Virus record (IMG/VR): IMGVR_UViG_3300014964_000592
Span: 1 to 64,000 of that record
Length of the DNA stretch: 64,000 nt
Reading direction: 5' to 3' (one strand)
DNA from: an uncultured virus (IMG/VR IMGVR_UViG_3300014964_000592)
Lineage: Duplodnaviria; Heunggongvirae; Uroviricota; Caudoviricetes
In this document: one piece after another, positions 1 through 64,000 of the stretch
How positions within the stretch are numbered: position 1 is the stretch's first letter
Layout of the letters: each line of letters opens with the position of its first letter
Translations under genes and position numbers: made by a program
Notes under the pieces: model-generated
Databases searched by the model: none
What the model saw: only the letters and a program-made list of their open reading frames with translations
Told to the model about the DNA's origin: nothing

Positions 1-3000
1 GGCTATTTCCTTTTCGGAATTATCCTCCATCTGCGCGATTTCAAGTTCACGCTGATTGTTTCTTTCTTCCTGCAAAAGTTCAGCGGTACGACGTTCCTCC
101 TCCAGACGCATCTTCCGAAGTTCGTATGCCCTCTGCTTGGGGTCATCCTTACTACCGCCACCGCCTTTCTTACCACCCTTTTTAGACTTATCGCGCTTGT
201 CAAGGGCATTGAGTTGCTGTTGATAATATTTATACAACGCGCTGGACTGGTCAACCTTTTGCATCTGCGAGTTGATAGACTTGCGGATTTCGGAAAATTC
301 CTCGGTTGTTTTGGCGTTCTTAATCTGGCTTTCAAGTGCGGTCTTGATAGACTGCATGGCCTGACTTTGATTGCTTTTATTCCGATTGTAATCGCCAACC
401 ATTAAATCGCTTTTAAGCTGACGATACAAACGCTTATCCACATCGGACATACTACCCTCGTTTAACTGAGAGCCGTAGCGGTCGATGAACTGCTGTAAGA
501 TAGCTGACTGCTCGGAATTAAGATGGTAGTTCTTGCCGCCCATCTTGAAATTGCTTCGCAGACGGGCGTTCCGTACAATCGCGTTATAGGCATCCAAATC
601 GGCTTTTGCCATCTTTGTGCCGGGAGTGATTTTGCCGTTCTTTCCATACTTGGCAAGAAGATTCTGCAAGGTCTGACGTTCTGCGCCGGTCGTATTCAAG
701 ACCTGACCGCCCACATCACGGAGCGTAATCTTGATTTTGTCAAGTGTATTTAGTGCAATATCAAGATATTTGGTGTCAATGTAAGGCGTGGCTACGGCGT
801 TGTCAACGTCTTTCATCTTGTCTTCCGCTTGCGCTGCCTTAACCGACGTTTCATCCAGCGCAGTGTTGTCGGTTGTCGGCGTAGCTGACGATTCATCGAC
901 ATCGCCAATCTTGCCTTCCGCTTGTTCGGCGGCTTCAAAAAGTTCATGTATGTTGATAGGGTCTGCCAAAGGTTTGACCGGTTTTGCATTGATTTCATCA
1001 ACCTCTTTCGATACCTTTGTCAGCTCCTCGGTCAATTTCTTGGAATCAAAGGTGGAATAATCAATTTCCGGCTGTGCCGCAGCCGCACGTTCAGCGGCAT
1101 CCGCAGCGGCATTTGCTTGGGCTTGCGTCTTCTCGGTCAGCTTATCAAGCGTATTGGTTTTGTTAATAAGCTCGGAAACAAGTTTGGATGTATCCTTGAT
1201 GTCAAGAACATACTGCTCGGCAAATCCCATCTGTTTCGCCAGTGCCTTTGCATCCATGTTTGCGGTTTGGGCAATTTCCGTCTGCAAGCGGGCAATTTCT
1301 TGACGTGCCTTTACAGCGGCTGCGTTTTCAATCTTTTGACCATTCTCGGTATAGGTTACATTAGCGGCATATTCCTTTTCAGCATCCTCAAGGAGTTTGA
1401 CCATTTCAGTAAGTTCAGCCTTTTTGTTTTCCACCGTGCTTGCGATGGTATCGGCCATAATCTTGGATACCTCGGCGGCTTCACCTTTTGAGTCGTTTTC
1501 GATGATTTCTTTCATCTCATCCTTGAAAGATGTAGTTGCGGCATCCTTTTCTTCCTGAATAGTTGCAAGACGGTTAGCCATCTGTCGCGCTTCGCCCTCT
1601 GCCATAATCAGTTGGTTAAGCTGCGCACGGACTGCATTTAACTGTTCAATCTTATCTTTTTCCTTGTCGATGTGAATACCGTATTCTTCCGCAGCCTTGA
1701 TAAGCTCCTCTACGGCATCCTTATGTACCCGGCTATCCTTATTTACCGAGTTCATCACGGCATAAAGCGTGTCGATATTGTTTTTCAGCTTCAACGTGGA
1801 TTCGCCAAATCTTTCAGACATAGCGGATGATTCCTCAGCTTCATCCTTGAACGTCATAAACAGACCGATGACGGTTGTTAGGGCGGTTATTATCATGCCG
1901 AAAGGATTGGTCATAAAAGCGACCTTGAGGCCATTCCATGCGTTCTTGCAGGCGTTGGTGGCCGCAGTCAGCGCATACTTTCCGATTGTCAACGCCTTAT
2001 CTTTTGCAGTCGCAAGGGCGGTCACGATTGTGCCGCGACTGGTAGCGGCGGTATTTACGTTTGTGGCCGCAGTGTTGGCGGTAGTCGCGGTAGTTTCGCC
2101 GATGACGGCGGCTGTGGCTGTCTGCTTCTGCACGGCCTGTTGTGCGGTAATAGCGCCGTTCAGTTCCTTTTCGGCTGTATTCACGCCCTCGGCTGCTGAC
2201 TGCTGGGCGGTAATAGCGGAAGCCTGCTCTTCAACTGCGGCCATGTATTCTTCGGCGGCGGCTTTCTTATCGTCGGCATCGCCGGCGGCTTCTGCCATCT
2301 CCATCAGTTCTTTTGCAGACTCAACACGTCTTTCCGCAGCTTCTACAAGCTGGTCACTTGCGGCTTTCTGCATGTTCGCGCTTTCAAGGGCTGCTTGTTT
2401 GGTGTCAACGAGTGCCTGTGCGTAATCACGCTCATTCTGTAAGCGTTCTGCCGTGTCATTCGTAATAATTCCGTTGGCGTTGGAATCGTTGATGTCGGCA
2501 TCAAGGCCACGCCCGGCTTCTTCGCGCTGGGTCTGCATGTCCTTGAGATGCGTTTCGTAGGTCTTCTGCGCTTCTTCTGCGATACGACGCTCATTCTCGG
2601 CGATGCGCTGCTGTTCCTGCTGCCATAAACGCCCCTGCTGGATTGAGTCGGCATACGTCTGGTCGATAGACCCTTTCTCAAGAGCTTTGCGTATGTCATC
2701 GTCGTAACCCTCCATCAGTTTGGCGTTCTGCATTTCCTGAATCTTGGCAAGTTCGGCATTGAAGCCATCCACGATACCCTTTGAAGCATCGATTACGGAC
2801 TGCTTGGCCGCGAAATTGGAAAGCATTACCGAAGTCTTGTAAACACCGAAAGCCGCCGCAGCGGTGGCGAGTACCGGGATGATTCTGCCGATGTTTTCAA
2901 CGATAGTGGAAGCCGTATCAATAACGCCTACGAGCGCACCCTCCATATTCTGACCCATGTCGTTAAACATTAAGTCCATCGAGTCGTTCAGTTTGGCGAT

Positions 3001-3843
3001 TGCACCCGGTATGGTCTTTGATGCCGTTTCCGACATCTTGTAGTATTTGCCGCCCTCGCTTGTAGCGTCAAGAAATGCCTGCTGAACCATCTCGGCTGAA
3101 ATCTTGCCTTGCGACATTTCTTCCTTGAGCGCACCGATAGACTTGCCGGTCTTTTCAGAGATAACCTGCAACGGCTGAAAGCCGGCGTTTACCATCTGCA
3201 TCAAGTCCTGACCCATCAGCTTGCCTGCTGCCGACATCTGGGAAAACGCGAGCGAAAGCGACTGAAAGCGGCGGGTGTCACCCATCGCAATATCGCCGAT
3301 AGCCTGTAAGTATCGCGGAACTTTATCAGCGTCAATGCCGAAGCCGAGCATCATCTGCGCGGTGGAAACAGTGGGCGCAAATTCAAGCGGCGATATTTTG
3401 GCAAACTCCTGTAATTCGGCGTTCAGCTTCTCGCCCTTACGCTTGCCAATCATCGTTTCGATAGATGCGTTCATCTGCTGGAACTGACCGCGTATGCTTG
3501 TGATTTTGGTAAGGAACTCACCCAGACCATACACGCCGGCAAGACCGCCCACGGCCATCATCGGTCGCGTCAGTAAGTCCTGTATGCGGTTGACCTCGGT
3601 AAATATTCCACTGAGGTTTTTCTTGATGCCAAATTCCATTTCCGCACCACTGCGCATTGCGGCCTGTGCAAGCTGACGATAACGCGCCGTGCTTTCGGCG
3701 AGTTTCTTGTTCAGTGCATCAATCGACGCGCCGGCCTGCCCCGGCCTAAAATTCTGAATTTGGGTCTTGGTCTTTGCGATTTCCTGTTGTAAACGTATCA
3801 GTTCGGAGTAATCCGCATCTACGTCAAATGCTAAATATGGCAT
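1..3843 (-). CDS. Tail tape measure protein (runs off the window)
   Basis: Not in the ORF track. My translation from ATG at 3843 gives MPYLAFDVDADYSELIRLQQEIAKTK...RGQFQQMNASIETMIG...QMMLGFGIDADKVPRYLQAIGDIAMGDTRRFQSLSLAFSQMSAAGKLMGQDLMQMVNAGFQPLQVISEKTGKS, the classic tape-measure domain, followed by Ala-rich/coiled-coil sequence. The frame appears open to position 1. Confidence 0.93.
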   Translation of the reverse strand, partial: MPYLAFDVDADYSELIRLQQEIAKTKTQIQNFRPGQAGASIDALNKKLAESTARYRQLAQAAMRSGAEMEFGIKKNLSGIFTEVNRIQDLLTRPMMAVGGLAGVYGLGEFLTKITSIRGQFQQMNASIETMIGKRKGEKLNAELQEFAKISPLEFAPTVSTAQMMLGFGIDADKVPRYLQAIGDIAMGDTRRFQSLSLAFSQMSAAGKLMGQDLMQMVNAGFQPLQVISEKTGKSIGALKEEMSQGKISAEMVQQAFLDATSEGGKYYKMSETASKTIPGAIAKLNDSMDLMFNDMGQNMEGALVGVIDTASTIVENIGRIIPVLATAAAAFGVYKTSVMLSNFAAKQSVIDASKGIVDGFNAELAKIQEMQNAKLMEGYDDDIRKALEKGSIDQTYADSIQQGRLWQQEQQRIAENERRIAEEAQKTYETHLKDMQTQREEAGRGLDADINDSNANGIITNDTAERLQNERDYAQALVDTKQAALESANMQKAASDQLVEAAERRVESAKELMEMAEAAGDADDKKAAAEEYMAAVEEQASAITAQQSAAEGVNTAEKELNGAITAQQAVQKQTATAAVIGETTATTANTAATNVNTAATSRGTIVTALATAKDKALTIGKYALTAATNACKNAWNGLKVAFMTNPFGMIITALTTVIGLFMTFKDEAEESSAMSERFGESTLKLKNNIDTLYAVMNSVNKDSRVHKDAVEELIKAAEEYGIHIDKEKDKIEQLNAVRAQLNQLIMAEGEARQMANRLATIQEEKDAATTSFKDEMKEIIENDSKGEAAEVSKIMADTIASTVENKKAELTEMVKLLEDAEKEYAANVTYTENGQKIENAAAVKARQEIARLQTEIAQTANMDAKALAKQMGFAEQYVLDIKDTSKLVSELINKTNTLDKLTEKTQAQANAAADAAERAAAAQPEIDYSTFDSKKLTEELTKVSKEVDEINAKPVKPLADPINIHELFEAAEQAEGKIGDVDESSATPTTDNTALDETSVKAAQAEDKMKDVDNAVATPYIDTKYLDIALNTLDKIKITLRDVGGQVLNTTGAERQTLQNLLAKYGKNGKITPGTKMAKADLDAYNAIVRNARLRSNFKMGGKNYHLNSEQSAILQQFIDRYGSQLNEGSMSDVDKRLYRQLKSDLMVGDYNRNKSNQSQAMQSIKTALESQIKNAKTTEEFSEIRKSINSQMQKVDQSSALYKYYQQQLNALDKRDKSKKGGKKGGGGSKDDPKQRAYELRKMRLEEERRTAELLQEERNNQRELEIAQMEDNSEKEIA

Positions 3844-3870
3844 GGCTGTTGAGTTGTTATTTTCAATCAG

Positions 3871-3944
3871 CCAATTTACCATGAAAGAGGGTGTTACACA
3901 TTATTTTCCGCGCACGTATAACGTACTATCAGAAAAAAGTCGTA
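3871..3944 (-). promoter_or_regulatory. Putative late promoter of the tape-measure gene (box plus degenerate -7)
   Basis: Minus strand reads TACGAC-N12-GTACGT (3944-3921), then 42 nt, then TAAATTGG (3878-3871). The geometry matches the three other box sites. Confidence 0.5.
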
Positions 3945-4018
3945 ACTTTGTGCTTTGAAAGGCTAAAGGGTGTGCGCAGAAAGGGAATGATAAACCAAAT
4001 ATCACCCCTACTGCCAAG

Positions 4019-4471
4019 ATGAACGAAAGTGCAAAAATCAACATTGGAAAGGTAGCAGCGTTGAAGAAGCTGCGAGAAAAAGTGAGCGAGCTTTCCGATG
4101 TAATGAAAGAATTGGGCGAGCCGATTCTTGATGACCTTGCTCTACTACCAGCAATCTACGAAGCATACAAACGTGTGTTCCAACGTCGCGGATGCCCGGA
4201 TGAAGCCACAAGCGTCCGCAACCGCAAGAAATTTCTCATGGTCGTGTTGTATCTCTATTCGCCGAAAGCACTCGCCGGCGACAGGATGCGCATGGGATTA
4301 CGAAAAAAAGTGTCGGAATTGTTCGGCTTGACTACAAGCACCCCAATATCCGACAACTGCGCGGGTCTTATCGTGCAATATCACGCTTACGCGGATTTCA
4401 GACGCGACGTTGACCTTATTTTCCAAGAGGTTTTGGATTCTCTTGATGATAAACTTATTGTTACTGACTAA
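4019..4471 (+). CDS. Hypothetical protein (150 aa)
   Basis: Clean ORF downstream of a TAACTTTG -7 element at about 3943. Confidence 0.7.
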   Translation: MNESAKINIGKVAALKKLREKVSELSDVMKELGEPILDDLALLPAIYEAYKRVFQRRGCPDEATSVRNRKKFLMVVLYLYSPKALAGDRMRMGLRKKVSELFGLTTSTPISDNCAGLIVQYHAYADFRRDVDLIFQEVLDSLDDKLIVTD

Positions 4472-4764
4472 ATAGCGGAATACGCCGGCATCTTGATAGC
4501 ATCTGCCGGATAGCCTACCATCGCTAACGCCTCGGAAAGATAAGCATCCATATTGGCGATAGCGGTGCGCCCCGACATACCCAGTCGCCAGAAGTACGAC
4601 TGATATTCTTCCATGCTTTGATTAAGGTCAAGATGATACTTGTCAAAAAGTCCCTTAATGACGGCGCAATCCTCGTATCGTTCAGTGGATAAGGCGTATT
4701 GGAAAATGACGGTCAAAATCTGACTGCCGTAATCCATCAGTGCCTTTTCAAACTTATTCTCCAT
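4468..4764 (-). CDS. Hypothetical protein (MENKFEKALMDYGSQ...)
   Basis: ATG at 4764 overlaps the end of the upstream HTH gene. Confidence 0.65.
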   Translation of the reverse strand: MENKFEKALMDYGSQILTVIFQYALSTERYEDCAVIKGLFDKYHLDLNQSMEEYQSYFWRLGMSGRTAIANMDAYLSEALAMVGYPADAIKMPAYSAI

Positions 4765-5053
4765 CGACGGGAACAACTTTAAGCTGCGCTCCGCATTTGG
4801 GGCAAAGGAACTCGTCCGCAGGTCTTTCTTTATTCGGCGCGGTGGCACGGATAGCGTCAAGCTCTTCATCTGACAAGAGCAGACTCCATGCCGGAACACC
4901 GAGGGCTTCGGCAATCTTCACAAAGGTTTCAACTTTGGGCATCGTGCCACGGATAAGCTGATTAAGACCTACGGTGGTCATGCCCAGTCTTTCCGCAAGG
5001 TCTTTCTGCGTCACACCGGCTTCAATGATGCGCTCTCTGATTCTGTTCTCCAT
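4754..5053 (-). CDS. XRE-family HTH regulator with C-terminal Zn ribbon
   Basis: RIRERIIEAGVTQKDLAERLGMTTVGLNQLIRG...FVKIAEALGV; CPKCG motif. Confidence 0.9.
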   Translation of the reverse strand: MENRIRERIIEAGVTQKDLAERLGMTTVGLNQLIRGTMPKVETFVKIAEALGVPAWSLLLSDEELDAIRATAPNKERPADEFLCPKCGAQLKVVPVDGE

Positions 5054-5166
5054 TTCCTATTTTTCGGGTTAAAGTAAACTGTTTGCAAAGTTAACAAAAG
5101 AGGAATACAATTAAAGTATTCACTATGTTAAATAGTGTTAAGACAAAGCAAAAACTTATATTGTTA

Positions 5167-5200
5167 TTTGGTGGATTAAATTATTTACTTTAACTTTGCA
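5167..5200 (+). promoter_or_regulatory. Bacteroidota sigma-A type promoter
   Basis: TTTG (-33) and TAACTTTG (-7); near-identical blocks at about 14418, 16588 and 49126. Confidence 0.75.
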
Positions 5201-5233
5201 TCGTAATCAATAACACCAATAAAAGTAAAAGGC

Positions 5234-5569
5234 ATGAAACTGATAACAAAAGCACTTGAAAAGACCTTTGCAAAATATCCCATGTATTCGCAGGATGGCA
5301 AAGGCAACGATGCGGTAGTAATCGCAAAATTCTTTCTGCCGGGTAGCGGCTTCACATGGTACGTCACAGAAGCAGAAAAGCAGGCCAACGGCGACTACAT
5401 GTTCTTTGGCTATGTAGAGGGCTTGGATAGCGAGCTTGGCTACTTCACACTATCGCAGCTTCAAAACGTGCGCGGTCGCTTTGGCTTGCGCGTTGAACGC
5501 GACATGTATTTCAACAACGGCAAGACCACACTTGCTCAAGTGAAACGCGAAAACGAAATGGCATACTAA
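5234..5569 (+). CDS. DUF2958-like protein
   Basis: AKFFLPGSGFTWYVTE...FFGYVEGLDSELGYFTLSQL...VERDMYF. Confidence 0.8.
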   Translation: MKLITKALEKTFAKYPMYSQDGKGNDAVVIAKFFLPGSGFTWYVTEAEKQANGDYMFFGYVEGLDSELGYFTLSQLQNVRGRFGLRVERDMYFNNGKTTLAQVKRENEMAY

Positions 5570-5635
5570 ACAACATCGACGGGCGAGCCGGTCATTAGAT
5601 GGCATGGCTTGCCCGCCCTAACACCCACAAAAGCA

Positions 5636-5878
5636 ATGATACTCAAACTTAAATATATCGGCGTTAACGACTGGAGCTATCGCGTGTATGAAGACCAGAA
5701 TGGCCGTCGCTACGGCAATATAGAATTAGAAGATAGCAACGACATTAGCGCAATCTATCTCTTGACGGCTGACTACGAAGAGCCACTTTGCCCCATAACT
5801 GACTGCAAAGATTTGGAGGCGGTTGAAATCACGCACCGCGATGGCAGTGTAAACACAATCACAATCCCCAACAAATAA
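5636..5878 (+). CDS. Hypothetical protein
   Basis: ORF in operon context. Confidence 0.6.
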   Translation: MILKLKYIGVNDWSYRVYEDQNGRRYGNIELEDSNDISAIYLLTADYEEPLCPITDCKDLEAVEITHRDGSVNTITIPNK

Positions 5879-5890
5879 AATCCGAAAGCT

Positions 5891-6070
5891 ATGGCAACAA
5901 GTCAGGAACTACCGGAATGGATGACCGAGGCGCAGATGGATGAACTTGCCGGCATCATCGACAATATCATCGGCGAGGGCGAAGAAGCCAACGCACCGCA
6001 ATGGCGAATTGACAACGAGGTCAATAAAGCCACGGCGCGGTATATCGCCAAACATCACCCCAACGATTAA
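5891..6070 (+). CDS. Small hypothetical protein (MATSQELPEWMTEAQ...)
   Basis: 59-aa ORF read by eye, below the track cut-off. Confidence 0.55.
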   Translation: MATSQELPEWMTEAQMDELAGIIDNIIGEGEEANAPQWRIDNEVNKATARYIAKHHPND

Positions 6071-6217
6071 GCAGCAGAACCATGAGAACGATTAAATACA
6101 ATAGCTTTGAAGAGGCATTTGCCGCGATGCTTGAATTTATCGACAAGGGAATCAAGTGCAAAGGCATCGGTCTGACAACCCTCGCGGTTTGGGATGACTG
6201 ACGGAAAAAGACCTATT

Positions 6218-6290
6218 TACGACTTTGTGTAATAGGTCGTAAGAGAACGACACCGAAATGTTTTGCGATGCGGAAATAACAGTAATTTAG
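6218..6290 (+). promoter_or_regulatory. Putative late promoter of the tRNA operon (palindromic box plus degenerate -7)
   Basis: TACGAC-N12-GTCGTA at 6218-6241; TAATTTAG at 6283-6290. Confidence 0.6.
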
Positions 6291-6303
6291 CATCGTAAAA
6301 CAT

Positions 6304-6376
6304 CGCGGGTTGGAGCAGTTGGAAGCTCGCCAGTTTAACTTGCTGGAGGTCGTCGGTTCGAGTCCGACACCCGCTA
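6304..6376 (+). tRNA. Initiator (fMet)-like tRNA with AAC (Val) anticodon
   Basis: Cloverleaf: acceptor CGCGGGT/ACCCGCT with C1xU72 mismatch; D stem GAGC/GCTC (A11:U24); anticodon stem CCAGT/GCTGG with loop TT-AAC-TT (AAC at 6337-6339); T arm GTCGG-TTCGAGT-CCGAC; discriminator A73; CCA not encoded. Confidence 0.9.
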
Positions 6377-6404
6377 CAAATAAAATCACTTACAAACAAA
6401 ATCA

Positions 6405-6776
6405 ATGAAAAAGTTAACCCTACAAATTGACAAAAAGTGCTTTCAGGCAATTCTGAAAGGCGAGCAGAAAGTCGAGCATCGGAACGTGTATCCCAATAAC
6501 GCCAAGAAGTATGTCATCGAAGAAGACAAGACTGATGAAAAGGGCGAAGCCATCACGGTTGTAACACCGGTTCACTACGATGCCCTCACCCTTATCAATG
6601 GTCGCCGCAAGGATGCGCCCCGTCTGACCGTGGAGGTCGTATCGGCTGAATTTGTCGTACTGACCGACGAAGACGGCAATGATTTGACCTTTGAAGAGAA
6701 TGGCGAAGTGTACTATGTTTGTCAGGTATGGTACACCCTCGGAAAGGTTCTTGAAACCGCCAACATCAACGAATAA
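6405..6776 (+). CDS. ASCH/PUA-like domain protein
   Basis: LTLQIDKKCFQAILKGEQKVEHR resembles the ASCH G-x-K-x-x-E-x-R motif. Confidence 0.65.
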   Translation: MKKLTLQIDKKCFQAILKGEQKVEHRNVYPNNAKKYVIEEDKTDEKGEAITVVTPVHYDALTLINGRRKDAPRLTVEVVSAEFVVLTDEDGNDLTFEENGEVYYVCQVWYTLGKVLETANINE

Positions 6777-6803
6777 TCATTAACCCTTTAACACTATAAG
6801 TGA

Positions 6804-7004
6804 GTTAGACGTAGAATTGATAACAACTATGGCCCCCGTCGGAACATGAACGGTGCCGGTGCCGGTGGCCGACTCGTAGCCCGTCGCACCCCTGCGGGCG
6901 TAGTTGCTGGTCGTAGCCAGCTCGGAAATCGTGAACAGCGTCGCGCTGACCTCCGCGCAGCCTTTGCTGACCAAATCCGCGCCGCTGGTGGAACAACCGG
7001 CTAA
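6804..7004 (+). CDS. Small Arg/Gly-rich protein with putative GTT start (66 aa)
   Basis: An in-frame TGA immediately precedes GTT. Translation: VRRRIDNNYGPRRNMNGAGAGGRLVARRTPAGVVAGRSQLGNREQRRADLRAAFADQIRAAGGTTG. An internal ATG exists at codon 15. Confidence 0.7.
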   Translation, partial: VRRRIDNNYGPRRNMNGAGAGGRLVARRTPAGVVAGRSQLGNREQRRADLRAAFADQIRAAGGTTG

Positions 7005-7014
7005 ACCCTAAATC

Positions 7015-7800
7015 ATGGCAACGCAGAATGTAAACAAGTACGCAGAAACCATGTCAATAGTTCGGCGTATCCGTCAACAGACGGATACTGCCGTTTTATA
7101 TTATTCAGCCGGCGGAAAGGACGGCATCGCTTTGCTTGATATGTTAGCCCCGGTTTTCAAAAAGGTTATCTGCTATTACATGTGGCTCGTGCCGGGTCTT
7201 GACCATGTGAAGCCCTATCTGCAATGGGCGGTACGGAAATACCCCAACGTTGAGGTTCGCCAGATTCAGCACTATCAGCGCGACTATTACGACCGCTTCG
7301 GATTCTTTCAGGATGGCGAGGGCGACCCAAGCATCAAGCCCCGAAAGGTAGGCGAGCTTGAGGAGGAGGTCAGACAGGAAACCGGCATCAAATGGGCGTT
7401 CAGCGGAATGAAAGGCGTTGACGGCTACATGAAGCGTATGCGCCTTTTGACTTTCAAGAAGCGCAACGGCACATACATGACAGACAAAGGAATGGTTTAC
7501 CCCCTTGCCGTCTGGACGAACAAGGAGGTGCTTCGCTATATCGAAATGCGGAATCTTATCAAGCCCTTTGTCTATAACCCCAAAGATGTAAGTCAGGGCT
7601 TTGGCATCGACTTGCGCTCCTTGCTTGTGCTTCGGAAACGTTTCCCCCGCGACTACGAGCGCACCATCCGCGAATTTCCCTTTTGCGAAAAACTCATCTT
7701 CGACTATGAAAACGGCATACTGCCATACGGTCAGGAGAAAGAGGTCATGGAAATAATCAAGCGCATAGAAACCGAATCAGAAGAATCAGACGAAGTATGA
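7015..7800 (+). CDS. PAPS-reductase-like / PP-loop family protein
   Basis: YSAGGKDGIALLDML (PP-loop-like) and YPLAVWTNKEVLRYI motifs. Confidence 0.8.
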   Translation: MATQNVNKYAETMSIVRRIRQQTDTAVLYYSAGGKDGIALLDMLAPVFKKVICYYMWLVPGLDHVKPYLQWAVRKYPNVEVRQIQHYQRDYYDRFGFFQDGEGDPSIKPRKVGELEEEVRQETGIKWAFSGMKGVDGYMKRMRLLTFKKRNGTYMTDKGMVYPLAVWTNKEVLRYIEMRNLIKPFVYNPKDVSQGFGIDLRSLLVLRKRFPRDYERTIREFPFCEKLIFDYENGILPYGQEKEVMEIIKRIETESEESDEV

Positions 7801-8681
7801 AGCCGAACAAAATCAAACAGGCAGAACAGCGCACCGTCAAGCGAAGCGAAATCAACTTTGCCTCCTACAATCCACGTACCATCAGTGACGAGGCGCGAAA
7901 AAAGCTCAAGAAAAACTTACAGACCGTCGGCCTACTGGGTGGCGTAGTATGGAACATACGCTCCGGCAATCTTGTATCGGGTCATCAGAAAGTCAGCATC
8001 ATGGATGCCGTGAACCGCTACGATGCGGAAACGGGCGCAAACGATTACGAATTTCGTGTTGAGGTCGTTGACTTCGACGATAAGACGGAAAAAGAGCAGA
8101 ACCTTTTTATGAACAACCGAGCCGTGCAGGGTACATACGACGATGACATGCTGCGCGAGCTTCTTCAAGAAATAGACTATACCAACGCCGGCTTCGACGA
8201 TACCGATATGCAGCTCCTCGGTCTTGGCGATTTCGGCGACTATGATATGGGCGATATGTTCGGCGACGATGGCGGCGATGCCACGGATGGCAACGATGCT
8301 GACGAGCCGGGCGAACCCACAGAAAACAAAGACTGGTCAAAGGGCGATGTTGTTGGCGAGCGCGAAGACCTTGCAATCCACGATGAAATGACAAAGGAAA
8401 GCGGCGAGAATCACAAGCTCGACCGCAGCGCGGATTTCTATCAGGATAGCGAAGCCAACCAGATAGCCCGCCACAACGAAGTGCAGAAAATCAAAGACCG
8501 CATCGCAAGTCAGAACGACGTGAACAAGGACGGCGGCATGTTGTCTTATGTAGTCATCAGTTTCAAGACTCCGAGCGAAAAGGTGCGCTTCATGGAAGAC
8601 TACGGCTTCGACCCTATGGCGAAATACATCAACGGCGAAGAATTTGTAAACAAATTGGAATTTGGCGATGATGAAAATTAA
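7797..8681 (+). CDS. ParB/Srx-like N-terminal domain protein
   Basis: SYNPRTI...LKKNLQTVGLLGGVVWN...LVSGHQKV; acidic middle region. Confidence 0.8.
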   Translation: MKPNKIKQAEQRTVKRSEINFASYNPRTISDEARKKLKKNLQTVGLLGGVVWNIRSGNLVSGHQKVSIMDAVNRYDAETGANDYEFRVEVVDFDDKTEKEQNLFMNNRAVQGTYDDDMLRELLQEIDYTNAGFDDTDMQLLGLGDFGDYDMGDMFGDDGGDATDGNDADEPGEPTENKDWSKGDVVGEREDLAIHDEMTKESGENHKLDRSADFYQDSEANQIARHNEVQKIKDRIASQNDVNKDGGMLSYVVISFKTPSEKVRFMEDYGFDPMAKYINGEEFVNKLEFGDDEN

Positions 8682-8773
8682 GGCAAAATTTAACTTTATT
8701 CTTTAATTTAGTATTGCACAATTAAAGAATTTTGTTTAACTTTGCATATTATACAGACACTGACAACAGAGAT

Positions 8774-9229
8774 ATGAACTACCGATTTTTAAGCAGCATA
8801 ACCGACGCGGAGGTTGCGGATTTTCGCAACAGGCTCGCGGCTGAACTGGCGACACGCATGACCGGCGACGGCAAGCGTGTTATCAGTGACGAAGCCATCG
8901 GTCAGGAGGTCAATCTGAATATCTCCACGGAAGATGTGAAGAAATATCTGCAAAGCAACGACGCGGAGCATTATGACTATGCGCAACTTGCAGACGTTAT
9001 CGCGGCCAAGTATCGCACATTCAGCAGTGAAGACATCGAAGCCACGCGCAAGGCGATGGTCGATAAATTCATGGAGCTGGCTGACGAGTATGGCTGGGAA
9101 AAAGAACAGGCACGGCGCGACGCAGAAAAGGAGTTTTACGACAATCTTTCTGACGGAACTATCATCGAACTTCTGCGCAACGGCGAGTCTATCACGGATT
9201 ACGTTGAATATGTAAGTATTTACGACTGA
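8774..9229 (+). CDS. Hypothetical protein
   Basis: ATG at 8774 follows its own TAACTTTG promoter at about 8737. Confidence 0.65.
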   Translation: MNYRFLSSITDAEVADFRNRLAAELATRMTGDGKRVISDEAIGQEVNLNISTEDVKKYLQSNDAEHYDYAQLADVIAAKYRTFSSEDIEATRKAMVDKFMELADEYGWEKEQARRDAEKEFYDNLSDGTIIELLRNGESITDYVEYVSIYD

Positions 9230-9235
9230 TAGCGA

Positions 9236-9922
9236 GTTAAAAAGCCACGTAAGACAGATTATAACGCGAGAGTCACAAAGGCACTCAAGGGAAAGGGCGT
9301 ACCCCACCTTGAAGAGCCGATGTACCGCGTATCCGCGTCGGCTTTTACAAAGGCTATACGACGCGGCAAGGCATCGCAAGGCAGGAACGGCTGGATGGTT
9401 GACCTGCATAGCAAGAGCGAATACAAGCGGATGCGATGCTTTCTTACCCCGGACGGAAAGACGGGCGTAGCAATCAAGCGCGATGGAGATGTAGTGTCTG
9501 TATTCTCCACAAGCGGAAAACGAGGAGCAATGGCAAAAATCATACCGTTTGCGGTCGCTAATGGCGGTCGCAAGCTGGATTGTTATGCTTTCTCGGATGG
9601 TCGCAGTTCACTTCACAACATGTACGGAAGATTCGGTGCAAAGGCTCGCGGCAAAATGACCTTTGACCCGCAATATAATCCGGTTTTCCAACGCACGGCG
9701 CAGGCTAATCCCGGTATGCGCAGACCCTCTCATGTCGTGGCGATGACGCTGCCGAGCAGTCTTGCCGGCGTTATGCGGGCGTACAATGCGGATAGGAAGA
9801 TTGACCTTGGGCGCGTAAGGTCGTATGACGATTACGAAAAGATGATGGATGACCGAAACGCGCATCTTGCATTACGCGGAAAGTCAAGTGGTGTCAGAGG
9901 CGCACTTGGCGGCGGTAAATAA
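9236..9922 (+). CDS. Basic hypothetical protein with putative GTT start (228 aa)
   Basis: Sequence reads TGA TAG CGA GTT AAA AAG CCA... The GTT is 28 codons upstream of, and in frame with, the ATG at 9320 and lies 7 nt after the previous stop. Confidence 0.7.
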   Translation, partial: VKKPRKTDYNARVTKALKGKGVPHLEEPMYRVSASAFTKAIRRGKASQGRNGWMVDLHSKSEYKRMRCFLTPDGKTGVAIKRDGDVVSVFSTSGKRGAMAKIIPFAVANGGRKLDCYAFSDGRSSLHNMYGRFGAKARGKMTFDPQYNPVFQRTAQANPGMRRPSHVVAMTLPSSLAGVMRAYNADRKIDLGRVRSYDDYEKMMDDRNAHLALRGKSSGVRGALGGGK

Positions 9923-9944
9923 CCAACCCTAACACTACAAGAAT

Positions 9945-10538
9945 ATGGCAAAGATTGAAGAAATTATCCCGTTCATCCTTTACTTTGAAGCCGGCGTAAA
10001 CAAACGCTATCTTTCACTTCCTCCCGAACAGATATTTGAGCAGGCGAAAAAGACGGGCTTCGCAAATGACCCCGACGATGCCGGCGGCGCGACCATGTGC
10101 GGTATCACGATAGCGACCTACAAGGCGTACTGCAAGCGGAAAGGCTATCCCGTACCTACGGTGTTCAGCCTGCGTAACATCACATACAAGCGTTGGCGCG
10201 ACGTACTCAAGACGCTTTTCTGGGACAGATGGAAAGCCGATGAAATCAAAAGCCAAGCCCTTGCGAACAACCTCGTCGATTGGGTGTGGGCAAGCGGCGT
10301 GAACGGCATCAAGATACCGCAGAGGCTTCTCGGCGTGACACAGGACGGAATTGTCGGCCCAAAGACGATAGCCGCAGTCAACGCAGCCAACGAAGCGGAA
10401 CTATTCACGAAGATTTACGAAGCCCGCATCAATTTCGTGGATGGCATCGTGCGCAGAAAGCCGAGCCAGAAGAAATTCATCAAGGGCTGGAAACGACGTA
10501 TCAACGCAATCACCCTATCCGGGCTGAAATTCACATGA
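9945..10538 (+). CDS. Endolysin, glycoside hydrolase 108 family with peptidoglycan-binding domain
   Basis: GFANDPDDAGGATMCGIT; DWVWASG; QRLLGVTQDGIVGPKTIAAVN; FIKGWKRRI. Confidence 0.9.
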   Translation: MAKIEEIIPFILYFEAGVNKRYLSLPPEQIFEQAKKTGFANDPDDAGGATMCGITIATYKAYCKRKGYPVPTVFSLRNITYKRWRDVLKTLFWDRWKADEIKSQALANNLVDWVWASGVNGIKIPQRLLGVTQDGIVGPKTIAAVNAANEAELFTKIYEARINFVDGIVRRKPSQKKFIKGWKRRINAITLSGLKFT

Positions 10539-10813
10539 TGACTTTACGCAAGAAATCCATAGATGACATTTACCGACAAGCTCAGTCAATCAAGGTTGAG
10601 CTTGCTGGTGGATGTCATTCCAACTGGGTATCATTGATTGATAAAATCTTATATCGCTATATTGACAATATTAAAAAATCAGCGGCATACCTACATTGCA
10701 AAATAGCCAACCATAGCAGAGAATTAAACTTCAGCGCAGCCGACTTTATCAGGATTAGGAATATTGCTAATAGCCTACAAGTTTATTCCCCGGTTTACAT
10801 GGGTCTGATATAA
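10535..10813 (+). CDS. Hypothetical protein
   Basis: ATGA overlap with the endolysin stop; AT-rich. Confidence 0.55.
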   Translation: MMTLRKKSIDDIYRQAQSIKVELAGGCHSNWVSLIDKILYRYIDNIKKSAAYLHCKIANHSRELNFSAADFIRIRNIANSLQVYSPVYMGLI

Positions 10814-10825
10814 TCCAATACGACG

Positions 10826-11497
10826 ATGCCGAAGAAGCGAATTAGTAGCAAAACACCGCGCAAGCCCAAAGCCACACCCTCGTTTGATTACGAGAGTGAG
10901 GAATTTTTGTCGCAGGTCGATGCGCTTGCTTTTGAGGGCTTTTACAATACGGAAATTGCTGACGAACTGAACATTAGCCGATACGAGTTGGAAATGGCGA
11001 TTTCACAATGCGAAAAATTGCGCAACACGATAGCGTCTGCACGCGAGCGTGCGCGTGCGCGAGGCGCAGAAATGCCATCCCCGGCAATGTTTGCAAAAGT
11101 CTGGGCGAAGTGCAAGGGAAAGCGCACTCAGCTGATGAAAGAATTTGGAATCGGCTGGACGAAGCTGCAATCGTGGTTAGCGCAAGAGCCTATTTTCGTC
11201 GATATTATGGCGGAACGCGACCTTGAATTTCTGGAACAGATAGACACCGCCAGTCGCATACTTGCGTTGGGCGGCGTAAAAGGAAAGGATGAATTTAAGG
11301 GCTGGAGTCGCTACCCTGACAGTTGGATGATACGCTACCATCTGAATACGCTTGGAAGACGCTACGGCTATGGCGAGAATCCCATACAGCCGGAAGTCGC
11401 CGATGACACTATTCCAAAGGATATTGAACAGGGTATCGACATTGATAGCTGGATTCGTCAAGAAGTGGAACAAAAGAAACGGGATAAAGAAGAATGA
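10826..11497 (+). CDS. Probable terminase small subunit
   Basis: Directly upstream of and overlapping terL; HTH-like N-terminus; YHLNTLGRRYGYGE C-terminal motif. Confidence 0.65.
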   Translation: MPKKRISSKTPRKPKATPSFDYESEEFLSQVDALAFEGFYNTEIADELNISRYELEMAISQCEKLRNTIASARERARARGAEMPSPAMFAKVWAKCKGKRTQLMKEFGIGWTKLQSWLAQEPIFVDIMAERDLEFLEQIDTASRILALGGVKGKDEFKGWSRYPDSWMIRYHLNTLGRRYGYGENPIQPEVADDTIPKDIEQGIDIDSWIRQEVEQKKRDKEE

Positions 11498-12792
11498 TTA
11501 TCAACCATGAGATATATTACCCCCTTTATACTGACAAGGAACATTTTATCATCCTTGTCACGGGCGGTCGTGGCTCCGGTAAATCATTCGGAATCGGCGG
11601 TTTCTTGGAACGCCTATCCTTTGAGCTTAAACGCAAAGGTCTATCCAAAGCGGAATCAGACAAGATTGTGCATAAAATCCTCTATACGCGCTACACCATG
11701 ACCAGTGCGAGCATTTCCATCATTCCCGAATTTTTGGAAAAAATAGAGCTTGATGGCACGACCCGGTATTTCCACACGACCAAAACTGACATCATCAACA
11801 AGATGACCGGTAGCCGGATTATGTTCCGTGGTATCAAAACATCATCCGGCAATCAGACCGCGAAGCTGAAATCCATCCACGGCATCACAACCTTTGTATG
11901 CGACGAGGCCGAGGAGTGGACTTCCGACCGTGAATTTGAAACAATCGCCTTTTCTATTCGTCAGGTTGGAATCCAGAATAGGATTATCATCATTATGAAC
12001 CCGACGGATAGCAACCACTTCATCTATCAGAAATACATCAAGGACACGCATAGGATAGAATACTTTGACGGAGTGCCGGTGCAGATTTCCACGCATCCAC
12101 AAGTGCTTCACATCCACACGACGTACCTTGACAATAAAGAGAACCTTTCGGAAGAATTTATCAGGTCAGCCCAAGAAATGAAAGAGCGCGACCCGGAACG
12201 CTACGGCCACATCTTCATGGGTAGATGGGCAGACGTAGCCGAGGGTGCGGTCTTCAAGAAATGGGGTATCGTCAGCGAGTTTCCAAAGAACTGCAAGCAT
12301 GTGGCTCGCGGTCTGGACTTCGGATATTCCAACGATGTCAGCGCATGTGTAAAATGCGGCGTAGTAGGTAATGACCTATACATCGACGAGCAGATTTTTG
12401 AAACCGGACTACTTTCCAAAGACCTCATAAGGAAATTAAGCGAGGATGACTCGTTTGTCTTCGCCGACAGTGCCGACCCGCGACTGATTGATGAAATCGG
12501 GCTGGGTGGTGTAATCATCTACCCTGTGGCGAAGCCAGCCGGAAGCATCATTGCCGGTATTGAAAAGATGAAATCCTTTGACAACATCTTTGTCACGAAG
12601 CGGTCATTGAACGTGCAGGAAGAATTGCGCAACTATGTGTGGGCAAAAGACAAGGATGGCAACTACATCAACATGCCGGAAGATGCCAACAACCACTCCA
12701 TCGACGCGACCCGGTATTACGTGCTTGGCTGCATCCTCGGCAAGATTCTCAAGCCGAAGAAAGTCAAGAAATCAGATTTAGGAATATTCTAA
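11494..12792 (+). CDS. terL: Terminase large subunit (PBSX-type)
   Basis: Walker A GGRGSGKS; Walker B FVCDEAEE; MNP; nuclease motifs GLDFGYSND and NHSIDATRY. Confidence 0.95.
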   Translation: MIINHEIYYPLYTDKEHFIILVTGGRGSGKSFGIGGFLERLSFELKRKGLSKAESDKIVHKILYTRYTMTSASISIIPEFLEKIELDGTTRYFHTTKTDIINKMTGSRIMFRGIKTSSGNQTAKLKSIHGITTFVCDEAEEWTSDREFETIAFSIRQVGIQNRIIIIMNPTDSNHFIYQKYIKDTHRIEYFDGVPVQISTHPQVLHIHTTYLDNKENLSEEFIRSAQEMKERDPERYGHIFMGRWADVAEGAVFKKWGIVSEFPKNCKHVARGLDFGYSNDVSACVKCGVVGNDLYIDEQIFETGLLSKDLIRKLSEDDSFVFADSADPRLIDEIGLGGVIIYPVAKPAGSIIAGIEKMKSFDNIFVTKRSLNVQEELRNYVWAKDKDGNYINMPEDANNHSIDATRYYVLGCILGKILKPKKVKKSDLGIF

Positions 12793-12803
12793 CAACGCCA
12801 GAT

Positions 12804-14261
12804 ATGAATAACTACTTACAGCAAATCTTAACCTATTTCCGCAACCTCACGCTAAATGCGTCCGGGGTTAGCCGCGACCTGTATCAGCTTTTGCAGGATA
12901 AGGACATCAGCCGCGCATTGGATATGCTCCAGAACCGCGATGATGAAGTTGACCAAGCAATCAAGGAGTATAATCCGCAGACGCATGACGTGATGAAACG
13001 CCCCAACAAATTCCGTAAAGGCGATGACCCCTATATCACGGAAAAGTTGCCACGCACACGCGCCCGCTACATCAACGACATTGAGCTATTCTTCTTGCTT
13101 GGCAACCCTATTGAATGGAAGAAAGAAGAGGGCGACGATGAAGCCTTTTCCATGTTCACGGATTTTCTTGAAGAGCAGCATTTCAACTCGCGCATCCGTC
13201 AGGCGAAGCGACTCGCCGGTGCGGAAACCGAATCAGCCCTTATTGCGCACATCTACCGCGACGATGACACTGGCGAGCGTCGCGTCAAGCTGAATGTATT
13301 GGCGCGTTCCAAAGGCTATCGCCTGCGCCCACTGTTCGACACCATCGGCAACATGACGGCTTTTGCCTACGGATACGTTACGAAACAGGGCGGTCGCAGT
13401 GTTCAGCACTGGGATTTCCAAACGCCCAAAATCCTTGCGTTCTGCCATAAGGCGCAAATCGGATGGGAAGTCGAAATCTATCCCAACCCCACAGGCAAGA
13501 TTAACGTCATCTACTTTCAGCAGCCAAAGGCATGGGATGGCGCGGAAGCCCGCATCAACCGCGAGGAGATGCTTGACAGTAAGACCGGTGACACCAACAA
13601 TTACTTTTCCGACCCTATCGCCGCTGCTACTGCCGATGTCATTCAGACCATGACCGACCCCAACAAGCCCGGCAAGCTCATCCAGCTTACAGGCGAAAAG
13701 TCAAGGTTTGAGTATGTCAACCCGCCGCAGGCATCGCAGACACGCGACGCGGAAAAATCCGACCTTTCAAAGAGTATCCTCTTCGACACCTACACCCCGG
13801 ATTTTGACACCGAGGCTATGCGTGGCTTCGGCACACTTTCCGGCGTAGCCATCCGCAATGCTTTCATTCTTGGCTACATCAAGCGCGACAACCGTAAAGA
13901 AATTTACGATGAACTTGTGGGCCGCTTCCGCAACATCGTTATCGCTATACTCGCATACGAGCATCCCGACAAGAGAGCAGCTCTTGAGGCTCTCAAAATC
14001 AAATTTGAATTTGCGGAACCATTCGCTGAGGACAAGCAGGCAAAGTGGCAGTCCATCGCAAGCCTGTATCAAGCCGGTCTGATTTCGTTGGAAACCGCCG
14101 TGACCATGTTGTCGCTGACCGATGCTCCAGAAGAAGAAATTGCCCGCCTTCTCGCCGCTTCCGCACAGAAACAACAGCAGGGTCAGCAGCCTTCCGCGGA
14201 CAAAGAAGACAATCCCGCGCAACCCCCTGTAAATGTTCCGCGAGAACCTATCTCAGCATAA
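12804..14261 (+). CDS. Portal protein (SPP1 gp6-like)
   Basis: Follows terL; FFLLGNP and LSGVAIR motifs; about 485 aa. Confidence 0.88.
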   Translation: MNNYLQQILTYFRNLTLNASGVSRDLYQLLQDKDISRALDMLQNRDDEVDQAIKEYNPQTHDVMKRPNKFRKGDDPYITEKLPRTRARYINDIELFFLLGNPIEWKKEEGDDEAFSMFTDFLEEQHFNSRIRQAKRLAGAETESALIAHIYRDDDTGERRVKLNVLARSKGYRLRPLFDTIGNMTAFAYGYVTKQGGRSVQHWDFQTPKILAFCHKAQIGWEVEIYPNPTGKINVIYFQQPKAWDGAEARINREEMLDSKTGDTNNYFSDPIAAATADVIQTMTDPNKPGKLIQLTGEKSRFEYVNPPQASQTRDAEKSDLSKSILFDTYTPDFDTEAMRGFGTLSGVAIRNAFILGYIKRDNRKEIYDELVGRFRNIVIAILAYEHPDKRAALEALKIKFEFAEPFAEDKQAKWQSIASLYQAGLISLETAVTMLSLTDAPEEEIARLLAASAQKQQQGQQPSADKEDNPAQPPVNVPREPISA

Positions 14262-14417
14262 TATCTGCCATTGTTGTCATATCTGGATGCGTCACGTCTG
14301 TGTTAAAGGCGTGGCGCATTGTTTTACGCTATCGTCACAAAATCAGTGTATTAAAGTAAATGCTTTTATTAACAATAGTTAAAAATAAGTATTTGCTTTA
14401 ATTTTTAGGTCAAAAAA

Positions 14418-14450
14418 TTTGGTGGATAAAAGTGAAAGCATTAACTTTGC
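14418..14450 (+). promoter_or_regulatory. Sigma-A type promoter of an accessory island
   Basis: TTTGGTGG...TAACTTTGC. Confidence 0.75.
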
Positions 14451-14487
14451 ATCGTAATCAATAACCAACCTCAATAAGTAAGAAGTT

Positions 14488-14751
14488 ATGAAACTTAAAG
14501 ACAACGGCCAAATCGCAATCGACTCGGCAGACATACTGAAACAGAATCGCTATCGTTTTGAAATCGATACAGAAGACATCGTGATGGGCTTCGCTAAAAC
14601 GATGAAAACGACAACGCGCAACGTTCAAAAGGCAATTAACATGCTTAAAAAGGTGTGCAACGACTGCGGCACTTTCATCTCGCCCAGTGTGCGCATTGTA
14701 AGCATCAGAATGTATCAGAACAACAAACTCATTAAATCCCTTAACGCTTAA
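14488..14751 (+). CDS. Hypothetical protein
   Basis: First ORF after the promoter. Confidence 0.65.
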   Translation: MKLKDNGQIAIDSADILKQNRYRFEIDTEDIVMGFAKTMKTTTRNVQKAINMLKKVCNDCGTFISPSVRIVSIRMYQNNKLIKSLNA

Positions 14752-14756
14752 ACACT

Positions 14757-14981
14757 ATGGCGGCAAAACTCAACTACATGCTTTTAGGTCGCCTTGAGTG
14801 TGACTGCAAGTATTATCTTGGCAATGGCAATCGTAAGGCCAAACATCTATGGGCTGGCGACGAGCAAGAGCAGATAGATAAGATGCGCGAGCTATGGGAT
14901 GCAATGCCGGCAGACGGCAAACCAGAATGGCTCACAAGAGAACAGATTGACAACTACGCCAAACAGATGGGCGTTAAATGA
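14757..14981 (+). CDS. LPD11-like domain protein
   Basis: YMLLGRLECDCKYYLGNGNR..KHLWAG...KPEWLT. Confidence 0.75.
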   Translation: MAAKLNYMLLGRLECDCKYYLGNGNRKAKHLWAGDEQEQIDKMRELWDAMPADGKPEWLTREQIDNYAKQMGVK

Positions 14982-14982
14982 T

Positions 14983-15261
14983 ATGGCTATGGCAAAAGCA
15001 AAATACAACCTCGTTACAACGACAAGAACAACCGCCGGCGCGGAGTCGCAGTACGTCAACCCGCTTGGCTCGGTTGAAACCGACGGAATGGAAGATGTTA
15101 TCCTTGCATGGTGCATCATCGACTATTCAAATGCCCTTATGAAGAAGCTCAGGAGTGAGGGCTACAAGGTCGCCAACGTTGAAGACCATCAAGATTTTCA
15201 ATGGCGCAAAGTTACCCTGTCTGACGGCACGACAATGACCATAACCACTCAAGCAGCGTAA
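14983..15261 (+). CDS. Hypothetical protein
   Basis: Tightly packed ORF. Confidence 0.6.
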   Translation: MAMAKAKYNLVTTTRTTAGAESQYVNPLGSVETDGMEDVILAWCIIDYSNALMKKLRSEGYKVANVEDHQDFQWRKVTLSDGTTMTITTQAA

Positions 15262-15262
15262 T

Positions 15263-15496
15263 ATGTTAGCCACGGATAAGCAAATCAACTATCTGCAACA
15301 GTTAGCGGATAAGGTAGAGCGGATGCACAAGGCGCACCCCGGCGCGGTCAAGTGCAAAACCCCATACATCGACTGGCATACGGAACGACACAAGGGCGTG
15401 ACAACACTGGATGCCTCAATCAGAATCAAGGCATACAAAACCATAATTCGGGAAACCAATTTTGCTTTCATGCTTCTTGGTTTCGCCCAGATGTAA
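15263..15496 (+). CDS. Hypothetical protein
   Basis: ATDKQINYL motif; tightly packed. Confidence 0.6.
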   Translation: MLATDKQINYLQQLADKVERMHKAHPGAVKCKTPYIDWHTERHKGVTTLDASIRIKAYKTIIRETNFAFMLLGFAQM

Positions 15497-15515
15497 CCCC
15501 AAAGAACAACGAACA

Positions 15516-15776
15516 ATGGCAACACTTATAAAGGCAGACGGAACGCAGACCGTCGTACACCCGCAAGCCGGCATCGGCAAAAAGTTTACCCTCAAAGAAA
15601 TGCAGACCTTTGTTGATGGCTACGTGCAATACATCTACCTTGAAAGCGGAAAGATAGCCGTGGTCAATGAAGAGGGGCGCATCATAGGGCTTAAACCTAA
15701 CGCCCGCGCAAGCCTTGTAACCGGCTACAATCTTGTTGGCGATGTCTTAATTTGCGATAATGGCGAATTAGATTAG
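15516..15776 (+). CDS. DUF3846-like protein
   Basis: FTLKEMQTFVDGYVQ...VVNEEG...PNARAS...LVGDVLIC. Confidence 0.75.
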   Translation: MATLIKADGTQTVVHPQAGIGKKFTLKEMQTFVDGYVQYIYLESGKIAVVNEEGRIIGLKPNARASLVTGYNLVGDVLICDNGELD

Positions 15777-15833
15777 GTCAAGAGCAAGAAAATCACTAAT
15801 TTTGCAGTACAACTAAACGAGAAAAGTACAATC

Positions 15834-16151
15834 ATGGTAACAATCAAGATAGAATTTGAATACGAGGGCAAGCAGCGCAACCTCAAGGCGATGCTTAACA
15901 ACGACCTGTCAAAGTTAAGTAAAAGTAAAAATAACAACGCCACGGAAATTGTTGATGACTTCGGCGATGATGGGCGGTGGTCTTTGTATTTTGCCGATTT
16001 CGATGATGAGCATGATGTCGAAGTGATGATGTATCGTGATGCTGATGGCGATAAACAGCTTGAGGCTGATTATGCAATTATTTGGAACAAAGGCAATAAT
16101 GGTGTCATAGAAGATGAGATTGATGTAAAATCCAGCGTTAAACACACCTAA
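15834..16151 (+). CDS. Hypothetical acidic protein
   Basis: ORF downstream of TAATTTTG. Confidence 0.6.
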   Translation: MVTIKIEFEYEGKQRNLKAMLNNDLSKLSKSKNNNATEIVDDFGDDGRWSLYFADFDDEHDVEVMMYRDADGDKQLEADYAIIWNKGNNGVIEDEIDVKSSVKHT

Positions 16152-16159
16152 AGCATATC

Positions 16160-16438
16160 ATGGAATCCGAGAATTATTACGAGGTGTTTACCAATGTCAA
16201 TCATGCTGCAAGTAAGCTCTATGTGGTTGAAATGGCTTTTTCGCTTGAAGAAGCACACGAAACGCTTAAAGGCATGAAATCAAGGGTATGCGGAAAGCGA
16301 CCTCGCAAATTCAAAGGTACATACGCCGATGATGAAGATGCGCCACTCGTTAACTTTGAAATTGTGCGCGTTATTGATGGCTGCGCCGAAGAAGATGCCA
16401 CGTATCAGACAGATTGGTATCACGCATTACGAAAATAG
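16160..16438 (+). CDS. Hypothetical protein
   Basis: ORF in operon context. Confidence 0.6.
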   Translation: MESENYYEVFTNVNHAASKLYVVEMAFSLEEAHETLKGMKSRVCGKRPRKFKGTYADDEDAPLVNFEIVRVIDGCAEEDATYQTDWYHALRK

Positions 16439-16496
16439 AATTACTTGATGAAACAAAGATATTGATTACAAGCGTCTTCATACGCACTTATTGGGT

Positions 16497-16528
16497 AGCC
16501 TCGGCACTGCGCCGGGGCTTTTCTTTTG
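16497..16528 (+). terminator. Intrinsic terminator
   Basis: AGCCTCGGC-actgc-GCCGGGGCT followed by TTTCTTTT. Confidence 0.75.
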
Positions 16529-16587
16529 CACTTGCGTTCCGCGATTAAATTTGATGCTTATTTTTCTTGAAAAAAGTTGCTGAAAAA

Positions 16588-16620
16588 TTTGCACAATTAA
16601 AGTATTTACTTTAACTTTGC
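16588..16620 (+). promoter_or_regulatory. Sigma-A type promoter with palindromic operator
   Basis: TTTG...TAACTTTG, with TAAAGTA-TT-TACTTTA at 16598-16613. Confidence 0.75.
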
Positions 16621-16654
16621 AGTGTAATCAATAACACCAATATAAGTGAACAGT

Positions 16655-16918
16655 ATGGATACGACTAAAGAACTGAGCGCAAGACTTGAGATAGTAAACC
16701 TCAAGGGATACAGATTCAACACGCCCAAAGGCATCTGTACGATGCGCGGCTTCGCCTTTTACATCAAGGGCAACGGCTTTGTAAGATTCAAACATGACCT
16801 CCCCGGCGTACCTTATGCGCCATGTGGCGGCAGAAAGGCGTTACTTTCAATCCTGAACAGTGGCGGCTTCGTGAACTATGACGGCTTAGAATTTACCAAC
16901 CCTATCAGCGAAAACTAA
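16655..16918 (+). CDS. Hypothetical protein
   Basis: First ORF after the promoter. Confidence 0.6.
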   Translation: MDTTKELSARLEIVNLKGYRFNTPKGICTMRGFAFYIKGNGFVRFKHDLPGVPYAPCGGRKALLSILNSGGFVNYDGLEFTNPISEN

Positions 16919-16924
16919 ACGACC

Positions 16925-17185
16925 ATGACCGCTACAATAGAACTTATACAGGAGGCAACCCTAAGGGGCGAATACAAGCCCACAACGCTTGACGAGCTAA
17001 AGGCTAAAGCAGACATTCTCGTTACGGCGATTGATAGCCACTATGAAATCGTGGTAAAGAACCCAAGCATAAAGCTCAATGGGCGCGGCATCAAGCGCAG
17101 CACGTACATCGGCAACATCTTCTATGTGACCGAGCGCGTCTATAAGCAGCTATGCAAAGAATATAACGTAATGTGCGACTTCTAA
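16925..17185 (+). CDS. Hypothetical protein
   Basis: Packed ORF. Confidence 0.6.
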   Translation: MTATIELIQEATLRGEYKPTTLDELKAKADILVTAIDSHYEIVVKNPSIKLNGRGIKRSTYIGNIFYVTERVYKQLCKEYNVMCDF

Positions 17186-17196
17186 TTTTCATCAAC

Positions 17197-17478
17197 ATGG
17201 CATCAACTCACTTCATAATATACCACAAGCAGCATGAAGACGAGGGCATCGTACTTGACGGCTTCAAATGCGCTTACAAGGGCGACAAAGATGATATGGC
17301 AAGAGTCTATCGTGAATTTTTCAACAAGGCTAAAAAGCTCGTTGAACTGGGACAGGCAACAGACCTAAAAGAAAGTTATGACGATGATGGAACGCTTTCT
17401 TTCAAGTTTACCCGCAACGGTATCGTGATGAAGACTTTCTTATGTGAACGCAAGCGAGCCGCATGGCTTCTCGCATAA
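17197..17478 (+). CDS. Hypothetical protein
   Basis: Packed ORF. Confidence 0.6.
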   Translation: MASTHFIIYHKQHEDEGIVLDGFKCAYKGDKDDMARVYREFFNKAKKLVELGQATDLKESYDDDGTLSFKFTRNGIVMKTFLCERKRAAWLLA

Positions 17479-18173
17479 TACACCCGGTTATGACATCAAA
17501 AGAGAAAATATACGCGCAAATCCTTGAAACGCGGAACGCGATTGACAAGCTGAACGGCAACGCACCCCGTTACGACATCGACAAGTGCCTACGCACCAAC
17601 TATGCGCAGACACACACAAGGGCAGAACTTAATACAGAACTGGGCATCGCCCAATCCTGCCTACGGAACACCCGGAGCAAAAAGGCGATTGAAAAATGGT
17701 ACGGCACACCCGCCGGCATCGCCTACCGCGAAGAGCGTGAGGCCAAAATCAAAAGCCTGCGGCGCGAAGTCTTGAACACCCACCGCGATACGACAAGCGA
17801 CGTGCATCGCTTCATCTATCAGCACCTCGGCAAGCAGTGGCGTGTGCGCGTCATCGGCGAAAGAGCCATGACGATAGAACTACTTAACAAGGACGGAAAG
17901 AGCCAATTCGGATACGACATTGAGTTTTACTACGGCCACGAAACATGCGACCCGGATAAGTTTGAAATCAGTTGCTCAAGTGTCGGCGGCTATGACCCAA
18001 CGCAGGACTCGCGCAGGCTTGACTATTTCATCGGCCTGACCACGCTATCAAAGTACGATGTGGCTACGGAACTGAAAAGCCTTTTGAAGTCTTTCTCGGA
18101 TTATTGTTACCGACAGGGCAATGAAATCTACCGACTTGAAAACGAACTTGAAAACCCACCTTACAATGGCTAA
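17463..18173 (+). CDS. Hypothetical protein (about 230 aa)
   Basis: Long packed ORF; start uncertain (17463 or 17490). Confidence 0.7.
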   Translation: MASRIIHPVMTSKEKIYAQILETRNAIDKLNGNAPRYDIDKCLRTNYAQTHTRAELNTELGIAQSCLRNTRSKKAIEKWYGTPAGIAYREEREAKIKSLRREVLNTHRDTTSDVHRFIYQHLGKQWRVRVIGERAMTIELLNKDGKSQFGYDIEFYYGHETCDPDKFEISCSSVGGYDPTQDSRRLDYFIGLTTLSKYDVATELKSLLKSFSDYCYRQGNEIYRLENELENPPYNG

Positions 18174-18414
18174 AAAGAAAGAACCGGTATTATGCTACTT
18201 TCATTTCATGTATAACCAGTGGAATGAACAGACGGCACAAAAGGTATTTGCAGACGCTTCGTGCGGCTGGGAGTACCTATGGCAGAAGTGGATGCGTTTC
18301 TGCGATGAATACGGCTACTACGGTGCGACAACGATGTATTACACCGAGGGTCTTGACTACGGACTACAAGAAAAATTATCAACAGCAGCATACGAGTACT
18401 ACAATGACAAATAA
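18166..18414 (+). CDS. Hypothetical Tyr/Trp-rich protein
   Basis: Overlapping packed ORF. Confidence 0.6.
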   Translation: MAKKKEPVLCYFHFMYNQWNEQTAQKVFADASCGWEYLWQKWMRFCDEYGYYGATTMYYTEGLDYGLQEKLSTAAYEYYNDK

Positions 18415-18769
18415 AACCAACTTACCACCCATCGACCTCAAGCAATTTGAGGCCGACACACGGTTTGACATTCGTGACGCAATGCCCGAACTTGCCGTAT
18501 TCTCAATTCTGTGGCACAACATGGGCTACGGAACTGACCCCGTGGGGGTCGTTGAAACCACAAAGGCACACATGCTGACGTTGCCCTTTGTCTTCGCAAT
18601 ACGCGACCGCCTGCGCGAAGACGGCAGATGGCCGGAAGAGCGCAACCTTGAAAACTGCGGTATCCTTACGTCAATACTGATGCTCAAGGCCGCGAAGATT
18701 GACCCGGTGAAGCTGAAAGAAATGCGCGATACAATCTCACGCGAGGCAATCGCCCATAGATTCTTTTAA
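18404..18769 (+). CDS. Hypothetical protein
   Basis: Overlapping packed ORF. Confidence 0.6.
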   Translation: MTNKTNLPPIDLKQFEADTRFDIRDAMPELAVFSILWHNMGYGTDPVGVVETTKAHMLTLPFVFAIRDRLREDGRWPEERNLENCGILTSILMLKAAKIDPVKLKEMRDTISREAIAHRFF

Positions 18770-18774
18770 CGCCT

Positions 18775-19101
18775 ATGTTTAACGAATTTCAACCCATAAG
18801 GACGCTTGCGGAAGTAATGGCTTTCGCAAGCTACCTTTACTTTGACCTTTCGACCACATTTCATCCCAACGATGATTTTGCCGAATATGTCGCGCAAGAC
18901 GGTAAGCCGGCATTTACACCAATCCGCGCATCCCAACTCAACGAGCGCATGTCGGAATGTCGCAAGGTATGCAAGGCTTTTGGCGTTGATGTTTACGACA
19001 CCATGAACGTCGCCGCCATCTATTTTGAAGCCATTGCATCCGGGCAAGACGTAGAACAGGCGAGAAAAGCCGCTTATTTCGCGTCTGACGGCTCGGAATA
19101 G
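18775..19101 (+). CDS. Hypothetical protein
   Basis: FHPNDDFAEYV motif; packed ORF. Confidence 0.65.
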   Translation: MFNEFQPIRTLAEVMAFASYLYFDLSTTFHPNDDFAEYVAQDGKPAFTPIRASQLNERMSECRKVCKAFGVDVYDTMNVAAIYFEAIASGQDVEQARKAAYFASDGSE

Positions 19102-19231
19102 GTCAAAACAATAAGATGTACCACTCGCACGTCAAACGCCGTTTATTGCGCGTCTATCGCGTTATTACGGCTATTCTATCCCACTGCCCGCCTACGACAT
19201 AACGATAAGCACAACAAAAACCGACAAGAAT

Positions 19232-19435
19232 ATGACATTAGATGAATTTCAGCAGCAATCAATCACCCACGTCAAATGGGGCTGGACTGGCGACTACGCC
19301 GCACACTTGTTAAGCCGGTTCAATGACCGCAAGGAATGTAGCAAGATATTCAGCCGTTGCCGACTGGTCGCATATCGCAACTGCATCTCAATCGGCGATG
19401 CCCGTCATCATCTGATAAGTGCCGGCAAGATTTGA
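19232..19435 (+). CDS. Hypothetical protein
   Basis: Short ORF with an A-rich leader. Confidence 0.5.
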   Translation: MTLDEFQQQSITHVKWGWTGDYAAHLLSRFNDRKECSKIFSRCRLVAYRNCISIGDARHHLISAGKI

Positions 19436-19469
19436 AACGCCTGAACAAAGACGGAAAGAGTGATGTTAT

Positions 19470-19900
19470 ATTTCTTTCATTCTTTCATTCTTTATTATAC
19501 TCTCTATATTCTTTATTCTTGTTTATGGCTGTAAAACCCGATTTAAGTAAAATAGCATCTTTGGAACATGCTGATAATTAAGGTATTGAACGGGTATTTT
19601 GCTGGCGGCTTGTTGGCTGTTGGATGTTTCTTTGATGGCTGGCGTGTTTAAGTAAACATGGCTTACCGTACTGAAAATAAAAGAGTTTGCCGATGTATTT
19701 TGTTGGTCATTGACTCGGATTTACTTAATAAGGTTTATTAAGTAAAAACGCACAAAAATCGCGGAAAAATCGCCTTGATGGTTGTCTGATGTTTCTTTGA
19801 TGGCTATTTGTTGGCGTTTTGTTGGTCATAAAATTAAGTAAACCCTTATAATTTGCTGATATGCAGATAAAAACAAAGGTCTTTTGTTGGCTGAAACAAT
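19470..19900. repeat. Non-coding repeat-rich region, origin-like
   Basis: TTAAGTAAA x4 (19543, 19648, 19738, 19834); GATGTTTCTTTGATGGCT x2 (19623, 19788); 12-bp inverted repeat at 19720-19746. Confidence 0.65.
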
Positions 19901-19954
19901 GCACCGAGTTACGTCTTAACCCGGGGCATCGTAATTTTACTGAAATATAAGGAT

Positions 19955-20575
19955 TTATGGCTGTTGTTTTCCGAGGATAAACGAGTGGTAGTCGCCAAAC
20001 TTCCGTCGCACGATATAAGCTCCTTTTTCAAGGCGTTCCCATCCGGTCTTCACATCTTCTATGCTGATTCCGAGGGCTTGCGATACCATGGCGTCTGTGA
20101 CACAGAAGGGAACATCGCCCGCTGATTTGATGCCATTCCGAAGATAAGAATATATCGCTACATCATAGGCGGTTAACGTAACGTTGGGGATAGGTAGGAC
20201 TTTGCCATCAGCAAGGTCTTGGCGCATCTGGTCGGCCAGTCGCTTGGATTCCGAGAATACGGATTCAAGACTTTCAACCGGTCGTGGCGACTGTTGACGT
20301 TCAAGCTCCATCCAGCGCAAAACAAGCCGCGCACGGGCTTCGTCGTTGAATTTAGTGGCAATGTATAAGCACTCTTCTTTCGTTAGATTGTAGCAAGGGA
20401 GGACGCGCCCGGTTGGGTCGGTGTATTCACTAAGCGTAAAATTGCGCCCAGTAACCTTATACCACGCTTCTTCCATTTTGCGGATTGAACGCATCAGGTC
20501 TTTATGACGTTTCTCCGCTACTTCTGCAATTAAGAGCGATGTCATTGTGGGTTGTTGAATTGGTAATGTTTCCAT
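19955..20575 (-). CDS. Rha-family phage regulatory protein with C-terminal winged HTH
   Basis: MTSLLIAEVAEKRHKDLMRSIR...CYNLTKEECLYIATKFNDEARARLVLRWMELE. Confidence 0.85.
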   Translation of the reverse strand: METLPIQQPTMTSLLIAEVAEKRHKDLMRSIRKMEEAWYKVTGRNFTLSEYTDPTGRVLPCYNLTKEECLYIATKFNDEARARLVLRWMELERQQSPRPVESLESVFSESKRLADQMRQDLADGKVLPIPNVTLTAYDVAIYSYLRNGIKSAGDVPFCVTDAMVSQALGISIEDVKTGWERLEKGAYIVRRKFGDYHSFILGKQQP

Positions 20576-20625
20576 TTGTTTTTTGATTGTGGGCGACCCG
20601 TGTTTCAGAGTCGCCCGGATTACGT

Positions 20626-20925
20626 TTAAGCTGCGGCTACTGATTCTATCAGTTCCGTATCAATGGCTGCGAATGGTATGTCGATTTCGTTGCCGTCCTC
20701 GTCGCAAGTCCACACGTTGTAGCTGAATACCTCAAGGGTAGGTTTGTTCTGTGCGAACACAGATACAGTGATGTCATTTCCGACCTCTATTGTGAGGTTG
20801 AAATATCCATGCACTACCGGGTTGAGGGCGGCCACGGCTGCGGCCACGGCGAGCGATGCCGCTTTTGAGTCAAATTTGATTGCTTGCATAGTCTTTGATT
20901 TTATGGGGTTGATGTTGTTATACAA
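20626..20925 (-). CDS. Hypothetical protein
   Basis: ORF in a minus-strand operon; start uncertain. Confidence 0.55.
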   Translation of the reverse strand: MYNNINPIKSKTMQAIKFDSKAASLAVAAAVAALNPVVHGYFNLTIEVGNDITVSVFAQNKPTLEVFSYNVWTCDEDGNEIDIPFAAIDTELIESVAAA

Positions 20926-21247
20926 TTTTCACAAGATTGCACTTCTTGAAAGAGCGAAATTCCTGTTTGTCGGTGTCGAAGTACACCTGAACGGTTTCAT
21001 TGGCTCTGCGGCCTGTGCCTTGCGTTTCTGGCAGACGGTGAGGGTCAAGTGTGCCAAACGCCTGTCTTAACGTGCCGTCGATTTTCTGAAAGAAGAATTG
21101 CACGATACCGCCACGCATAGCCTTTGTTACTTTAGCGTTGAGCCATGCTAGCTTGAGGGCTTCTGCCATCGTGTAGCCGTTTCTTTTCACGAACATCCAC
21201 GCGGTCTGCATGATTTGTCGCAATGTTGATTTTCTATCGTTGCTCAT
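20918..21247 (-). CDS. SH3-like beta-barrel (DUF2693/WYL_2-like) protein, copy 1
   Basis: GIVQFFFQKIDGTLRQAFGTL...YFDTDKQEFRSFK. Confidence 0.8.
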   Translation of the reverse strand: MSNDRKSTLRQIMQTAWMFVKRNGYTMAEALKLAWLNAKVTKAMRGGIVQFFFQKIDGTLRQAFGTLDPHRLPETQGTGRRANETVQVYFDTDKQEFRSFKKCNLVKIV

Positions 21248-21291
21248 ATTCTTGGTCTTTAATTGTTGTTTAACTTTGATGATGCAAAGAT

Positions 21292-21459
21292 ATAGGATAA
21301 AATCTATATCTCAAAATAAATTATAGGGTAAAATCTATTTCTTAACAAAGATTAACAATAGGTTAAACTCTATGCTTTAATTAAAAATATAGAATATAAG
21401 TTGTGAGTTTAATTATTTCTTCTTAACTTTGCGCCGTAAAATTATAGAACAAACCCTAT
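21292..21459. promoter_or_regulatory. Divergent promoter region with four ATAG-N8-CTAT operators
   Basis: Copies at 21292, 21323, 21358 and 21444; -7 elements on both strands. Confidence 0.7.
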
Positions 21460-21727
21460 GGATATAAAACAAAAAATCAAAATGCAGGGCTTCACCATTA
21501 GTGAAGTCGCATCAAAGATGCCAAATGGCAATGGTGGATTAGGGATAAGCCAACCATCCCTGTCGGCTATTATCAACGGAAATCCCACGGTCAATAAGTT
21601 GAAAGACATCGCAGACATAATTGGACTTACCTTATCTGAACTTGTTTCAGAAGATGATGGAATGAATATGATAGCGGCTTGCCCTCATTGTGGAAAGCCA
21701 ATAACAATCAAAACTACAATAGAATGA
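21458..21727 (+). CDS. XRE-family HTH regulator with Zn ribbon
   Basis: GISQPSLSAIINGNPTVNKLKDIADIIG; CPHCG. Confidence 0.88.
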   Translation: MDIKQKIKMQGFTISEVASKMPNGNGGLGISQPSLSAIINGNPTVNKLKDIADIIGLTLSELVSEDDGMNMIAACPHCGKPITIKTTIE

Positions 21728-22446
21728 AACATTTACTTAAACCAGCAATCATCCTTGTTTTGGGAATGATTGTCTTATATCTCCAATCATGCGACCGACC
21801 TAATCAAGTTGATAATACGCTATTTGGGTTTCGTTTTGGGCAAACACAAATGGAAGTTGATAGCGTTGCGTCTAATAGAGGTTTCCGAAAACTTGCATGG
21901 GTCAATTCCACCGGTTATGAGGGACGACTTGATACGCTTGGTGTTAGATGGATGCAGATAGAAGCAAGGTTTGAAAAAGATTCTCTCTGTTCCATTGCAC
22001 TACTCGCGCATAAGGATTCGGAAGATGATGGTCGTGTTTTCGAGAGTAAGATTAACGATGTGCTGGAAAACCATTTTCATGTATTCGGAAAGCGGTTAGA
22101 GCAAGAACCGTATGAAGAATATGGAGCATGGATTTTTGGCAATTACGTTGTTTCGTTTATCCCCAAAGGAGAATATTTTGCAGTTTTGCAAATATGCCCA
22201 TATTCCGAAGATAATGCTAAAACGGCAAGGCTTGAATACATCGACTATAAAATAGACGAGAACTTAAAGAAGCTCGCTAACGCTATGGCTGGTTATATTA
22301 AGGCAAGAGAAAGTGGTCAATCTACCATGAGGGAAGTTTATGTGGATGATGTACGCTCTGCAAATGGTTTTCTAAATAAACATTACGACCTTATGACCCC
22401 CAGACAAAAGGAACTCTTTGACAAACTAAGGAATATTACTTATTGA
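21724..22446 (+). CDS. Putative lipoprotein
   Basis: MKHLLKPAIILVLGMIVLYLQS-C signal peptide and lipobox; co-transcribed with the HTH gene; AT-rich. Confidence 0.65.
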   Translation: MKHLLKPAIILVLGMIVLYLQSCDRPNQVDNTLFGFRFGQTQMEVDSVASNRGFRKLAWVNSTGYEGRLDTLGVRWMQIEARFEKDSLCSIALLAHKDSEDDGRVFESKINDVLENHFHVFGKRLEQEPYEEYGAWIFGNYVVSFIPKGEYFAVLQICPYSEDNAKTARLEYIDYKIDENLKKLANAMAGYIKARESGQSTMREVYVDDVRSANGFLNKHYDLMTPRQKELFDKLRNITY

Positions 22447-22466
22447 TTTATTTGGAATAAGCAAAT

Positions 22467-22502
22467 AAGCGCATCAGTCATCACGACTGGTGCGCTTTCT
22501 TT
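22467..22502 (+). terminator. Intrinsic terminator
   Basis: AAGCGCATCAGTC-atcac-GACTGGTGCGCTT followed by TCTTT. Confidence 0.75.
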
Positions 22503-22610
22503 GTTGTATCAATGTTGTATCAATTTCCAGATATGCTGATAAAACAAATTCGGCAACGCATTGGTATTGCGCGGAATAGAATTTAGCATTGTAGTGCCAC
22601 CAGTACCACT

Positions 22611-22641
22611 AAAAAGGCGACACGCCTCTCGGCGCATCGCC
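22611..22641 (-). terminator. Intrinsic terminator downstream of fmt
   Basis: Minus strand GGCGATGCGCC-gaga-GGCGTGTCGCC-TTTTT. Confidence 0.75.
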
Positions 22642-22667
22642 ATAGGAAAGGGTGTGTGAAAAAGGGG

Positions 22668-23951
22668 TCATTGTTGTTTGATTTCAGCAGTCACGCCGTT
22701 AGTGTCGGTCACGTCTGCCGGGTTAATCGTTTTTGCGGTATCGGGATTTTCAGCAGCCACCGACAATCCTAAATCGCAGAAGCCCTTGCAAGCTCCGCGA
22801 TAGCCGTTGAAAAATTCAGTGGCGGTCATGCGTCGCTTGTTCGGCATCTGCAATTCAAGTACGGAAAGAAGATTGTCGCCACAGGCGATGTATAGCTTTC
22901 GGTCTTGCCAGAATAGCTCGCCGGGCGCATGGTGGCCACGCGGTATGTCGGTCTTTTCCGTTCTGAAAATCTTGACGCTCATGGCCTGCTTTCCAAGCAT
23001 GGCCAGTGAAGTCCAAGCTGATGGGATTGGAGTAAGTGCGCGTATGAAGTCATAGACGTAATCGGCGGGCTTGAGCCACGGAATGATGCAGTCCTTGCGA
23101 TGTAGCTTTGGCGCGTAGCATGGCTGGATGAAGTCACAGATAAGCTCCGACTGAGGAATGGGGTTGCATGAATGGGCTATGCGCTGGATTGCATCGTCTA
23201 TCATTTCCGCGCCGGCAATGCGTAGCTTGATGTGAACGTCTTCCGCGTTATCATCTTCATCAATGCCGATGGCAAGATTGTTTATGATGCCGCCGGTGTC
23301 GATTTTGTCTTCAAGCATGAACGTTGTCACGCCGGTCATGGCATTACCATCCTTGATTGCGGATGCGATGGTGGAAGCACCGCGATACATGGGCAGCATA
23401 GATGAGTGGAGGTTGATTGTACCCCACGACGGAATGGTGTATAGCGCACGTGGCAGTATTCTGAACTCCACTACTACGCCGAGCGTCGCATGAAGATTGT
23501 GGATGTGCCGCAGAAATCTATTAGAGTCAAGTTTCCGTGGTTGAAAAACAAGGATGCCCATAGATTCGGCATAAACCTTGACCGCAGATGGCCGCAGTTT
23601 CTTGCCACGCCCGCACGGTTTATCTTCCATAGTTACGACTGCCGCGACATCATATCCGTTTTCAACAAGCATTTTTAGCGTGGGAAGCGCAAACTGCCCA
23701 TTGCCGAAGAATATGATGCGTATTCCCTTGCGTGATACAGGCTTGTCAAAATCACGTTCCGGGTATGAAACAATATCAGTTTCGTCAACAATTACATAAC
23801 CGCCGGATTTCTTCAATCGCAGAAAGTAAGAGCCATCATCTTTTGGGTATAAGATTTTGGCTTCCGTAAAAATACCGCCCCCATCATTACCGTGCAGGAG
23901 TCTGCTTGGAATTTGGACTGTCTGCCCGACGCGATAAAGAGGTGTTTTCAT
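22668..23951 (-). CDS. fmt: Methionyl-tRNA formyltransferase homologue with an extra N-terminal domain
   Basis: IRIIFFGNGQFA, VVTMEDKPCGRGKKL, INLHSSMLPMYRGASTI, IDTGGII, YAPKL and IRALTPIPSAW, plus the Fmt C-terminal domain (LELQMPNKRRMTATEFFNG). ATG at 23951 overlaps the upstream HTH stop (ATGA). Confidence 0.92.
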   Translation of the reverse strand: MKTPLYRVGQTVQIPSRLLHGNDGGGIFTEAKILYPKDDGSYFLRLKKSGGYVIVDETDIVSYPERDFDKPVSRKGIRIIFFGNGQFALPTLKMLVENGYDVAAVVTMEDKPCGRGKKLRPSAVKVYAESMGILVFQPRKLDSNRFLRHIHNLHATLGVVVEFRILPRALYTIPSWGTINLHSSMLPMYRGASTIASAIKDGNAMTGVTTFMLEDKIDTGGIINNLAIGIDEDDNAEDVHIKLRIAGAEMIDDAIQRIAHSCNPIPQSELICDFIQPCYAPKLHRKDCIIPWLKPADYVYDFIRALTPIPSAWTSLAMLGKQAMSVKIFRTEKTDIPRGHHAPGELFWQDRKLYIACGDNLLSVLELQMPNKRRMTATEFFNGYRGACKGFCDLGLSVAAENPDTAKTINPADVTDTNGVTAEIKQQ

Positions 23952-24217
23952 CGCGGCGTGGCGGTTTTGATGTCGATACGTGCGCCGCACTGCGGGCAGA
24001 TGATTGTTGCCGGGTTGGGTGCGAGGTAGTCTGTGAATAGTGATGCAACTGGTACGTCAAGAGCTTCCGCTATCTTTTCAAGGGTAGAGATGTTGGGGCT
24101 ATTCTTCTCGTTCACGATACTGCCAAGAGTCTGGGGAGCTATATTCATTTTTTCGGCAAGACTTTTCAGTGTCATACCTTTGGCGGCAACGATTGCTTTA
24201 ATTCTGAATTTTGACAT
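23948..24217 (-). CDS. XRE-family HTH regulator with Zn ribbon
   Basis: KGMTLKSLAEKMNIAPQTLGSIVN...TLEKIAEALDV; CPQCG. Confidence 0.9.
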   Translation of the reverse strand: MSKFRIKAIVAAKGMTLKSLAEKMNIAPQTLGSIVNEKNSPNISTLEKIAEALDVPVASLFTDYLAPNPATIICPQCGARIDIKTATPR

Positions 24218-24405
24218 AAAGTATTTTACTGATTGGGGTTGTTTTGCTATGAGTATCGCAAAGTTACTCTTCCGCAGTCAGTTAAAACGAGTTCAGAGAG
24301 TGAAAAATTGTTAAATACTGATTTAAGTAATGGTTAATACTTGCACGATAAATAATATTAGTGTACCTTTGCAGAGGTCAAACTATAAACGACCACCTTA
24401 AAACA

Positions 24406-24726
24406 ATGAGTCAAGCAGAAAGCTACATAGAAGAGGATTGCGACGATTACGCTTACGATAGCAATTATGACTTATACGATAGTCTGGATTGCGATGACGT
24501 AAGCTGCATGACCGACCGCCCCTCGCGATTTGTGCAACGCCACATTTTACCCGGATTGCATCCCTTGATAGAAGAAATTAGGGCTAAAAATGCCGGTGCG
24601 AAGATGGGAGAAGAATTGCGATGCCCGGTTTGTGGAAAACGATTTTTCAAAAAATCGTATCAGCAGAAATTCTGTTCTAACGACTGCAAGGTTAAATACC
24701 ACAATAAACGACAGGTATGGTACTGA
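24406..24726 (+). CDS. Zn-finger hypothetical protein
   Basis: CPVCGKRF...KFCSNDCK. Confidence 0.65.
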   Translation: MSQAESYIEEDCDDYAYDSNYDLYDSLDCDDVSCMTDRPSRFVQRHILPGLHPLIEEIRAKNAGAKMGEELRCPVCGKRFFKKSYQQKFCSNDCKVKYHNKRQVWY

Positions 24727-25076
24727 CTAAACAAATTGATACCCCTTTATTTGGGCAGGCTCAAATGTTCAGCGAGTCTATTTCTACGTCAGTCATTCGC
24801 AAAGCTGTGATGGATGGGCGTAAAATTCGCCTTATGCAACACGCCATTGGTCTTAACAACCCATATTCTAAAGTCAGAAAGGGCTGTTACACCGCTTACC
24901 GCAACTACTTTGTCGCTGGAAAAGGAGATGCAAGTTGGGATGAATTAGTCGCCGCTGGCCTTGCCACAAAACGCCAAGATACATTATACGAACTGAACAC
25001 AGTTTACCATCTAACCGAAAAGGGAATAAACATCCTCGCGGAAATTATGAACATAAAAATCATAGAAGCAAAATGA
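24717..25076 (+). CDS. Hypothetical protein
   Basis: AYRNYFVAG...WDELVAAGLA. Confidence 0.65.
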   Translation: MVLTKQIDTPLFGQAQMFSESISTSVIRKAVMDGRKIRLMQHAIGLNNPYSKVRKGCYTAYRNYFVAGKGDASWDELVAAGLATKRQDTLYELNTVYHLTEKGINILAEIMNIKIIEAK

Positions 25077-25534
25077 TATACGAAGAAATTATGTATGGCA
25101 TTAAGTGCAATCGTTGCCATGAAATCTTTGAGAATAGCGAAAGTTACACCGTTGCTGTTGATAAGGATGATTTTGAGGCAGAGGCGACGGAAGATGGCTG
25201 GCACAAGGATGGCGATGCGCACTATTGCCCCAAGTGTTACATGGTAGATGAGAATGATGTGATAGTCGTAAAGCCGCGAATACACCATCTATTTTTCAAG
25301 TTTTGGAACTTGCTCAAGGCGTTTACCGGATGTGTGCATCGATTTACCGAAACGGAAACACACTACACGCTGACAAATCATCATTGCTACAAACGATTGA
25401 ATAAAGCGCGGATTTCAATCTTGCAAGAAGTCATCGCTGATTTCACAATCGAATATCGCACACCGGAAAGAATGGTCGGTCAGCCCTACGAAATAGAAAC
25501 TATCAGCATCCCCAAAGATTTCAAAAGGCAATAA
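25073..25534 (+). CDS. Hypothetical Zn-finger protein
   Basis: CNRC...HYCPKC. Confidence 0.65.
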   Translation: MIYEEIMYGIKCNRCHEIFENSESYTVAVDKDDFEAEATEDGWHKDGDAHYCPKCYMVDENDVIVVKPRIHHLFFKFWNLLKAFTGCVHRFTETETHYTLTNHHCYKRLNKARISILQEVIADFTIEYRTPERMVGQPYEIETISIPKDFKRQ

Positions 25535-25545
25535 ACCAAGCAACG

Positions 25546-25758
25546 ATGGCAAAAGCGGAAGAAATATTTGACCTGCTATACGAAATCAACAACAAGATAG
25601 CGGAACAAGAACTGACGGTAAGAGAGTCGGTGCGGTTGTATTTATCCCTTATCACGATGGCTTTCACAAAAGCCGGCGCAACCAAAGAGATGATACCATT
25701 TATCCTCAAAGAGGTGGGCGAATACTTGTCTGAACGGTTAAAAGAACAGTTAAAATAG
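25546..25758 (+). CDS. Hypothetical protein
   Basis: Packed ORF. Confidence 0.55.
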   Translation: MAKAEEIFDLLYEINNKIAEQELTVRESVRLYLSLITMAFTKAGATKEMIPFILKEVGEYLSERLKEQLK

Positions 25759-25965
25759 GCATCATGGAAACATTGACTGCTATGCAGATATTGGAGCTTA
25801 AAATAGTAGGCTACAATCCACCGAAAGACCAGATAACCCTTGATGATATTCTGCGCATATTGCCATCGGAACTAAACAAGGGAAAGCATCGCCAGTGGCA
25901 TCCTGCCTTTCGGCTTCGTAGTAAAAGAAGACTAAACAATCACATCAAACCCCACAACAAGCAAT

Positions 25966-27093
25966 ATGAAATTCTCTATCAACAACAAGGCTCTATTAAG
26001 CCGACTGCTTGCCGCTGGAAAGGCGGTCAGCAACCGACCCACGATTTCCATCTTGAGTAATTTCCTGTTTGTCCTTGAGGGCAATGTTCTCACCATCACG
26101 GCATCCGACTCCGACAATGTGGTGGTGTCACGCATCACCGTCAACGATGCAGAGGGCGCAGGCAAGGTATGTATCGACGCAAAACGTGTTACGGAATTAC
26201 TCAAGGCAATGCCTGACTGCCCCGTGTCTTTCGACATCAACGACGCGACCCTCGCAGTGGTCATCCGTTATACCAATGGCAAGTATAATCTTTCAGGACT
26301 GCCCGGTGCGGAATACCCCATGGCAGACATCGACGACTCGCAGACCAAAGGCTCTTTCACACTGCCGGCATCGCAAATCCTTAACGCAGTTGATAAGGTA
26401 GGTTTTGCCGTAGGTAACGATGAGTTGCGTCAGACGCTGAACGGCATCTATTGGGATATTACGGAAGACGCAATCACATTTGTAGCTACCGACTCCCGCG
26501 TACTTGCCAAGTATCGCAGCACACAGACCGCCCCCGGCGTGACAATGAGTTTCAATCTGCCGGGCAAGTCAGTATCCCTTATCCGTGCCTTTATCGGAAA
26601 GCAGGCCGATGTCAAGCTGACCGTCACCGAAAGAGCCGCAGTCTTTGAGGGCGATGATTTCAAGGTGCGTACAACGCTTTACAACGGAAGATACCCGGAC
26701 TACAACCGTGTCATTCCCACCAATCAGCCCATCACCGTCAACATTGACCGCATGGATTTCGCCAACGCCATCACACGTGTATCAATCTGCGCCGATGCGC
26801 AGTTATCGCTCCTGCGCCTTAAAATGACAAATGGAACGCTTGATGTCATGGCACAGGATATGAGCTTCAACGTAGGCGGCGAAGAGCGTATCACTTGCGA
26901 CTACGCCGGCGATAAGCTGGAAATCGGTTTCAGCTCGTCATACCTCAAGGGTGTGCTTAACGCTATGGCAACGCAGAATATCGTAATGAAGCTATCCACG
27001 CCTGACCGCCCCGGCTTATTCTTGCCCGCGGAAAACGACGAATACGGCGAGCTTACATTGCTTTGTATGCCGATGAGTATTCAGCAGGCGTAA
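25966..27093 (+). CDS. dnaN: DNA polymerase III beta sliding clamp
   Basis: 375 aa; ILSNFLF, FVATDSRVLA, GRYPDYNRVIP, IGFSSSYL and LLCMPM motifs. Confidence 0.95.
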   Translation: MKFSINNKALLSRLLAAGKAVSNRPTISILSNFLFVLEGNVLTITASDSDNVVVSRITVNDAEGAGKVCIDAKRVTELLKAMPDCPVSFDINDATLAVVIRYTNGKYNLSGLPGAEYPMADIDDSQTKGSFTLPASQILNAVDKVGFAVGNDELRQTLNGIYWDITEDAITFVATDSRVLAKYRSTQTAPGVTMSFNLPGKSVSLIRAFIGKQADVKLTVTERAAVFEGDDFKVRTTLYNGRYPDYNRVIPTNQPITVNIDRMDFANAITRVSICADAQLSLLRLKMTNGTLDVMAQDMSFNVGGEERITCDYAGDKLEIGFSSSYLKGVLNAMATQNIVMKLSTPDRPGLFLPAENDEYGELTLLCMPMSIQQA

Positions 27094-27257
27094 TGGAATA
27101 CAATGCTCCGCTCAATGAAGAAAGTAATATCTAAAATCAAAGACATTCTTTTCATGGTCTACGCAGTCTTCGCCTGTCTTATCCTTGCGGTCATTCTTGG
27201 ATTGACAAGCGATAAGACGGAAGAAGACTACGACCCATGGGATTGCTATCAGTAACT

Positions 27258-27710
27258 ATGACAAGAGTAATCAAGTTTCGCGGAAAATCAATCGCCGATG
27301 GCAAATGGGTTTATGGCGATTTGGTACACACATCTACCCAGAAAGCGGCTATCTGGCCTACGGAAAAAGGACACGATGGCGGCATGGTAGAGGTCAGACC
27401 CAATACCGTCGGTCAGTACACCGGTCAGCGCGACCGCAACGGAAACGAAATCTATGAGGGCGATGTTGTGCGTCAGGCATGGGAAACAACCATCACGGAT
27501 GAAGATGGAGCTTTCTCTGCAAAAGGCAATCAAACCGGCATCGTTGTCATTCGTACAAGGGGCGTGTGCCTTTCGCCCTGCCTTTGCGAAAACGACATTT
27601 CGGAAGATGCAATGCTGACAAAGAACATCCCCGTGACAGGCAAACGCTCCGAAATCATCGGCAATAGCCACGATACACCATCTCTTTTTGAAGAAATCTG
27701 TAACTCTTAA
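27258..27710 (+). CDS. YopX-family protein, copy 1
   Basis: RVIKFRGK...WVYGDL...TVGQYTGQRDRNGNEIYEGDVV...EIIGN. Confidence 0.85.
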   Translation: MTRVIKFRGKSIADGKWVYGDLVHTSTQKAAIWPTEKGHDGGMVEVRPNTVGQYTGQRDRNGNEIYEGDVVRQAWETTITDEDGAFSAKGNQTGIVVIRTRGVCLSPCLCENDISEDAMLTKNIPVTGKRSEIIGNSHDTPSLFEEICNS

Positions 27711-27724
27711 CACCCAAAAAAACA

Positions 27725-28744
27725 ATGAAAACCTACATCGGAACAAAACAGCTCTGCGCAGAGCCTATGACCAAGGGCGAGGCGTATGACCGTTCACTGC
27801 TTCGTGGCGACATCGACGCTACGGAACGTGAAAATCCCGGCTATCACGTTGTCTATCCCGACGGATATGAAAGCTGGTCGCCCCAAAATGTGTTTGATGC
27901 CGCTTATCATGTTGCGGAAACACCCGTTGACCGCATCAACATTCAGTGGTACGACATCGACAACAAGGCTGGCGAATATTCCGCATGGGCCTGCAATTTC
28001 TATACCGGATGCTCAAACAACTGTTCATACTGCTATTGCAAGCGTGGCGTTATGAGCCATGTGTGGAGCGATGAACCCAAACTTAAAAAGTGCTTCAAGG
28101 ATGAAGCCGATGCACTTGCAGTATTCACAAAGGAACTGACCGCCAATATCGACGAGCTACGCAATACAGGCATCTTTTTCAGCTTCACGACTGACCCCAT
28201 GATACCCGGCAAGACGTTTGAATTGACGGTTGACGCAATGAAAGTCGCGTTGACAAATGGCGTTCCGGTTCAAATCCTGACCAAACGTGCGGATTGGTGG
28301 GATACCGACACATGGAAAGACAATGAGCAATTCTTCGCTGATTACGCGGATAAAATTGCGGTCGGTTTTACATTGACATGCCGTGATGACCTTGAACCGG
28401 GCGCAAGTCCGCACAAGGAAAGAGTGTCGGCGATGTCTTTATGCGCAAGCTGGGGATTTCACACCTTTGCAAGCATTGAGCCGATTGTCGATATAGTCAA
28501 TTCGGAACTTGCGATGTCGGATGTGCTACCGTACTGTCAGCTATTCAAAGTCGGCCTGATGAGCGGTGGTGCAAAACCCGACAAGGCGGCATTAAAGGAG
28601 ATGCTTGATAGATGGAACAGCCGATTGGATAAGCTCGGCAAGAAAATCTATTGGAAGCAGAGCGTAGTTGATTATCTGGGCGATGATTTCACGTTCTGGT
28701 TAGACTCCTGCGTGGATGCCGACTACAACATATTTAGCTACTGA
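27725..28744 (+). CDS. Radical SAM protein fused to a small N-terminal phage domain
   Basis: YTGCSNNCSYCYC (CxxxCxxC), FSFTTDP, QILTK and ASIEP; N-terminal GYHVVYPDGYESWSP domain. Confidence 0.85.
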   Translation: MKTYIGTKQLCAEPMTKGEAYDRSLLRGDIDATERENPGYHVVYPDGYESWSPQNVFDAAYHVAETPVDRINIQWYDIDNKAGEYSAWACNFYTGCSNNCSYCYCKRGVMSHVWSDEPKLKKCFKDEADALAVFTKELTANIDELRNTGIFFSFTTDPMIPGKTFELTVDAMKVALTNGVPVQILTKRADWWDTDTWKDNEQFFADYADKIAVGFTLTCRDDLEPGASPHKERVSAMSLCASWGFHTFASIEPIVDIVNSELAMSDVLPYCQLFKVGLMSGGAKPDKAALKEMLDRWNSRLDKLGKKIYWKQSVVDYLGDDFTFWLDSCVDADYNIFSY

Positions 28745-28789
28745 TATTGTTTTAAGGTAAAGATAGATTGTTAATTAGTACTTTTGCGG

Positions 28790-28823
28790 AGCGTGTCGTT
28801 GTGAAACGATGCGCTTTCTTTTT
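28790..28823 (+). terminator. Intrinsic terminator
   Basis: AGCGTGTCGTT-gtga-AACGATGCGCT followed by TTCTTTTT. Confidence 0.75.
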
Positions 28824-28841
28824 GCCTATTCCGTATAAAGT

Positions 28842-28915
28842 TACGACTTTAAGTAAGTTGTCGTGAGTGATGCTTGCTTTAATAATGTGGTTGTCGGTTT
28901 TGGGTCGTAGTTTTG
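28842..28915 (+). promoter_or_regulatory. Putative late promoter of the head-tail operon
   Basis: TACGAC-N12-GTCGTG (28842-28865), 42 nt, TAGTTTTG (28908-28915). Confidence 0.65.
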
Positions 28916-28948
28916 CGTAGATAAACTTAAACCCCCAATCATATCCAG

Positions 28949-29695
28949 ATGAAAAATAAAATCTTTGCAAAACTAAAACAGGAGTATTCCTCTCTTGGGT
29001 TAGGCGACGAATATCTGATGGCAAAAGCCGATTCCCTTGCAGCGACCGGTCTTGTGACTGACGATAACGTCGATGCTGTCGTGGCATGTCAGCGTAAAGA
29101 GCTTGAGGGTCTTCAAAAGTCCAACGACAAACGTGTTACCGACGCTCTTGAAAAGGAACGTAAAAAGCACGAAGAAGAAACTCGCAAAAAGGAGCAGGAA
29201 GCCGAGGAAGCGCGTCGCAAAGCGGAAGAAGAGGCAAAGGGCAAAGTGAAGCCCGAAGTTACCGACCCCGCCGGCGACCCGCGATACGACGAACTGAAAA
29301 AGCAGTTTGACGAAATCGTCGCCGCCGGAAAGAAGCGCGATGCTGAGTCGGCTGCAACCATCAAGGCTCTTACCGATAGGAACACGGAACTTGGCAAGGC
29401 GGTCAAAGACCTCACTGACAAGAATACCGCAGCGGAAGCAGCAGCTGCCAAAGCAGCACGCAATGCGATGATAGTGGCGAAAGCCAAAGAGTTGGGCGTT
29501 CCGCAGTGGCGTATCGACGAGGGCTTCATTATCGCGGATGACGCGACCGATGAGGTTGTAACCGAAACGCTGACCAAGGTTGCGAACAACATCAACACCA
29601 ATATTCTTCCGGGAAATCGTGGCATGTTCCCCATGGCCGGCAATGAGCCTACCAAGGATGAGCTTGCTTCGATGGCTGCAAACCTCGTTAAGTAA
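28949..29695 (+). CDS. Probable capsid scaffolding protein
   Basis: Charged coiled-coil protein upstream of the capsid genes. Confidence 0.7.
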   Translation: MKNKIFAKLKQEYSSLGLGDEYLMAKADSLAATGLVTDDNVDAVVACQRKELEGLQKSNDKRVTDALEKERKKHEEETRKKEQEAEEARRKAEEEAKGKVKPEVTDPAGDPRYDELKKQFDEIVAAGKKRDAESAATIKALTDRNTELGKAVKDLTDKNTAAEAAAAKAARNAMIVAKAKELGVPQWRIDEGFIIADDATDEVVTETLTKVANNINTNILPGNRGMFPMAGNEPTKDELASMAANLVK

Positions 29696-29717
29696 CAACT
29701 AAACCCCAACAAGAATT

Positions 29718-30149
29718 ATGAAGAATGACATCTCACCCAACAAGGAAACGGTTGTCTTCGGCAATGATTCCGCAGTAATCCGTAAGTACATCAGCGGTAT
29801 CCCCGGTGGTCGTACTCTGGACTGCACCGGTTTCAAAGAAGACACCGTGCTGGCCGGCCACGTCATCATCAAGAAGACTGACGGCAAGTATGCCCCCATG
29901 CCCGTTAAGGCAGCAGTTCCGGCATCAGGCGAAACAGCCGCAACGCCCGCGAGCTACGACTCGCTTCCCGCCGGCGCAACCTACGTGGGCATCCTTTATC
30001 GCTCCATCAGCGTAAAGAACCCCGCAGCTTCCATCATGTACGATGGCGTCGTAAACGACAAATTAGTTCCCTATCCCATGACAAGCATCTTGACCGCGTT
30101 CAAGACCGCTTGCCCTCACATCATTTTTGAACAGGACGAGGAGGCCTAA
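29718..30149 (+). CDS. Probable head decoration protein
   Basis: GIPGGRTLD...VLAGHVII; lies between scaffold and capsid genes. Confidence 0.65.
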   Translation: MKNDISPNKETVVFGNDSAVIRKYISGIPGGRTLDCTGFKEDTVLAGHVIIKKTDGKYAPMPVKAAVPASGETAATPASYDSLPAGATYVGILYRSISVKNPAASIMYDGVVNDKLVPYPMTSILTAFKTACPHIIFEQDEEA

Positions 30150-30157
30150 GAATCAGA

Positions 30158-31246
30158 GTTAATCAGTCATTTTATTTCGATTACGCAAAGCGTTTCTTCC
30201 CCGGCCTTGTGCTGGCTATCGTAGAACGCCTCAACGAGAAGCGTGCCAATTCCGCTCTCACCTACCTTTACAAAGAAAAACTTCGCCCGCAGTTTTCGCT
30301 TGATGGCCGCTGGGCTTCCATCCTTGCGGAATACACCCGCGTAGCCGCCGACGTTGTGGCACTTGACTCCGAGCTTCCGCTCAAGAGCCGTGACACACTG
30401 GAGGTTGCTTCCGGCACAATTCCCAAAATCGGTATGAAGCTCTACCTGACCGAAAAGCAGATGAAAGACGTTGACTCGATGATTGCGCAGGGTGTTCCCC
30501 TCCAGACCATCATCGACAACATCTTCGCTGATACCCCCCGTTGCATCGAGGGCATCTGGGAGCGCATCGAAGACATCTTCCTTTCGGAGCTTTCGTCGGG
30601 TGTCGGCGTTTCCGAGCGCAACAACGGCACAGGTGTGCGCATCAACATGAATTTCTATGACGACAACCAGTTCGCTGTTTCCAAACTTTGGAGCAACACC
30701 GACGCAACTCCGCTTGACGACATCCAGAAACTTGTTGACAAGTCCATTACCGACGCAAACACCATCATCGACGCATACGCTGACGACACCGCCCTCGGTC
30801 TTCTCTACAAGAACAAGCAGGTGCGTTCACAGTTCGCGTTCAATCAGGGCATCGCCATGACCGGTTCGACCACCGTGCCGGTGCTTGACTTTGCGAAGCT
30901 CCAGCAGATTTTCCTCACCAAGTGGAACATCAATCTGCACCGCGTCGCCCGCCGTGTCAAGACCGAGCTTAACGGCGAAAAGAAAAACCATACCCCGTGG
31001 AAGACCGGAACAATTTCCTTTGTCTGCGATGAAGAGCTTGGCTCACTCGTATGGACTAACGTTGCCGAGGCTTCGCGCCCCGTTGAAGGCGTTGTCTATC
31101 AGACTGCCGACCAGTACATCCTCGCAAAGAAATATTCCAAGACCGACCCCCTCCGCGAGTTTACCGCTTCCGAGGCTATGGTTGTGCCTGTGTTGAACAA
31201 CGTTGACCGCATCTACACGCTCGACACTCAGACAGTTCAGGAATGA
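30158..31246 (+). CDS. Major capsid protein with putative GTT start (362 aa)
   Basis: AADVVALDSELPLKSR, GTIPKIG, ATPLDDI and TDPLREFT motifs. The frame extends 17 codons upstream of the GTG at 30209 to GTT-AAT-CAG (VNQSFYFDYAKRFFPGLV), with no ATG/GTG/TTG back to the in-frame TGA at 30128. Confidence 0.88.
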   Translation, partial: VNQSFYFDYAKRFFPGLVLAIVERLNEKRANSALTYLYKEKLRPQFSLDGRWASILAEYTRVAADVVALDSELPLKSRDTLEVASGTIPKIGMKLYLTEKQMKDVDSMIAQGVPLQTIIDNIFADTPRCIEGIWERIEDIFLSELSSGVGVSERNNGTGVRINMNFYDDNQFAVSKLWSNTDATPLDDIQKLVDKSITDANTIIDAYADDTALGLLYKNKQVRSQFAFNQGIAMTGSTTVPVLDFAKLQQIFLTKWNINLHRVARRVKTELNGEKKNHTPWKTGTISFVCDEELGSLVWTNVAEASRPVEGVVYQTADQYILAKKYSKTDPLREFTASEAMVVPVLNNVDRIYTLDTQTVQE

Positions 31247-31578
31247 AAGCGACCGTCCTCATACCTTTCCGCGACAAACACGACCACAAGGTAGTGTATT
31301 CGCCCGGAGATGTAAAGGAATTTGACAATGACCGTGTGGTGGCACTCGCCGCCCGCGGTCTTGTCAAACCCCTTGAAGAAGCCTCCGAAACCGAAGAAAG
31401 CGCAGATGTCAAGCCTGCAAAGGGTAAAGGCAAAGGTAAAGGTAAAAACGCCAAGAAAGATAAGGAAGCCCCCGCCGAGGTAGCTCCCGAAGCTGAAAAG
31501 GTGGATGCCGACACCGATACCGATACCGAAGCAGAAGACACCGACGCTGATGTAGAAAATTCCACCGACAAAGAATAA
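31243..31578 (+). CDS. Small head-associated protein with acidic tail
   Basis: FRDKHDHKVVYSPGD...RVVALAARGLV; follows the capsid gene. Confidence 0.7.
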   Translation: MKATVLIPFRDKHDHKVVYSPGDVKEFDNDRVVALAARGLVKPLEEASETEESADVKPAKGKGKGKGKNAKKDKEAPAEVAPEAEKVDADTDTDTEAEDTDADVENSTDKE

Positions 31579-31584
31579 CAACCG

Positions 31585-31926
31585 ATGACTATCCGCGCTT
31601 ACATAACCGACAAACTGAAAGCCTATGGAATTTCCGAGGCGCAGCTAATCGACTTGTCTATTGCATCCGGTCTTAACCTTGACTCTGATGTTGTGGCAAA
31701 CGACCCCGCTGTTGTAGGCGTTGCGCTGACGCACACCCTTGAGGAGTGCATCCTTGCGCCGCGACTGTCTAATGTGAGCGAAAACGGTTTTTCGATGTCA
31801 TGGAACTACGACTCCGTGGGCAAGTATTACCTATGGCTTTGTCGCAAATGGGGATTGACCCCTAACGATGATGTCATGGCGTTACTTGGCCTTTCCTCGA
31901 TTATAGACCGCACAGACAACTGGTAA
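31585..31926 (+). CDS. Probable head-tail connector/adaptor
   Basis: Position in the operon; VSENGFSMSW motif. Confidence 0.6.
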   Translation: MTIRAYITDKLKAYGISEAQLIDLSIASGLNLDSDVVANDPAVVGVALTHTLEECILAPRLSNVSENGFSMSWNYDSVGKYYLWLCRKWGLTPNDDVMALLGLSSIIDRTDNW

Positions 31927-31931
31927 AAGCA

Positions 31932-32261
31932 ATGTACTACGCTCCACACATATTGCAAAAGCTCGTGATACCCGAAGAGGTGTCTGATGAACTTGGAAGA
32001 CCAATCCCAAGCGAAGCAGGCGACGAATGGGTTGAGGTGTGCAGATGCAGATGTGACCACAATGGGGATAAGGAAATCAAGATGCCCGACGGCACTGTAA
32101 TAAGACCGGAATACCATATTGTCCTTGAGGGTAACACCCCCGACATCAAGACCGGCGATTATGTGCGATGCCTGAAAGCTGACGGAAGCATCCGGGGTGA
32201 GGGTCGTGCTATCAGACCAAGAACATTAAACTATCTGCCTTATGCCGAAATCTACGTGTAA
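31932..32261 (+). CDS. Probable head closure protein
   Basis: Position; DELGRPI...CRCD. Confidence 0.55.
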   Translation: MYYAPHILQKLVIPEEVSDELGRPIPSEAGDEWVEVCRCRCDHNGDKEIKMPDGTVIRPEYHIVLEGNTPDIKTGDYVRCLKADGSIRGEGRAIRPRTLNYLPYAEIYV

Positions 32262-32550
32262 ATTTGATTTTAGCGATGTAGCCCCGGCTCTTGCACGTTT
32301 CAATCGCCAAGTACGAAAGAAAGTGGAGGAGGTAGGGCAAGAAGCCGTGGAATACGCTATTGAAAATGGCGACTACCACGATGTCACAGGCGAAACACGC
32401 GCAAGCAATCATTACAAGGTTGACGGAAACAACAATCTGACCATCTATAATGACTGCGACCACGCCGCAGAGCTTGAGGCAAACGGCAAGGATGTGATTG
32501 GAAATGCGGCCTTATACGCAGAACAACGACTTAAAGAGATTTTTGAATGA
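32242..32550 (+). CDS. Probable neck / tail-completion protein
   Basis: YHDVTGETRAS motif; position in the operon. Confidence 0.55.
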   Translation: MPKSTCKFDFSDVAPALARFNRQVRKKVEEVGQEAVEYAIENGDYHDVTGETRASNHYKVDGNNNLTIYNDCDHAAELEANGKDVIGNAALYAEQRLKEIFE

Positions 32551-32942
32551 TAACCACAACCGACGCAGCCAACATTCTTTACACCGCCTGCAAAATCTTT
32601 GGGATGCCCGTCTATCAAGCCGGGAACATTCCGGAGGGTAAGGTAGGCAAGGATGGCCGTGTGGTCATCCACGTCAAAGAACACACCCCCGGCTCCACTT
32701 GGAAAAAGGGATTTGTCGAAATCAATCTTTTTGCCGCTGACACGCCGAAAGGAAAGTCTGACCTAATCCGTCTTAATGAGCTTGAGCGAATGGCTGTCAA
32801 AGACCTCAAGGGCATGGGATGGCATGACGGTACGGCATACACCTTTTCCGTAGCTTCTACGATACCGATGGAAAACGCCGATTTGAAAGCCCACTACATC
32901 AATGCCAAAGTGCTTTTCAAGGTATTAAACACAATGGAATAA
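32547..32942 (+). CDS. Probable tail terminator protein
   Basis: Position immediately before the tail tube gene. Confidence 0.55.
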   Translation: MITTTDAANILYTACKIFGMPVYQAGNIPEGKVGKDGRVVIHVKEHTPGSTWKKGFVEINLFAADTPKGKSDLIRLNELERMAVKDLKGMGWHDGTAYTFSVASTIPMENADLKAHYINAKVLFKVLNTME

Positions 32943-32967
32943 TTAACCCCTTAACACCCATAAACGA

Positions 32968-33516
32968 GTTACAAACAACGCACCCAAAGTTTGCGCGGTC
33001 GGCATCAAAAAGCTGTACTATGCCGACACCAGCAAGGTAACGGCAGACCTTACCGGCGCATTGCTCGCCGCACTGCTTGCCGACGAAGCCACCAAGGAAG
33101 TCAAGAACATCCATCAGGACACGTGGACTATCGAAGAGAGCGAAGCCTCGCAGGACGGCTATCGCAATCAGCTCACCGGTTCTATCTACCGCATGGGAAC
33201 GAAGACCATGGGCGACGTAACTTTCAACTGGACTATCGGTCAGTACGACTATCCTACCAAGGCTGAGTTCCTCGGTGGTGTCGCTACCGACAAGTCGTGG
33301 AAGCGTCCCCGCGGTGTCGTCGAAATCCACAAAGTCCTCATCGCACTCACCGAAGACAATCAGTATTGCGTTCTGCCCTACGCCAACGTAGCCGGTCGTG
33401 AAGCCAACACCGACGGCGCAGTAGGTCTGGGTATCGTCGGAACGGCAATGGAGCCTACCGACCCCAACATCGCATCCGAATACTGGTTCGACTCTTCCGA
33501 GGTAGTGACCGCGTAA
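32968..33516 (+). CDS. Major tail (tube) protein with putative GTT start (182 aa)
   Basis: GTT ACA AAC...VTNNAPKVCAVGIKKLYYAD...VKNIHQDTWTIEE...FNWTIGQYD. In-frame TAA at 32944 and no canonical start before the TTG at 33061. Confidence 0.82.
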   Translation, partial: VTNNAPKVCAVGIKKLYYADTSKVTADLTGALLAALLADEATKEVKNIHQDTWTIEESEASQDGYRNQLTGSIYRMGTKTMGDVTFNWTIGQYDYPTKAEFLGGVATDKSWKRPRGVVEIHKVLIALTEDNQYCVLPYANVAGREANTDGAVGLGIVGTAMEPTDPNIASEYWFDSSEVVTA

Positions 33517-33603
33517 GGAAAACCGATTCATCTAAAAGTTTGTGAAAGTGAAATGTGGTGCGCCAATGACGTACCCCATTCTTTTCAATAAATCCAAAAT
33601 GAT

Positions 33604-34005
33604 ATGGAAGAAGAAAACAAAGAAAAGAACGACGGTGCGAGAATGGTCGCCAGTGCGATTATAGGGCTTGACTACCGCATCGCCATCGTTAACGACAAGT
33701 CATACGTCATCCAGCCGCCCACAATCGCCAAGTTAGCCGGCGCGACGTATTGGTTATGCGAAAGCGGAACGGGAAGCACGTTAAGGGATATTCTGATGTC
33801 GCTGTCAAAAAGCGAAAATCTTGCAAAGGCATTATCATGGTTCATCCAAGGCAACGATGAACTTGCGGAAGAATTATCCCAAGGCAAGATGCTTGAAATC
33901 GTGGATGGTCTTGAGGCCGCTTTCTCCATGATTGAAGCTGAAAATTTTATGCGGCTATCGGCTTTACGGAAGAGCGCAAGTCGGCTGATAGCAAAACCGA
34001 AATGA
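33604..34005 (+). CDS. Tail assembly chaperone (gpG-like)
   Basis: Follows the tail tube gene; slippery heptamer A-AAT-TTT at 33942-33948. Confidence 0.75.
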   Translation: MEEENKEKNDGARMVASAIIGLDYRIAIVNDKSYVIQPPTIAKLAGATYWLCESGTGSTLRDILMSLSKSENLAKALSWFIQGNDELAEELSQGKMLEIVDGLEAAFSMIEAENFMRLSALRKSASRLIAKPK

Positions 34006-34211
34006 TTGGCAACGAGTGTATGCTCGGCCAAATCGCATCATTTATGGAAGCTCTCTGCCTGTCCTATGACGAGGTAGTCCATAAAATTCCATACCGAAAT
34101 CTGCTAATCATGCAGAAAGACAAGATGCACCCATGCACCGGTGTCAAAATCAGTCATTCCAGCGGTAAAGACATGGCCGCCCGCCGTCGCCAGAATAAGC
34201 GTGACGGTTAA
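33948..34211 (+). CDS. Tail assembly chaperone -1 frame extension (gpT-like)
   Basis: The -1 frame is open from the slippery site into the 34002-34211 ORF (LCLSYDEVVHKIPYRNLLIMQKDK). Confidence 0.7.
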   Translation, partial: YAAIGFTEERKSADSKTEMIGNECMLGQIASFMEALCLSYDEVVHKIPYRNLLIMQKDKMHPCTGVKISHSSGKDMAARRRQNKRDG

Positions 34212-34780
34212 ATCAGCGACCTTTCCAATGCAAGCACATCATCTTGCGACATAAACGTGGATAGGTAGCGATAATCTACTTGAAAGTTAGCCGGCAACAA
34301 GTCGGCTAATTCTTTTTTGTAGTACTCCACCCATTCATCCGGGTTCATGCAGCGCGATAGATTTGCCATAAGCTCCGATATGATGGCGTTGTCTTTCCCA
34401 TTCGGAAACCGAAGCATACGCTCAAGGGTGCGCTTCATCAGTTCAGTGGCGTTATTGGAACGATTGGATAGCGTATCGACGATGCCCTGTAATTCATTCA
34501 CGTTGGAAGCGGTAAAGATACCGCGTCGGCATTTGACCATCGCCACAAATTCATTCTCAAAAGGCGTATTGGGAGTAAACGATGACTCAAAGAGGTCGCC
34601 AAATTCCACCGACAAGGCATCTGCAACTTTCGTAAGCGCGTTTATCGACAGGCTTCTTCCGTTCAATATGTTTGAAATATGCTGTGGCAGCACACCCATC
34701 TTATCGGCAAGTGCTTTATTCGTCATTCCCTTTTGGGCTAAAATCTCGCGGATGCGCAGTTTGATGTTACTCCTATTCAT
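34208..34780 (-). CDS. XRE-family HTH regulator with C-terminal extension
   Basis: LRIREILAQKGMTNKALADKMGVLPQHISNILNG. Confidence 0.88.
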   Translation of the reverse strand: MNRSNIKLRIREILAQKGMTNKALADKMGVLPQHISNILNGRSLSINALTKVADALSVEFGDLFESSFTPNTPFENEFVAMVKCRRGIFTASNVNELQGIVDTLSNRSNNATELMKRTLERMLRFPNGKDNAIISELMANLSRCMNPDEWVEYYKKELADLLPANFQVDYRYLSTFMSQDDVLALERSLI

Positions 34781-34965
34781 GTCTATTCTTGTTTCTTTGC
34801 AAAGGTAGCCATTCCAAATCAATATAAACGATATTGGTGTATTAAATATTGTTAAAAACTTATTTCAATCAGTATTTTACTTTGTAGATACATTATTATT
34901 GTTTACCTTTGCAGTGTTAATCCTTGTTAGATATAAGGGTTTGCCAAAATGAAAAGAGTAACAAT

Positions 34966-35454
34966 ATGGAAAGAGAAATCCTATTTAGGGCAAAACACCT
35001 TAAAGCCGACTACTACAATGGCGAGTTAATCCCAGAGGGTAAGTGGCTATTTGGGTGGTACTACCAAAATCAGCATAAAGGCGAGATTGAACACAATATC
35101 ATCTTGCCACGCGAAAAAGGCTCACAAGGTCAAGCCGGGTTAGTGATAGACCCCGCCACACTTTGCCAGTTTACCGGGCTACACGATATAGACGGAAAGC
35201 AGATTTTTGATGGCGATATTCTTGACTCCAAGACAAGCGAATATCAGACCAACGGATACCGCTTTGTCTGCAAATGGATTGACAGTGGCTTTGCATTGAC
35301 TTTCATCGGTCTTACTTATGGCGTACCGGAACGTAATCCGTGGATAAACCGCTATCCCCTTTGCCATAACAATGTCAAAGACCTACGCATAATCGGAAAT
35401 GTGTTTGACAATCCAGAATTGATGAAAGATGCAAAAATCGAAGAATTTAGATAA
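34966..35454 (+). CDS. YopX-family protein, copy 2
   Basis: REILFRAK...TLCQFTGLHDIDGKQIFDGDIL...IIGNVFDNPELM. Confidence 0.85.
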   Translation: MEREILFRAKHLKADYYNGELIPEGKWLFGWYYQNQHKGEIEHNIILPREKGSQGQAGLVIDPATLCQFTGLHDIDGKQIFDGDILDSKTSEYQTNGYRFVCKWIDSGFALTFIGLTYGVPERNPWINRYPLCHNNVKDLRIIGNVFDNPELMKDAKIEEFR

Positions 35455-35461
35455 GCCAAAA

Positions 35462-36151
35462 ATGACACCAAAACAGACAATCGCATTATCGCCCATTCAG
35501 CAGATTAAACTGGAACTCTACCGCGAGTTTGGCGACAAGGCTCAAGAGGCCTTTGATTTCATCGTAGGCGATGAAACTATCACTGCCGTAGCGACCACAA
35601 ACCCCGCCACGGAAGAAGACGGCGTTTACATCATCTACGAAGATGGTACGCACGAAGCCTTTAATGGTGAAAACCGCAAGAATGGTGTAAAGTACGTCGG
35701 TGTAATTAATGGAAAGCGTCGCATCGCGGTCGCCTTGCACAATATCGGTGGCGAAGCTGCCGAATACCAATTCTTGAAAGATGGCGCAAAGTCACCGGAA
35801 CACTCGGTATATTATACCCGTCAGCAAGGTATTAATGCTTTTGAAGACTTCACTGGGGCGAATAATACGGCGCACATCATAAAGGACTACGACTCGGAAA
35901 TCCCATTTGACAAGTTTGAAGATGGCGAATACATCGCATCTATGGGCGAATGGGGTGTGCTGATGTCTTACGCATCGCTCATCAATGAAGCCCTTAAATA
36001 TGTCGGCGGAACTCCTATTAAGGGATGGCTTTGGTCATCCACCGAGAACAGTCAGAACGGCGCATGGTACGTCAACTTCACAGATGGCTACACCAACTAC
36101 TACTACGGCAAGTACCACGGTAACTCGGTGAGGGCGGTCGCCGCATTTTAA
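35462..36151 (+). CDS. C-type-lectin-fold (DUF1566-like) protein, probable DGR target
   Basis: C-terminus WLWSSTENSQNGAWYVNFTDGYTNYYYGKYHGNSVRAVAAF, followed by a GC-rich hairpin. Confidence 0.75.
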   Translation: MTPKQTIALSPIQQIKLELYREFGDKAQEAFDFIVGDETITAVATTNPATEEDGVYIIYEDGTHEAFNGENRKNGVKYVGVINGKRRIAVALHNIGGEAAEYQFLKDGAKSPEHSVYYTRQQGINAFEDFTGANNTAHIIKDYDSEIPFDKFEDGEYIASMGEWGVLMSYASLINEALKYVGGTPIKGWLWSSTENSQNGAWYVNFTDGYTNYYYGKYHGNSVRAVAAF

Positions 36152-36159
36152 GATTGTAC

Positions 36160-36185
36160 GCGGTCGGTCGTATTCGACTGACCGC
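36160..36185. other. GC-rich hairpin/cruciform after the putative variable region
   Basis: GCGGTCGGTCG-TATT-CGACTGACCGC with no U-tract. Confidence 0.6.
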
Positions 36186-36210
36186 TTAACGGAAAACCAA
36201 TGTATAAGAA

Positions 36211-36435
36211 ATGACACCCATTCAGCAATTCACATACGATGTCGTAAAGGAACTGCAAGCCAAATGCGAAGCCGAGCATCGCGCACCGGTCTGCGTATCC
36301 ATGCACGAAATCACACACGCTATCAATGAGCAAGTCAAGACTGCGCTCAACGGATTTATCACCGATGGCACTATGTCGTGGTCAAAGAATGTCAACGGAA
36401 TACCATTGTTCAAAATCCAAAAACCGATAGACTGA
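36211..36435 (+). CDS. Hypothetical protein
   Basis: Packed ORF. Confidence 0.55.
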   Translation: MTPIQQFTYDVVKELQAKCEAEHRAPVCVSMHEITHAINEQVKTALNGFITDGTMSWSKNVNGIPLFKIQKPID

Positions 36436-36436
36436 C

Positions 36437-36892
36437 ATGGCTTTTCTTGGCAAGTGTGCAATCCACAAAAGCAACCCCCGGATATGGCGCAGGCTGATGA
36501 ATTTTGGTCTGCATCCCAACCCTTGCAGTCCGACGATGATTGCTCGGAACAAAGGCAATCAAGTCTGCATGGTCGTTGATGGCGGCACGTTCTACAATAC
36601 AACGGAAGACAACATCGACGAGCAAATCTATGACTGCAAGGACAACGAGGGGCTTTTCTTCGCACTTGCCGCCCTACGCGACGATAGCGACCTCCATCAA
36701 TGGTTTGTCTACGACAATCGCACATGGAACGATGAAAAGCCAACGCGCTTTTGGTTTATCTGCAAGCAAGATAAGGTTGAAGATGATATGTGCCATGACC
36801 AGATGTTTACAGACTGCGAGAAAGCCACCAAGGAGGAACTTATCGCCCACTTTACCGGCTGGGATGATGACGATGTAGCAATAAACCAATAA
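36437..36892 (+). CDS. Hypothetical protein
   Basis: DCKDNEGLFFALAALRDDSDLHQWF...KATKEELIAHF. Confidence 0.7.
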   Translation: MAFLGKCAIHKSNPRIWRRLMNFGLHPNPCSPTMIARNKGNQVCMVVDGGTFYNTTEDNIDEQIYDCKDNEGLFFALAALRDDSDLHQWFVYDNRTWNDEKPTRFWFICKQDKVEDDMCHDQMFTDCEKATKEELIAHFTGWDDDDVAINQ

Positions 36893-36895
36893 ACA

Positions 36896-37216
36896 ATGGA
36901 ACACAAGCCAATCATAGACAAATTCGCCAAAGCCTATGCTGACGGAATCCCGCAGTTTGAACACAACAAACTGTATAGCATCGATGACTTCATCGCCGGC
37001 ATGGGGTTCTGGGCAGAAATCAAACGTGACGAAGATGGATTTGCCACGGAAGACTGCCTTGATGAAATGTTTGACAATATGCCTTTCGTAATCTACGACA
37101 GCGAAGACAACGATATTGAAGCCGTATGTCAGGATGATTGGCGTGGCGACATTGAGAAGCATAGTTTTTACACCCATTGGAAACCAATAATCACACCACA
37201 CAAAGATGAAGACTAA
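36896..37216 (+). CDS. Hypothetical protein
   Basis: Ends in YTHWKPI. Confidence 0.6.
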   Translation: MEHKPIIDKFAKAYADGIPQFEHNKLYSIDDFIAGMGFWAEIKRDEDGFATEDCLDEMFDNMPFVIYDSEDNDIEAVCQDDWRGDIEKHSFYTHWKPIITPHKDED

Positions 37217-37436
37217 ATTATCATTTATCACCGCAGTATTGGCGTTATGCCTCGCGTCGTGCGAGCCGGCAACACATGAAGACTGGCAGAAATATCACGA
37301 CAAGGAATGTGCGACCCGTATAACAAAATTCAACTACGAGGGTCATTCATATCTGCTTTATCGTCACAACAAAAGTGAAAGTATAGCCCACGATGCGAAT
37401 TGTCAGTGTTACAACATCCCGGATTCCGATTACTGA
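37206..37436 (+). CDS. Small lipoprotein
   Basis: MKTKLSFITAVLALCLAS-C. Confidence 0.6.
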   Translation: MKTKLSFITAVLALCLASCEPATHEDWQKYHDKECATRITKFNYEGHSYLLYRHNKSESIAHDANCQCYNIPDSDY

Positions 37437-37438
37437 TT

Positions 37439-37627
37439 ATGACTGAAATGAAAAAGAAAACAATACTCAAAATCTTGGCAGTCATCGCCCTGCTGTTTGT
37501 AGGCAACCGATTCTTCAACCACGTTACCGCGTGGGGTGGAATAGCAATCATGCTGTTTGCTGTCGCCCTTGCGGTCTACTTCATAGTTAAACCAACCAAC
37601 ATCAACAAAGACAATGAAAAAGATTAG
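37439..37627 (+). CDS. Small two-TM membrane protein
   Basis: Two hydrophobic segments; directly upstream of the SPFH gene. Confidence 0.6.
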   Translation: MTEMKKKTILKILAVIALLFVGNRFFNHVTAWGGIAIMLFAVALAVYFIVKPTNINKDNEKD

Positions 37628-38420
37628 ACTTATACTGATGGCTCTTGTAGCCGTCGTTGCGTTCTCGTCTTGTGAACGTGTCGCGCCCAACTACGCCGGT
37701 GTCCTTATGGAAAACTACGGCAAGGAAGGCAAATCCGACTTCAAGGTAGTATCCGGTAAGGTATCCACATGGGAGTGGGGTACGGAACTCTTTCAGGTGC
37801 CGCTCTTCGACCAACGCGGCGAATTTGCCGAAGCGGTTACACTCAAGGCGGCTGACAACACGGAATTTAAGGCTCGCCCTACATATTCCTACAAGGTCAT
37901 CAAGGAACGCGCCATCGACGTGGTATTCGACAACAAGCACATCGACAAAGCCGAAACGGAAAGCGGCAAAGATGGCTTTATGCAGTCGTTGGAAGACAAT
38001 ATCCTTGAACCCCGTATCTACGACCTTATCAAAGAAGAAAGCCGAAAACACAAGACTGATAGCCTTATGGCCGATGGTGGCTCGCTCCTATTTGAGAAAC
38101 GACTTGAGCAGGTCATCGAACAGGAATTTGAACGACGCGGATTAAAGCTACTTACATTCTCCGCCCAGCTTGAATTTTCTAACAAGGTACGCGAAAAGAT
38201 TGACAGTCGCAATGAGGTTAACACCAATATCTCGGTGCTTGACCAGCAGATTGCGGAACAGCGTAAGCGCAATGAGCTTGAACAGCTCAAAACCGAGCAG
38301 ATGCTTATCAAGTCACGCGGTCTTACAAAGGAAATCTTACAGCAGCAGTTTATCGACAAGTGGGATGGAAAAGCCCCAATCTATTCATCCCCGATTGACT
38401 TCGTAAAGGTAACTAAATAA
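37614..38420 (+). CDS. SPFH/band 7 domain lipoprotein
   Basis: Lipobox FSS-C; ERVAPNYAGV; C-terminal QQQFIDKWDGKAP. Confidence 0.85.
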   Translation: MKKIRLILMALVAVVAFSSCERVAPNYAGVLMENYGKEGKSDFKVVSGKVSTWEWGTELFQVPLFDQRGEFAEAVTLKAADNTEFKARPTYSYKVIKERAIDVVFDNKHIDKAETESGKDGFMQSLEDNILEPRIYDLIKEESRKHKTDSLMADGGSLLFEKRLEQVIEQEFERRGLKLLTFSAQLEFSNKVREKIDSRNEVNTNISVLDQQIAEQRKRNELEQLKTEQMLIKSRGLTKEILQQQFIDKWDGKAPIYSSPIDFVKVTK

Positions 38421-38553
38421 TAACCCGGTGGCGGGTGCTTAACGTGGTCGCCCGCCGCCATTTTCAACTACACAGATATGGACTTATGTTTAGAGGAATA
38501 TAAACGCAATAGGAATGGCATGACTATGGGCGATTTAATCTAAAGGTCGGCGC

Positions 38554-38805
38554 ATGACCGAAAGCGAAACCCGAATGGTAGTCAATTACGGAATTGAACA
38601 AGGATATGAATTGATGTCTGAAATCCCGGATGAGATTACCGACAAAATCTGCGACCCTTTCTGCAAGGAGTTTGACAAGTATGATGACACACCTGAATTT
38701 TATTCGCTTGACTACATCAGAAAGACACTCCGCAAAGTCCAGAACTGCTATCATGTGGATTGGGATGCTGATGGTATTATGGATACATTGGAAGAAGAAT
38801 TATGA
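38554..38805 (+). CDS. Hypothetical acidic protein
   Basis: Packed ORF. Confidence 0.55.
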   Translation: MTESETRMVVNYGIEQGYELMSEIPDEITDKICDPFCKEFDKYDDTPEFYSLDYIRKTLRKVQNCYHVDWDADGIMDTLEEEL

Positions 38806-39140
38806 AAGACAAGCTGACCATCGAGCAGTCTTACGAATTGGTACGATTAGGCGTACCATCGGAAAAGGCAAGCGAAGTCTACGTCATAGAGGGCTTCTTC
38901 GGAATATCCTATCGCCCATGCTTCACATTGGCGGATACCCTTGAGTTATTGCCCGCCACCGCAAGCGATGGCATTTCTGCGTGGCCGCTTCTGATAAAGC
39001 GACATGGGAAACAATGGAGTGCTGGCTATGGTCAGATAATCCTATTTATTGAAGATGAGCTTATTGATGCCGCGTATGGTCTGAATAAGTGGATGTTAAC
39101 TGAATACAATAAACCAAAAGTAAAATCAACAGCACAATGA
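38802..39140 (+). CDS. Hypothetical protein
   Basis: FTLADTLELLP...ELIDAAY. Confidence 0.65.
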   Translation: MKDKLTIEQSYELVRLGVPSEKASEVYVIEGFFGISYRPCFTLADTLELLPATASDGISAWPLLIKRHGKQWSAGYGQIILFIEDELIDAAYGLNKWMLTEYNKPKVKSTAQ

Positions 39141-39577
39141 AAAGAAAAATCATGGTAGAGCAAGTATTTGACCTTGCGATTGCGGATTGCCATATCTATC
39201 CGCGTAGATGGGAAACATCCCAAGTCAACGGCGTTGAAGATAATGACAGCGACCCTAAAATGCCGTGTATTGAAGAAGATAAGCAATGCAGACTGCATTG
39301 GAATCCTATCATCAATCTTGATAATGGTCAGATTGTGAATTGGCAGAAAGGCACAACCGCAAGCGTTCACTATAAATCTGTTGATAATAATCAAATTGAC
39401 ATCAAAGACCGCAACACTAACACTATCAAGGAATACGAGGGATATGTTCCCAGCTTTCTTTGTCCGGAAGAAGATGGATGGGGAGATTATGTCATCATGG
39501 AAATAGACGAAAACGGCTTTATTCAGGACTTTGACAACAATCTTGATGATATTTTTCAAGATGGCGATGACGACTGA
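39137..39577 (+). CDS. Hypothetical protein
   Basis: GYVPSFLCPEEDGWGDYVIMEIDENGFI. Confidence 0.7.
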   Translation: MKRKIMVEQVFDLAIADCHIYPRRWETSQVNGVEDNDSDPKMPCIEEDKQCRLHWNPIINLDNGQIVNWQKGTTASVHYKSVDNNQIDIKDRNTNTIKEYEGYVPSFLCPEEDGWGDYVIMEIDENGFIQDFDNNLDDIFQDGDDD

Positions 39578-39747
39578 ATATCTGCATAACGATAAAACGA
39601 GTGTAAAGCCATGACGGAAGAGCAGATGCACGTTGTCGTGACCAGTATCAGCAACATTATGACAAGCAACAACGCAAACCTTGGCGAGGTATTGGAATTG
39701 CTTCGTAAGTGCGATATAGAAGTTGAACAAATAGAAATCCAATCGCT

Positions 39748-40107
39748 ATGATTATTCAACGGCAACAGCGGCACGATAAAATCCGATATATTCTTATCGA
39801 CGAGTACGCATCCGTTCACTTGGAACTATTCGACACCGCGCAGGATTTTGGCGGTACGGCATTTATCTGGGCGTTATGGACTAACCCCGATTACCGGCGA
39901 CAAGGACATGCAAAGAGGTTTCTTGAGCAAGCGGAACAAATCGCAAAAGAACATGGTCATGCTGCCGTGTATTTGGAATGGTTTGAATGTGATACGCCCA
40001 CCGAAATCCTCAAATGGTATTATCGCAGTGGATACAACGATGTAGAATTTGGCGGGAAAGGCGATTATGTATTACTCAAAAAGATTCTAAATGAGCATGG
40101 AAGATAA
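39748..40107 (+). CDS. GNAT-family acetyltransferase
   Basis: LWTNPDYRRQGHAKRFL acetyl-CoA motif; WYYRSGY. Confidence 0.85.
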   Translation: MIIQRQQRHDKIRYILIDEYASVHLELFDTAQDFGGTAFIWALWTNPDYRRQGHAKRFLEQAEQIAKEHGHAAVYLEWFECDTPTEILKWYYRSGYNDVEFGGKGDYVLLKKILNEHGR

Positions 40108-40429
40108 ACGTGGCAGGATTAGGGCATCCGCTTCAAACTATCAAGTAAGGGTCAACGGAATAAACATCATGCACGCCATCATTGAAGATGAAAGAAATAG
40201 AGAGCGCATTGCTGCAATAGATAGGCTTATAACTGCTGACCATCCATTCAATAAGGCTATTGAAATTCGCCTTGCAGAAACTCCGAAAGTTGAGCGACGG
40301 ATTGACCCTACTTGTGACCACTGTTGTCATTTCCAAGCCCACCCATCTCGGTGTCAGCTTTTCAAACGGAAAGTCAATCAGCATCAATATTCATGTAAAA
40401 AATACTCTCCAAGATACCACAACAGATAG
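40091..40429 (+). CDS. Hypothetical Cys-rich protein
   Basis: Packed ORF. Confidence 0.55.
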   Translation: MSMEDKRGRIRASASNYQVRVNGINIMHAIIEDERNRERIAAIDRLITADHPFNKAIEIRLAETPKVERRIDPTCDHCCHFQAHPSRCQLFKRKVNQHQYSCKKYSPRYHNR

Positions 40430-40461
40430 GAACAATTAAATAAGCTAAATATAAGAATAAT

Positions 40462-40698
40462 ATGGATGTCAAAGTAGCAGAAAAGGCAAGCAAGCTCCTC
40501 AATACACTTAATGGATTGAACGAAATCAAGAAAGCAACGGAAAATGAAAGCTCGCATTGGTGGGCGTTTCGCGCCCCACATTTGAAATACCGAAATGATG
40601 GCGACGGGATATACATGCCCGACATTCTGCGCGACGAATTTGTGGAAGCCGTCGATAGGGCAATCGCGAAGACCAAAGAAAAGATTGAGAAGTTATGA
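40462..40698 (+). CDS. Hypothetical protein
   Basis: Packed ORF. Confidence 0.6.
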   Translation: MDVKVAEKASKLLNTLNGLNEIKKATENESSHWWAFRAPHLKYRNDGDGIYMPDILRDEFVEAVDRAIAKTKEKIEKL

Positions 40699-41198
40699 GG
40701 GATATGCGTTTTGCAGTCGCCACCGCCGACCGACAGGAACTGCCAATGCGCGTGCGTCTTCTGGAGGCGACCATTGAGCTTAAATCCGCACTACAACGAT
40801 ACGCCACACTGATTGACCAAATAGAGGGAAGAAAAGGTGGCACAACGATAAGGATGATTAACCGCGTGCTTCAAGATTGCGTCGGTCTACCCATCCACAA
40901 TGTAGTGTTTGATGAATTTGACGACTCTGTTTATGCGGAACAAACGAAACGTCTGCACGAAGCATTAGAGCAACTGGCAATCGCTACCGGTCAAGTTGTT
41001 CAAATAAGCATCGACGACTACATCATTGATGTAAAATCGCAGATGGAAGCCATCGGTAAGCAACTCGGACAAAAATGCAAACGGAAAGCAGGACAAAAAC
41101 AAACATATCCAAAGGTTAAGACCAAATGCAACCCCATCCCCGGCTATACAAGAAAGACGGTATGGAACAGAACACGGTCTAACCCCAAATTAAGATAA
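40695..41198 (+). CDS. Hypothetical protein
   Basis: ATGA-coupled ORF. Confidence 0.6.
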   Translation: MRDMRFAVATADRQELPMRVRLLEATIELKSALQRYATLIDQIEGRKGGTTIRMINRVLQDCVGLPIHNVVFDEFDDSVYAEQTKRLHEALEQLAIATGQVVQISIDDYIIDVKSQMEAIGKQLGQKCKRKAGQKQTYPKVKTKCNPIPGYTRKTVWNRTRSNPKLR

Positions 41199-41202
41199 AG
41201 AT

Positions 41203-42450
41203 ATGTTGGAACTACGAGAATACCAAGACGAAATATCATCAAAGGCGGCGCAGTTGCTTGAGCAGTACAAGATGTGCTACCTCGCAATGGAATGTCGCAC
41301 CGGCAAGACGCTGACCGCACTGGCTACGGCGTTGAAATATGGCGCAAAGTCAGTCCTTGTAATTTCCAAGGTCAAGGCATTGCCAAGCATCCGCGCAGAC
41401 TACGATTTAATGCGCCCTACGTTCACGATGGATGCGGTCAACTATGAATCCGCACACAAGTATGCCGGGAACAAATATGACCTTGTAATCCTTGATGAAG
41501 CCCACAATCTCGGCGCATTTCCCAAGCCAAGCCAACGCACGAAGACTGTTAAGGCACTCTGCAAGGGCCTGCCCATAATCTACATGTCGGGTACGCCATC
41601 GCCGGAATCATTCTCGCAGTTATATCATCAGTTCTGGGTAAGCTCATTCTCGCCGTTCAAACTGTTCACTAATTTCTATAAGTGGGCAAAGGTCTATGTG
41701 GAAACAACGCAGAAGATGGTAGGCGGTCACACTATCAACGATTATAGCAACGCCCGCAAGGATAAGATTGATGCGGTTGTAAAGAAACTGTTCATCGACT
41801 ATTCGCAGGAAGAAGCCGGGTTTGACGCGAAGATAGTGGAGCATACGTTGGTCGTATCTATGTCGGAATGGACGGCAAGCGCAATCAATAGACTCAAGCG
41901 CGACCGCGTTCTCGTTTGGGATGATGTCAATATTCTTGGCGACACCCCCGTGAAGCTGATGACAAAACTACACCAGCTTTCATCCGGCAGCGTTATCGAC
42001 GAAAGCGGAACACATATCATTACTGACTATTCAAAGGCGAAATACATCCGCGACTACTTCGCCGGTAAGAAAATTGCCATCTTCTATGTCTATCAGACCG
42101 AAGCAGAATTGCTGAAAAAAGCATTTCCTAATTGGACTGACACTGCGGAAGTATTTCAGCAGAGCGATGACCTCGGCATGGTCTTTCTGGGACAAGTCCG
42201 CAGCGCAAGAGAGGGTGTTCGCCTTGACACCGCCGATGCGCTTATCTTCTTCAATCTTGAATATTCCTATCTATCGTATGAACAGGGCAAGAACCGACTT
42301 TCATCCAAAGAGCGCATTGACCCGGCACAGGTCTATTTCGTATGTTCGGACTGCGGAATAGAGCAGGATATTCTTGAGGCCGTTCATGGCAAGTCAGACT
42401 ACACGTATTCATTTTATAAAGCAAAACAACATGGAATCCCCTCTTTCTAA
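41203..42450 (+). CDS. SF2 (SNF2-like DEAH) helicase
   Basis: LREYQ, MECRTGKT, VILDEAH, MSGTP and REGVRL motifs. Confidence 0.9.
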   Translation: MLELREYQDEISSKAAQLLEQYKMCYLAMECRTGKTLTALATALKYGAKSVLVISKVKALPSIRADYDLMRPTFTMDAVNYESAHKYAGNKYDLVILDEAHNLGAFPKPSQRTKTVKALCKGLPIIYMSGTPSPESFSQLYHQFWVSSFSPFKLFTNFYKWAKVYVETTQKMVGGHTINDYSNARKDKIDAVVKKLFIDYSQEEAGFDAKIVEHTLVVSMSEWTASAINRLKRDRVLVWDDVNILGDTPVKLMTKLHQLSSGSVIDESGTHIITDYSKAKYIRDYFAGKKIAIFYVYQTEAELLKKAFPNWTDTAEVFQQSDDLGMVFLGQVRSAREGVRLDTADALIFFNLEYSYLSYEQGKNRLSSKERIDPAQVYFVCSDCGIEQDILEAVHGKSDYTYSFYKAKQHGIPSF

Positions 42451-42718
42451 CACCAAAGAATACCGCGAACAGATGGGGCGCGTATTCCGATGCTTCTACG
42501 AGCATCCAAAGACGATGCTGGACGTGTCGATTGAAACCGGCATACTACGCGCTAACATCTGCCGCTATGTGTCGCACATGGAGGATGACGGAAGAATCCA
42601 AATCCACCACAAGGGCATCGACAAGACAACCAAATGCCGGGCGGCTTACTATACGACAAATCCGGAACTGTTCAATCAGCCGCCTGTTCAGCAGATGGCA
42701 TTGGATTTTGGCATGTAA
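42431..42718 (+). CDS. HTH DNA-binding protein
   Basis: PKTMLDVSIETGILRANICRYV. Confidence 0.7.
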   Translation: MESPLSNTKEYREQMGRVFRCFYEHPKTMLDVSIETGILRANICRYVSHMEDDGRIQIHHKGIDKTTKCRAAYYTTNPELFNQPPVQQMALDFGM

Positions 42719-42723
42719 TCATC

Positions 42724-42984
42724 ATGTTTCAGAAGAAGAAAACAGACCCGCTGGAAAGCGCGATACAGCGCAAAATTATAAAGCGTTATGAAGACGATGG
42801 CTATCTTGTAGTCAAGATTGGACTATGCAACAAAGGAGGCTTCCCGGACTTGATGTTACTCAAGGATGGAAAGGCTTCATTCGTTGAAGTCAAACGACCC
42901 GGACGAAAGCCACGACCGCTACAAGAATACAGGCTCAAGGAGCTGCGCGATGCCGGCTTCGACGCTTTTGTACTGACGGAATAG
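42724..42984 (+). CDS. VRR-NUC domain nuclease
   Basis: ESAIQ...GFPDL...FVEVKRPG...RPLQ. Confidence 0.88.
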   Translation: MFQKKKTDPLESAIQRKIIKRYEDDGYLVVKIGLCNKGGFPDLMLLKDGKASFVEVKRPGRKPRPLQEYRLKELRDAGFDAFVLTE

Positions 42985-43112
42985 ACATACTCTTTTCATA
43001 AATTGATGGATGGCTGTCATCGTGAGATGGTGGCCTATCCGTTTACAAAAGAAATGCGCCACGGTGGAATAGACCACTATGGCGCAATCTTTATCGCTAT
43101 TGGTAGCGATTA

Positions 43113-43379
43113 TTATCTACAAGATATGAAATCGTCAGGCGCGATAAATCCTTTTGCTTCCATGATATTTATGGCTTCTTCGGCATCCATTTCGTGTATT
43201 TCATCAACGTCGCTATAACTGAGTGCTATGCAATATTCATTGACAAAACCAATAGAGGGTTCAATTTCGCCAAACCCCTTAAAGACAATAAATTTGCCAA
43301 ATTCTTGTAACGCAGAGTCGGCTACCACTATGGCTTTTATTGCTTTATCGTAAGCCTTACGCATTTCCTTGTTTTTCAT
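43113..43379 (-). CDS. Hypothetical protein
   Basis: Last gene of a minus-strand operon. Confidence 0.6.
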   Translation of the reverse strand: MKNKEMRKAYDKAIKAIVVADSALQEFGKFIVFKGFGEIEPSIGFVNEYCIALSYSDVDEIHEMDAEEAINIMEAKGFIAPDDFISCR

Positions 43380-43385
43380 AACCTA

Positions 43386-44138
43386 TTATTCTATTCTGAT
43401 ATAGACGCGATACCAGCTATATTCACGGTCAAAAGCATCCGTGAATGTAATCGGGACTTCCGAGCCGGCTTCACATACCGGCTCGATGGTGTATTGGGCG
43501 ACATTGGCTTCAAGGGATTCATCGCCGCACACAAACGTTGCCGTTTCCGTCTTCTTTGGTTTGTATGCCTTCGTAGCGAAAAGCGCAAGATTATCATTGG
43601 TCAGATTAAAGAAAACCGAGTCGGCTTCGCCATCCTGCAACTGATTGAAGAAATCACTGCACAAGGGGATTGTCATGTGCGTTCCGTCGCGTGTGATTGG
43701 TGGCACGTTCACACATTCAGGCAGATTATCTTCCGTAATATCCGGCAAGTCAAAGATGCCCAGTTTGCCCTTGACGTTAAGAATAGGCTTTTTGAATAGC
43801 ATTACATCGCGCATGACCCATTTGTATTCCGCTCCGTGACCCTCCTGCGCCCAAATTGAAAAATTCTCTTCTTCGCACCGGTCTATTGTCGCCACGCCTA
43901 CGATGGCAGATGTCGGCATTTCCGCGATTGTGGGGATTATACCCATTGTCTGCGCGTTTTCTATCGGATTAGCCCATACCAGCGGCATGGTTTCTTCGTC
44001 GATGTTAGGCTTCCGTGCGCCGACATGAATAAGAACACGCATAGGTGTTGACTTCAACGCCCATTTGCGGTTTTCCACATCCTTGAGTCCGCTGCATATC
44101 AGCGTACCCCACGGCTGTTGAATTGAAAAGGCTTTCAT
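43386..44138 (-). CDS. ASCH domain protein
   Basis: MKAFSIQQPWGTLICSGLKDVENRKW...VLIHVG...VKGKLGIF. Confidence 0.88.
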   Translation of the reverse strand: MKAFSIQQPWGTLICSGLKDVENRKWALKSTPMRVLIHVGARKPNIDEETMPLVWANPIENAQTMGIIPTIAEMPTSAIVGVATIDRCEEENFSIWAQEGHGAEYKWVMRDVMLFKKPILNVKGKLGIFDLPDITEDNLPECVNVPPITRDGTHMTIPLCSDFFNQLQDGEADSVFFNLTNDNLALFATKAYKPKKTETATFVCGDESLEANVAQYTIEPVCEAGSEVPITFTDAFDREYSWYRVYIRIE

Positions 44139-44923
44139 TGTTCCGTATCTATTATTTTTATTATTGATTTGAGTTCATCTATTGTCTTCGCTTTGTATTT
44201 CGTGCCTTTATACAAAATAACCGCCCGGAGTTGACTCTTAGGTGTACTTAATGGCGATATTTCTTGCTTGTGTGATAGCATCCAATTCAAACGGCTTATT
44301 GTCCTTTCTTTTAACAATGAGCCGTATTCATCAAGAAGAGCAATCAGTGTATCTCGTCTATTTTTAGACATGCCTATCACCTTCCCATTTTGAAACCCAA
44401 GACCATGAAGACAAGAATTTATTGCGCGAGGCAAGATGCAACATGTTTCCGGCGAATAAATCTTGCGATTATTACCGAATAAGTCTTTATCCACGCAAAC
44501 ATCAAAAGGAGATATGAATAATGAATCCATTAACAATCTCTTTTCCTCATTATACCATCTTTCAAAATTGTTAAAACAGTGCCATTCCGCACATACCGTA
44601 GCATCATTATAACATCGGGGTCTGCCCGGGCTATAACATCTTCCAAGTATTCCGCGCCATTGCTTAAACGCAGGGGTATCTTTGTTTACTGGATAAGAGA
44701 TGGTTCCAATAGCATATCCAACTCCGCAGAATTGTTCTATTGCATAGTCTTTTATGTGTGCATTTTTGCCGATTGCCTTGCAAGAATATTTTTGAACGTT
44801 TCCACTTTCCTTAAAGCGCACAAGACATTCCCCGTTGCCGATAATTTTCACAACCTCGTATGATAATCCATAAAAAGATGTGTATTCGTCACCAACGCAA
44901 ACTGGGTCATTGTGAGCTTTCAT
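44135..44923 (-). CDS. HNH-like homing-endonuclease-related protein
   Basis: WRGILGRCY...VCAEWHCFNNFERWY...VDKDL...YSPETCCILPRAIN; AT-rich. Confidence 0.7.
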   Translation of the reverse strand: MKAHNDPVCVGDEYTSFYGLSYEVVKIIGNGECLVRFKESGNVQKYSCKAIGKNAHIKDYAIEQFCGVGYAIGTISYPVNKDTPAFKQWRGILGRCYSPGRPRCYNDATVCAEWHCFNNFERWYNEEKRLLMDSLFISPFDVCVDKDLFGNNRKIYSPETCCILPRAINSCLHGLGFQNGKVIGMSKNRRDTLIALLDEYGSLLKERTISRLNWMLSHKQEISPLSTPKSQLRAVILYKGTKYKAKTIDELKSIIKIIDTEQ

Positions 44924-44935
44924 TACTTATTGATT

Positions 44936-45355
44936 TTAATGGTCTAAATCCTTACATTCATGCAAAAGTGCGCACAGAGAATCCATCAGCTTTTGAATAA
45001 CCTCATCATCTGCGTATAGCTCCCTCATGTGTTCAAAATCATGGGTATGACACAACTTGTGAAACTCTTCCTCACGCCAGTCTTTTAGAATTGCCATAAT
45101 TTCTGCTATCGTAGTTGGGGTGTGGCTTCTTCCGCGATAGTGCAAAAAAGCAACCATTTTATTGGCATTGATTTCGTCGGTGAATAATTCCGCAACAGAC
45201 ACATCAAGCGCATCAGCGATTTTCATCAATGATTGCAGGCTGGGGTTTCCTTTGCCGTTTGCTATGTTAGAGAGCATCGCCTCCGTCACACCGGCGGTGG
45301 CTGCGACGTCCTTTGCGGTTAGTCCTCTACTTTTTAGAATATCCTTAATTCTCAT
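44936..45355 (-). CDS. XRE-family HTH regulator
   Basis: MRIKDILKSRGLTAKDVAATAGVTEAMLSNIANGKGNPSLQSLMKIADALDV. Confidence 0.9.
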   Translation of the reverse strand: MRIKDILKSRGLTAKDVAATAGVTEAMLSNIANGKGNPSLQSLMKIADALDVSVAELFTDEINANKMVAFLHYRGRSHTPTTIAEIMAILKDWREEEFHKLCHTHDFEHMRELYADDEVIQKLMDSLCALLHECKDLDH

Positions 45356-45546
45356 AAAAGATAATTTGTTTGGGTACGCAAAATTACGATAAAAAATAAT
45401 ACTATCAAAGAAAATTAGCCCATAAAGTAAGATTTAACATACTTTAACTGTTAGCCTATTGCACGACATTATTTTATAATGTAATTTTGCGGTGTGAAAT
45501 TATCACAAACAATAATTCAACGTAATCAACCCCTAAAGGCAAAGAT

Positions 45547-45879
45547 ATGAAGACTACAAGAAACAACCTGAAAGACATCATGCTTCTGGCGTGGTCATTT
45601 GTACGTCGCAACGGCTTCACTATGGCAGAGGCTATGAAAACCGCATGGCGCAACTACAAGCTGAAAAACGCTATGCACGGCGGCATCGTGAAATTCTACT
45701 TTCTGAAAGTGGATAGTACGCTGCGCGAGGCTTACGGCACATTAAAGGAGAATCTCCTGCCGGCTACACAAGGCACTGGCAGACGTGCCAACGACACAGT
45801 TCAAACATACTTCGACACCGAGAAAGGGGAATGGAGATGCTTTAAGAAAGCAAACCTCGTGCGCATCGCTAACGCATAA
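45547..45879 (+). CDS. SH3-like beta-barrel (DUF2693/WYL_2-like) protein, copy 2
   Basis: Clear paralogue of 20918-21247 (shared TQGTGRRAN and YFDT). Confidence 0.8.
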   Translation: MKTTRNNLKDIMLLAWSFVRRNGFTMAEAMKTAWRNYKLKNAMHGGIVKFYFLKVDSTLREAYGTLKENLLPATQGTGRRANDTVQTYFDTEKGEWRCFKKANLVRIANA

Positions 45880-45954
45880 CACATCAAGCCGGGAATGCTG
45901 TCAGCCACGGCATCCCCGGCACCAAAAAACGTAATCAATAACACCAATAAGACA

Positions 45955-46191
45955 ATGAAAATAATCGCTAACATCTACTATGTAGGCCAAATCGTATTTT
46001 CAGCCGCCCTCGCAATATGGGCGTTATACATGGCACTGCGCGGCCTCTTTACTGGCGGCTCGCTATTCGTAACGTTCTGCTTCGCAGTAATGACATGCAC
46101 AACCTATTGCCTCATGTACGTGCCAAGTGTACGCGAATACAAGGAGCATAAGGCAAGACACAACAAAAAGGCACAGACCGAGCAAAAATGA
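45955..46191 (+). CDS. Small membrane protein
   Basis: Two hydrophobic segments. Confidence 0.55.
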   Translation: MKIIANIYYVGQIVFSAALAIWALYMALRGLFTGGSLFVTFCFAVMTCTTYCLMYVPSVREYKEHKARHNKKAQTEQK

Positions 46192-46616
46192 TTGAACCGC
46201 AGACCGGCATACAACAGGACGTTGACCGCGTGGAAATCAGCGACACCCTTATTGACTTGATTGTCGATAAGATGGTCGATGAAATGAATGACCGGATAGC
46301 CAAGATTGACCCACGCGATGACCCCTCGGCTGAATATGGCGAATACTGGACAAGCGGAAGCTATGATAGCGATGACTATTTAGAACTGGACGAGCCAAAT
46401 GACGAATACTGCATCTCGTATAAGTTTGAGCTATCGTGGGAATACCGCGAATGGACTGAATACTGGACTGACCCAGTATGTTACCCATCGTTTGACGATA
46501 TGCGGAACGAAACCGGCTACGTCTATGACATAGAAATCGACACCCCGGATGGCGATGCAGTCAAACAAAGTATCTGCGACGCTATCGCAAAGAAAGTAAA
46601 CGAAAAAATCGGATAA
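46188..46616 (+). CDS. Hypothetical acidic protein
   Basis: ATGA-coupled ORF. Confidence 0.6.
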   Translation: MIEPQTGIQQDVDRVEISDTLIDLIVDKMVDEMNDRIAKIDPRDDPSAEYGEYWTSGSYDSDDYLELDEPNDEYCISYKFELSWEYREWTEYWTDPVCYPSFDDMRNETGYVYDIEIDTPDGDAVKQSICDAIAKKVNEKIG

Positions 46617-46618
46617 AC

Positions 46619-47032
46619 ATGAGCCTATACAACCTTATCAATGGCGTTAATCCTGCCACGTTTTTCATCTTGCCCATGCTCGGCAAGCACCCGGATGAAT
46701 ATCCCAGATTCAGGGATTGCTTCGTAGGGGAAGAAGATACCATCGTCGTACTTACCCGCGTAGGCGGCGCAAACCGCAACACAGGCTATGGCGAAGACAA
46801 GATAATGGGACACCCCAATTTCATCAAGACTTACGATGATGATTTTGATAACACCTACGGCTATTACGTCTATTCAGTGCCTGACCGCTGGCGCGAAGAC
46901 TACAACAAAATCATCAATGGCAAAACGCTATTCGTATCGGAAGAATACTTTAACGAGATGCTGCGCGTATGGCCTAACCTTGAAGACAAACTGCGGAACA
47001 TGTTTCATCGCCCCAAAACCGAAGAGAAATGA
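46619..47032 (+). CDS. Hypothetical protein
   Basis: PRFRDC...TRVGGANR...DDDFDNTY. Confidence 0.7.
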   Translation: MSLYNLINGVNPATFFILPMLGKHPDEYPRFRDCFVGEEDTIVVLTRVGGANRNTGYGEDKIMGHPNFIKTYDDDFDNTYGYYVYSVPDRWREDYNKIINGKTLFVSEEYFNEMLRVWPNLEDKLRNMFHRPKTEEK

Positions 47033-47496
47033 CGAAGCGTAAATCATCTGCGGAAGCTGCTGCGGATTATGCCGCAAAGGACTACTATATCGCACAGCGT
47101 ACCGACCTACTGAAATCCGCGTTTAACGCCGGCGCATCGTGGCTATTCAATAATCAATGGCACGACGTGTACGAAGAAGCACCGCCCAAATCCGGGCAAT
47201 ATCTCGTCATCTACCTTATGGATAAGGGCGAGAATGAACCGCCGGAAAAGCGATACGTTCAAGTGTTCGACATCCTTGTGTATTTCAAGGATAATGAAGA
47301 CGAGGGCTTATTGCCGTGGGGATTAGAAGATGAATTTGAATACCTCGCAAACGCCATAACACATTGGGCGTTCATCCCCAAAACGCCACCTATAACAACG
47401 CTGGAGGATGGGCTTTATTTAGGCGAAGCAAAGCCTTACAATCCCGAAATGCACCGGCGTGATTACAATAACCTACCAGAAGAATATCAGAAATGA
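47029..47496 (+). CDS. DUF551-like hypothetical protein
   Basis: WHDVYEEAPPKSGQYLV...ITHWAFIP. Confidence 0.6.
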   Translation: MTKRKSSAEAAADYAAKDYYIAQRTDLLKSAFNAGASWLFNNQWHDVYEEAPPKSGQYLVIYLMDKGENEPPEKRYVQVFDILVYFKDNEDEGLLPWGLEDEFEYLANAITHWAFIPKTPPITTLEDGLYLGEAKPYNPEMHRRDYNNLPEEYQK

Positions 47497-47840
47497 AACC
47501 TATAAAATTTACATGGACGCAGACCCGTGACCCGCATTTGGCATCATTGGTCAAGACAGACCCGGAATTTGCGGAACGAGTCAGAAAGTCAATAACCAAC
47601 CTTGAGAATTGGCTTGAAAAATGTGCCGACAAAGGCAACTGGGATGAAATTGAAATGTCAATCCCTTGCAATCAGATTGTCAACAATGACATCTTGATAA
47701 ATGATGTCGGGAATGAAGACCGCATGTTTCTTTTCGTGGTACTGAATAGCAAACCAATAGAAGAAATTATGAACAGCGTAGTCACGGAACATTATACGCA
47801 TCTTGTCTATCTTGACTTGATGGACTCAATCAAAGGATAG
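47493..47840 (+). CDS. Hypothetical protein
   Basis: ATGA-coupled ORF. Confidence 0.6.
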   Translation: MKPIKFTWTQTRDPHLASLVKTDPEFAERVRKSITNLENWLEKCADKGNWDEIEMSIPCNQIVNNDILINDVGNEDRMFLFVVLNSKPIEEIMNSVVTEHYTHLVYLDLMDSIKG

Positions 47841-48089
47841 ATGGCACGACTGGATGAAGAAAGGCAAAAAGCGTTAGAGCCAGAACGCATACGCCACGCA
47901 ATCAAGAAAATCACCGCCCTCGGCTATGAAATAACCGCGCAGGATAACACATCTATAAAGTTTATCCACAACGGCAAGACCGTGACATTTTACCCTTATA
48001 GCGGATGGGCTACCGGCGCAAGCATTAAAGATGGCAGGGGTTTGAAACACTTACTATCACAACTGAAACTAATAACCAATAAACTATAA
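47841..48089 (+). CDS. Hypothetical protein
   Basis: FYPYSGWATGASIKDGRGL. Confidence 0.65.
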   Translation: MARLDEERQKALEPERIRHAIKKITALGYEITAQDNTSIKFIHNGKTVTFYPYSGWATGASIKDGRGLKHLLSQLKLITNKL

Positions 48090-48093
48090 AACT

Positions 48094-48345
48094 ATGGCAA
48101 ATAAAGAAGACAAAGCCACGGGCGTTGAAATGCTCGGAAAGGCAGTTGAGGGCGAGGTCGATGTGACCGCCCTTGAAGAAGAAATCGCTAAACTCAAAAG
48201 CGAGAAAGCGGAAATGGAAAATCGCATCCAGCGCCTTACCAATGACCGCGACCAATACAGCAAATGGTGGGGCGAGGCAACCACGGAAAAGGAGCAACTC
48301 CGCGCCGTGGTAAAAGCCATCGCAGCCTACGCCAAGCTGGTGTGA
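48094..48345 (+). CDS. Coiled-coil hypothetical protein
   Basis: Packed ORF. Confidence 0.6.
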   Translation: MANKEDKATGVEMLGKAVEGEVDVTALEEEIAKLKSEKAEMENRIQRLTNDRDQYSKWWGEATTEKEQLRAVVKAIAAYAKLV

Positions 48346-48425
48346 CATGAGGATACGCCCGGATGTATTGCCGAGGGTGTATAGCCGGGCGTATCTATGC
48401 CTAAATCGTTTAATCAAAGACAAAT

Positions 48426-48698
48426 ATGGAAGCAAAAGCAATAATTCAAAAAGAGGAAGAGATGATGACCGATATTCGTGCCTTCATCCCCAAAATCGTA
48501 GGCATACGCCTTGAGGCGCAAAAGGCAACGGCGTGGCTGAAAAAGCAAAACGCGGAACTCGCTACCGCGTCAGAAGAAATGTTAGAGGCCATTGAAGCCT
48601 TATATCGCGCGGAAGCAGCCATGGGTAATGCTCATCAATACTTGTTAGTATCGCAGGCCACCCTCAAGAGCGGATGTTTCACGGAAAGCGCAACCTGA
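48426..48698 (+). CDS. Hypothetical protein
   Basis: ORF with an A-rich leader. Confidence 0.55.
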   Translation: MEAKAIIQKEEEMMTDIRAFIPKIVGIRLEAQKATAWLKKQNAELATASEEMLEAIEALYRAEAAMGNAHQYLLVSQATLKSGCFTESAT

Positions 48699-48737
48699 TT
48701 TATGGCCGTGTGGAAAGAAATTACTACCTTTGCATTG

Positions 48738-48855
48738 TCATTCAAAGCTGCGAAGCCCATGGATGGCGCTCAATAAGTTTTCATACCTTATGAACTTATT
48801 GGGTTTTGATTACATCGCGCCCCGGAAGCATCCGCTACTGGGGCGCACTTTTTTT
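48738..48855 (+). ncRNA. Candidate small RNA
   Basis: TACCTTTG -7 element (48725-48732), an internal long hairpin and a terminal GC hairpin with T-tract; no substantial ORF. Confidence 0.4.
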
Positions 48856-49125
48856 AGGCTGGGATGCGGTCAAATACAATCCGAATAGCCATAAAATAGC
48901 CATAGCCACGGCAAGACTACTAATAAGGATAAATCTATCATCAAGACGCAACATTATAGCAGACGCACCAAAATTGACGCTATAAGCATTTACTTTAACC
49001 GCGCTTTTGTCGCTATTAAAGCAATGCCTTTTATTATATTAATAAGGTGTAAGGGTACATAAAGTATCTACTTTTATTAATAAGTGTTAAAAATAAGCGT
49101 TTACTTTAATTTTGTGGTCTAAAAA

Positions 49126-49158
49126 TTTGGTGGATTAAATTATTCGCTTTAACTTTGC
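49126..49158 (+). promoter_or_regulatory. Sigma-A type promoter
   Basis: TTTGGTGGATTAAATTATTCGCTTTAACTTTGC, near-identical to the 5167 block. Confidence 0.75.
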
Positions 49159-49206
49159 TGACGTAATCAAAACCCCAATACATCAACCCACAAAAACCCA
49201 TAAGTT

Positions 49207-50076
49207 ATGAAGACCCTTAACGACGAAATCAACGAAATCAAAATCGCTAACAATAGCAAGGCGGCCAAGAAAGCCGCCCTCGCAAAACTGGGCATCACGC
49301 CCTACGAAATCGACATCATTCTTGAGGGTGTTGAATGTGCCACCCGTGGTCGCTTCACCTTTGGCGTAGAAATGGAGTGCTTCGTCAACCGAGGCGCAAT
49401 CAGAAACGCCGCAGAACGCACTGGTATGGCCTACGAATACGAGGGCTACAACCACCGCGACGGTCACGACTACTTTAAGTTTGTATCAGACGGCTCGGTG
49501 CGCGGTCTGGCTGACCCCATTGAATGTGTGTCGCCGGTGTTGGCTGGCACAAACGGCAAGCGCACACTGAAAGCCGCTTGCAAGACGCTGAACACCGCAA
49601 ACGCCCGCGTAAACAGCACATGCGGTTTGCACGTACACATCGGCGCAGCCAATCTGACCGGCAAGCAGTTTGCCAACGTGTTTGCCAACTATGCGATGCT
49701 TGAGGCAGTCATCGACACCTTTATGTCGCCCTCACGTCGCAACAACGAATATGCCGCAAGCATACAGTCACAGGTCAGATACCTTATGCCGGCCAATAGC
49801 GTAGGCGAGGTGCAAAGAGCCTTACGTGACAACCGCTACTGGAAAATCAACCCCATGGCATACAACCGCCATAAGACGATTGAATTTAGGCAGCACGCCG
49901 GCACGACCAACTACGACAAAATCATCAACTGGGTCACTTTCTGCGGCAAGCTCGTCATCTGGTCAAAGAAAAACCGCCTGACCGCCCCGGTTGCAAGCAT
50001 CGACGAGATACCCTTTCTGAACGCTGACGAAAAAGCCTTTTTCAAGGCACGTGCCAATCAGTTTGCAAGCCGTTAA
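49207..50076 (+). CDS. Putative amidoligase (COOH-NH2 ligase type 2)
   Basis: FTFGVEMEC, DGSV, ECVSPVL, STCGLHVHIG and KTIEFRQHAGT motifs. Confidence 0.88.
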   Translation: MKTLNDEINEIKIANNSKAAKKAALAKLGITPYEIDIILEGVECATRGRFTFGVEMECFVNRGAIRNAAERTGMAYEYEGYNHRDGHDYFKFVSDGSVRGLADPIECVSPVLAGTNGKRTLKAACKTLNTANARVNSTCGLHVHIGAANLTGKQFANVFANYAMLEAVIDTFMSPSRRNNEYAASIQSQVRYLMPANSVGEVQRALRDNRYWKINPMAYNRHKTIEFRQHAGTTNYDKIINWVTFCGKLVIWSKKNRLTAPVASIDEIPFLNADEKAFFKARANQFASR

Positions 50077-50167
50077 ACCGCCTATCGTGTTAGGGGTTGA
50101 AACATACCCCTAACACCCCTTAAATAACCCCTACAATCAATCAACAACCGCAAAATAGATATACACC

Positions 50168-50746
50168 ATGTGCGTCATCATAGTTAAGCCGGCAGGCGTA
50201 AAAATGCCCTCAAACGAAATCATCAACGCAGCCTACAACGCTAACCCCCACGGATGCGGCATCGTATCGCCGTCAGCCTTTTACAAGGGTCTGAGCTATC
50301 GTAGCTTCAAAAAGTGCCTTAAACAAGTCAGCCAAGACGAGCCGTGCATCATACACTTTCGCCTTGCTACCCATGGCTCAATCAAGCAGGCGAATTGCCA
50401 CCCCTTTCGCCGTGGCGATGTATGGTTTGCACATAACGGAATATTAGACATCAGACCGGTGGGCGACATGACCGACAGTGAAACCGCCCTACAAAATATC
50501 ATCTACCCGGCTATCGTCAAGTATGGCTATGGCTCTGACGGCATGGATTTAGCCGTCGCCAAGGTCATAGGCTATTCAAAATTTGCCTTTCTGCAAGGCG
50601 ATGATGTGCGTCTTTATGGCGATTTCATCAAGTCTGACGATGGATGTTACTACTCAAATTTACGCTTCATGCCTTATGTGGGCTGGCATCGGAATTACCG
50701 TAACTCAGCCAACAAAATGGGGTCTTTGATTACAACCGGGCGATAG
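50168..50746 (+). CDS. Class II (Ntn) glutamine amidotransferase
   Basis: N-terminal MC, NPHGCG, HFRLATHG, NCHPF, AHNGI and TDSE motifs. Confidence 0.9.
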   Translation: MCVIIVKPAGVKMPSNEIINAAYNANPHGCGIVSPSAFYKGLSYRSFKKCLKQVSQDEPCIIHFRLATHGSIKQANCHPFRRGDVWFAHNGILDIRPVGDMTDSETALQNIIYPAIVKYGYGSDGMDLAVAKVIGYSKFAFLQGDDVRLYGDFIKSDDGCYYSNLRFMPYVGWHRNYRNSANKMGSLITTGR

Positions 50747-50771
50747 CCCAACGCCCTAACAGGGCGAAAAG

Positions 50772-50845
50772 TACGACAATGAAATATAAGTCGTAATTAA
50801 GCGAGGTCAGTTTAAGCCGGCCTCGCTTTCGTTTTATGACCTTTG
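50772..50845 (+). promoter_or_regulatory. Putative late promoter of the tail tip/fibre operon
   Basis: TACGAC-N12-GTCGTA (50772-50795), 42 nt, GACCTTTG (50838-50845). Confidence 0.65.
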
Positions 50846-50851
50846 CGTATT

Positions 50852-53800
50852 ATGCTGACCATCTACGATAACAAAGGCGTAAAACGCTTTGAAACGCCAA
50901 TTAACAAAGGCTCTAAACGTGTCTTCAAGTTAATGGCAGACGACTATGTGACGCTAATTTTCAGCGTCGCAAAACCTATCTATTTCAAGTTAGGCGATTA
51001 TTGCGACATACCCGGATTTGGTAGGTTTGAACTTGTATCGCCTTATAAGCCGGTCTACAATCGTGCAACCAATGGCTATGACTACGAGTTAAGGCTGGAT
51101 GCGCAACACATGAAATGGCGCAATAAAATCATGCGCTATCTGCCCAAGACCGGAGGTGCTGAATGTGCGTGGTCACTGACTGCGACCGCCGACGTGCATT
51201 TGGCACAGGTGCTTGAGAATATTGAAGCTCTGGTAACTGAAACGCTTATGAATGGCGATAAGGTTATCAATCAGCGATATTTATACAATGGCGCGACGAA
51301 ATGGGCCACGTTGATAGATGGCAGCGTGGAGGCATCGGCAAAGACAATCAGCTACGACAGCACAAACATAATCGACGCACTTACGGCAATCGCGGAAGCA
51401 TTTGAATGTGAGTGGTGGCTGAATGGCAATATCATCTGCCTCGGAAAATGCGAAGAAACCAACGAATACGTTGACCTTGAAATCGGCATAAACGTAGCCG
51501 AGATGTCAAGAAGTGACTCGTCGGAAGACTATGTGACGCGCATCTTGGCGTTTGGCAGTGAGCGCAACATATCGCCCAGATACCGCAAAGACCTCCTTTT
51601 TGATGTCAAGGAAATAGCCAATGGCGGCAATCGTGTCAGCGATACAAGCCGACCGCTGGAGGCTGAATGGTTTGCATCTTCTATGGTGGAAACATCGTCA
51701 AGCGACAATACCCTCAAGCGCGTCAAGGGCATCACGATTGAAATCATCGACTCCACCGGTGCGGTCACGACCACGCTGAATGGCGTTATTTACAACCCGG
51801 ACTATAAGAGCGGAATATCGGATAAGAACTGGCTTCAACTGCCGAATGGCGCAGTCATGCAAGCCGGTCAGCGTTTCCGCATCAAGAATATCATTGAAAG
51901 CAAGGTCAAATCAAGCTATTTTTCCAGCCGTTACTCCGCTTATGATGATATTTCCAATGTGGTGCGCAACGGCATCGTGACAAGCCGATTGATGCTCCCT
52001 GTGTCGCACGGAACGCCCTATATCGACTATAAGCCGGGGCTGTCCATGGAAGAAGGCGTGGAAGATGTCGTTGTATTTGAAGATGTCTATCCACGTGCAG
52101 TTTGCGCCATCACAAAGATTGATACCGTGCAGCGCAAAGAAACCATCCAGAACGATGACGGAACGACAACCGAAACGACCTTTACCGCTTACAAAATCAA
52201 GGATGATTTCTTCACGTCTGCGCATCCCTTTGAAAATGATTACATCGTACCCAATGAAACGCTCAAGATAACATTCCAAGACGGAAAGCGATATAAAGAG
52301 GGCGATGTCATCCCGGATGGTAAGAAAGTGGGCGACCTTATCAATCCTGAAAGCGGAAAGCTGAACGGATGGACTTTTGAGGTGCAATTCACCAAAGACA
52401 AGGATGGCTCGGCTATCTGGGAAATAGTCAGGGATAACGAGGTCTTCATACCGAATGAAATCCTATGCCCTGAAATCGGCGACCAGTTTGTGCTGACCGG
52501 CTTTGATATATCGGTTGTCGATGACCTTTATGTGGAAGAAGCGGAAAAGGAGCTGCTTGACAAGGCGACCAAATACCTTGAAAAGCTAAACACCGACCCA
52601 TCTACATACGATTGCACAATGATGCCCGACGTAATGAAAGCCGGGCTGACCCTCGGACTCGGAAAGCGCGTCAATCTAATCAACGATGCGTTCATTGAAA
52701 CCACCACCGACGCAAACGGAAGAAAGTGGGGTCGCAAGAGCCGTGTCATTGGCTATGAAATTCCCCTTGATATTCCGTATGACAATCCCGTCTACACCAT
52801 TGGTGAAAAGGCGGCATATTCCCGCTTTGGTGAAATTGAAGACAAAATCGACGCACTGAAATTCTCCATGACCGCAGGCAAGAATTACCTTGGCGGTTAC
52901 TATTCCGATGGGTCTTCATCATCCAATGGCGGCATCTACGTCATCAAGCAGACCGACATCACGCCGGCAAGCGAAATCAACGTATTCTCGGCACTGCGCA
53001 GCTACCTTGAATTTACATCCAAAAAGGCAAAGGAAATCATCAATTACCTTTGGACTTTTATGCAGGGCATCCGCGTAGGCAACTATGTGATGAATAACGA
53101 TGGCGCGAAGATTGACCCCAATGGCGATGCGGAATTTAACGATGTCGTAATCCGCAAGGGTGCATCGGTAGGTACTGACCTTAATGTTGGCGGTGATGCT
53201 ACTGTTGGGAACGAGCTAACTGTCAAAAAAGGCGTGACCATCGGCGACTACTATCAGCCGGGTGCGTATGGTGGTCGCATCTGGATTGATGGCCTTGGAA
53301 AAGTACACATTGAAACCGACTATCTTGATGCAAGGGAGAAGATTGAAGCCAAAGAGGTGGAAATTCAGGAAGAAACCCACGTCGGTGGCTGTCAGATTAT
53401 ATCCCCGGCGGCTATGCGCTGCTCAAGGGTAATTCCAATATACAATGATGCCAACAGCGTTGTTGCTTATAAATGTTTCTTCACTGCGGAAGATGAAACC
53501 GGCACTCAGATTTTCAACCAGTTTGAGGTCGGTGACTTGGCTAAATGCGAAACATTCAACCTGACCAAGCAGCCAAACGGAAAGATGGGCAACCATTATT
53601 ATTGGCGCAAGGTTACGGAGGTCGGCTACGTCAACAAGGGCGATGCTGATTACGATGACGATTTCGGTATGGAGGGTTATATTGTTGTTTCCAACTTGCC
53701 GAAAGAAAAAGATACGGGCAGCGATGCTCCTTTGGCCGGCGACCGCATTATTACCGTCGGCAACGATGACCCGGCAAAGGCAGACCGCTCCAATCTTATC

Positions 53801-56800
53801 ATCCTTGCAAGCTACGGAAGCGGAAGCCCCTACATCTATCAGTATAAGGGCATCAACACCTTTGCGCTGACGAAAGACAATCTCAAGGTGGCAATATCAC
53901 CCAACGGCAACCTTTTCACCGGTAAATTCGTCATTGAGAACGGAACGGAAGAAGTTGATGTCGTTGACTACATTGAAAACAACATCTATCTTGAGGCATA
54001 TCAGCTTGTACTTTCCAACGAGATGGCCGGTGTGCCTTGCGATGTCAACGGCAATATTATCGGCGACCTGCCAAGTTCAAAGATTACAGTCTTTAAGGGC
54101 AAGACCGTTGAAACCGACTGGACTCTTTCATCGGAAGCCATCGGCTGTAAGGCATCCATCGTTTCTGACCATGTATATCTATCGGAATTGACCGACAAGA
54201 ACGCCACGGTCACGATTACAGCCACAAAGAAAGACTGCCCCACGCTGACAAAGGTAATGACCATCTGCAAGCTCAAAGAGGGCGAAGCGGGCGTTTCCGG
54301 CGACCACGCAGTGCAGTTTGAGATTGAGCCTGACAAGCCCATGGTGCTTGCCGACATGGATGGCGTGTGCGACCCCGCCAACCTTGGGTGTAAGGTCTAC
54401 ATGGTTATCGGCAATCAAAACCGCGTTGAGGTTCCACTTGCCAACACTGCGGCCATCACGACCTACAAGGCAGGCGATAAATTGCTTTTCTTCAACGGCA
54501 GATTGTTTGTCAGCCGACCCGTTGAAGTTGATGTTCCCACCGACCTTGTTTTGCGTTACGTCATCGTCAACCAAGACTATGTTACCGATGAAACAACCGG
54601 CAAGGTGTCGCCAGTTATAACGTCGGAAACAGAGCATATCTATACCGGCAAGGCTATTGAGATGTCGGCAAGGATGAAACACATCATCTTCAAACTATAT
54701 CGTGGAAACACACTTATCGACATGCAGACCGTTGTTGTGACTACCGACGCATCTGCGATGAAAGTGGTGTATGATACGCGCTTTGAGGTCAATGAAAAGG
54801 AAATCTTTGCCCATGCAAGCCGAATATCGCAGACGGAAAAGGATATTGCCGAGTTGCGCATTACGGCAGATGGCATTTCCGCGAACATCGGCAAACAGAT
54901 GGGCATCATTCAGGACATCATCAATGGCGCAGGGCGAAATCTTCTCTTGAAGACCAACTCGGCAGGTGTATGGAAATACGCATCCGACAGTATGTCTAAC
55001 GCATCGACCATAGGTCTTCTGAACAATCCCAACAACGCCACCAATTTCTATGTAGCACCACGCACCGACTCCACATACGAGATATTCTACTATCCCATTC
55101 GCCCGGAACTGATAAAACAGGGCGAAAAGTACACGTTCACGGTCAACATCAAGAATAAGACCAATTCGGTGTCTGACGTTCTTGAGTTTTACGCAGTGAT
55201 AGCAAACACCAACTCGTCTGTACAACTGACGAAAACGGCATACTTTGACGTGGTTGTAGGAAATGGCGAGTACCGATTGACCGTTGAACTTGAAGCCAGC
55301 GCAACGGGAACAAAGACCGGTACTCAAGTGCTGATTTTGGGTATTGTGCCGGCAAGAATAAACACATGGACTGCCATCTCGCTTTGGCATCCCAAACTTG
55401 AAAAGGGGTCAACAGCCACCGCATATTCCGAAGCACCGGAAGACCGCGAGGATTACCTTTATGCCGAGCTGAACACCAAAATCGACGTTACGGCAGAGGG
55501 GTTGCGGTCAGAGGTTACAAAGAAGATTGGTGAGTCGGAAGATAGGATTAACGCTGAACATAAATCCCTTATCCAGCAATCAGCCGATGAAATTCTTGCA
55601 CAGGTGGAAGCATGGGATGACGAACTTGGCGCAAGTATATCGGAAATACGTCAGACCGCAAACAGCATCAGCCTTAAAGTGCAAGAGCTTGCCGGCTACG
55701 AAAACCTTGTGACTGGAAATAGAACTGGAACTGGTTGGCTTTTACAAGACTATACCACTGGTGAATTTGTAGACACCACCCCAGACGAGAATGGTCAATA
55801 CATAATAGCCGTTGGTGATACGTCGGAAAGAAGATTGCGTACATCTCTTTTCAATCTTCAAGCAAATACCAAATACACCCTTTCGTTTGTGCGTGGTAGT
55901 ATAAATGCTAACACGAGTGGCTTTGCCATTGAAATAAAATATGGGGATGCAGGAACTATTTTGCATAGCAAAACATTCCTTGCTAATGCAATGGTGAATG
56001 AAATCCGCGAAACGCTGACTTTCACAACTGGAGATAGTGTGGTAGAGAACGCTTTCATCGACTTTATCCATCGTGGAAATCGCCCCAACGTGCAAATGTC
56101 AACCATGATGCGCATATCGCAAGTAATTCTTGAGATAGGCGAAATCGCACACCCTTATGTGGAAGACGCGACAGGTTTGTTGGCGACAGGTATTGATATT
56201 ATCAATAGGAAGATTGTATTCACATCCGACAATATCATATTCCGAAACAACAAGGGCGAGCAGTCTATGTTCATAGACAAGGATGGTCGTATCCTTGCAA
56301 AATTTATCAATGTAGAAGAGTTGCACGTAGACCATCTTATCGCCGGTGATGAAGATGGCGAATGTGTGGAAATAGACCCCGTTCAGAAAGCTATCTACAT
56401 CTATGACATTAACCATGAGCTTTGCACGACCATAAACGGTGAAGCGCATCCCGGTGGTATCAATGAAATTTACAAGGAAGTTACAGGTGGCTCAATAGAC
56501 CTCTATACAGCTATAAATGGCAACCAAATATCAAATGGCGGTTTTAGCTTTTACGGAGATAATTCAGGCATAGAAAAATCGCAGAATTATAAGGTATATT
56601 CCAAATCATGGCCGGCAGATGCCGCACCTATTGTTGAATTTAGTCAAGGCCGTATCTATTGCCACGCATACGCCCCCGGTTTTTACAAGCAAAGGAAAGA
56701 TAATTTATCATACGGTGCTGATACAATCGTCAGCATGGAAGATATGAGGCCATATTTCGCATCGGTCTATGTATCGGTTTGTCTGGAGGTTGCGGATGAT

Positions 56801-57637
56801 GAGAATTTCACCCAAAATGTAAAAACTTTCGGCATACATAATACGGGAGTGGGCGCAGATTCCGGGTTGAAAGATCCGACAAATATCTACGAGGGTCAAT
56901 ATTGGTACGAACCCGATGACCGCAACAACATCCGCGATTACGACCCAGCATATTCCCTGATGGATAATAGACGAGTTAAGGCTACGAAAAAAGGTTATTG
57001 CAGAATTGTGATGACTATCAATTTCCAAGCAAAGGGCTATAGAAGTTATGCGGAAGTAAAGTGGGGGTCTAATCATAGCGGCAGCAAAAATCTTGCAGCA
57101 TCATGGAGTGGCGAGTTCTATGTCAGCAATTTCTTTGCCAATGGATACTGTCTTGGTATTTCCAAAAATCAGTATGTGACGGCTTACAAGGACAAGAACG
57201 ACCACATGCACTTTGAAGTGGAGGATGTCAAGTACGGAATAAAAATATCAGACGATGGTATAAAGATTAAGCATCACAGCGGCAATTTTATGCCGATGCC
57301 GTTGCTTGTGTATCGCGCCAATATTTATTACACATCATCCTCTAATACATACGGATCATCTAAGTCTACATCCTTTGACGGAAACTACCCGACCATTTCA
57401 AAGGTTGGGGATAACGCCGGGCTTGTGCGCATTAAATTCCCTGATGCGTGGAGTGCTTTGTCGCTATCCGAAAATAACACCATTGTTCACATAGAGGGAT
57501 GGTCGAGAGCGTCAAAAAGCACATTCCGGATGAAAGGTAGTATCCGTAGTATATCAAATACGGAAATAAAAGTTGAAATATCCGATGACGCATCAGCTAA
57601 CGATGGCGATTTTACCATTGAAATTTATGTAATCTAA
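50852..57637 (+). CDS. Large tail tip/spike protein (about 2260 aa)
   Basis: N-terminal tail-hub-like region (AEAFECEWW, VTRILAFGSERNI, VFEDVYP); later carbohydrate-binding-like modules (GRNLLL...PKLEKGSTATAYSEAPED) flanked by ISEIRQTANSISLKV-type repeats. Confidence 0.85.
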   Translation: MLTIYDNKGVKRFETPINKGSKRVFKLMADDYVTLIFSVAKPIYFKLGDYCDIPGFGRFELVSPYKPVYNRATNGYDYELRLDAQHMKWRNKIMRYLPKTGGAECAWSLTATADVHLAQVLENIEALVTETLMNGDKVINQRYLYNGATKWATLIDGSVEASAKTISYDSTNIIDALTAIAEAFECEWWLNGNIICLGKCEETNEYVDLEIGINVAEMSRSDSSEDYVTRILAFGSERNISPRYRKDLLFDVKEIANGGNRVSDTSRPLEAEWFASSMVETSSSDNTLKRVKGITIEIIDSTGAVTTTLNGVIYNPDYKSGISDKNWLQLPNGAVMQAGQRFRIKNIIESKVKSSYFSSRYSAYDDISNVVRNGIVTSRLMLPVSHGTPYIDYKPGLSMEEGVEDVVVFEDVYPRAVCAITKIDTVQRKETIQNDDGTTTETTFTAYKIKDDFFTSAHPFENDYIVPNETLKITFQDGKRYKEGDVIPDGKKVGDLINPESGKLNGWTFEVQFTKDKDGSAIWEIVRDNEVFIPNEILCPEIGDQFVLTGFDISVVDDLYVEEAEKELLDKATKYLEKLNTDPSTYDCTMMPDVMKAGLTLGLGKRVNLINDAFIETTTDANGRKWGRKSRVIGYEIPLDIPYDNPVYTIGEKAAYSRFGEIEDKIDALKFSMTAGKNYLGGYYSDGSSSSNGGIYVIKQTDITPASEINVFSALRSYLEFTSKKAKEIINYLWTFMQGIRVGNYVMNNDGAKIDPNGDAEFNDVVIRKGASVGTDLNVGGDATVGNELTVKKGVTIGDYYQPGAYGGRIWIDGLGKVHIETDYLDAREKIEAKEVEIQEETHVGGCQIISPAAMRCSRVIPIYNDANSVVAYKCFFTAEDETGTQIFNQFEVGDLAKCETFNLTKQPNGKMGNHYYWRKVTEVGYVNKGDADYDDDFGMEGYIVVSNLPKEKDTGSDAPLAGDRIITVGNDDPAKADRSNLIILASYGSGSPYIYQYKGINTFALTKDNLKVAISPNGNLFTGKFVIENGTEEVDVVDYIENNIYLEAYQLVLSNEMAGVPCDVNGNIIGDLPSSKITVFKGKTVETDWTLSSEAIGCKASIVSDHVYLSELTDKNATVTITATKKDCPTLTKVMTICKLKEGEAGVSGDHAVQFEIEPDKPMVLADMDGVCDPANLGCKVYMVIGNQNRVEVPLANTAAITTYKAGDKLLFFNGRLFVSRPVEVDVPTDLVLRYVIVNQDYVTDETTGKVSPVITSETEHIYTGKAIEMSARMKHIIFKLYRGNTLIDMQTVVVTTDASAMKVVYDTRFEVNEKEIFAHASRISQTEKDIAELRITADGISANIGKQMGIIQDIINGAGRNLLLKTNSAGVWKYASDSMSNASTIGLLNNPNNATNFYVAPRTDSTYEIFYYPIRPELIKQGEKYTFTVNIKNKTNSVSDVLEFYAVIANTNSSVQLTKTAYFDVVVGNGEYRLTVELEASATGTKTGTQVLILGIVPARINTWTAISLWHPKLEKGSTATAYSEAPEDREDYLYAELNTKIDVTAEGLRSEVTKKIGESEDRINAEHKSLIQQSADEILAQVEAWDDELGASISEIRQTANSISLKVQELAGYENLVTGNRTGTGWLLQDYTTGEFVDTTPDENGQYIIAVGDTSERRLRTSLFNLQANTKYTLSFVRGSINANTSGFAIEIKYGDAGTILHSKTFLANAMVNEIRETLTFTTGDSVVENAFIDFIHRGNRPNVQMSTMMRISQVILEIGEIAHPYVEDATGLLATGIDIINRKIVFTSDNIIFRNNKGEQSMFIDKDGRILAKFINVEELHVDHLIAGDEDGECVEIDPVQKAIYIYDINHELCTTINGEAHPGGINEIYKEVTGGSIDLYTAINGNQISNGGFSFYGDNSGIEKSQNYKVYSKSWPADAAPIVEFSQGRIYCHAYAPGFYKQRKDNLSYGADTIVSMEDMRPYFASVYVSVCLEVADDENFTQNVKTFGIHNTGVGADSGLKDPTNIYEGQYWYEPDDRNNIRDYDPAYSLMDNRRVKATKKGYCRIVMTINFQAKGYRSYAEVKWGSNHSGSKNLAASWSGEFYVSNFFANGYCLGISKNQYVTAYKDKNDHMHFEVEDVKYGIKISDDGIKIKHHSGNFMPMPLLVYRANIYYTSSSNTYGSSKSTSFDGNYPTISKVGDNAGLVRIKFPDAWSALSLSENNTIVHIEGWSRASKSTFRMKGSIRSISNTEIKVEISDDASANDGDFTIEIYVI

Positions 57638-57648
57638 AAATCCCCAAT

Positions 57649-58110
57649 ATGCCCGAATTAGATACAACCACAAAATATCAGCTTACCGAAGCGGAAAAGA
57701 CCGATTTGGTCGCCCAGCTCAAGCAATCCTTTACCGATGGCTCTACAAAGGTGGAAATATCGGAAACATCCAAGGCTGACATCGTTTCGCAGATTTCAAA
57801 CAAGCTTTCATCCGGCACGTTATCCGTGAACATCAGCGAAGCCGATAAAGCCGACATCATCCAAGAAGTGCTTGCGGAACTGTATGCAAAATCACAGGGC
57901 ACCGCGACATTGGAAAAGGTCGGCAATCTTGACGGCGTAACATCAATCCCGGCGGTCAGAGATGATAAAGACATCGTAGCCGTGCCGCTCAATCTTCTTA
58001 TGACAAGCAAGCCCATAGAGGTTAGCGGTCAGCAAGACATCAATATTCTTGTGGCGCAAGGCAAGATAGTTGACTCCCAGTTTTATTTCACCCCCGTAGA
58101 AGACGAATAA
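57649..58110 (+). CDS. Hypothetical tail-associated protein with three short repeats
   Basis: LTEAEKTDLV / ISETSKADIV / ISEADKADII. Confidence 0.7.
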   Translation: MPELDTTTKYQLTEAEKTDLVAQLKQSFTDGSTKVEISETSKADIVSQISNKLSSGTLSVNISEADKADIIQEVLAELYAKSQGTATLEKVGNLDGVTSIPAVRDDKDIVAVPLNLLMTSKPIEVSGQQDINILVAQGKIVDSQFYFTPVEDE

Positions 58111-58111
58111 T

Positions 58112-58285
58112 ATGCTTTGGATTGGAAATAAAGAGGTCGGTCAGCTTTGGATAGGCCAAAAGCAAGTGCAAGCCCTTTATGTCGGAGCTAAACTTGTATG
58201 GGAAGCCGTCAGCAGTTGCTTCGGTAGCGGCTTTTGGCGAGAAAAGCTACCATGGAAAGGGAAAGACGCATGGAAAAATTTTTAA
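58112..58285 (+). CDS. Small tail-associated protein (57 aa)
   Basis: MLWIGNKEVGQLWIGQKQVQALYVGAKLVWEAVSSCFGSGFWREKLPWKGKDAWKNF. Confidence 0.7.
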   Translation: MLWIGNKEVGQLWIGQKQVQALYVGAKLVWEAVSSCFGSGFWREKLPWKGKDAWKNF

Positions 58286-58305
58286 CCCCAAATACTGTAT
58301 AACGA

Positions 58306-58557
58306 GTTAAGAAAATCACAAAATGGATTAAGGAAAGCAATCGCTACAAGCATCTCGCAGGGGGCATCGCAATAGGCATGGTCAGCAATACGCCTTATTG
58401 CGCTGCCCTTTGCGGCTGTGGCGTTGCATCCGCACTTGAGCTAAAAGATAAGCTCTGGGGCGGTGAATGGGATTGGATAGACTGGTCGCTGACCGTCGCC
58501 GGTGTCGCCATCGGCTATTCCATCCGAGTAGGCATCACATTACTGATTAAATCCTGA
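58306..58557 (+). CDS. Small membrane protein with putative GTT start (83 aa)
   Basis: Sequence reads TAA CGA GTT AAG AAA...: VKKITKWIKESNRYKHLAGGIAIGM...ELKDKLWGGEWDWIDWSLTVAG. It fills the gap between flanking genes; the first ATG is codon 25. Confidence 0.72.
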   Translation, partial: VKKITKWIKESNRYKHLAGGIAIGMVSNTPYCAALCGCGVASALELKDKLWGGEWDWIDWSLTVAGVAIGYSIRVGITLLIKS

Positions 58558-58562
58558 ACGCT

Positions 58563-61500
58563 ATGGCAAAAGGCAAAGACGAAAAAATCCCGAATATTAG
58601 CACTCCTTGGGAGGGCTACGCCGGCAGTCGCGTTGAGGAATTTATCAAGGCGCGATTTGCTTCTTCGGTGGGCTATCTTCATCGCCCTCAAGAAAAAGGC
58701 AGTGACAACAACTATCACCTGTATGGCTTCGCAAGCGAAGACGATTACAAGGAATGGAACAGCGACCCCGATGCAAACGCCCATCTGCTGCTGACTGACG
58801 TGGCTTTGCCGGAAAGCGGTGGCGGTGGTTCAACTGCAACGAGCTACATCGTCGGTCTTTACACCGACTCGCCCAGCAACATCGTGACAACCGACAACAC
58901 GGTCAAGCTGAACATTCGCTTTACATCGGAAGAATACAACCCCATCACGCAGACAACCGAGTCTACGACCGAGGGCGGTACGTTGACGGTGCAGACACGA
59001 CTGAACGCACAGTCATCGTGGGTTACACGCGGAACGATAGAAAACATCCCGTCTATCCCGGCATCTTCTACTAACGAGTGGTGGCCTATCGACATCACCA
59101 ACATGTTAAGCAACGGCACACAGCAAGTCCGATTGATTGTGAAAGGCGATACAACGGAACTGAACACCCGCTATCTGCAATTCACCGTCACAAAGACAAC
59201 GCTCGGCCTTACTTTCGCTACGCAGTGGGAACGACCGATTACGGATGGCGTTATGCGCCTTTCCTATTATGTCAGTGGCGCGGTCAGCAAGACCCTGCAT
59301 ATCAAGATTGACAGTCAGCGCGAGGTAGAGCGCAACATCGGCACGTCGGTTTACACCGAAACACCTATACAGGTTGACGTTTCCGACACTGCGGCTGACA
59401 CTATCAAGGTATTAACCCACGGCATCCATCAGATTGAAGCGTGGATTTCGGTCAACGATTCCAAGATTGAAAGTGAACATATCTTCTCACAGGTCATGGT
59501 CGCCGCAGACCCCAGCGACACAACTCCGCAGTTTATTCTTAACGATGTCAAGAGCAAGCTGACCAACTGGACTGCGGAACAGATTTTGACCTATGCGGTT
59601 TACAATCCCAGTGGCGAGGCTACGCCTATCAAGTTCATTCTTGAAAGCTACAACGGCGATAAGCAGTACATGACCCTTGATGTCGGAAACATACCGAGTC
59701 AGGTAAGGCAGACGCTTAACAACGTGATTGAAATCGACTCCGAAGAAACGACCATCAACGCCTACATGCGCTTTATGTCAGGCGATATGGTCATTCATCC
59801 CGTGCTTGGCTTTGAGGTTGACAACTCGGAAAACTTTTCACCGACAAGCAATCCCGACTTCATTCTGAACCCACGCTCACGCACCAACGACGAAACAAAT
59901 CCGCAGTCTATCATCAATGCGGCCACCGGTGAGGTCGTTCCGTCTACGTGGACTAAATTTGGCCTTAAAGCCGATGGTTGGATTGAAGACAGCAACAAGC
60001 AGCGTTGTCTTCGCGTTCTTGCCGGGCGCACCATCAACATTGAACTTGAAACGCTCAAGGACTATATCGGAACAAACAACCGCTCGTCGCTGACGGTTGA
60101 ACTTGACATCGCCACACGAAACGCTATCAACACCGACATACCGGTGCTTCGCATGTGTTCCTATCGTGACGATGGTGGCCCGCAAGGTTTTGAGCTTCGC
60201 CCATGGCAGGCCGTCTTTATGACCCGCGACAAACGTGAGCGTGAAGACCAAGATGTTATGATAGGGGAAAACGTGCGTACACATATCGCCCTTAACATCA
60301 TCTATGGCATTAACGGCACAAGCCAGAACTATGTCCGCATATTTGTCAACGGCATCATCAACCGCGAGTTTGAATGGAGTCCGGAAGACGAATTTGTGCA
60401 GTACGTCAATGGTGTTAGGACTTCGCAGGGCATACGCATTGGTTCGGAATACTGCGACATCGACATCTACGGCATACGCATCTACAACCGTTCACTTTCG
60501 GCAACCGACATCCGACAGGACTACATGGCATCACTGCCGACCGTGGCTGAAAAAATCGCTTTCCGTGAAGCCAACGACATTCTGGGCGACTCCAACCTTA
60601 TCAGCTACGCCAAGACCCGCGAAAAGTATAACACCATCGTTATCACCGGTCAAGTGCCGTCTTTCTCAACAGGCAACATCAAAACCAAATGCGATTGGGA
60701 AATCCACATCGTCGGCGACCCTGAACATTCCGGTACGCTTAACAATATGACCACAAGCGGCCAAGGTACATCCTCTCGTTCATATTGGAAATGGAATTTG
60801 CAGGGCAAGCCCAATGATAATACCGACTGGGTTGATGAACTCGGCAACCACCACGGCGCAGGGCATCAGCTTGATGACACTGTTCCGTTTGCTACAAAAC
60901 TTGTAGCCAAACTGAACTGGGCATCGTCGCAGCAGTCGCACAAACTCGGCTCTTGCAACCTCTTCACCGACCTTTGGCGCAGATGCACCGGCGGCAGTGC
61001 CATCACCAATACCCCCGGCTTTGAGAATTGCCGTGTGTCGGTCAAGCAAAAGCCATTCTTCATGTTCATACGACCTACGGCTGACGCAGAGCCGGTGTTC
61101 TATGGTCTTTATACCTATGGCCCCGGAAAGGGCGACAAGCCTACATTCGGATACGACAAGAAGAAATTCCCCGACTACCTGATGATTGAGGGTTGCGACA
61201 ATGGCGAGCCTTTGACCAACCATCGCATCCCTTGGAACGAAGACATCACCATCGGTGGCGATGAAGACGAGCTTATCATGTTCAATGGTAAGAAGCAGTG
61301 GGAAATCGACATGGGCAATTCGGACTCCCTGCCGTATTTCAAAGATGCTTTCAATTTCATCTACCTTTGCTCACCCCATATTATTCCGTATGCCGGTACG
61401 CTTGCGCAGTTGCAGGCGACAACCGACTTGGAAGCAAACCGCCAGAAGATGTATTGGGTCACTCAAGCATCGGGCAGTTCATCGGCACGTTACGACCTTT

Positions 61501-64000
61501 ACCGCTATGACGAGCTGACGGCGCAGTGGGTTGATGCCGGTGTAGCCAAACTTGGCGAGGGAAGATATGCGAAGCTAAACCTTGCGCAGCAGCTTGGCAT
61601 CACGCCGTCGGGCAACGTCTGGGAAGAAATCAACCAGCAATTCATCAATGCACGTGTGCAGAAATTTGCGCGTGAGGCAGGCGACTATTTCAAGTTGAAT
61701 GATGCGTATTTCCATCAGATGTTCTGCAAGCTGATTGGCGCAAGCGATAACCGCGCAAAGAATACATACCAGTATCTTGCAATGCACGATGGAAGCCTTA
61801 AAATCCACTTCGCGCAAGATGACCTTGACACCATCTTCTTGACCGATAACGTAGGCCGAAAGAACAAGCCCTACTACGTTGAGGAACACGACCGCGACGC
61901 AGATGGCGGCACTTTCTGGAATGGTGAAGCCAACGCCCTGTATGACCTCTTTGAGCTTGCTTTCCCGTCGGAACTGCGAGATATGATGAAGACCATGCTC
62001 GGCGAGATGGCAAACTTGGCATCCGACAAATCCCTTATGGGTTGTATGGAGGATTACTATTTCCACGTTCAGAAATATTTCCCCGCCGTAGCCTACAACG
62101 AAACCGCACGACTCCTTTACGAAGAAGCATCTGCCAAGTGGGTAACTGGCGATTATATCGCTTCCACACACCCCATCACGCAGTCGCTCGGCGACCAGTT
62201 GCAGGGCGAGATGCAGTGGGTCAAACTACGCCTTATCTACCTTTCATCGTTCGCATCCTACGGCTCGTTTACGATGAATGGCGAGGGTTCGCTTACTTTC
62301 CGTTCTGCGACCACAACCGCCGGTGCTGCGCCTACGTACACGTTTGAGCTGACTCCGCACATGTGGATTTACCCGGCTGTATCGGCTGGCTCGTCTACCT
62401 TGTTCGGTCGTGGAAACGCTTATCCCCAACGTGTGAAAGCCGGCGAAACATTCACCCTTGATGGCGTGAACGCCGACAACGATACCAATATTCAGGTACA
62501 CGGCATCCATTACTACACATCGGTAGGCGAATTTGGCGACAAATCACTTTCCGGTGCGTTCACGGTGTCGGGTGAACGTCTTGTTGAGTTCCATGCGTCG
62601 AAGCAGCCCATTGAGTTCAGACCATCATCCGTTGAGGTCACTGCGCCCAATCTTCGCGTCTTTGACATTAAAGGTGCTTCCACAGTGACGGGCAGTGTCA
62701 ATTTCACTTTGCAGACGCGGCTTGAAAGCATTGATATGCGTGGCACATCCATATCGTCGTTCCTTGTTCCTGAACCTACGGGCATCACGTCACTCAAGCT
62801 CCCGGCTACGCTGACGCGCTTGCAGTTGACCGACTACATCAACCTTGACAGCGAAAACTTTGAACTTGAGGGCGTTACCGCTATCCAAAGTTTTGAGTTT
62901 TCAAATTGCCCCACGCTGAATAGCCAGACCATCGTAGCGGGCATCTGCGCCACACCGGGCAATAACCTTTCCGAGTGCAAGGTACATGATATTTATTGGC
63001 GACGCTTCGCCCTTGAACATCTCATGAAACTTGCATCCATAAGGGCTGATTTGTCGGGCAAGATTGAACTTGACGACTCTGCAACTCCCACATTCGACGA
63101 AAAGATTGCGCTCCTTGACGCTTTCGGAAACATCGACAGCGAGTCCAACAAGCTCCACATCACCTACAAGAAAGTCTATCTGACGCAGATGGAAATATCG
63201 GGCGACACATATTTCAGTCAGCCGGGCGTTTACCCCTTGCAGATTACCCCCAATAGCCCACGTGCCAACGATTTCGTGAAGATTGAGTGGTCTATTTCCA
63301 AAAACACCTGCAATGCCACGATTGACCCCGTTACCGGTACGTTGACTCTGCCAAAGGTCGGCACGGAAGCTGAAAAGCCCGAAGCGACAGTCACCTGCAA
63401 GGCTACGCTTTCGGATGGTTCTACGCTGACGGCACAGGCGACACTTGGTTTCTATTTTAGGAAATGTCGCGTCGGCGATGTCGTATTCCACGATGGAACA
63501 TACTCCGACAAGCCCAACAAAAATAAGGTGGCTATCGGTATCTGCTTCTACATCGACCCCAAGGATGAAACGCGCCGACTGATGGTGTCTACGCAAGACG
63601 TTTCCACTGGTATCCAGTGGGGATTATACTTTAACAACGGTTCTGGTTCTTGGGCGGAAGGTGGTAGTGACGACCTTAACTACAACATGCGCGACATTGA
63701 GCTTGCAGACTCCCCCGGCTACAACGTCTATGACACGCCGGTGGCCAACATCGGGTCAAATGGTCTGGGTTCTAGCTACGTGACAGATGCAAACTATCGT
63801 GACGAATACACCGATGATGGCTTCAAGGAATTTGGTGACACAGTAGGTGCTGGCGATATTGGCTTCATGCGTCTGCCCCGTGATTACACATTCCGTGGTG
63901 TGACCTACGAGGCTGGCACATATCTGCCGCGTGGCTTCTACAAGACGCTGCAAATCATTCAGCACCGCAACACCATTCTGCAAGACTCGGATGTCGCATT
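58563..64000 (+). CDS. Giant virion/tail-fibre-like protein (>1800 aa, runs off the window)
   Basis: Not in the ORF track. Starts MAKGKDEKIPNISTPWEGYAGSRVEEFIK; frame spot-checked at 61740 and 63480. Contains LamG-like, CotH-kinase-like, LRR-like and Ig-like segments, then VGDVVFHDGTYSD...AIGICFY. Confidence 0.8.
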   Translation, partial: MAKGKDEKIPNISTPWEGYAGSRVEEFIKARFASSVGYLHRPQEKGSDNNYHLYGFASEDDYKEWNSDPDANAHLLLTDVALPESGGGGSTATSYIVGLYTDSPSNIVTTDNTVKLNIRFTSEEYNPITQTTESTTEGGTLTVQTRLNAQSSWVTRGTIENIPSIPASSTNEWWPIDITNMLSNGTQQVRLIVKGDTTELNTRYLQFTVTKTTLGLTFATQWERPITDGVMRLSYYVSGAVSKTLHIKIDSQREVERNIGTSVYTETPIQVDVSDTAADTIKVLTHGIHQIEAWISVNDSKIESEHIFSQVMVAADPSDTTPQFILNDVKSKLTNWTAEQILTYAVYNPSGEATPIKFILESYNGDKQYMTLDVGNIPSQVRQTLNNVIEIDSEETTINAYMRFMSGDMVIHPVLGFEVDNSENFSPTSNPDFILNPRSRTNDETNPQSIINAATGEVVPSTWTKFGLKADGWIEDSNKQRCLRVLAGRTINIELETLKDYIGTNNRSSLTVELDIATRNAINTDIPVLRMCSYRDDGGPQGFELRPWQAVFMTRDKREREDQDVMIGENVRTHIALNIIYGINGTSQNYVRIFVNGIINREFEWSPEDEFVQYVNGVRTSQGIRIGSEYCDIDIYGIRIYNRSLSATDIRQDYMASLPTVAEKIAFREANDILGDSNLISYAKTREKYNTIVITGQVPSFSTGNIKTKCDWEIHIVGDPEHSGTLNNMTTSGQGTSSRSYWKWNLQGKPNDNTDWVDELGNHHGAGHQLDDTVPFATKLVAKLNWASSQQSHKLGSCNLFTDLWRRCTGGSAITNTPGFENCRVSVKQKPFFMFIRPTADAEPVFYGLYTYGPGKGDKPTFGYDKKKFPDYLMIEGCDNGEPLTNHRIPWNEDITIGGDEDELIMFNGKKQWEIDMGNSDSLPYFKDAFNFIYLCSPHIIPYAGTLAQLQATTDLEANRQKMYWVTQASGSSSARYDLYRYDELTAQWVDAGVAKLGEGRYAKLNLAQQLGITPSGNVWEEINQQFINARVQKFAREAGDYFKLNDAYFHQMFCKLIGASDNRAKNTYQYLAMHDGSLKIHFAQDDLDTIFLTDNVGRKNKPYYVEEHDRDADGGTFWNGEANALYDLFELAFPSELRDMMKTMLGEMANLASDKSLMGCMEDYYFHVQKYFPAVAYNETARLLYEEASAKWVTGDYIASTHPITQSLGDQLQGEMQWVKLRLIYLSSFASYGSFTMNGEGSLTFRSATTTAGAAPTYTFELTPHMWIYPAVSAGSSTLFGRGNAYPQRVKAGETFTLDGVNADNDTNIQVHGIHYYTSVGEFGDKSLSGAFTVSGERLVEFHASKQPIEFRPSSVEVTAPNLRVFDIKGASTVTGSVNFTLQTRLESIDMRGTSISSFLVPEPTGITSLKLPATLTRLQLTDYINLDSENFELEGVTAIQSFEFSNCPTLNSQTIVAGICATPGNNLSECKVHDIYWRRFALEHLMKLASIRADLSGKIELDDSATPTFDEKIALLDAFGNIDSESNKLHITYKKVYLTQMEISGDTYFSQPGVYPLQITPNSPRANDFVKIEWSISKNTCNATIDPVTGTLTLPKVGTEAEKPEATVTCKATLSDGSTLTAQATLGFYFRKCRVGDVVFHDGTYSDKPNKNKVAIGICFYIDPKDETRRLMVSTQDVSTGIQWGLYFNNGSGSWAEGGSDDLNYNMRDIELADSPGYNVYDTPVANIGSNGLGSSYVTDANYRDEYTDDGFKEFGDTVGAGDIGFMRLPRDYTFRGVTYEAGTYLPRGFYKTLQIIQHRNTILQDSDVA

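Follow-up and report, generated by a model that had tools for sequence, protein, structure and literature searches.

The tRNA gene at 6304..6376 (+) of the window, by which we mean the whole stretch of 64,000 nucleotides analyzed here (bases 1-64000 of a 72,347-base IMG/VR record, class provirus, estimated as ∼74% complete), very probably encodes a phage initiator tRNA that has been retargeted from AUG to GUU. The evidence comes from the sequence of the gene and from comparison with its relatives, which point to an initiator body with a remodelled anticodon arm and to a set of phage genes whose first codon matches the anticodon. The RNA is thereby placed among both the initiator tRNAs and the phage decoding tRNAs, yet it is without two canonical initiator features, the CAU anticodon and the three consecutive G:C pairs of the anticodon stem.

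An initiator-like tRNA with an AAC anticodon

The gene has the sequence CGCGGGT-TG-GAGC-AGTTGGAA-GCTC-G-CCAGT-TTAACTT-GCTGG-AGGTC-GTCGG-TTCGAGT-CCGAC-ACCCGCT-A, and the RNA form gives a full cloverleaf (CGCGGGU/UG/GAGC-AGUUGGAA-GCUC/G/CCAGU-UUAACUU-GCUGG/AGGUC/GUCGG-UUCGAGU-CCGAC/ACCCGCU/A). ARAGORN called it tRNA-Val(aac) at 6304-6377 and found no second tRNA in the window. The Rfam family RF00005 was matched over the whole model (48.6 bits, cut-off 29; E 2.4e-7). CCA is not encoded in the gene (6304-6376), which sits in a 203-nt gap; the genes around it are small, lie on the plus strand, and belong to an early/DNA-metabolism block, and the next gene starts 28 nt downstream.

At the acceptor end of the tRNA, we found a C1xU72 mismatch and A73, together with G2:C71 and C3:G70, the two pairs that serve as determinants for the formyltransferase. 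The D stem, GAGC/GCUC, gives A11:U24, which is of the initiator type, as elongators have a pyrimidine 11:purine 24 pair at this place. The anticodon arm reads CCAGU-UUAACUU-GCUGG, so that the loop UUAACUU has A34 and U37. Where an initiator has three consecutive G:C pairs at 29-31:39-41, this stem has A:U at 29:41, G:C at 30:40, and U.G at 31:39, and in place of the CAU anticodon there is AAC. The RNA also departs from an elongator tRNA-Val, in which 1:72 is paired and position 37 is a purine, by its 1x72 mismatch, its A11:U24 pair, and its U37. The identity set of valyl-tRNA synthetase (ValRS), given as A35, C36, and A73 in a recent preprint (bioRxiv 10.64898/2025.12.21.695813), is present in full. 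Every tRNA detail on which the original prediction had been built (C1xU72, A73, A11:U24, A34, U37, and the pairs at 29-31:39-41) was found in the sequence.

Among the tRNAs of host genomes, the closest is an initiator tRNA-Met(CAT) from Muribaculaceae (genome G001, L019:1501-1573), with 73% identity over the full length, and the closest annotated phage tRNAs, at ∼82% identity, are tRNA-Met/fMet. The host initiator shares with the window tRNA C1xU72, A73, G2:C71, C3:G70, A11:U24, the variable loop AGGUC, the T loop UUCGAGU, and G30:C40. The differences lie in the arm, which in the host is UUGGG-CUCAUAA-CCCAA: the window tRNA has AAC and not CAU, UUAACUU and not CUCAUAA, U37 and not A37, only G30:C40 where the host has three G:C pairs, and a predicted valine. 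In the host tRNA-Val(TAC), the body differs, with G1:C72, C11:G24, and A37, and the arm is TCTGC-CTTACAA-GCAGA. Since the arm sequences differ, we rejected the idea that the AAC arm was copied from host tRNA-Val. The tRNA had originally been described as chimeric; the initiator body and the remodelled arm stand, but the arm was not taken from a tRNA-Val.

Relatives of the tRNA and selection on its structure

We scanned for relatives with the 26-nt 5′ half of the tRNA alone, which left the anticodon arm free. This yielded 11 viral loci and 4 loci in bacterial genomes, and the anticodon arm was identical in all of them. The four bacterial contigs, including a Muribaculaceae isolate and Paramuribaculum intestinale, carry the identical tRNA within prophage DNA. 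One such copy resides in a Muribaculaceae strain that has been cultured, which makes the host side tractable. The viral loci differ from each other by compensatory changes in the T stem (C51:G63 to G:U and G52:C62 to A:U), and the bacterial-genome copy L016 has two more compensated T-stem pairs. Position 72 is U or C throughout these loci and never pairs with C1.

Loop-anchored scans reached distant tRNA bodies, the anticodon stems of which covary (CCAGU/GCUGG, CUGGU/GCCAG, CUUGU/GCAAG, UUGGU/GCCAA, and CCCGG/CCGGG). These scans worked from a pattern that prescribed four elements (the loop, G26, the variable loop AGGUC, and the D stem's 3′ strand), and it is this pattern that imposes a large share of the constancy of loop, D stem, and variable loop in the wider set; only the 15 loci above were free of a constraint on the arm. 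Across 22 distinct variants, 94.4% of cells were paired as compared with 38-49% in slid controls, and compensatory (both-sided) change was present at 13 of the 21 stem pairs. The 1:72 position is unpaired in 21 of the 22 (as CxU, CxC, UxU, UxC, or CxA), the exception being L196 with U1:A72. A11:U24 occurs in 22/22, with a D-stem strand fixed by the search pattern for most of them. The remaining initiator-type pairs are nearly as constant: G2:C71 was found in 21/22, C3:G70 in 20/22 with U:G in one more, G30:C40 in 20/22, and U31.G39 in 18/22. We inspected other registers of the loop by eye (a loop of 9 nt, or UUA or UAA as the anticodon) and rejected them, as it is the form with a 5-bp stem and a 7-nt loop that covaries.

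Taken together, the identical arm in 15 loci, the compensatory stem changes, and the covarying anticodon stems show that the tRNA is under structural selection and not decaying. This is what the original prediction of a selected remodelling would lead one to expect, and the search for homologues and covariation turned up no random loop drift among the close relatives.

GTT codons as starts of window genes

We searched the window for long frames opened by a GTT codon without an earlier canonical start. Five plus-strand GTT starts were found at 6804, 9236, 30158, 32968, and 58306, all of the form GA-GTT-A; they are the five to which the original prediction had tied the anticodon. In none of the five genes is there a canonical start at the conserved N-terminus. 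Five of the 15 GAGTTA sites on both strands of the record open such frames, as compared with ∼3% of all GA-NNN-A sites, on a high background of shadow ORFs, and with the same high background a further six-frame count of orphan starts did not discriminate. Our start assignments rest on starts defined by homology and not on counts of orphan starts.

The major capsid protein (phrog_29, Pfam Phage_cap_E; 30158..31246, +) starts as AGA-GTT-AAT. In 80 related loci, we found GTT at this position in 12 (69-100% identity), GTA in 1, and ATG in 67 (59% identity). The ATG of these 67 loci aligns exactly with GTT, as seen from V-N-Q-S-F-Y-F in the former group and M-E-K-S-L-Y-F in the latter, and an in-frame TGA lies right before GTT in 7 of the 12 GTT loci. 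Expression of the capsid protein by read-through from, or fusion with, the upstream gene was considered and rejected, as that gene ends in another frame in the window and, in relatives, one or two stop codons precede GTT in frame.

The gene for a tail-tube-like protein (phrog_14600; 32968..33516, +) starts as CGA-GTT-ACA. Of 80 loci, 11 (at least 74% identity) have CGA-GTT or AGA-GTT, and the other 69 (58-62% identity) have an ATG 1-4 codons from the aligned position. The first canonical start in the window gene, a TTG at 33061, would cut off ∼28 conserved residues that are covered by the PHROG profile. For an 83-aa membrane-type protein (phrog_38535; 58306..58557, +) with the start CGA-GTT-AAG, residues 2-77 fall on positions 2-77 of the profile, which makes the GTT codon position 1; this GTT is kept in G012, at 89% identity. 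A 66-aa Arg/Gly-rich protein (6804..7004, +), which begins 428 nt after the tRNA and has homologues at the same distance, starts as TGA-GTT-AGA. Lastly, a 228-aa protein (9236..9922, +) has a probable GTT start in the context TAG-CGA-GTT-AAA, with the first canonical start an ATG at 9320. The relatives found are all 97-100% identical, and three of the four substitutions between GTT and ATG are synonymous; this is the weakest of the five starts. Neither the 66-aa nor the 228-aa protein could be given a function from Pfam or PHROGs.

The start codon tracks the anticodon

Between the tRNA and the 66-aa protein gene, and directly downstream of the former, lies the gene for an ASCH-like 123-aa protein (6405..6776, +), which was matched to phrog_625. 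By tblastn, the protein adjoins the tRNA in 8 other phage records, always immediately 3′ of it, and its homologue in G005 scores 24.8 bits with Pfam ASCH against a cut-off of 21.2. The small Arg/Gly-rich ORF behind it is homologous across phages with AAC, TAC, and GAC tRNAs, in which it lies 400-550 nt 3′ of the tRNA and again behind the ASCH-like gene.

Six of 7 AAC phages have GTT as the first codon of this small ORF, the seventh (G005) having ATG; the TAC phage has GTA, and 2 GAC phages have GTC. The TAC phage, record G009, is also the one with the GTA capsid gene (L115), the start of which is TGA-GTA. Its tRNA has the loop UUUACUU along with C1xU72, A11:U24, and U31.G39, and the small ORF downstream likewise starts as TGA-GTA. 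We then compared 28 further distinct GAC-type loci. The small ORF is present in 27, and its start is GA-GTC in 26 of them (22 TGA-GTC, 3 AGA-GTC, and 1 CGA-GTC) and ATG in one (L581). The first canonical start of the GAC-type small ORFs lies 13-26 codons inside and is absent in two. One GAC phage has two GTT starts behind Shine-Dalgarno sequences of the AGGAGG type, which fits G34.U wobble. In the AAC phages, every homology-defined GUN start is GTT, and this would argue against inosine at position 34. These comparisons of homologous starts support the view that the start codon tracks the anticodon (GTT with AAC, GTA with TAC, and GTC with GAC) and that the tRNA decodes the first codon of these ORFs. 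The link drawn originally between the AAC anticodon and the GTT starts is thus borne out by homologues as well as by covariation of start codon and anticodon.

Among the matches listed, at least 109 in number, for initiator-like bodies with a UU-NNN-UU loop, the anticodon is GAC in 82, AAC in 18, TAC in 2, CAT in 3, CCT in 3, and GCT in 1. The valine anticodons GAC, AAC, and TAC thus make up 102 of the 109 matches listed, and CAC was found in none of the matches listed; GUG, the codon for CAC, is already read by the host initiator. This bias fits a constraint from ValRS, the identity set of which includes A35 and C36.

We also asked where tRNA and GUN starts occur together. The tRNA was found in 5/5 records in which the capsid gene starts with GTT and is preceded by more than 30 kb of sequence (G000 and the contigs of L105, L106, L112, and L117). 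By comparison, a UU-NAC-UU tRNA was found in 0/50 records of ATG-start capsid relatives, 14 of which are at least 90% complete. Among the ATG-start relatives of the tail-tube-like gene, the AAC type was found in 0/50 and the GAC type in 14/50, and those GAC phages use GTC for their small ORFs, so the system is present there though the tail-tube gene uses ATG. G012 (66% complete) and G008 (16% complete) have GTT starts and no tRNA in the record; in G012, the position expected for the tRNA is past the contig end. A GUN start is not obligatory: G005 and L581 start their small ORF with ATG, and G008 has GTT for the capsid gene but ATG for the tail-tube gene. G006 (94% complete) has just one GTT start, and in complete GAC phages the GTC starts are on small Arg-rich proteins only. 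From this distribution, it looks like the small-protein module is the conserved core, the spread to structural genes being a feature of the clade to which the window belongs.

U37 and the sequence before the start codon

In 27 GTT/GTA starts from 10 records, the nucleotide at -1 is A in 27/27, that at -2 is G in 26/27, and that at +4 is A in 22/27, and the 26 GTC starts carry the same GA upstream. Work with compensatory A37U/G mutants and 45,258 mRNA variants showed that the E. coli initiator pairs through its position 37 with the mRNA nucleotide at -1 (PMC10018350). Pairing of U37 with A(-1) would therefore explain the odd pyrimidine that had been flagged in the original prediction. The single variant with C37 (loop AUAACCU) has a candidate start, GAGGACGCUGG-GUU, 40 nt downstream with G at -1. 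A was never found at -2, and pairing by U38 does not account for the invariance of G(-2).

The anticodon stem and predicted charging with valine

The loss of the three G:C pairs was a further element of the original prediction. Two of the three are indeed gone, but this need be no obstacle, as the pair that is kept, G30:C40, is the one that is essential and sufficient in E. coli (PMC5389676). The same paper describes natural au/GC/gu initiators from some mycoplasmas and alpha-proteobacteria, which have A29:U41 and G30:C40 like the phage tRNA; they differ from it by G31.U39, the reverse of the phage U31.G39, and by CAU in place of AAC (PMC5389676). We assume that host IF3 and the 30S subunit accept a tRNA with U31.G39, U37, and one G:C pair.

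A close counterpart is an E. coli initiator that was engineered to carry the anticodon AAC. GUU is the only codon at which it starts (Val 59%, fVal 30%), and both its charging by ValRS and its formylation are limiting (bioRxiv 10.64898/2025.12.21.695813). The same source states that a stiffer 29:41 pair in tRNA-Val impairs ValRS and that the stem with three G:C pairs may hinder charging (bioRxiv 10.64898/2025.12.21.695813). While the engineered tRNA keeps all three G:C pairs and A37 and is poorly charged and formylated, the phage tRNA has weakened flanking pairs, a predicted U37-A(-1) contact, and natural GUU genes. Its weakened flanking pairs correspond to a change that the engineers suggest might help ValRS. 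We infer that the retention of G30:C40 with weakening of both flanking pairs may be the compromise that this reasoning about ValRS predicts.

A GUU initiator that carries methionine or some other amino acid in place of valine is an unlikely variant of this reading: the body is like that of a Met initiator, but MetRS recognition depends on the CAU anticodon, and all of the anticodons linked to matching starts are valine ones, which make up 102 of the 109 tRNA matches listed. In the engineered system, Met was found at 3.6% of N-termini, which the authors ascribe to the native initiator, and the AAC initiator carries Val/fVal (bioRxiv 10.64898/2025.12.21.695813).

Roles other than initiation

It is very improbable that the RNA is an ordinary elongator tRNA-Val that boosts GUU decoding. 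The ARAGORN label Val(aac) would suit such a role, and codon compensation is named as a frequent explanation of phage tRNAs (PMC10264068). However, the acceptor end of the host tRNA-Val is paired and its 11:24 pair is C11:G24, whereas 1:72 is mismatched in 21/22 variants and A11:U24 is present in 22/22, and the nearest host-genome tRNA is an initiator. An elongator would also leave unexplained why the first codon switches among GTT, GTA, and GTC with the anticodon, and why GA upstream of it is invariant.

We give slightly less credence still to a non-decoding tRNA-like RNA, be it a decoy or nuclease-resistant stand-in against host defences that target tRNAs, or an RNA-processing signal, with the GTT starts a coincidence. 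The position of the tRNA 28 nt upstream of the next gene would agree with such a role, and phage tRNAs with altered loops have been proposed to evade anticodon nucleases, of which VapC cuts the anticodon loop of the initiator (PMC10264068). A decoy, however, would be expected to retain the loop that the nuclease recognizes, and it does not predict a three-way match of codon and anticodon at homologous starts. The window tRNA resembles the nuclease-evading phage tRNAs in having an anticodon loop unlike that of its host counterpart, but those tRNAs keep their anticodon and decoding, and here both the anticodon and the codon read are changed (PMC10264068). Evasion of defence could be a selective benefit of the initiator function.

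A decaying pseudogene or integration-site remnant of a tRNA-fMet gene has next to nothing to commend it, for although the record is classed as provirus and tRNA genes are frequent sites of phage integration, the cloverleaf is complete and sits within the phage, its flanks being the same in 15 loci, all variable stems have compensatory changes, and the host's own initiator is intact elsewhere.

A proposed route to initiation at GUU

Under the preferred reading of an initiator retargeted to GUU, the body features (the 1x72 mismatch, G2:C71, C3:G70, A11:U24, and G30:C40) would direct the tRNA to the P site at initiation and, judging from the 1x72 mismatch, would also keep it from elongation. The AAC anticodon, with A34 presumed to be unmodified, would pair with GUU. 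A35, C36, and A73 make the tRNA a likely substrate of host ValRS, and the proteins would then begin with valine or formylvaline; the weaker pairs beside G30:C40 would be expected to favour recognition by ValRS. The pyrimidine at 37 and the invariant A(-1) could together form a quadruplet A-GUU start signal, which the host initiator, with its A37, should disfavour. As GUU heads at least five genes, including those for the major capsid and tail-tube-like proteins, their translation would come to depend on the phage tRNA. Possible benefits are temporal gating of virion proteins or a safety lock on them in lysogens, a defined Val N-terminus, and independence from a host initiator that is cut by toxins such as VapC (PMC10264068).

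More tentatively, and with the balance somewhat against it, gut phages may carry a self-contained "valine start code." This would comprise initiators with Val anticodons, a three-gene module of the tRNA, the ASCH-domain protein, and the Arg/Gly-rich protein that starts with the tRNA's cognate GUN, and recognition of GA-GUN through U37 and perhaps U38. In the Muribaculaceae phage clade of the window, it would have spread to capsid and tail-tube genes, so that virion production is gated by the tRNA and insulated from the host initiator pool and what befalls it, such as toxins that cut tRNA-fMet.

Relation to known systems

To our knowledge, every natural initiator tRNA described has a CAU anticodon and starts with methionine, the same tRNA also serving at non-AUG starts; we know of no natural precedent for the reassignment of a start codon that is implied here. 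In literature on natural non-CAU initiators or phage GUN starts, with most subscription journals outside the coverage, we found engineered systems alone. A second preprint is reportedly also concerned with an engineered AAC initiator and orthogonal initiation at GUU. In the one considered above, the engineered tRNA has an initiator body and the AAC anticodon in common with the phage tRNA; it initiates with Val/fVal from GUU and shows orthogonality to the remaining 63 codons (bioRxiv 10.64898/2025.12.21.695813). If our reading is true, the phage tRNA would be a natural counterpart of such synthetic orthogonal initiation, tuned at the bottlenecks that have been named (the anticodon stem and position 37), and a natural valine-anticodon initiator with a start codon of its own would break the rule of CAU and methionine.

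Crass-like and Lak phages have suppressor tRNAs and recode stop codons of late genes. They are comparable in that a phage tRNA alters the reading of phage genes, especially structural ones, which makes these depend on a phage product. In crAss-like and Lak phages, it is a stop codon that is reassigned in elongation, whereas here we propose that a start codon is reassigned by way of an initiator tRNA. The system would offer a testable model for how a phage gates or insulates the translation of its structural genes. It also bears on annotation: gene callers set such starts too far downstream or miss the genes, as for the capsid, tail-tube, and small proteins, and tRNA annotators call such an RNA tRNA-Val.

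Sequence elements around the tRNA and the GTT starts

A TAATTTAG box at 6283..6290 (+), 14-21 nt 5′ of the tRNA, is a candidate for a -7 promoter element of the Bacteroidota type, the consensus of which we take to be TAnnTTTG. TAATTTAGC is unchanged in 15/15 related loci despite differing flanks, and TAACTTTG lies at a comparable distance upstream of the host initiator gene. A scan for sigma-70-type promoters and terminators around the tRNA gave none above the shuffled expectation. Upstream of the GTT starts, we noted a candidate element, TTAACCCY, at 6780..6787, 32943-32950, and 58282-58289 (+). The motif has 4 matches in the window, and these three lie 24-25 nt upstream of GTT starts; strings resembling AACCyyTTAAAAC precede GTT starts in relatives, too.

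An initiator-like tRNA is part of a conserved three-part module

A module consisting of an initiator-like tRNA, an ASCH-like protein, and an Arg/Gly-rich protein is kept across phages. It spans positions 6304-7004 of the window, and further copies occur in the compared records G003, G004, G005, G006, G007, G009, G084, G090, and G117. The ASCH-like protein, which is phrog_625, is ∼120 to 130 aa long; ASCH is a predicted RNA-binding fold. The Arg/Gly-rich protein comprises 52 to 68 aa, and the anticodon of the tRNA matches its start codon. We also found several paralogous small basic proteins that open with V-R-R-(R/K)-K, each from a GA-GTT start (G004, 15837 and 16159; G003, 18500; G007, 2778; G117, 3564 and 3879; G084, 6166 and 7132). 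In G084, the genes for these proteins are preceded by AGGAGG Shine-Dalgarno sequences.

Initiator-like tRNAs with the anticodon GAC constitute a sister family that is much larger than the AAC type, accounting for 82 of the 109 initiator-like tRNAs among the matches listed. Members, found on viral contigs (loci L448-L555) and in G084, G090, G119, and G141, share the loop UUGACUU, a C1xA72 mismatch, and a C30:G40 stem pair. Their targets are small Arg-rich proteins with a GTC start (VRRR..., VKRRK...); no GTC-start structural genes were seen in two complete GAC phages. The UU-NNN-UU loop frame was additionally observed, among the matches listed, on initiator-like bodies with the anticodons CCU (L510, L530, and L533), GCU (L458), and CAU (L483, L491, and L497). 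For these tRNAs, no homologue of the small ORF was found within 1.3 kb downstream.

Sequence context of the start sites

Position -2 is G at 26 of 27 GTT/GTA start sites and at all 26 GTC start sites, and this G often belongs to an in-frame TGA. Since A is absent from position -2 of every GTT, GTA, or GTC start site examined, simple pairing with U38 of the tRNA fails to explain the near-invariant G. Of the five GTT starts in the window, three have the string TTAACCCY (6780-6787, 32943-32950, and 58282-58289) 24 to 25 nt upstream, and these account for three of its four occurrences there. Related AACCyyTTAAAAC-like strings stand ahead of GTT starts in relatives. TTAACCCY could be a promoter or leader element. 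The probable GTT-start gene at 9236-9922 is followed directly on its 3′ side by an endolysin gene (Glyco_hydro_108 and PG_binding_3; 9945-10538).

Other tRNA-like genes

A 124-nt Rfam tRNA match of 35.2 bits was located at G003:C1:54227-54350 (locus L227), where ARAGORN found no tRNA; this locus may represent an interrupted or atypical tRNA. Lastly, we observed a group of tRNA-like genes with the anticodon arm CAAGC-CCAACGG-GUUUG, carrying C at position 33, in 11 matches (L276, L353, L370, and 8 more loci).

Follow-up and report, generated by a model that had tools for sequence, protein, structure and literature searches.

In bacteria, translation starts at AUG, GUG or UUG, which are read by one initiator tRNA and are selected either by Shine-Dalgarno pairing or through a leader that is rich in A and unstructured. 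The gut-phage DNA analysed here raises the question of whether a virus can supply an initiator of its own for a sense codon, GUU, and of what would tell such starts apart from all other GUU codons. The DNA (referred to as the window, 64,000 nucleotides in length) makes up the opening 64 kb of a virus record that is 72 kb long; it resembles the DNA of Bacteroides, Parabacteroides, Phocaeicola and Riemerella phages, and the record probably represents an integrated prophage together with flanking host DNA. Near its left end lies a tRNA gene whose product looks like an initiator, and an invariant two-base prefix in front of the GTT starts mirrors two unusual bases in the anticodon loop of this tRNA.

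Body and anticodon loop of the tRNA

The tRNA gene is located on the plus strand at positions 6304-6377 (74 nt), is named tRNA-Val(AAC) by ARAGORN and matches the Rfam family RF00005 with 48.6 bits (gathering score 29), with the pair 1:72 flagged as non-standard. Bacterial initiators, which are also substrates of the formylase, are marked by a 1:72 mismatch together with G2:C71, C3:G70, A73 and A11:U24; a third initiator mark lies in the anticodon stem, as three consecutive G:C pairs. In the ARAGORN drawing of the window tRNA, the acceptor end has a C1xU72 mismatch, in agreement with the Rfam flag, and all of the formylation determinants (G2:C71, C3:G70 and the discriminator A73) are found, while the D stem (GAGC/GCTC) contains A11:U24, that is, a purine at 11 and a pyrimidine at 24. 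The features of an elongator tRNA-Val, a paired 1:72 and a pyrimidine 11 with a purine 24, are thus replaced by C1xU72 and A11:U24. The anticodon stem is composed of C27-G43, C28-G42, A29-U41, G30-C40 and U31.G39, and retains only G30:C40 from the G:C signature (29:41, 30:40 and 31:39), of which related tRNAs with a GAC anticodon (stem CTACT/GGTAG) have no pair and the UAC type has two. Judged by its body, the window tRNA looks like an initiator-type tRNA, and formylation would be expected from its determinants.

The initiator tRNAfMet has a CAU anticodon, a CU-CAU-AA loop and three anticodon-stem G:C pairs. The window tRNA shares with it a CGCGGG 5' end and the body marks listed above (1:72 mismatch, G2:C71, C3:G70, A73 and A11:U24), but has AAC in place of CAU, one G:C pair in place of three and UU-AAC-UU in place of CU-CAU-AA. 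A NAC anticodon and A73 are the identity elements of ValRS. Both are present in the window tRNA (AAC and A73), and this, together with an engineered AAC initiator that reportedly uses Val or fVal to initiate at GUU (bioRxiv 10.64898/2025.12.21.695813), suggests that it would be charged with valine.

The tRNA is kept in five related records (G001, G003, G004, G005 and G009), in which position 72 is U or C and always mismatched with C1 (C1xC72 in G001, G003 and G009); GAC-type relatives have C1xA72, and a T-stem change among the relatives, from C51-G63 to G51-U63, preserves pairing. A search of the E. coli genome with the window tRNA gave no match, and the best full-length phage matches are annotated as tRNA-Met (83% identity). 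The tRNA-Met of Erwinia phage phiEa21-4 (L189, 83% identity) was considered as an initiator reference and dropped, since it pairs A1:U72; it has the same CCAGU anticodon-stem strand as the window tRNA, as well as U37, in a UUCAUUA loop.

The anticodon loop, U32 U33 A34 A35 C36 U37 U38, occupies positions 6335-6341 of the plus strand (ARAGORN), is closed by U31.G39 and forms part of TTTAACTTGCT at 6334-6344, which corresponds to tRNA nucleotides 31-41. A pyrimidine at position 37 is very unusual in tRNAs; U33, on the other side of the anticodon, is universal and makes the U-turn, and U38 is normally engaged in the 32-38 loop pair. With a pattern describing an initiator-like body and a base other than C at position 34, such tRNAs are found on at least 108 viral contigs. 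Among the matches listed, 86 of 108 have a UU-NAC-UU loop (UUGACUU on 71 viral contigs, UUAACUU on 13 and UUUACUU on 2), and U32, U33, U37, U38 and U31.G39 are common to nearly all of the AAC, GAC and UAC tRNAs; the U37/U38 and the weak U31.G39 pair to which the original prediction pointed are thus conserved. Under this constant loop, the anticodon-stem strands differ (CCAGU, CUACU, UCACU, UCGGU and others). Exceptions among the matches listed are one GAC tRNA with C31-G39 and the tRNA of G014, in which G31-C39 closes a UUGACGA loop. Eight initiator tRNAs with the anticodon CAC, on metagenome contigs (L323-L327 and L332-L334), all have the loop CUCACAA, with A37 A38, and six of the eight have all three G:C pairs; their cognate start is the ordinary GUG, with full complementarity. 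A valine anticodon by itself therefore does not call for U37 U38. Initiator-like viral tRNAs also occur with the anticodons GUU (UUGUUCA), UAU (CUUAUAA), GCU (UUGCUUU) and UUU, loci with such non-Val anticodons including L196/L235/L292, L204/L234, L199 and L212, which suggests phage starts at AAC, AUA, AGC and possibly AAA.

Genes starting at GTT and their cognate anticodons

Genes in the window usually start with an ATG close to the preceding stop; five genes, all on the plus strand, depart from this. Nearest to the tRNA is gene E (6802-7004, GTT at 6804, context TGA-GTT-AG), which codes for a 66-aa basic protein and whose start codon is conserved as the cognate of the tRNA. The reality of this open reading frame was doubted at first, a doubt removed by its conservation and by its differences from the copy in L238, which number 7, 2 and 22 at the three codon positions and thus fall mostly on the third. 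Among the matches listed, 37 loci have gene E at a distance of 422-467 nt downstream of the tRNA, and the protein that it encodes may be functionally tied to the neighbouring tRNA. The product is rich in Arg and Gly, with the pattern V-RRIN..GPRRNMNGAG.GGRLVA...SQLG.R.QR (37 loci among L190-L297, among the matches listed), and has neither a Pfam nor a PHROG family; the products of genes A and D and the phrog_14600 protein were likewise without a Pfam family.

Gene A (9234-9922, GTT at 9236, AGCGA-GTT-AAA) codes for a 228-aa protein and has an in-frame stop two codons upstream of the GTT and its first ATG 28 codons downstream; the orthologue in G001, with 41% identity, keeps AGA-GTT-AAG. The major head protein (30156-31246, GTT at 30158, AGA-GTT-AA; phrog_29) aligns with 80 of the 80 orthologues examined from the GTT codon onward; head-gene orthologues with 58% identity have ATG at exactly this codon, and in several closer orthologues the GTT is immediately preceded by an in-frame TGA stop. 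For the structural protein phrog_14600 (32966-33516, GTT at 32968, CGA-GTT-AC), position 4 of the PHROG profile falls on residue 15 of the open frame, whereas no canonical start occurs before codon 38; its relatives have CGA/AGA-GTT-G/A or ATG, the latter standing at or beside the same codon in those that are 58-65% identical. Judged by its location downstream of the head gene, this protein may be tail-tube-like. The small protein phrog_38535 (58304-58557, GTT at 58306, CGA-GTT-AAG) matches its PHROG profile at position 2 with residue 3 of the open frame, its first ATG being codon 25, and the G003 orthologue has AGA-GTT-AAG. Since homology extends upstream of the first canonical starts and orthologues have ATG at the same codon, with upstream stops adding to this, the GTT starts are, on the evidence of these alignments, real. 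Gene callers will truncate or miss genes of this kind, the major head protein included.

Three further places in the window with unusual starts deserve mention. The site at 15777 (TAG-GTC-AAG) was considered as an additional Val start and dropped: an ATG follows 19 codons further along, GTC is not the cognate codon of AAC, and GA is missing. The portal ORF (12582-14261) has its first ATG at codon 74, at 12804 and directly behind the terminase stop, and matches PHROG from residue 63; with a start at the GTG of codon 19, it would share about 150 nt with the terminase gene. The ORFs 33592-34005 and 33942-34211, which lie downstream of the phrog_14600 gene, overlap, and coding signal in the second sets in well ahead of the first ATG; this pair resembles the usual programmed frameshift of tail chaperones more than a Val start.

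On each contig, the start codon matches the anticodon of the tRNA encoded there. In total, 109 sequences were searched (the 108 viral loci listed and the first 12 kb of the window), 37 of which have a gene E homologue that reaches the N-terminus. Among the matches listed, this gene starts with GTC in 27 of 27 contigs with a GAC tRNA and with GTT in 10 of 10 with an AAC tRNA, without exception, although the contigs are related and the counts are not independent events. In G007, the head gene starts TGA-GTA-AAT and the tRNA on the same contig has the anticodon UAC. As the genes are without another start codon, GUU has to be decoded somehow in the P site, and decoding of the GTT, GTC and GTA starts by the phage tRNA is well supported by this covariation.

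The two bases before the start codon

The five start contexts and the loop sequence are as the original prediction had written them, including a C or T at -3 in four of the five. All five conform to N-G-A-GTT-A. GA precedes only 40 of the 798 GTT triplets on the plus strand of the window, and five of the ten plus-strand occurrences of GAGTTA are the GTT starts. As a comparison set, 78 ATG starts were picked from the ORF tiling and not individually validated; in these, GA is found 6 times, against 5/5 at the GTT starts (Fisher p = 1.6e-5), and the corresponding values for single bases are p = 0.005 for A(-1), p = 0.0004 for G(-2) and p = 0.06 for A(+4), all of which overstate the evidence because the contexts are phylogenetically related. 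The ATG starts have T 30, A 25, C 14 and G 9 at -1, G in 14/78 at -2, A 37 and G 25 at -3, and A 41, G 20, C 10 and T 7 at +4. The bases at -2 and -1 are special to the GTT starts and +4 is ordinary start context. In Bacteroidetes, Shine-Dalgarno pairing is reported to be out of use, and nearby bases such as A(-3) to matter (PMC6847099). That the whole context might be chance, or reflect A-rich starts that are general in the host phylum, can be given hardly any credence: A(+4) and A(+5) are indeed common at ATG starts too, and for +4 such an explanation holds, but it is contradicted for -2/-1 by the comparison above and by the relatives.

Across the records compared, 31 distinct Val-start contexts were collected from five gene families. 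Each of the 31 has G(-2) and A(-1), facing U37/U38 of the tRNA, and the prediction that the context would be conserved in relatives was thus borne out at these two positions. By hand count of the 31, position -3 is T 14, C 10, A 7 and G 0, and +4 is A 21, G 8 and C 2; upstream of -3, the sequences differ freely. Of the three bases initially put forward as invariant, A(-1) and G(-2) have therefore stood, whereas A(+4) (21/31, against 41/78 at ATG starts) has not; a pair between A(+4) and U33 finds no support either, as +4 varies between A, G and C much as it does at ATG starts and U33 is present in all tRNAs. The GA is also present at three GTC starts of GAC-type phages, namely two portal-gene variants and one gene for a 377-aa protein. 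The two portal variants show PHROG homology from residue 12, with the first canonical start 45 codons later. Portal copies that are about 83-91% identical (with two at 57-58%) have GCAGA-GTC-A in 3 contigs and ATG in 27, the ATG being preceded by T at -1 and followed by CCA, CTA or ACA, so that portal genes about 90% identical switch codon and context jointly (GCAGA-GTC-AAA versus GCT-ATG-CCA). Both the invariance of GA and its specificity for these starts are shown by the contexts compared.

Outside the five gene families, starts were located by crude codon-usage tiling, and the evidence from other anticodon classes is thin. In G019, an initiator-like tRNA with the anticodon GCU has U37 U38, and the tape-measure gene of this phage starts TGA-AGC, with position 5 of the PHROG profile at residue 5 and no canonical start until 28 codons later; the pairing of GA prefix and UU loop hence extends to a non-Val anticodon. 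In G018, whose tRNA has the anticodon GUU with C37 A38, a candidate start at AAC (CCG-AAC, preceded by AAGGAG at a distance of 8 nt) has a G(-1) that would pair with C37, in one lineage and without homology support; the GCU example is likewise one lineage. A candidate for the UAU type with A37 A38, TAT-ATT-ATA, is weak, and a start search in G016, also of UAU type, gave no ATA candidate. No Val start was identifiable in G014, the Val-type tRNA of which has G37 A38, and L331, with a UAC anticodon and A37 C38, and the contigs with CAC-type tRNAs were too short or uninformative for start mapping. A blind scan of the 108 listed loci for start-like sites was dropped, because shadow ORFs made noise.

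Within genes of the window, in-frame NGA|GTT is found once (6.3 expected), but NGA|GTC (3, 7.7 expected), NGA|GTA (2, 6.0 expected) and NGA|GTG (2, 7.0 expected) are equally rare and GAGTT in any frame is found 31 times (34 expected), which argues against a specific avoidance of GA-GTT. GTT stands immediately before 5 of the 78 ATG starts, as AAGTTATG three times, AGGTTATG and CGGTTATG, none of them with GA (14485, 40692, 49204 and, on the minus strand, 43382 in the window, and 65014 in the genome); these could be tandem starts or chance. The short leaders of three of the GTT starts, at 6777-6803, 32943-32967 and 58286-58305, share TTAACCC(C/T)TTAACAC..ATAA, which is found 4 times in the window (0.9 expected), and a similar motif precedes the integrase ORF of a GAC-type phage (G011, near 1110).

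Possible readers of the prefix, and the genome around them

The explanation that we favour, and to which we assign an even chance of being correct, is that a phage initiator with a valine anticodon starts genes at GUU and that its U37 and U38 read A(-1) and G(-2), in a helix of 5-6 bases. The start signal would then be (C/U/A)-G-A-GUU and not GUU alone: U37 would take A(-1) in an A:U pair and U38 would take G(-2) in a G.U wobble, which would lengthen the codon-anticodon helix from three to five pairs, or to six if C/U(-3) met G39 once U31.G39 had opened. Such extra pairs could pick the true starts among hundreds of GUU codons in a host without Shine-Dalgarno pairing, and might compensate for the lost anticodon-stem G:C pairs that normally hold the initiator in the P site; the loss of these pairs and the gain of the UU loop and GA prefix fit a trade of P-site stabilisation. 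The genes served would be those for the small basic protein, the gene A protein, the major head protein, the structural protein and the small late protein. The host initiator, which reads ATG, has A37, and T is the commonest base at -1 of the ATG starts (30/78); in the Val-start contexts, U37 faces A(-1) in 31/31, so that -1 is complementary to 37. Physical pairing of 37/38 with -1/-2 is what this complementarity would imply, although no informative variant at 37/38 with mapped starts was found.

From this, the extended pairing originally proposed survives in part. A real, specific and conserved context opposite U37/U38 speaks for it, and the suggested pair between C/T(-3) and G39 is open to 24 of the 31 contexts, but the A(-3) of the remaining seven cannot pair with G39, so that a six-pair helix is not general. 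Pairing over 6-8 nt as a rule is not supported, given the same A(-3) and complementarity that is not conserved beyond -3. The 11 of 11 pairs counted at 9231-9241 are arithmetically correct but peculiar to the window: the G001 orthologue of this start reads GATGTAGA-GTT-AAG, and GA-GTT-AA is all that is conserved.

There are precedents for parts of such a reading. In E. coli, tRNAfMet mutants at A37 are reported to favour mRNAs with a complementary -1, U37 going with A or G (Hollerer and Jeschek 2023, PMC10018350, where Esposito 2003 is cited on such extended, quadruplet pairing), a modest statistical effect over many mRNAs; in the phage contexts, by contrast, neither A(-1) nor G(-2) varies, and pairing would take in a second pair, 38:-2, and perhaps a third, 39:-3. 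According to a cryo-EM report, P-site tRNAProL without m1G37 forms 4-5 codon-anticodon pairs (PMC12340085); this indicates that an anticodon loop of normal size can pair with more than three mRNA bases on the ribosome, although tRNAProL is described as an elongator causing frameshift errors, whereas the phage case would concern a start-site signal. The engineered i-tRNA-AAC resembles the window tRNA in combining an initiator body with an AAC anticodon and GUU starts, but is described as man-made, for E. coli, with the anticodon alone changed (bioRxiv 10.64898/2025.12.21.695813); the phage tRNA is natural, with a remodelled loop and stem and a fixed GA. In the full-text literature, with most subscription journals outside coverage, we found no description of natural Val-anticodon initiator tRNAs of phages or of a GA prefix. 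If the loop does read the prefix, this would be the first natural case of pairing beyond the triplet as an obligatory start signal, would explain how GUU starts are told apart from the internal GUU codons and would offer synthetic biology a ready-made design for orthogonal initiation. A wider formulation, which we put forward tentatively and consider somewhat doubtful, is that gut Bacteroidales phages have a natural orthogonal initiation system, in which a Val-anticodon initiator reads Y-G-A-G-U-N via 5-6 pairs (34-38 or 34-39) that replace the three-G:C signature, Shine-Dalgarno pairing and the initiator check, and genes of the head, tail and lysis regions depend on the tRNA.

The prefix might instead be read by something other than the loop, which we regard as fairly unlikely. 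GA would then be a dedicated signal for the ribosome, on the E-site side of the mRNA channel, or for a phage factor, for example the 66-aa basic protein, and U37/U38 would serve another purpose, such as the evasion of anticodon nucleases or modification enzymes. Position -2 lends this some weight, as it is never A (0/31), even though A would pair better with U38 than G does in a G.U wobble; simple pairing with U38 does not predict this, and -2 may thus be read by something else. The small basic protein also accompanies the tRNA in 37 loci among the matches listed, and mutations in the anticodon loop of phage tRNAs have been proposed as an escape from host anticodon nucleases, with VapC, PrrC and colicins named (PMC10264068). 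Such tRNAs are described as having unusual bases beside the anticodon, as here, but the idea as set out there would predict no match in the mRNA context. A reader other than the loop would moreover require two separate explanations for two complementary features, and it has to contend with the UU loop occurring with GA under four anticodons (AAC, GAC, UAC and GCU) and with pairing between 37 and -1 that is reported as experimentally documented (PMC10018350).

Two other accounts fare worse than a reading of the prefix by the tRNA loop. That GA arises merely from stop codons and the close packing of genes, with re-initiation after TGA, is improbable: T(-3) makes TGA in 14 of the 31 contexts, often in frame, and all five starts in the window lie 6-27 nt past the stop of the upstream gene, but the other 17 contexts are CGA or AGA, which are not stops, and, of the 78 ATG starts from the same operons, only 6 are preceded by GA. 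The original prediction had also offered a base-pairing riboregulator, an RNA not used as a tRNA that would bind start regions via its anticodon arm, and this we hold to be very improbable indeed. It could draw on the 11/11 complementarity at 9231-9241, and covariation of anticodon and start codon would be expected of an antisense RNA too; the complementarity, however, is not kept beyond -3, genes without another start codon need GUU decoded in the P site, and the entire tRNA architecture is under selection, with a full cloverleaf that scores 48.6 bits as a tRNA, a T stem that stays paired through its C51-G63 to G51-U63 change and a position 72 that varies between U and C and is still mismatched with C1.

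The relatives of the window are mosaics. G001 and the window share 99.98% identity over 21680-64000 but only about 70-84% over 1-21250, and G003-G005 show the reverse arrangement, with a tRNA region near-identical to that of the window and structural genes at about 90%; these patterns point to recombination between relatives. Outside the window, near the contig end, the genome (C1) carries a tmRNA gene at 68454-68849 on the minus strand, with the tag GENNYALAA.

Follow-up and report, generated by a model that had tools for sequence, protein, structure and literature searches.

A long-form formyltransferase of a mouse-gut phage as a probable component of an alternative, valine-based initiation of translation

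We describe a 427-residue relative of methionyl-tRNA formyltransferase (Fmt) encoded by a mouse-gut phage, which, judging from its genomic surroundings, is probably the enzymatic part of an alternative way of initiation encoded by the phage. We consider it likely that this enzyme formylates Val-tRNA formed on an alternative initiator, whose gene lies in the same window (the whole stretch of 64,000 nucleotides that was analysed). According to the scheme we propose, the phage tRNA keeps the acceptor stem, D arm and T arm of the host initiator, which are read by Fmt and by the initiation machinery, while its new anticodon arm (AAC) and the residues A35, C36 and A73 would lead to charging with valine by the host ValRS. 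This Val-tRNA would then be formylated by the phage enzyme, in which three active-site loops are remodelled (T11N/P12G, A89E and A121S/P122T/W125S in E. coli numbering), possibly to suit a smaller branched side chain, and the resulting fVal-tRNA would start translation at GUU codons preceded by GA, a dinucleotide for which U37 and U38 in the unusual anticodon loop are possible pairing partners. The genes so started would be those of the major head protein, of a second structural-module protein and at least two small ones (Table 1).

Table 1. Positions of the described features in the window
Feature	Position	Strand	Remarks
Initiator-bodied tRNA, anticodon AAC ('tRNA-Val(AAC)')	6304..6377	+	
TTAACCCY motif	6780..6790	+	24 nt before GTT start of the 6804 ORF
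Small Arg-rich ORF, 66 codons	6804..7004	+	TGA/GTT start; 427 nt past the tRNA
Possible fifth GTT-start gene, 228 codons	9236..9922	+	GA GTT A one codon past stop
Terminator-like hairpin	22641-22616	-	11 pairs (8 G-C), then T-run; 27 nt past the formyltransferase stop
Long-form formyltransferase gene	22668..23951	-	N-terminal barrel, Fmt catalytic domain, Fmt C-terminal tRNA-binding domain, disordered tail
Formyl_trans_C domain, residues 282-385	22797..23108	-	Pfam 3e-19
Formyl_trans_N domain, residues 78-251	23199..23720	-	Pfam 3e-29
N-terminal small beta-barrel, residues 1-72	23736..23951	-	SH3/Tudor/KOW-like fold class; no sequence family
XRE-type HTH regulator gene, upstream of the formyltransferase	23948..24217	-	TGA overlaps the formyltransferase ATG (ATGA)
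Major head protein gene, GTT start (GA GTT A)	30158..31246	+	first ATG/GTG/TTG 17 codons downstream
TTAACCCY motif	32943..32953	+	25 nt before GTT start of the 32968 gene
Structural-module gene (phrog_14600), GTT start	32968..33516	+	first canonical start 31 codons downstream
TTAACCCY motif	58282..58292	+	24 nt before GTT start of the 58306 gene
Small membrane-like gene (phrog_38535), GTT start	58306..58557	+	first canonical start 24 codons downstream

The tRNA is built on the body of an initiator. It has a C1.U72 mismatch followed by G2-C71, C3-G70 and G4-C69, with A11:U24 and A73, and this body is that of the Muribaculaceae and Lepagella initiators, which also have C1.U72 or C1.C72; the anticodon arm alone differs. 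The host initiators possess three anticodon-stem G-C pairs and CAU, and in their place the window tRNA has an A-U, a G-C and a U.G pair and the loop UUAACUU, and the tRNA of a sister-lineage phage (G009) has G-C, G-C and U.G with the anticodon UAC. The features typical for initiators, a mismatched 1:72 position (C1.U72 or C1.C72 in all 10 aligned tRNA sequences) and A11:U24 in the D stem (9/9 aligned rows), are thus kept in the phage tRNAs, and the three G-C pairs with CAU are lost. Nor do these molecules fit an elongator tRNA-Val, which has a closed 1:72 pair and a purine at position 37: they share NAC and A73 with it, but their 1:72 position is mismatched throughout and they have U37. In a nine-row alignment all 180 cells of the cloverleaf stems are paired, with compensatory changes in 12 of the 20 pairs. 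In E. coli, the missing anticodon-stem G-C pairs (the phage tRNA is without two of the three) and U37 would impair an initiator. Since the acceptor end matches the host initiator, the part of the substrate that differs for the enzyme would be the amino acid implied by the anticodon.

At least four genes of the phage, including the one for the major head protein, have no usable ATG, GTG or TTG and begin at a GTT preceded by GA. The all-frame comparison between records covered divergent matches only. The GTT of the head gene lies 0-9 codons past an in-frame stop in five AAC genomes, with the first canonical start 17-20 codons later, and the 17 codons before that start carry 7 synonymous and 6 non-synonymous changes between genomes G000 and G009. 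Among full-length homologues of the head protein, 62 of 65 put Met exactly at the corresponding valine, and ATG occupies the position of the GTT codon in 47 of 49 IMG/VR homologues of the gene; the 55 closest homologues are annotated short, from assorted internal starts. As the head gene is devoid of any canonical start in six genomes, GTT or GTA must be used there routinely. The proteins started from GTT at 32968 and 58306 align to their PHROG profiles from profile position 2-4 at residues 2-8, and the motif TTAACCCY, found in front of three of the GTT starts, occurs three times in the window against 0.38 expected. The possible fifth gene is a weaker case, its N-terminal part being known only from near-identical genomes. 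In a crude genome-wide count of the codons that stand just past a stop and open a long ORF, GTT ranked only 9th to 24th of 58, because shadow frames swamp such a count; with the GA..A context it has the highest match fraction, 4-5 of 14-16, the numbers being small.

The start codon follows the anticodon. The head gene of the UAC-tRNA phage from the sister lineage starts with GTA directly after TGA, and the small ORF past the tRNA begins with GTC in 27 of 27 GAC records, with GTT in 14 of 16 AAC records (G001 and G020 are without a cognate small ORF) and with GTA in both UAC records, so that in this family the start codon matches the anticodon of the tRNA next to it in 41 of 43 AAC or GAC records. 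GA stands at -2/-1 of the small-ORF start in every GAC, AAC and UAC case. Phages having GAC tRNAs and a small gene starting with GTC are free of Fmt; in one of them (G029) the head gene starts with ATG, and the PHROG profile aligns to a portal candidate with a GTC start (G029:34648) only from residue 18.

The formyltransferase gene proved to be real, and Pfam, NCBIfam and solved Fmt structures agree on its family, as had been originally predicted. The protein passes the equivalog cut-off of TIGR00460 (fmt) marginally (217.8 bits versus 201.5), its best solved relatives are the Fmt structures 4iqf, 1fmt/2fmt and 5uai (E ~1e-45), and its full-length predicted model (pTM 0.88) resembles Fmt chains in Foldseek with a TM of 0.87-0.91 by target length, all the nearest structures being Fmt. 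It possesses the Formyl_trans_N and Formyl_trans_C architecture of Fmt. The catalytic N-x-H and Asp and the tRNA-contacting loop, described as retained, are indeed kept: N180/H182/D218 (N108/H110/D146 of E. coli) are invariant across 74 aligned sequences, and the tRNA-recognition insertion loop aligns to that of E. coli with R115, G114 and D110 conserved at the sequence level. This loop and the C-terminal domain, by which ordinary Fmt holds tRNA, are conserved across the whole long-form clade. The ATGA overlap that underlies the suggested coupling to the XRE-HTH gene, and a terminator-like hairpin past the stop, are likewise seen in the DNA (Table 1). A peptide deformylase gene was found in none of five records of this phage group. 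Among sequencing runs, the stretch is contained only in contigs of mouse-gut DNA, with no RNA run listed for it.

Three motifs around the active site distinguish the phage enzyme from E. coli Fmt: G-N-G-Q-F replaces G-T-P-D-F, V-V-E-F replaces V-V-A-Y, and G-A-S-T-I replaces G-A-A-P-I. The original prediction placed these motifs near the methionine pocket, which they may line; the consulted passages of PMC7595197 and PMC11122139 name no residue in contact with the methionine. The clade-specific residues are N84, G85, E162, S193, T194 and S197 in phage numbering, which in E. coli numbering correspond to T11N, P12G, A89E/D, A121S, usually P122T, and W/R125S. We compared 48 long-form clusters with 73 canonical Bacteroidota Fmts. 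Asn stands at position 11 in 48/48 long forms versus Thr in 73/73 canonical ones, Gly at position 12 in 47/48 versus Pro in 72/73, Glu or Asp at position 89 in 48/48 versus Ala in 73/73, Ser at position 121 in 48/48 versus Ala in 73/73, and Thr at position 122 in 43/48 versus Pro in 73/73, the other five long forms retaining P122. The long forms therefore lack the canonical set of the G-T-P-x-F first loop, Ala89 and the G-A-A/S-P-I loop. In GTDB species genomes scanned for it, the pattern FFGNGxFA occurs only in four long-form prophages. The first two motif changes named in the original prediction, from GTPxF and from VVA(F/Y), are thus near-invariant marks of the clade; the third one held in part, as the motif is present and T122 is clade-typical, but A121S alone is common, S121 being found in all 76 other Fmts picked from species genomes by the pattern RGAS[TP]I itself. 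In these 76 Fmts, which belong to other phyla, E/D89 and T122 were absent and N11 and G12 occurred once each, and T11, P12 and A89 are retained in 69, 70 and 70 of them.

Taken from the alignment, the changes of T11, P12 and A89 are a constrained new state and not drift, because the same replacements are present in 47-48 of the 48 long forms, which span 40-100% identity. The changed first loop and the end of strand 4 are the places where related formyltransferases hold the acceptor, and the G-N-G of the first loop may resemble the phosphate-binding loop of PurN. In human mitochondrial MTFMT the position of Ser125 is reportedly highly sensitive to substitution, with activity lost when leucine is introduced. 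This residue corresponds to Ala89 of E. coli Fmt and thereby to the clade-defining A89E/D, and its sensitivity would suggest a role in the active site; unlike leucine there, an acidic residue is fixed here and is presumably functional.

The original prediction named a phylogeny and co-occurrence with the AAC tRNA as ways to check it. In a quick tree all long forms fall into one clade with an SH-aLRT of 100; its stem measures 0.97 changes per column, and it adjoins host-type Fmts. The phage enzyme probably derives from a Bacteroidota Fmt. Four of four prophage host genomes have their own canonical fmt, scoring 268-279 bits against TIGR00460, versus 195.6-207.4 bits for the prophage copy; the carriers of such prophages include a Muribaculaceae isolate and a strain of Lepagella muris. 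Each of the 10 records that cover both positions has the long Fmt as well as the tRNA, and the association extends to a branch of 36% identity, in which the tRNA is UAC and the genes are ordered differently; all Fmt-bearing records are of one phage lineage, so these counts are not independent events. Fmt is absent from all 47 relatives with an ATG head gene and from all 30 phage records that carry a sister tRNA (27 GAC, 2 AAC, 1 CAC; four of the records are at least 90% complete). The tRNA can thus work without the phage enzyme, and evidently the host enzyme, or no formylation at all, suffices in those phages. The central claim of the original prediction, an Fmt re-aimed at Val-tRNA and paired with the AAC tRNA, gains strong, though indirect, support from the initiator body, the co-occurrence and the cognate starts; the Fmt-less records speak against a strict requirement for the enzyme.

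It may be argued that the gene encodes just an auxiliary Fmt of the ordinary kind, formylating the host Met-tRNAfMet and any initiator-bodied tRNA and raising capacity in infection, with the motif changes being lineage drift; we consider this unlikely, though worth keeping in mind. The score above the fmt equivalog cut-off, the intact triad, insertion loop and C-domain, and the occurrence of A121S in ordinary Fmts agree with it, the first and the last of these also speaking against a Val-formylase, for which the acidic residue at position 89 is no obvious fit either. Besides, the sister tRNAs do their work in Fmt-less phages, and, in a preprint on an engineered system, overexpression of unaltered FMT raised GUU initiation ~3-fold (bioRxiv 10.64898/2025.12.21.695813). 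Drift, however, would hardly replace T11, P12 and A89, near-invariant in canonical Fmts, in the same way in nearly every long form, nor does it sit well with the long stem branch of the clade; moreover, the hosts already have their own fmt, and the gene has turned up solely in phages whose abundant structural genes begin with GTT or GTA.

Quite improbable, in our estimation, is that tRNA and formyltransferase are a back-up or decoy against host defences that cleave or acetylate Met-tRNAfMet, the normal initiator, with the GTT sites being used only under attack or read by the host initiator. The replaced part is the anticodon arm, which such nucleases recognise, and phage tRNAs have been argued to evade defences targeting the anticodon loop (PMC10264068). 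The lack of any canonical start in head genes argues for routine use of GTT or GTA, the co-variation of anticodon and start codon argues against reading by the host CAU initiator, and protection from such defences is compatible with alternative initiation, of which it could be the selective reason. That the enzyme left tRNA formylation altogether and now uses a different acceptor, or a different acyl or folate donor, with the barrel aiming it at a different target and the tRNA nearby by mere synteny, might be read from the changed acceptor-holding loops, from the N-terminal domain and C-terminal tail without a family and from the single lineage, but is most unlikely given the conserved tRNA-recognition loop and C-terminal domain, the exclusively Fmt nearest structures and the association reaching the divergent UAC branch.

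In a broader frame we lean, with somewhat better than even confidence, to a natural recoding of starts in gut phages that infect Muribaculaceae and related bacteria, in which a valine-charged initiator-derived tRNA would read GUU, GUA or GUC by a quintuplet-like pairing of GA-GUN with the anticodon and U37-U38. A lineage of ~100-kb phages, having shifted its capsid gene and further structural genes to this start, would have captured a host Fmt and re-specified it to a valyl-tRNA formyltransferase with a barrel, and the dependence of structural genes on phage factors may serve as a late-gene switch and/or let the phage evade attacks that hit the host initiator.

Engineered systems give the closest parallels. 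In one preprint, an E. coli i-tRNA-AAC carrying Val or fVal initiates translation at GUU; charging by ValRS and formylation are the limiting steps, FMT overexpression brings ~3-fold more, and the Vmax of Fmt is cited as ~60-fold lower on a Val-charged initiator (Scopelliti et al. 2025, bioRxiv 10.64898/2025.12.21.695813); orthogonal initiation with i-tRNA-AAC at GUU starts also appears in Vincent et al. 2021 (bioRxiv 10.1101/2021.05.25.445580). The phage system shares with this design the initiator body with AAC and the GUU start, and would share the Val or fVal N-termini and a formylation bottleneck relieved by extra formyltransferase. It differs in being natural, in the replacement of the whole anticodon arm (U37/U38, no three G-C pairs) and not of the anticodon only, in GA preceding all the starts, and in a formylase that is an altered paralogue and not an overexpressed wild-type FMT. 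In an engineered biocontainment of phages by an amber-suppressor initiator tRNA (bioRxiv 10.1101/2024.07.29.605542), phage genes similarly have a non-AUG start and need a special initiator tRNA to read it, but that system is synthetic, with a host-supplied tRNA and a UAG start, whereas the phage here supplies both tRNA and enzyme.

With E. coli Fmt (1FMT/2FMT; TIGR00460) the phage enzyme shares two domains, the Asn-His-Asp triad and the insertion loop, at 34% identity and a TM of 0.87 by target length, and the acceptor stem that it recognises on the initiator should be the same. It differs by the additional N-terminal beta-barrel, the disordered tail and the clade-fixed substitutions, by being encoded in a prophage whose host has its own fmt, and by its likely substrate, which from the context would be Val- and not Met-charged tRNA.

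In gut phages, recoding of stop codons by phage suppressor tRNAs has been proposed to gate late or lytic genes. There, too, a phage tRNA gives another meaning to a codon that structural or late genes use, and the proper reading of these genes needs phage factors; here, in contrast, a start codon would be recoded, the tRNA is derived from an initiator, and a dedicated modifying enzyme is encoded alongside. In the literature we found only engineered counterparts of the combination of tRNA, start codon and formylase and no natural one, so the three-part system appears new, while the enzyme alone is a variant of a known family. If our reading is true, this would be the first known natural virus-borne initiator tRNA for a sense codon with its own start-codon vocabulary and a tailored formylase, previously a synthetic-biology design only, and start-codon reassignment would join the known ways in which phages recode translation. 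It would also account for the genes that automatic calling shortens or overlooks in these phages (at least 55 public capsid clusters are annotated short), and would offer a ready-made orthogonal pair of tRNA and enzyme for engineering, as well as a natural experiment on the amino-acid specificity of Fmt and on the P-site requirements of initiator tRNAs.

The additional N-terminal segment had been said to resemble an SH3/KOW/Tudor barrel, and the predicted model agrees with this fold class; the barrel may bind RNA, as was also suggested. Pfam has no family for it or for the C-terminal tail, and an atlas search with the barrel returned generic matches only. Residues 1-72 are predicted as a four-strand small barrel with pLDDT >90 in the full model, where SH3-like, Tudor and KOW barrels typically have five strands. 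The folds closest to it, at Z 6-8.3, are PWWP, Tudor, chromo, KOW and SH3-like domains, and such scores are usual among small barrels. The N-terminus itself, MK.P.Y, is common to all ten aligned relatives of the long Fmt, which share the same start.

According to our analysis, the system around the formyltransferase gene is larger and stranger than the original prediction proposed. What can be shown at the level of sequence is an altered, host-derived methionyl-tRNA formyltransferase (Fmt), a valine-anticodon tRNA with the body of an initiator, genes able to begin only at the cognate valine codon, and the joint distribution of these elements. In what follows G and L numbers denote phage records and loci.

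Features of the window discussed in the text
Feature	Position	Strand	Basis or remark
Tape measure protein	4-3882	-	PHROG annotation
tRNA, anticodon AAC	6304-6377	+	ARAGORN and Rfam
TTAACCCY motifs	6780-6790, 32943-32953, 58282-58292	+	24-25 nt 5' of three GTT starts
Small ORF, conserved Arg- and Gly-rich protein of 56-66 aa	6804-7004	+	GTT start directly after TGA
Large terminase	11494		PHROG annotation
Portal	12804		PHROG annotation
XRE-HTH gene	21458-21727	+	divergent from the XRE-HTH gene next to Fmt
Terminator-like hairpin and T-run	22641-22616		3' of Fmt stop
Long-form Fmt gene	22668..23951	-	ORF, 427-aa product
XRE-HTH gene	23948-24217	-	5' of Fmt gene
DnaN-like clamp	25966		PHROG annotation
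GAGGAGG before head gene	30147-30157		8-13 nt before start
Major head protein gene	GTT at 30158		phrog_29 (3.6e-31); Pfam Phage_cap_E
GTT-start gene	32968		phrog_14600 (4.6e-64), profile positions 4-176 on residues 8-180
Amidoligase-like and glutamine-amidotransferase-like genes	49207-50743	+	just 5' of a 2261-aa protein with tail-fibre-like parts
GTT-start gene	58306		phrog_38535 (4.6e-32), profile positions 2-77 on residues 2-77
Endolysin, anti-repressor, several XRE regulators, helicase, two giant proteins			PHROG annotation

The ATG of the Fmt gene and the stop of the XRE-HTH gene 5' of it overlap as ATGA, and the two genes are translationally coupled. The protein contains Formyl_trans_N (residues 78-251) and Formyl_trans_C (282-385) domains, scores 217.8 bits against the cut-off of 201.5 of the NCBIfam fmt equivalog, and has Fmt structures as its closest solved relatives (E ~1e-45). 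Its AlphaFold2 model, built from 74 sequences, reached a pLDDT of 91.7 and a pTM of 0.88, and matched Fmt chains with TM of 0.87-0.91 by target length; residues 1-72 form a small, well predicted barrel, and disorder is predicted for residues 400-427. Modelled alone (pLDDT 75.9), the barrel resembled PWWP, Tudor, chromo, KOW and SH3-like folds with Z of 6-8.3, values which indicate a probable fold class only; no family was assigned to it by Pfam or the ESM atlas. An altered Fmt with an extra N-terminal domain, a coupled XRE-HTH gene and its own terminator, as had been described, is confirmed. Both members of the divergent XRE-HTH pair end in a C-terminal CPxCG zinc-ribbon-like tail.

A protein search returned another 47 clusters, 395-434 aa in length, which span the N-terminal extension (the long form) with 40-88% identity to the window protein, followed by ordinary Bacteroidota Fmts of ~325 aa at ~43%. 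We set 48 long forms against 73 canonical Fmts, using E. coli numbering taken via a Salmonella Fmt.

Residues of long-form and canonical Fmts
Position	Long form	Canonical
11	N 48/48	T 73/73
12	G 47/48	P 72/73
89	E 42, D 6	A 73/73
121	S 48/48	A 73/73
122	T 43/48	P 73/73
125	S 41/48	W 65/73
182	A 46/48	T 73/73

In this alignment the altered motifs read as a fixed signature of the long-form clade, while the equivalents of the catalytic N108, H110 and D146, like the tRNA insertion loop, vary little or not at all. The altered residues sit in three loops flanking the catalytic ones in sequence, and form a constrained, different set in this host-derived enzyme. A quick maximum-likelihood tree joins the 48 long forms in one clade (SH-aLRT 100), whose stem of 0.97 changes per column branches next to canonical Bacteroidota Fmts. 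Each of the four host genomes also encodes a canonical fmt of its own (268-279 bits versus 196-207 for the prophage copy). When one genome per GTDB species was scanned for patterns, FFGNGxFA turned up only in the four long-form prophages. The other 76 Fmt loci examined there had been selected through the pattern RGAS[TP]I; because all 76 carry S121, A121S is not special, and E/D89 and T122 occur in none of them, N11 and G12 in one each. A distant long form (locus L017, 36% identity) keeps G-N-G, V-V-E-F and the barrel and differs in the third loop. It is not obvious that an acidic residue at position 89 would be an adaptation to valine. The enzyme alone is a new variant of Fmt.

The phage tRNA is without some features required of an initiator in E. 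coli. It shows a C1.U72 mismatch, G2-C71/C3-G70/G4-C69, A11:U24, A73, the three loop-adjacent anticodon-stem pairs A-U/G-C/U.G and the loop UUAACUU. Aligned with the initiators of two host genomes, its acceptor stem, D arm, variable loop and T arm are initiator-like and only the anticodon arm differs; the host initiators themselves carry C1.U72 or C1.C72. Across nine diverse members, 180 of 180 cloverleaf cells are paired, with compensatory changes at 12 of 20 pairs, and position 1:72 is never paired. Since the acceptor end is host-initiator-like, the amino acid is the part of the substrate that differs for a formyltransferase reading that end. The identity set of ValRS consists of A35, C36 and A73, which is established knowledge also stated in a preprint (bioRxiv 10.64898/2025.12.21.695813).

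Comparison of stop-to-stop frames between the window phage and the diverged G005 and G008 (57-60% Fmt identity) singled out two genes in which amino-acid conservation extends well 5' of the first canonical start (ATG, GTG or TTG). In the head gene, the GTT lies nine codons past an in-frame stop, with the first canonical start 17 codons further 3', and in G002, G003 and G008 it immediately follows TGA; between G000 and G009 these 17 codons comprise 7 synonymous, 6 non-synonymous and 4 identical ones. Full-length homologues make up 65 of 120 in the database, and 62 of the 65 have Met exactly at the GTT valine position; the 55 closest, including the window's own called product, have assorted internal starts, as if gene callers had found no start. 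In IMG/VR the same codon is ATG in 47 of 49 genes, GTT in one and GTA in one. The gene at 32968 has its first canonical start 31 codons in, and its G005 counterpart has GTT one codon past a stop and a canonical start only 75 codons later. A gene at 9236 is a possible, weaker candidate for a fifth GTT-start gene. Antisense ATG ORFs overlapping two GTT-start genes had no PHROG match.

GA occupies -2/-1 at all GTT starts, that at 9236 included, and A is found at +4 in most. All three TTAACCCY matches in the window (0.38 expected) precede GTT starts, and may represent a promoter or other initiation signal. The GAGGAGG before the head gene, also found in ATG-type homologues (L290-L338), comes from the ..DEEA codons ending the preceding gene; it is Shine-Dalgarno-like, unusual for Bacteroidota, and missing in G008.

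The start codon changes together with the anticodon. In G009 and G010 (long Fmt 36% identical), this kind of tRNA carries the anticodon UAC, and the G009 head-protein homologue (67% identity) starts with GTA directly after TGA. A wider pattern scan added 30 phage records with initiator-bodied tRNAs (G023-G052, L241-L270; 27 GAC, 2 AAC, 1 CAC), most with loops such as UUGACUU and a C.A, U.C or U.U mismatch at 1:72. In the 46 records examined, the small ORF opens 412-525 nt 3' of the tRNA; GA precedes it at -2/-1, and an in-frame stop lies no more than 7 codons 5', with no canonical start between. The start is GTC in 27/27 GAC, GTT in 14/16 AAC and GTA in 2/2 UAC records, and the single CAC record has no cognate-start ORF downstream. 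Many records are near-copies, therefore these are three or four independent lineages and not 43 events. The AAC exceptions, G001 (L373) and G020 (L372), have no cognate GTT small ORF; the G001 Fmt is 100% identical to the window's. AAC and GAC products form one Arg-rich family (61-63% identity, aligned from residue 1; core ..GPRRNMNGAGAGGRLV..), to which no PHROG or Pfam family was assigned. This gene is a constant neighbour of the tRNA in both groups, lying ~440 nt 3' in GAC phages with the start GA-GTC. Complementarity between the mRNA context GA-GUN-A and the tRNA loop (U38, U37, anticodon, U33) suggests pairing beyond the triplet; a fourth pair, of position 37 with base -1, is an idea in the title of PMC10018350.

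In IMG/VR, 15 records contain the tight tRNA pattern and 11 the long Fmt, the window's own record not counted. Both are present in 10/10 records that span both positions (window included), 14.5-18.3 kb apart in complete relatives; the records with the tRNA alone (six) or the Fmt alone (two) are fragments whose contigs end before the partner position. No Fmt was found in the 47 records with an ATG-start head gene (14 of the 49 searched being at least 90% complete), one of which, G029, has this tRNA type (GAC), nor in the 30 records with other initiator-bodied tRNAs (4/30 at least 90% complete). It follows that the module of tRNA and small ORF is wider than the enzyme, which occurs only in the ~100-kb lineage whose head gene and other genes also moved to GTT or GTA; the Fmt-less phages show that it is dispensable for basic use of the tRNA. 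The suggestion that Fmt was re-aimed at Val-tRNA in partnership with the AAC tRNA is supported in part: the initiator body, cognate starts and complete co-occurrence favour it, the 30 Fmt-less records weigh against a strict requirement, and A121S is common in ordinary Fmts.

Most likely, by analogy with engineered E. coli, host ValRS would charge the phage tRNA with valine, the phage enzyme would formylate Val-tRNA better than host Fmt, and fVal-tRNA would enter the P site at GA-GUU. According to the preprint (bioRxiv 10.64898/2025.12.21.695813), engineered i-tRNA-AAC initiates at GUU with Val or fVal and is limited at two steps, charging and formylation; overexpression of FMT adds a further 3-fold, and Fmt Vmax on Val-initiator is cited as ~60-fold lower. 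Both systems share the AAC anticodon and GUU, and the proposed phage system is a natural one; literature searches found only synthetic precedents for such a three-part start-codon recoding. The phage might gain a late-gene or lysogeny safety switch (an XRE gene is coupled to that of Fmt), might no longer depend on the host initiator pool, or might escape initiator-aimed defences.

The window, a tailed phage by PHROG annotation, covers the first 64 kb of an IMG/VR provirus record of 72,347 bases, which CheckV rates as 74% complete. An ordinary-length Fmt without the N-terminal extension (29% identity) occurs in the 317-kb jumbo-phage record G022 (L019). Close relatives of the window phage are prophages of Muribaculaceae genomes, Lepagella muris and a 'Bacteroides' MAG, and near-identical DNA is present in mouse-gut metagenome runs.
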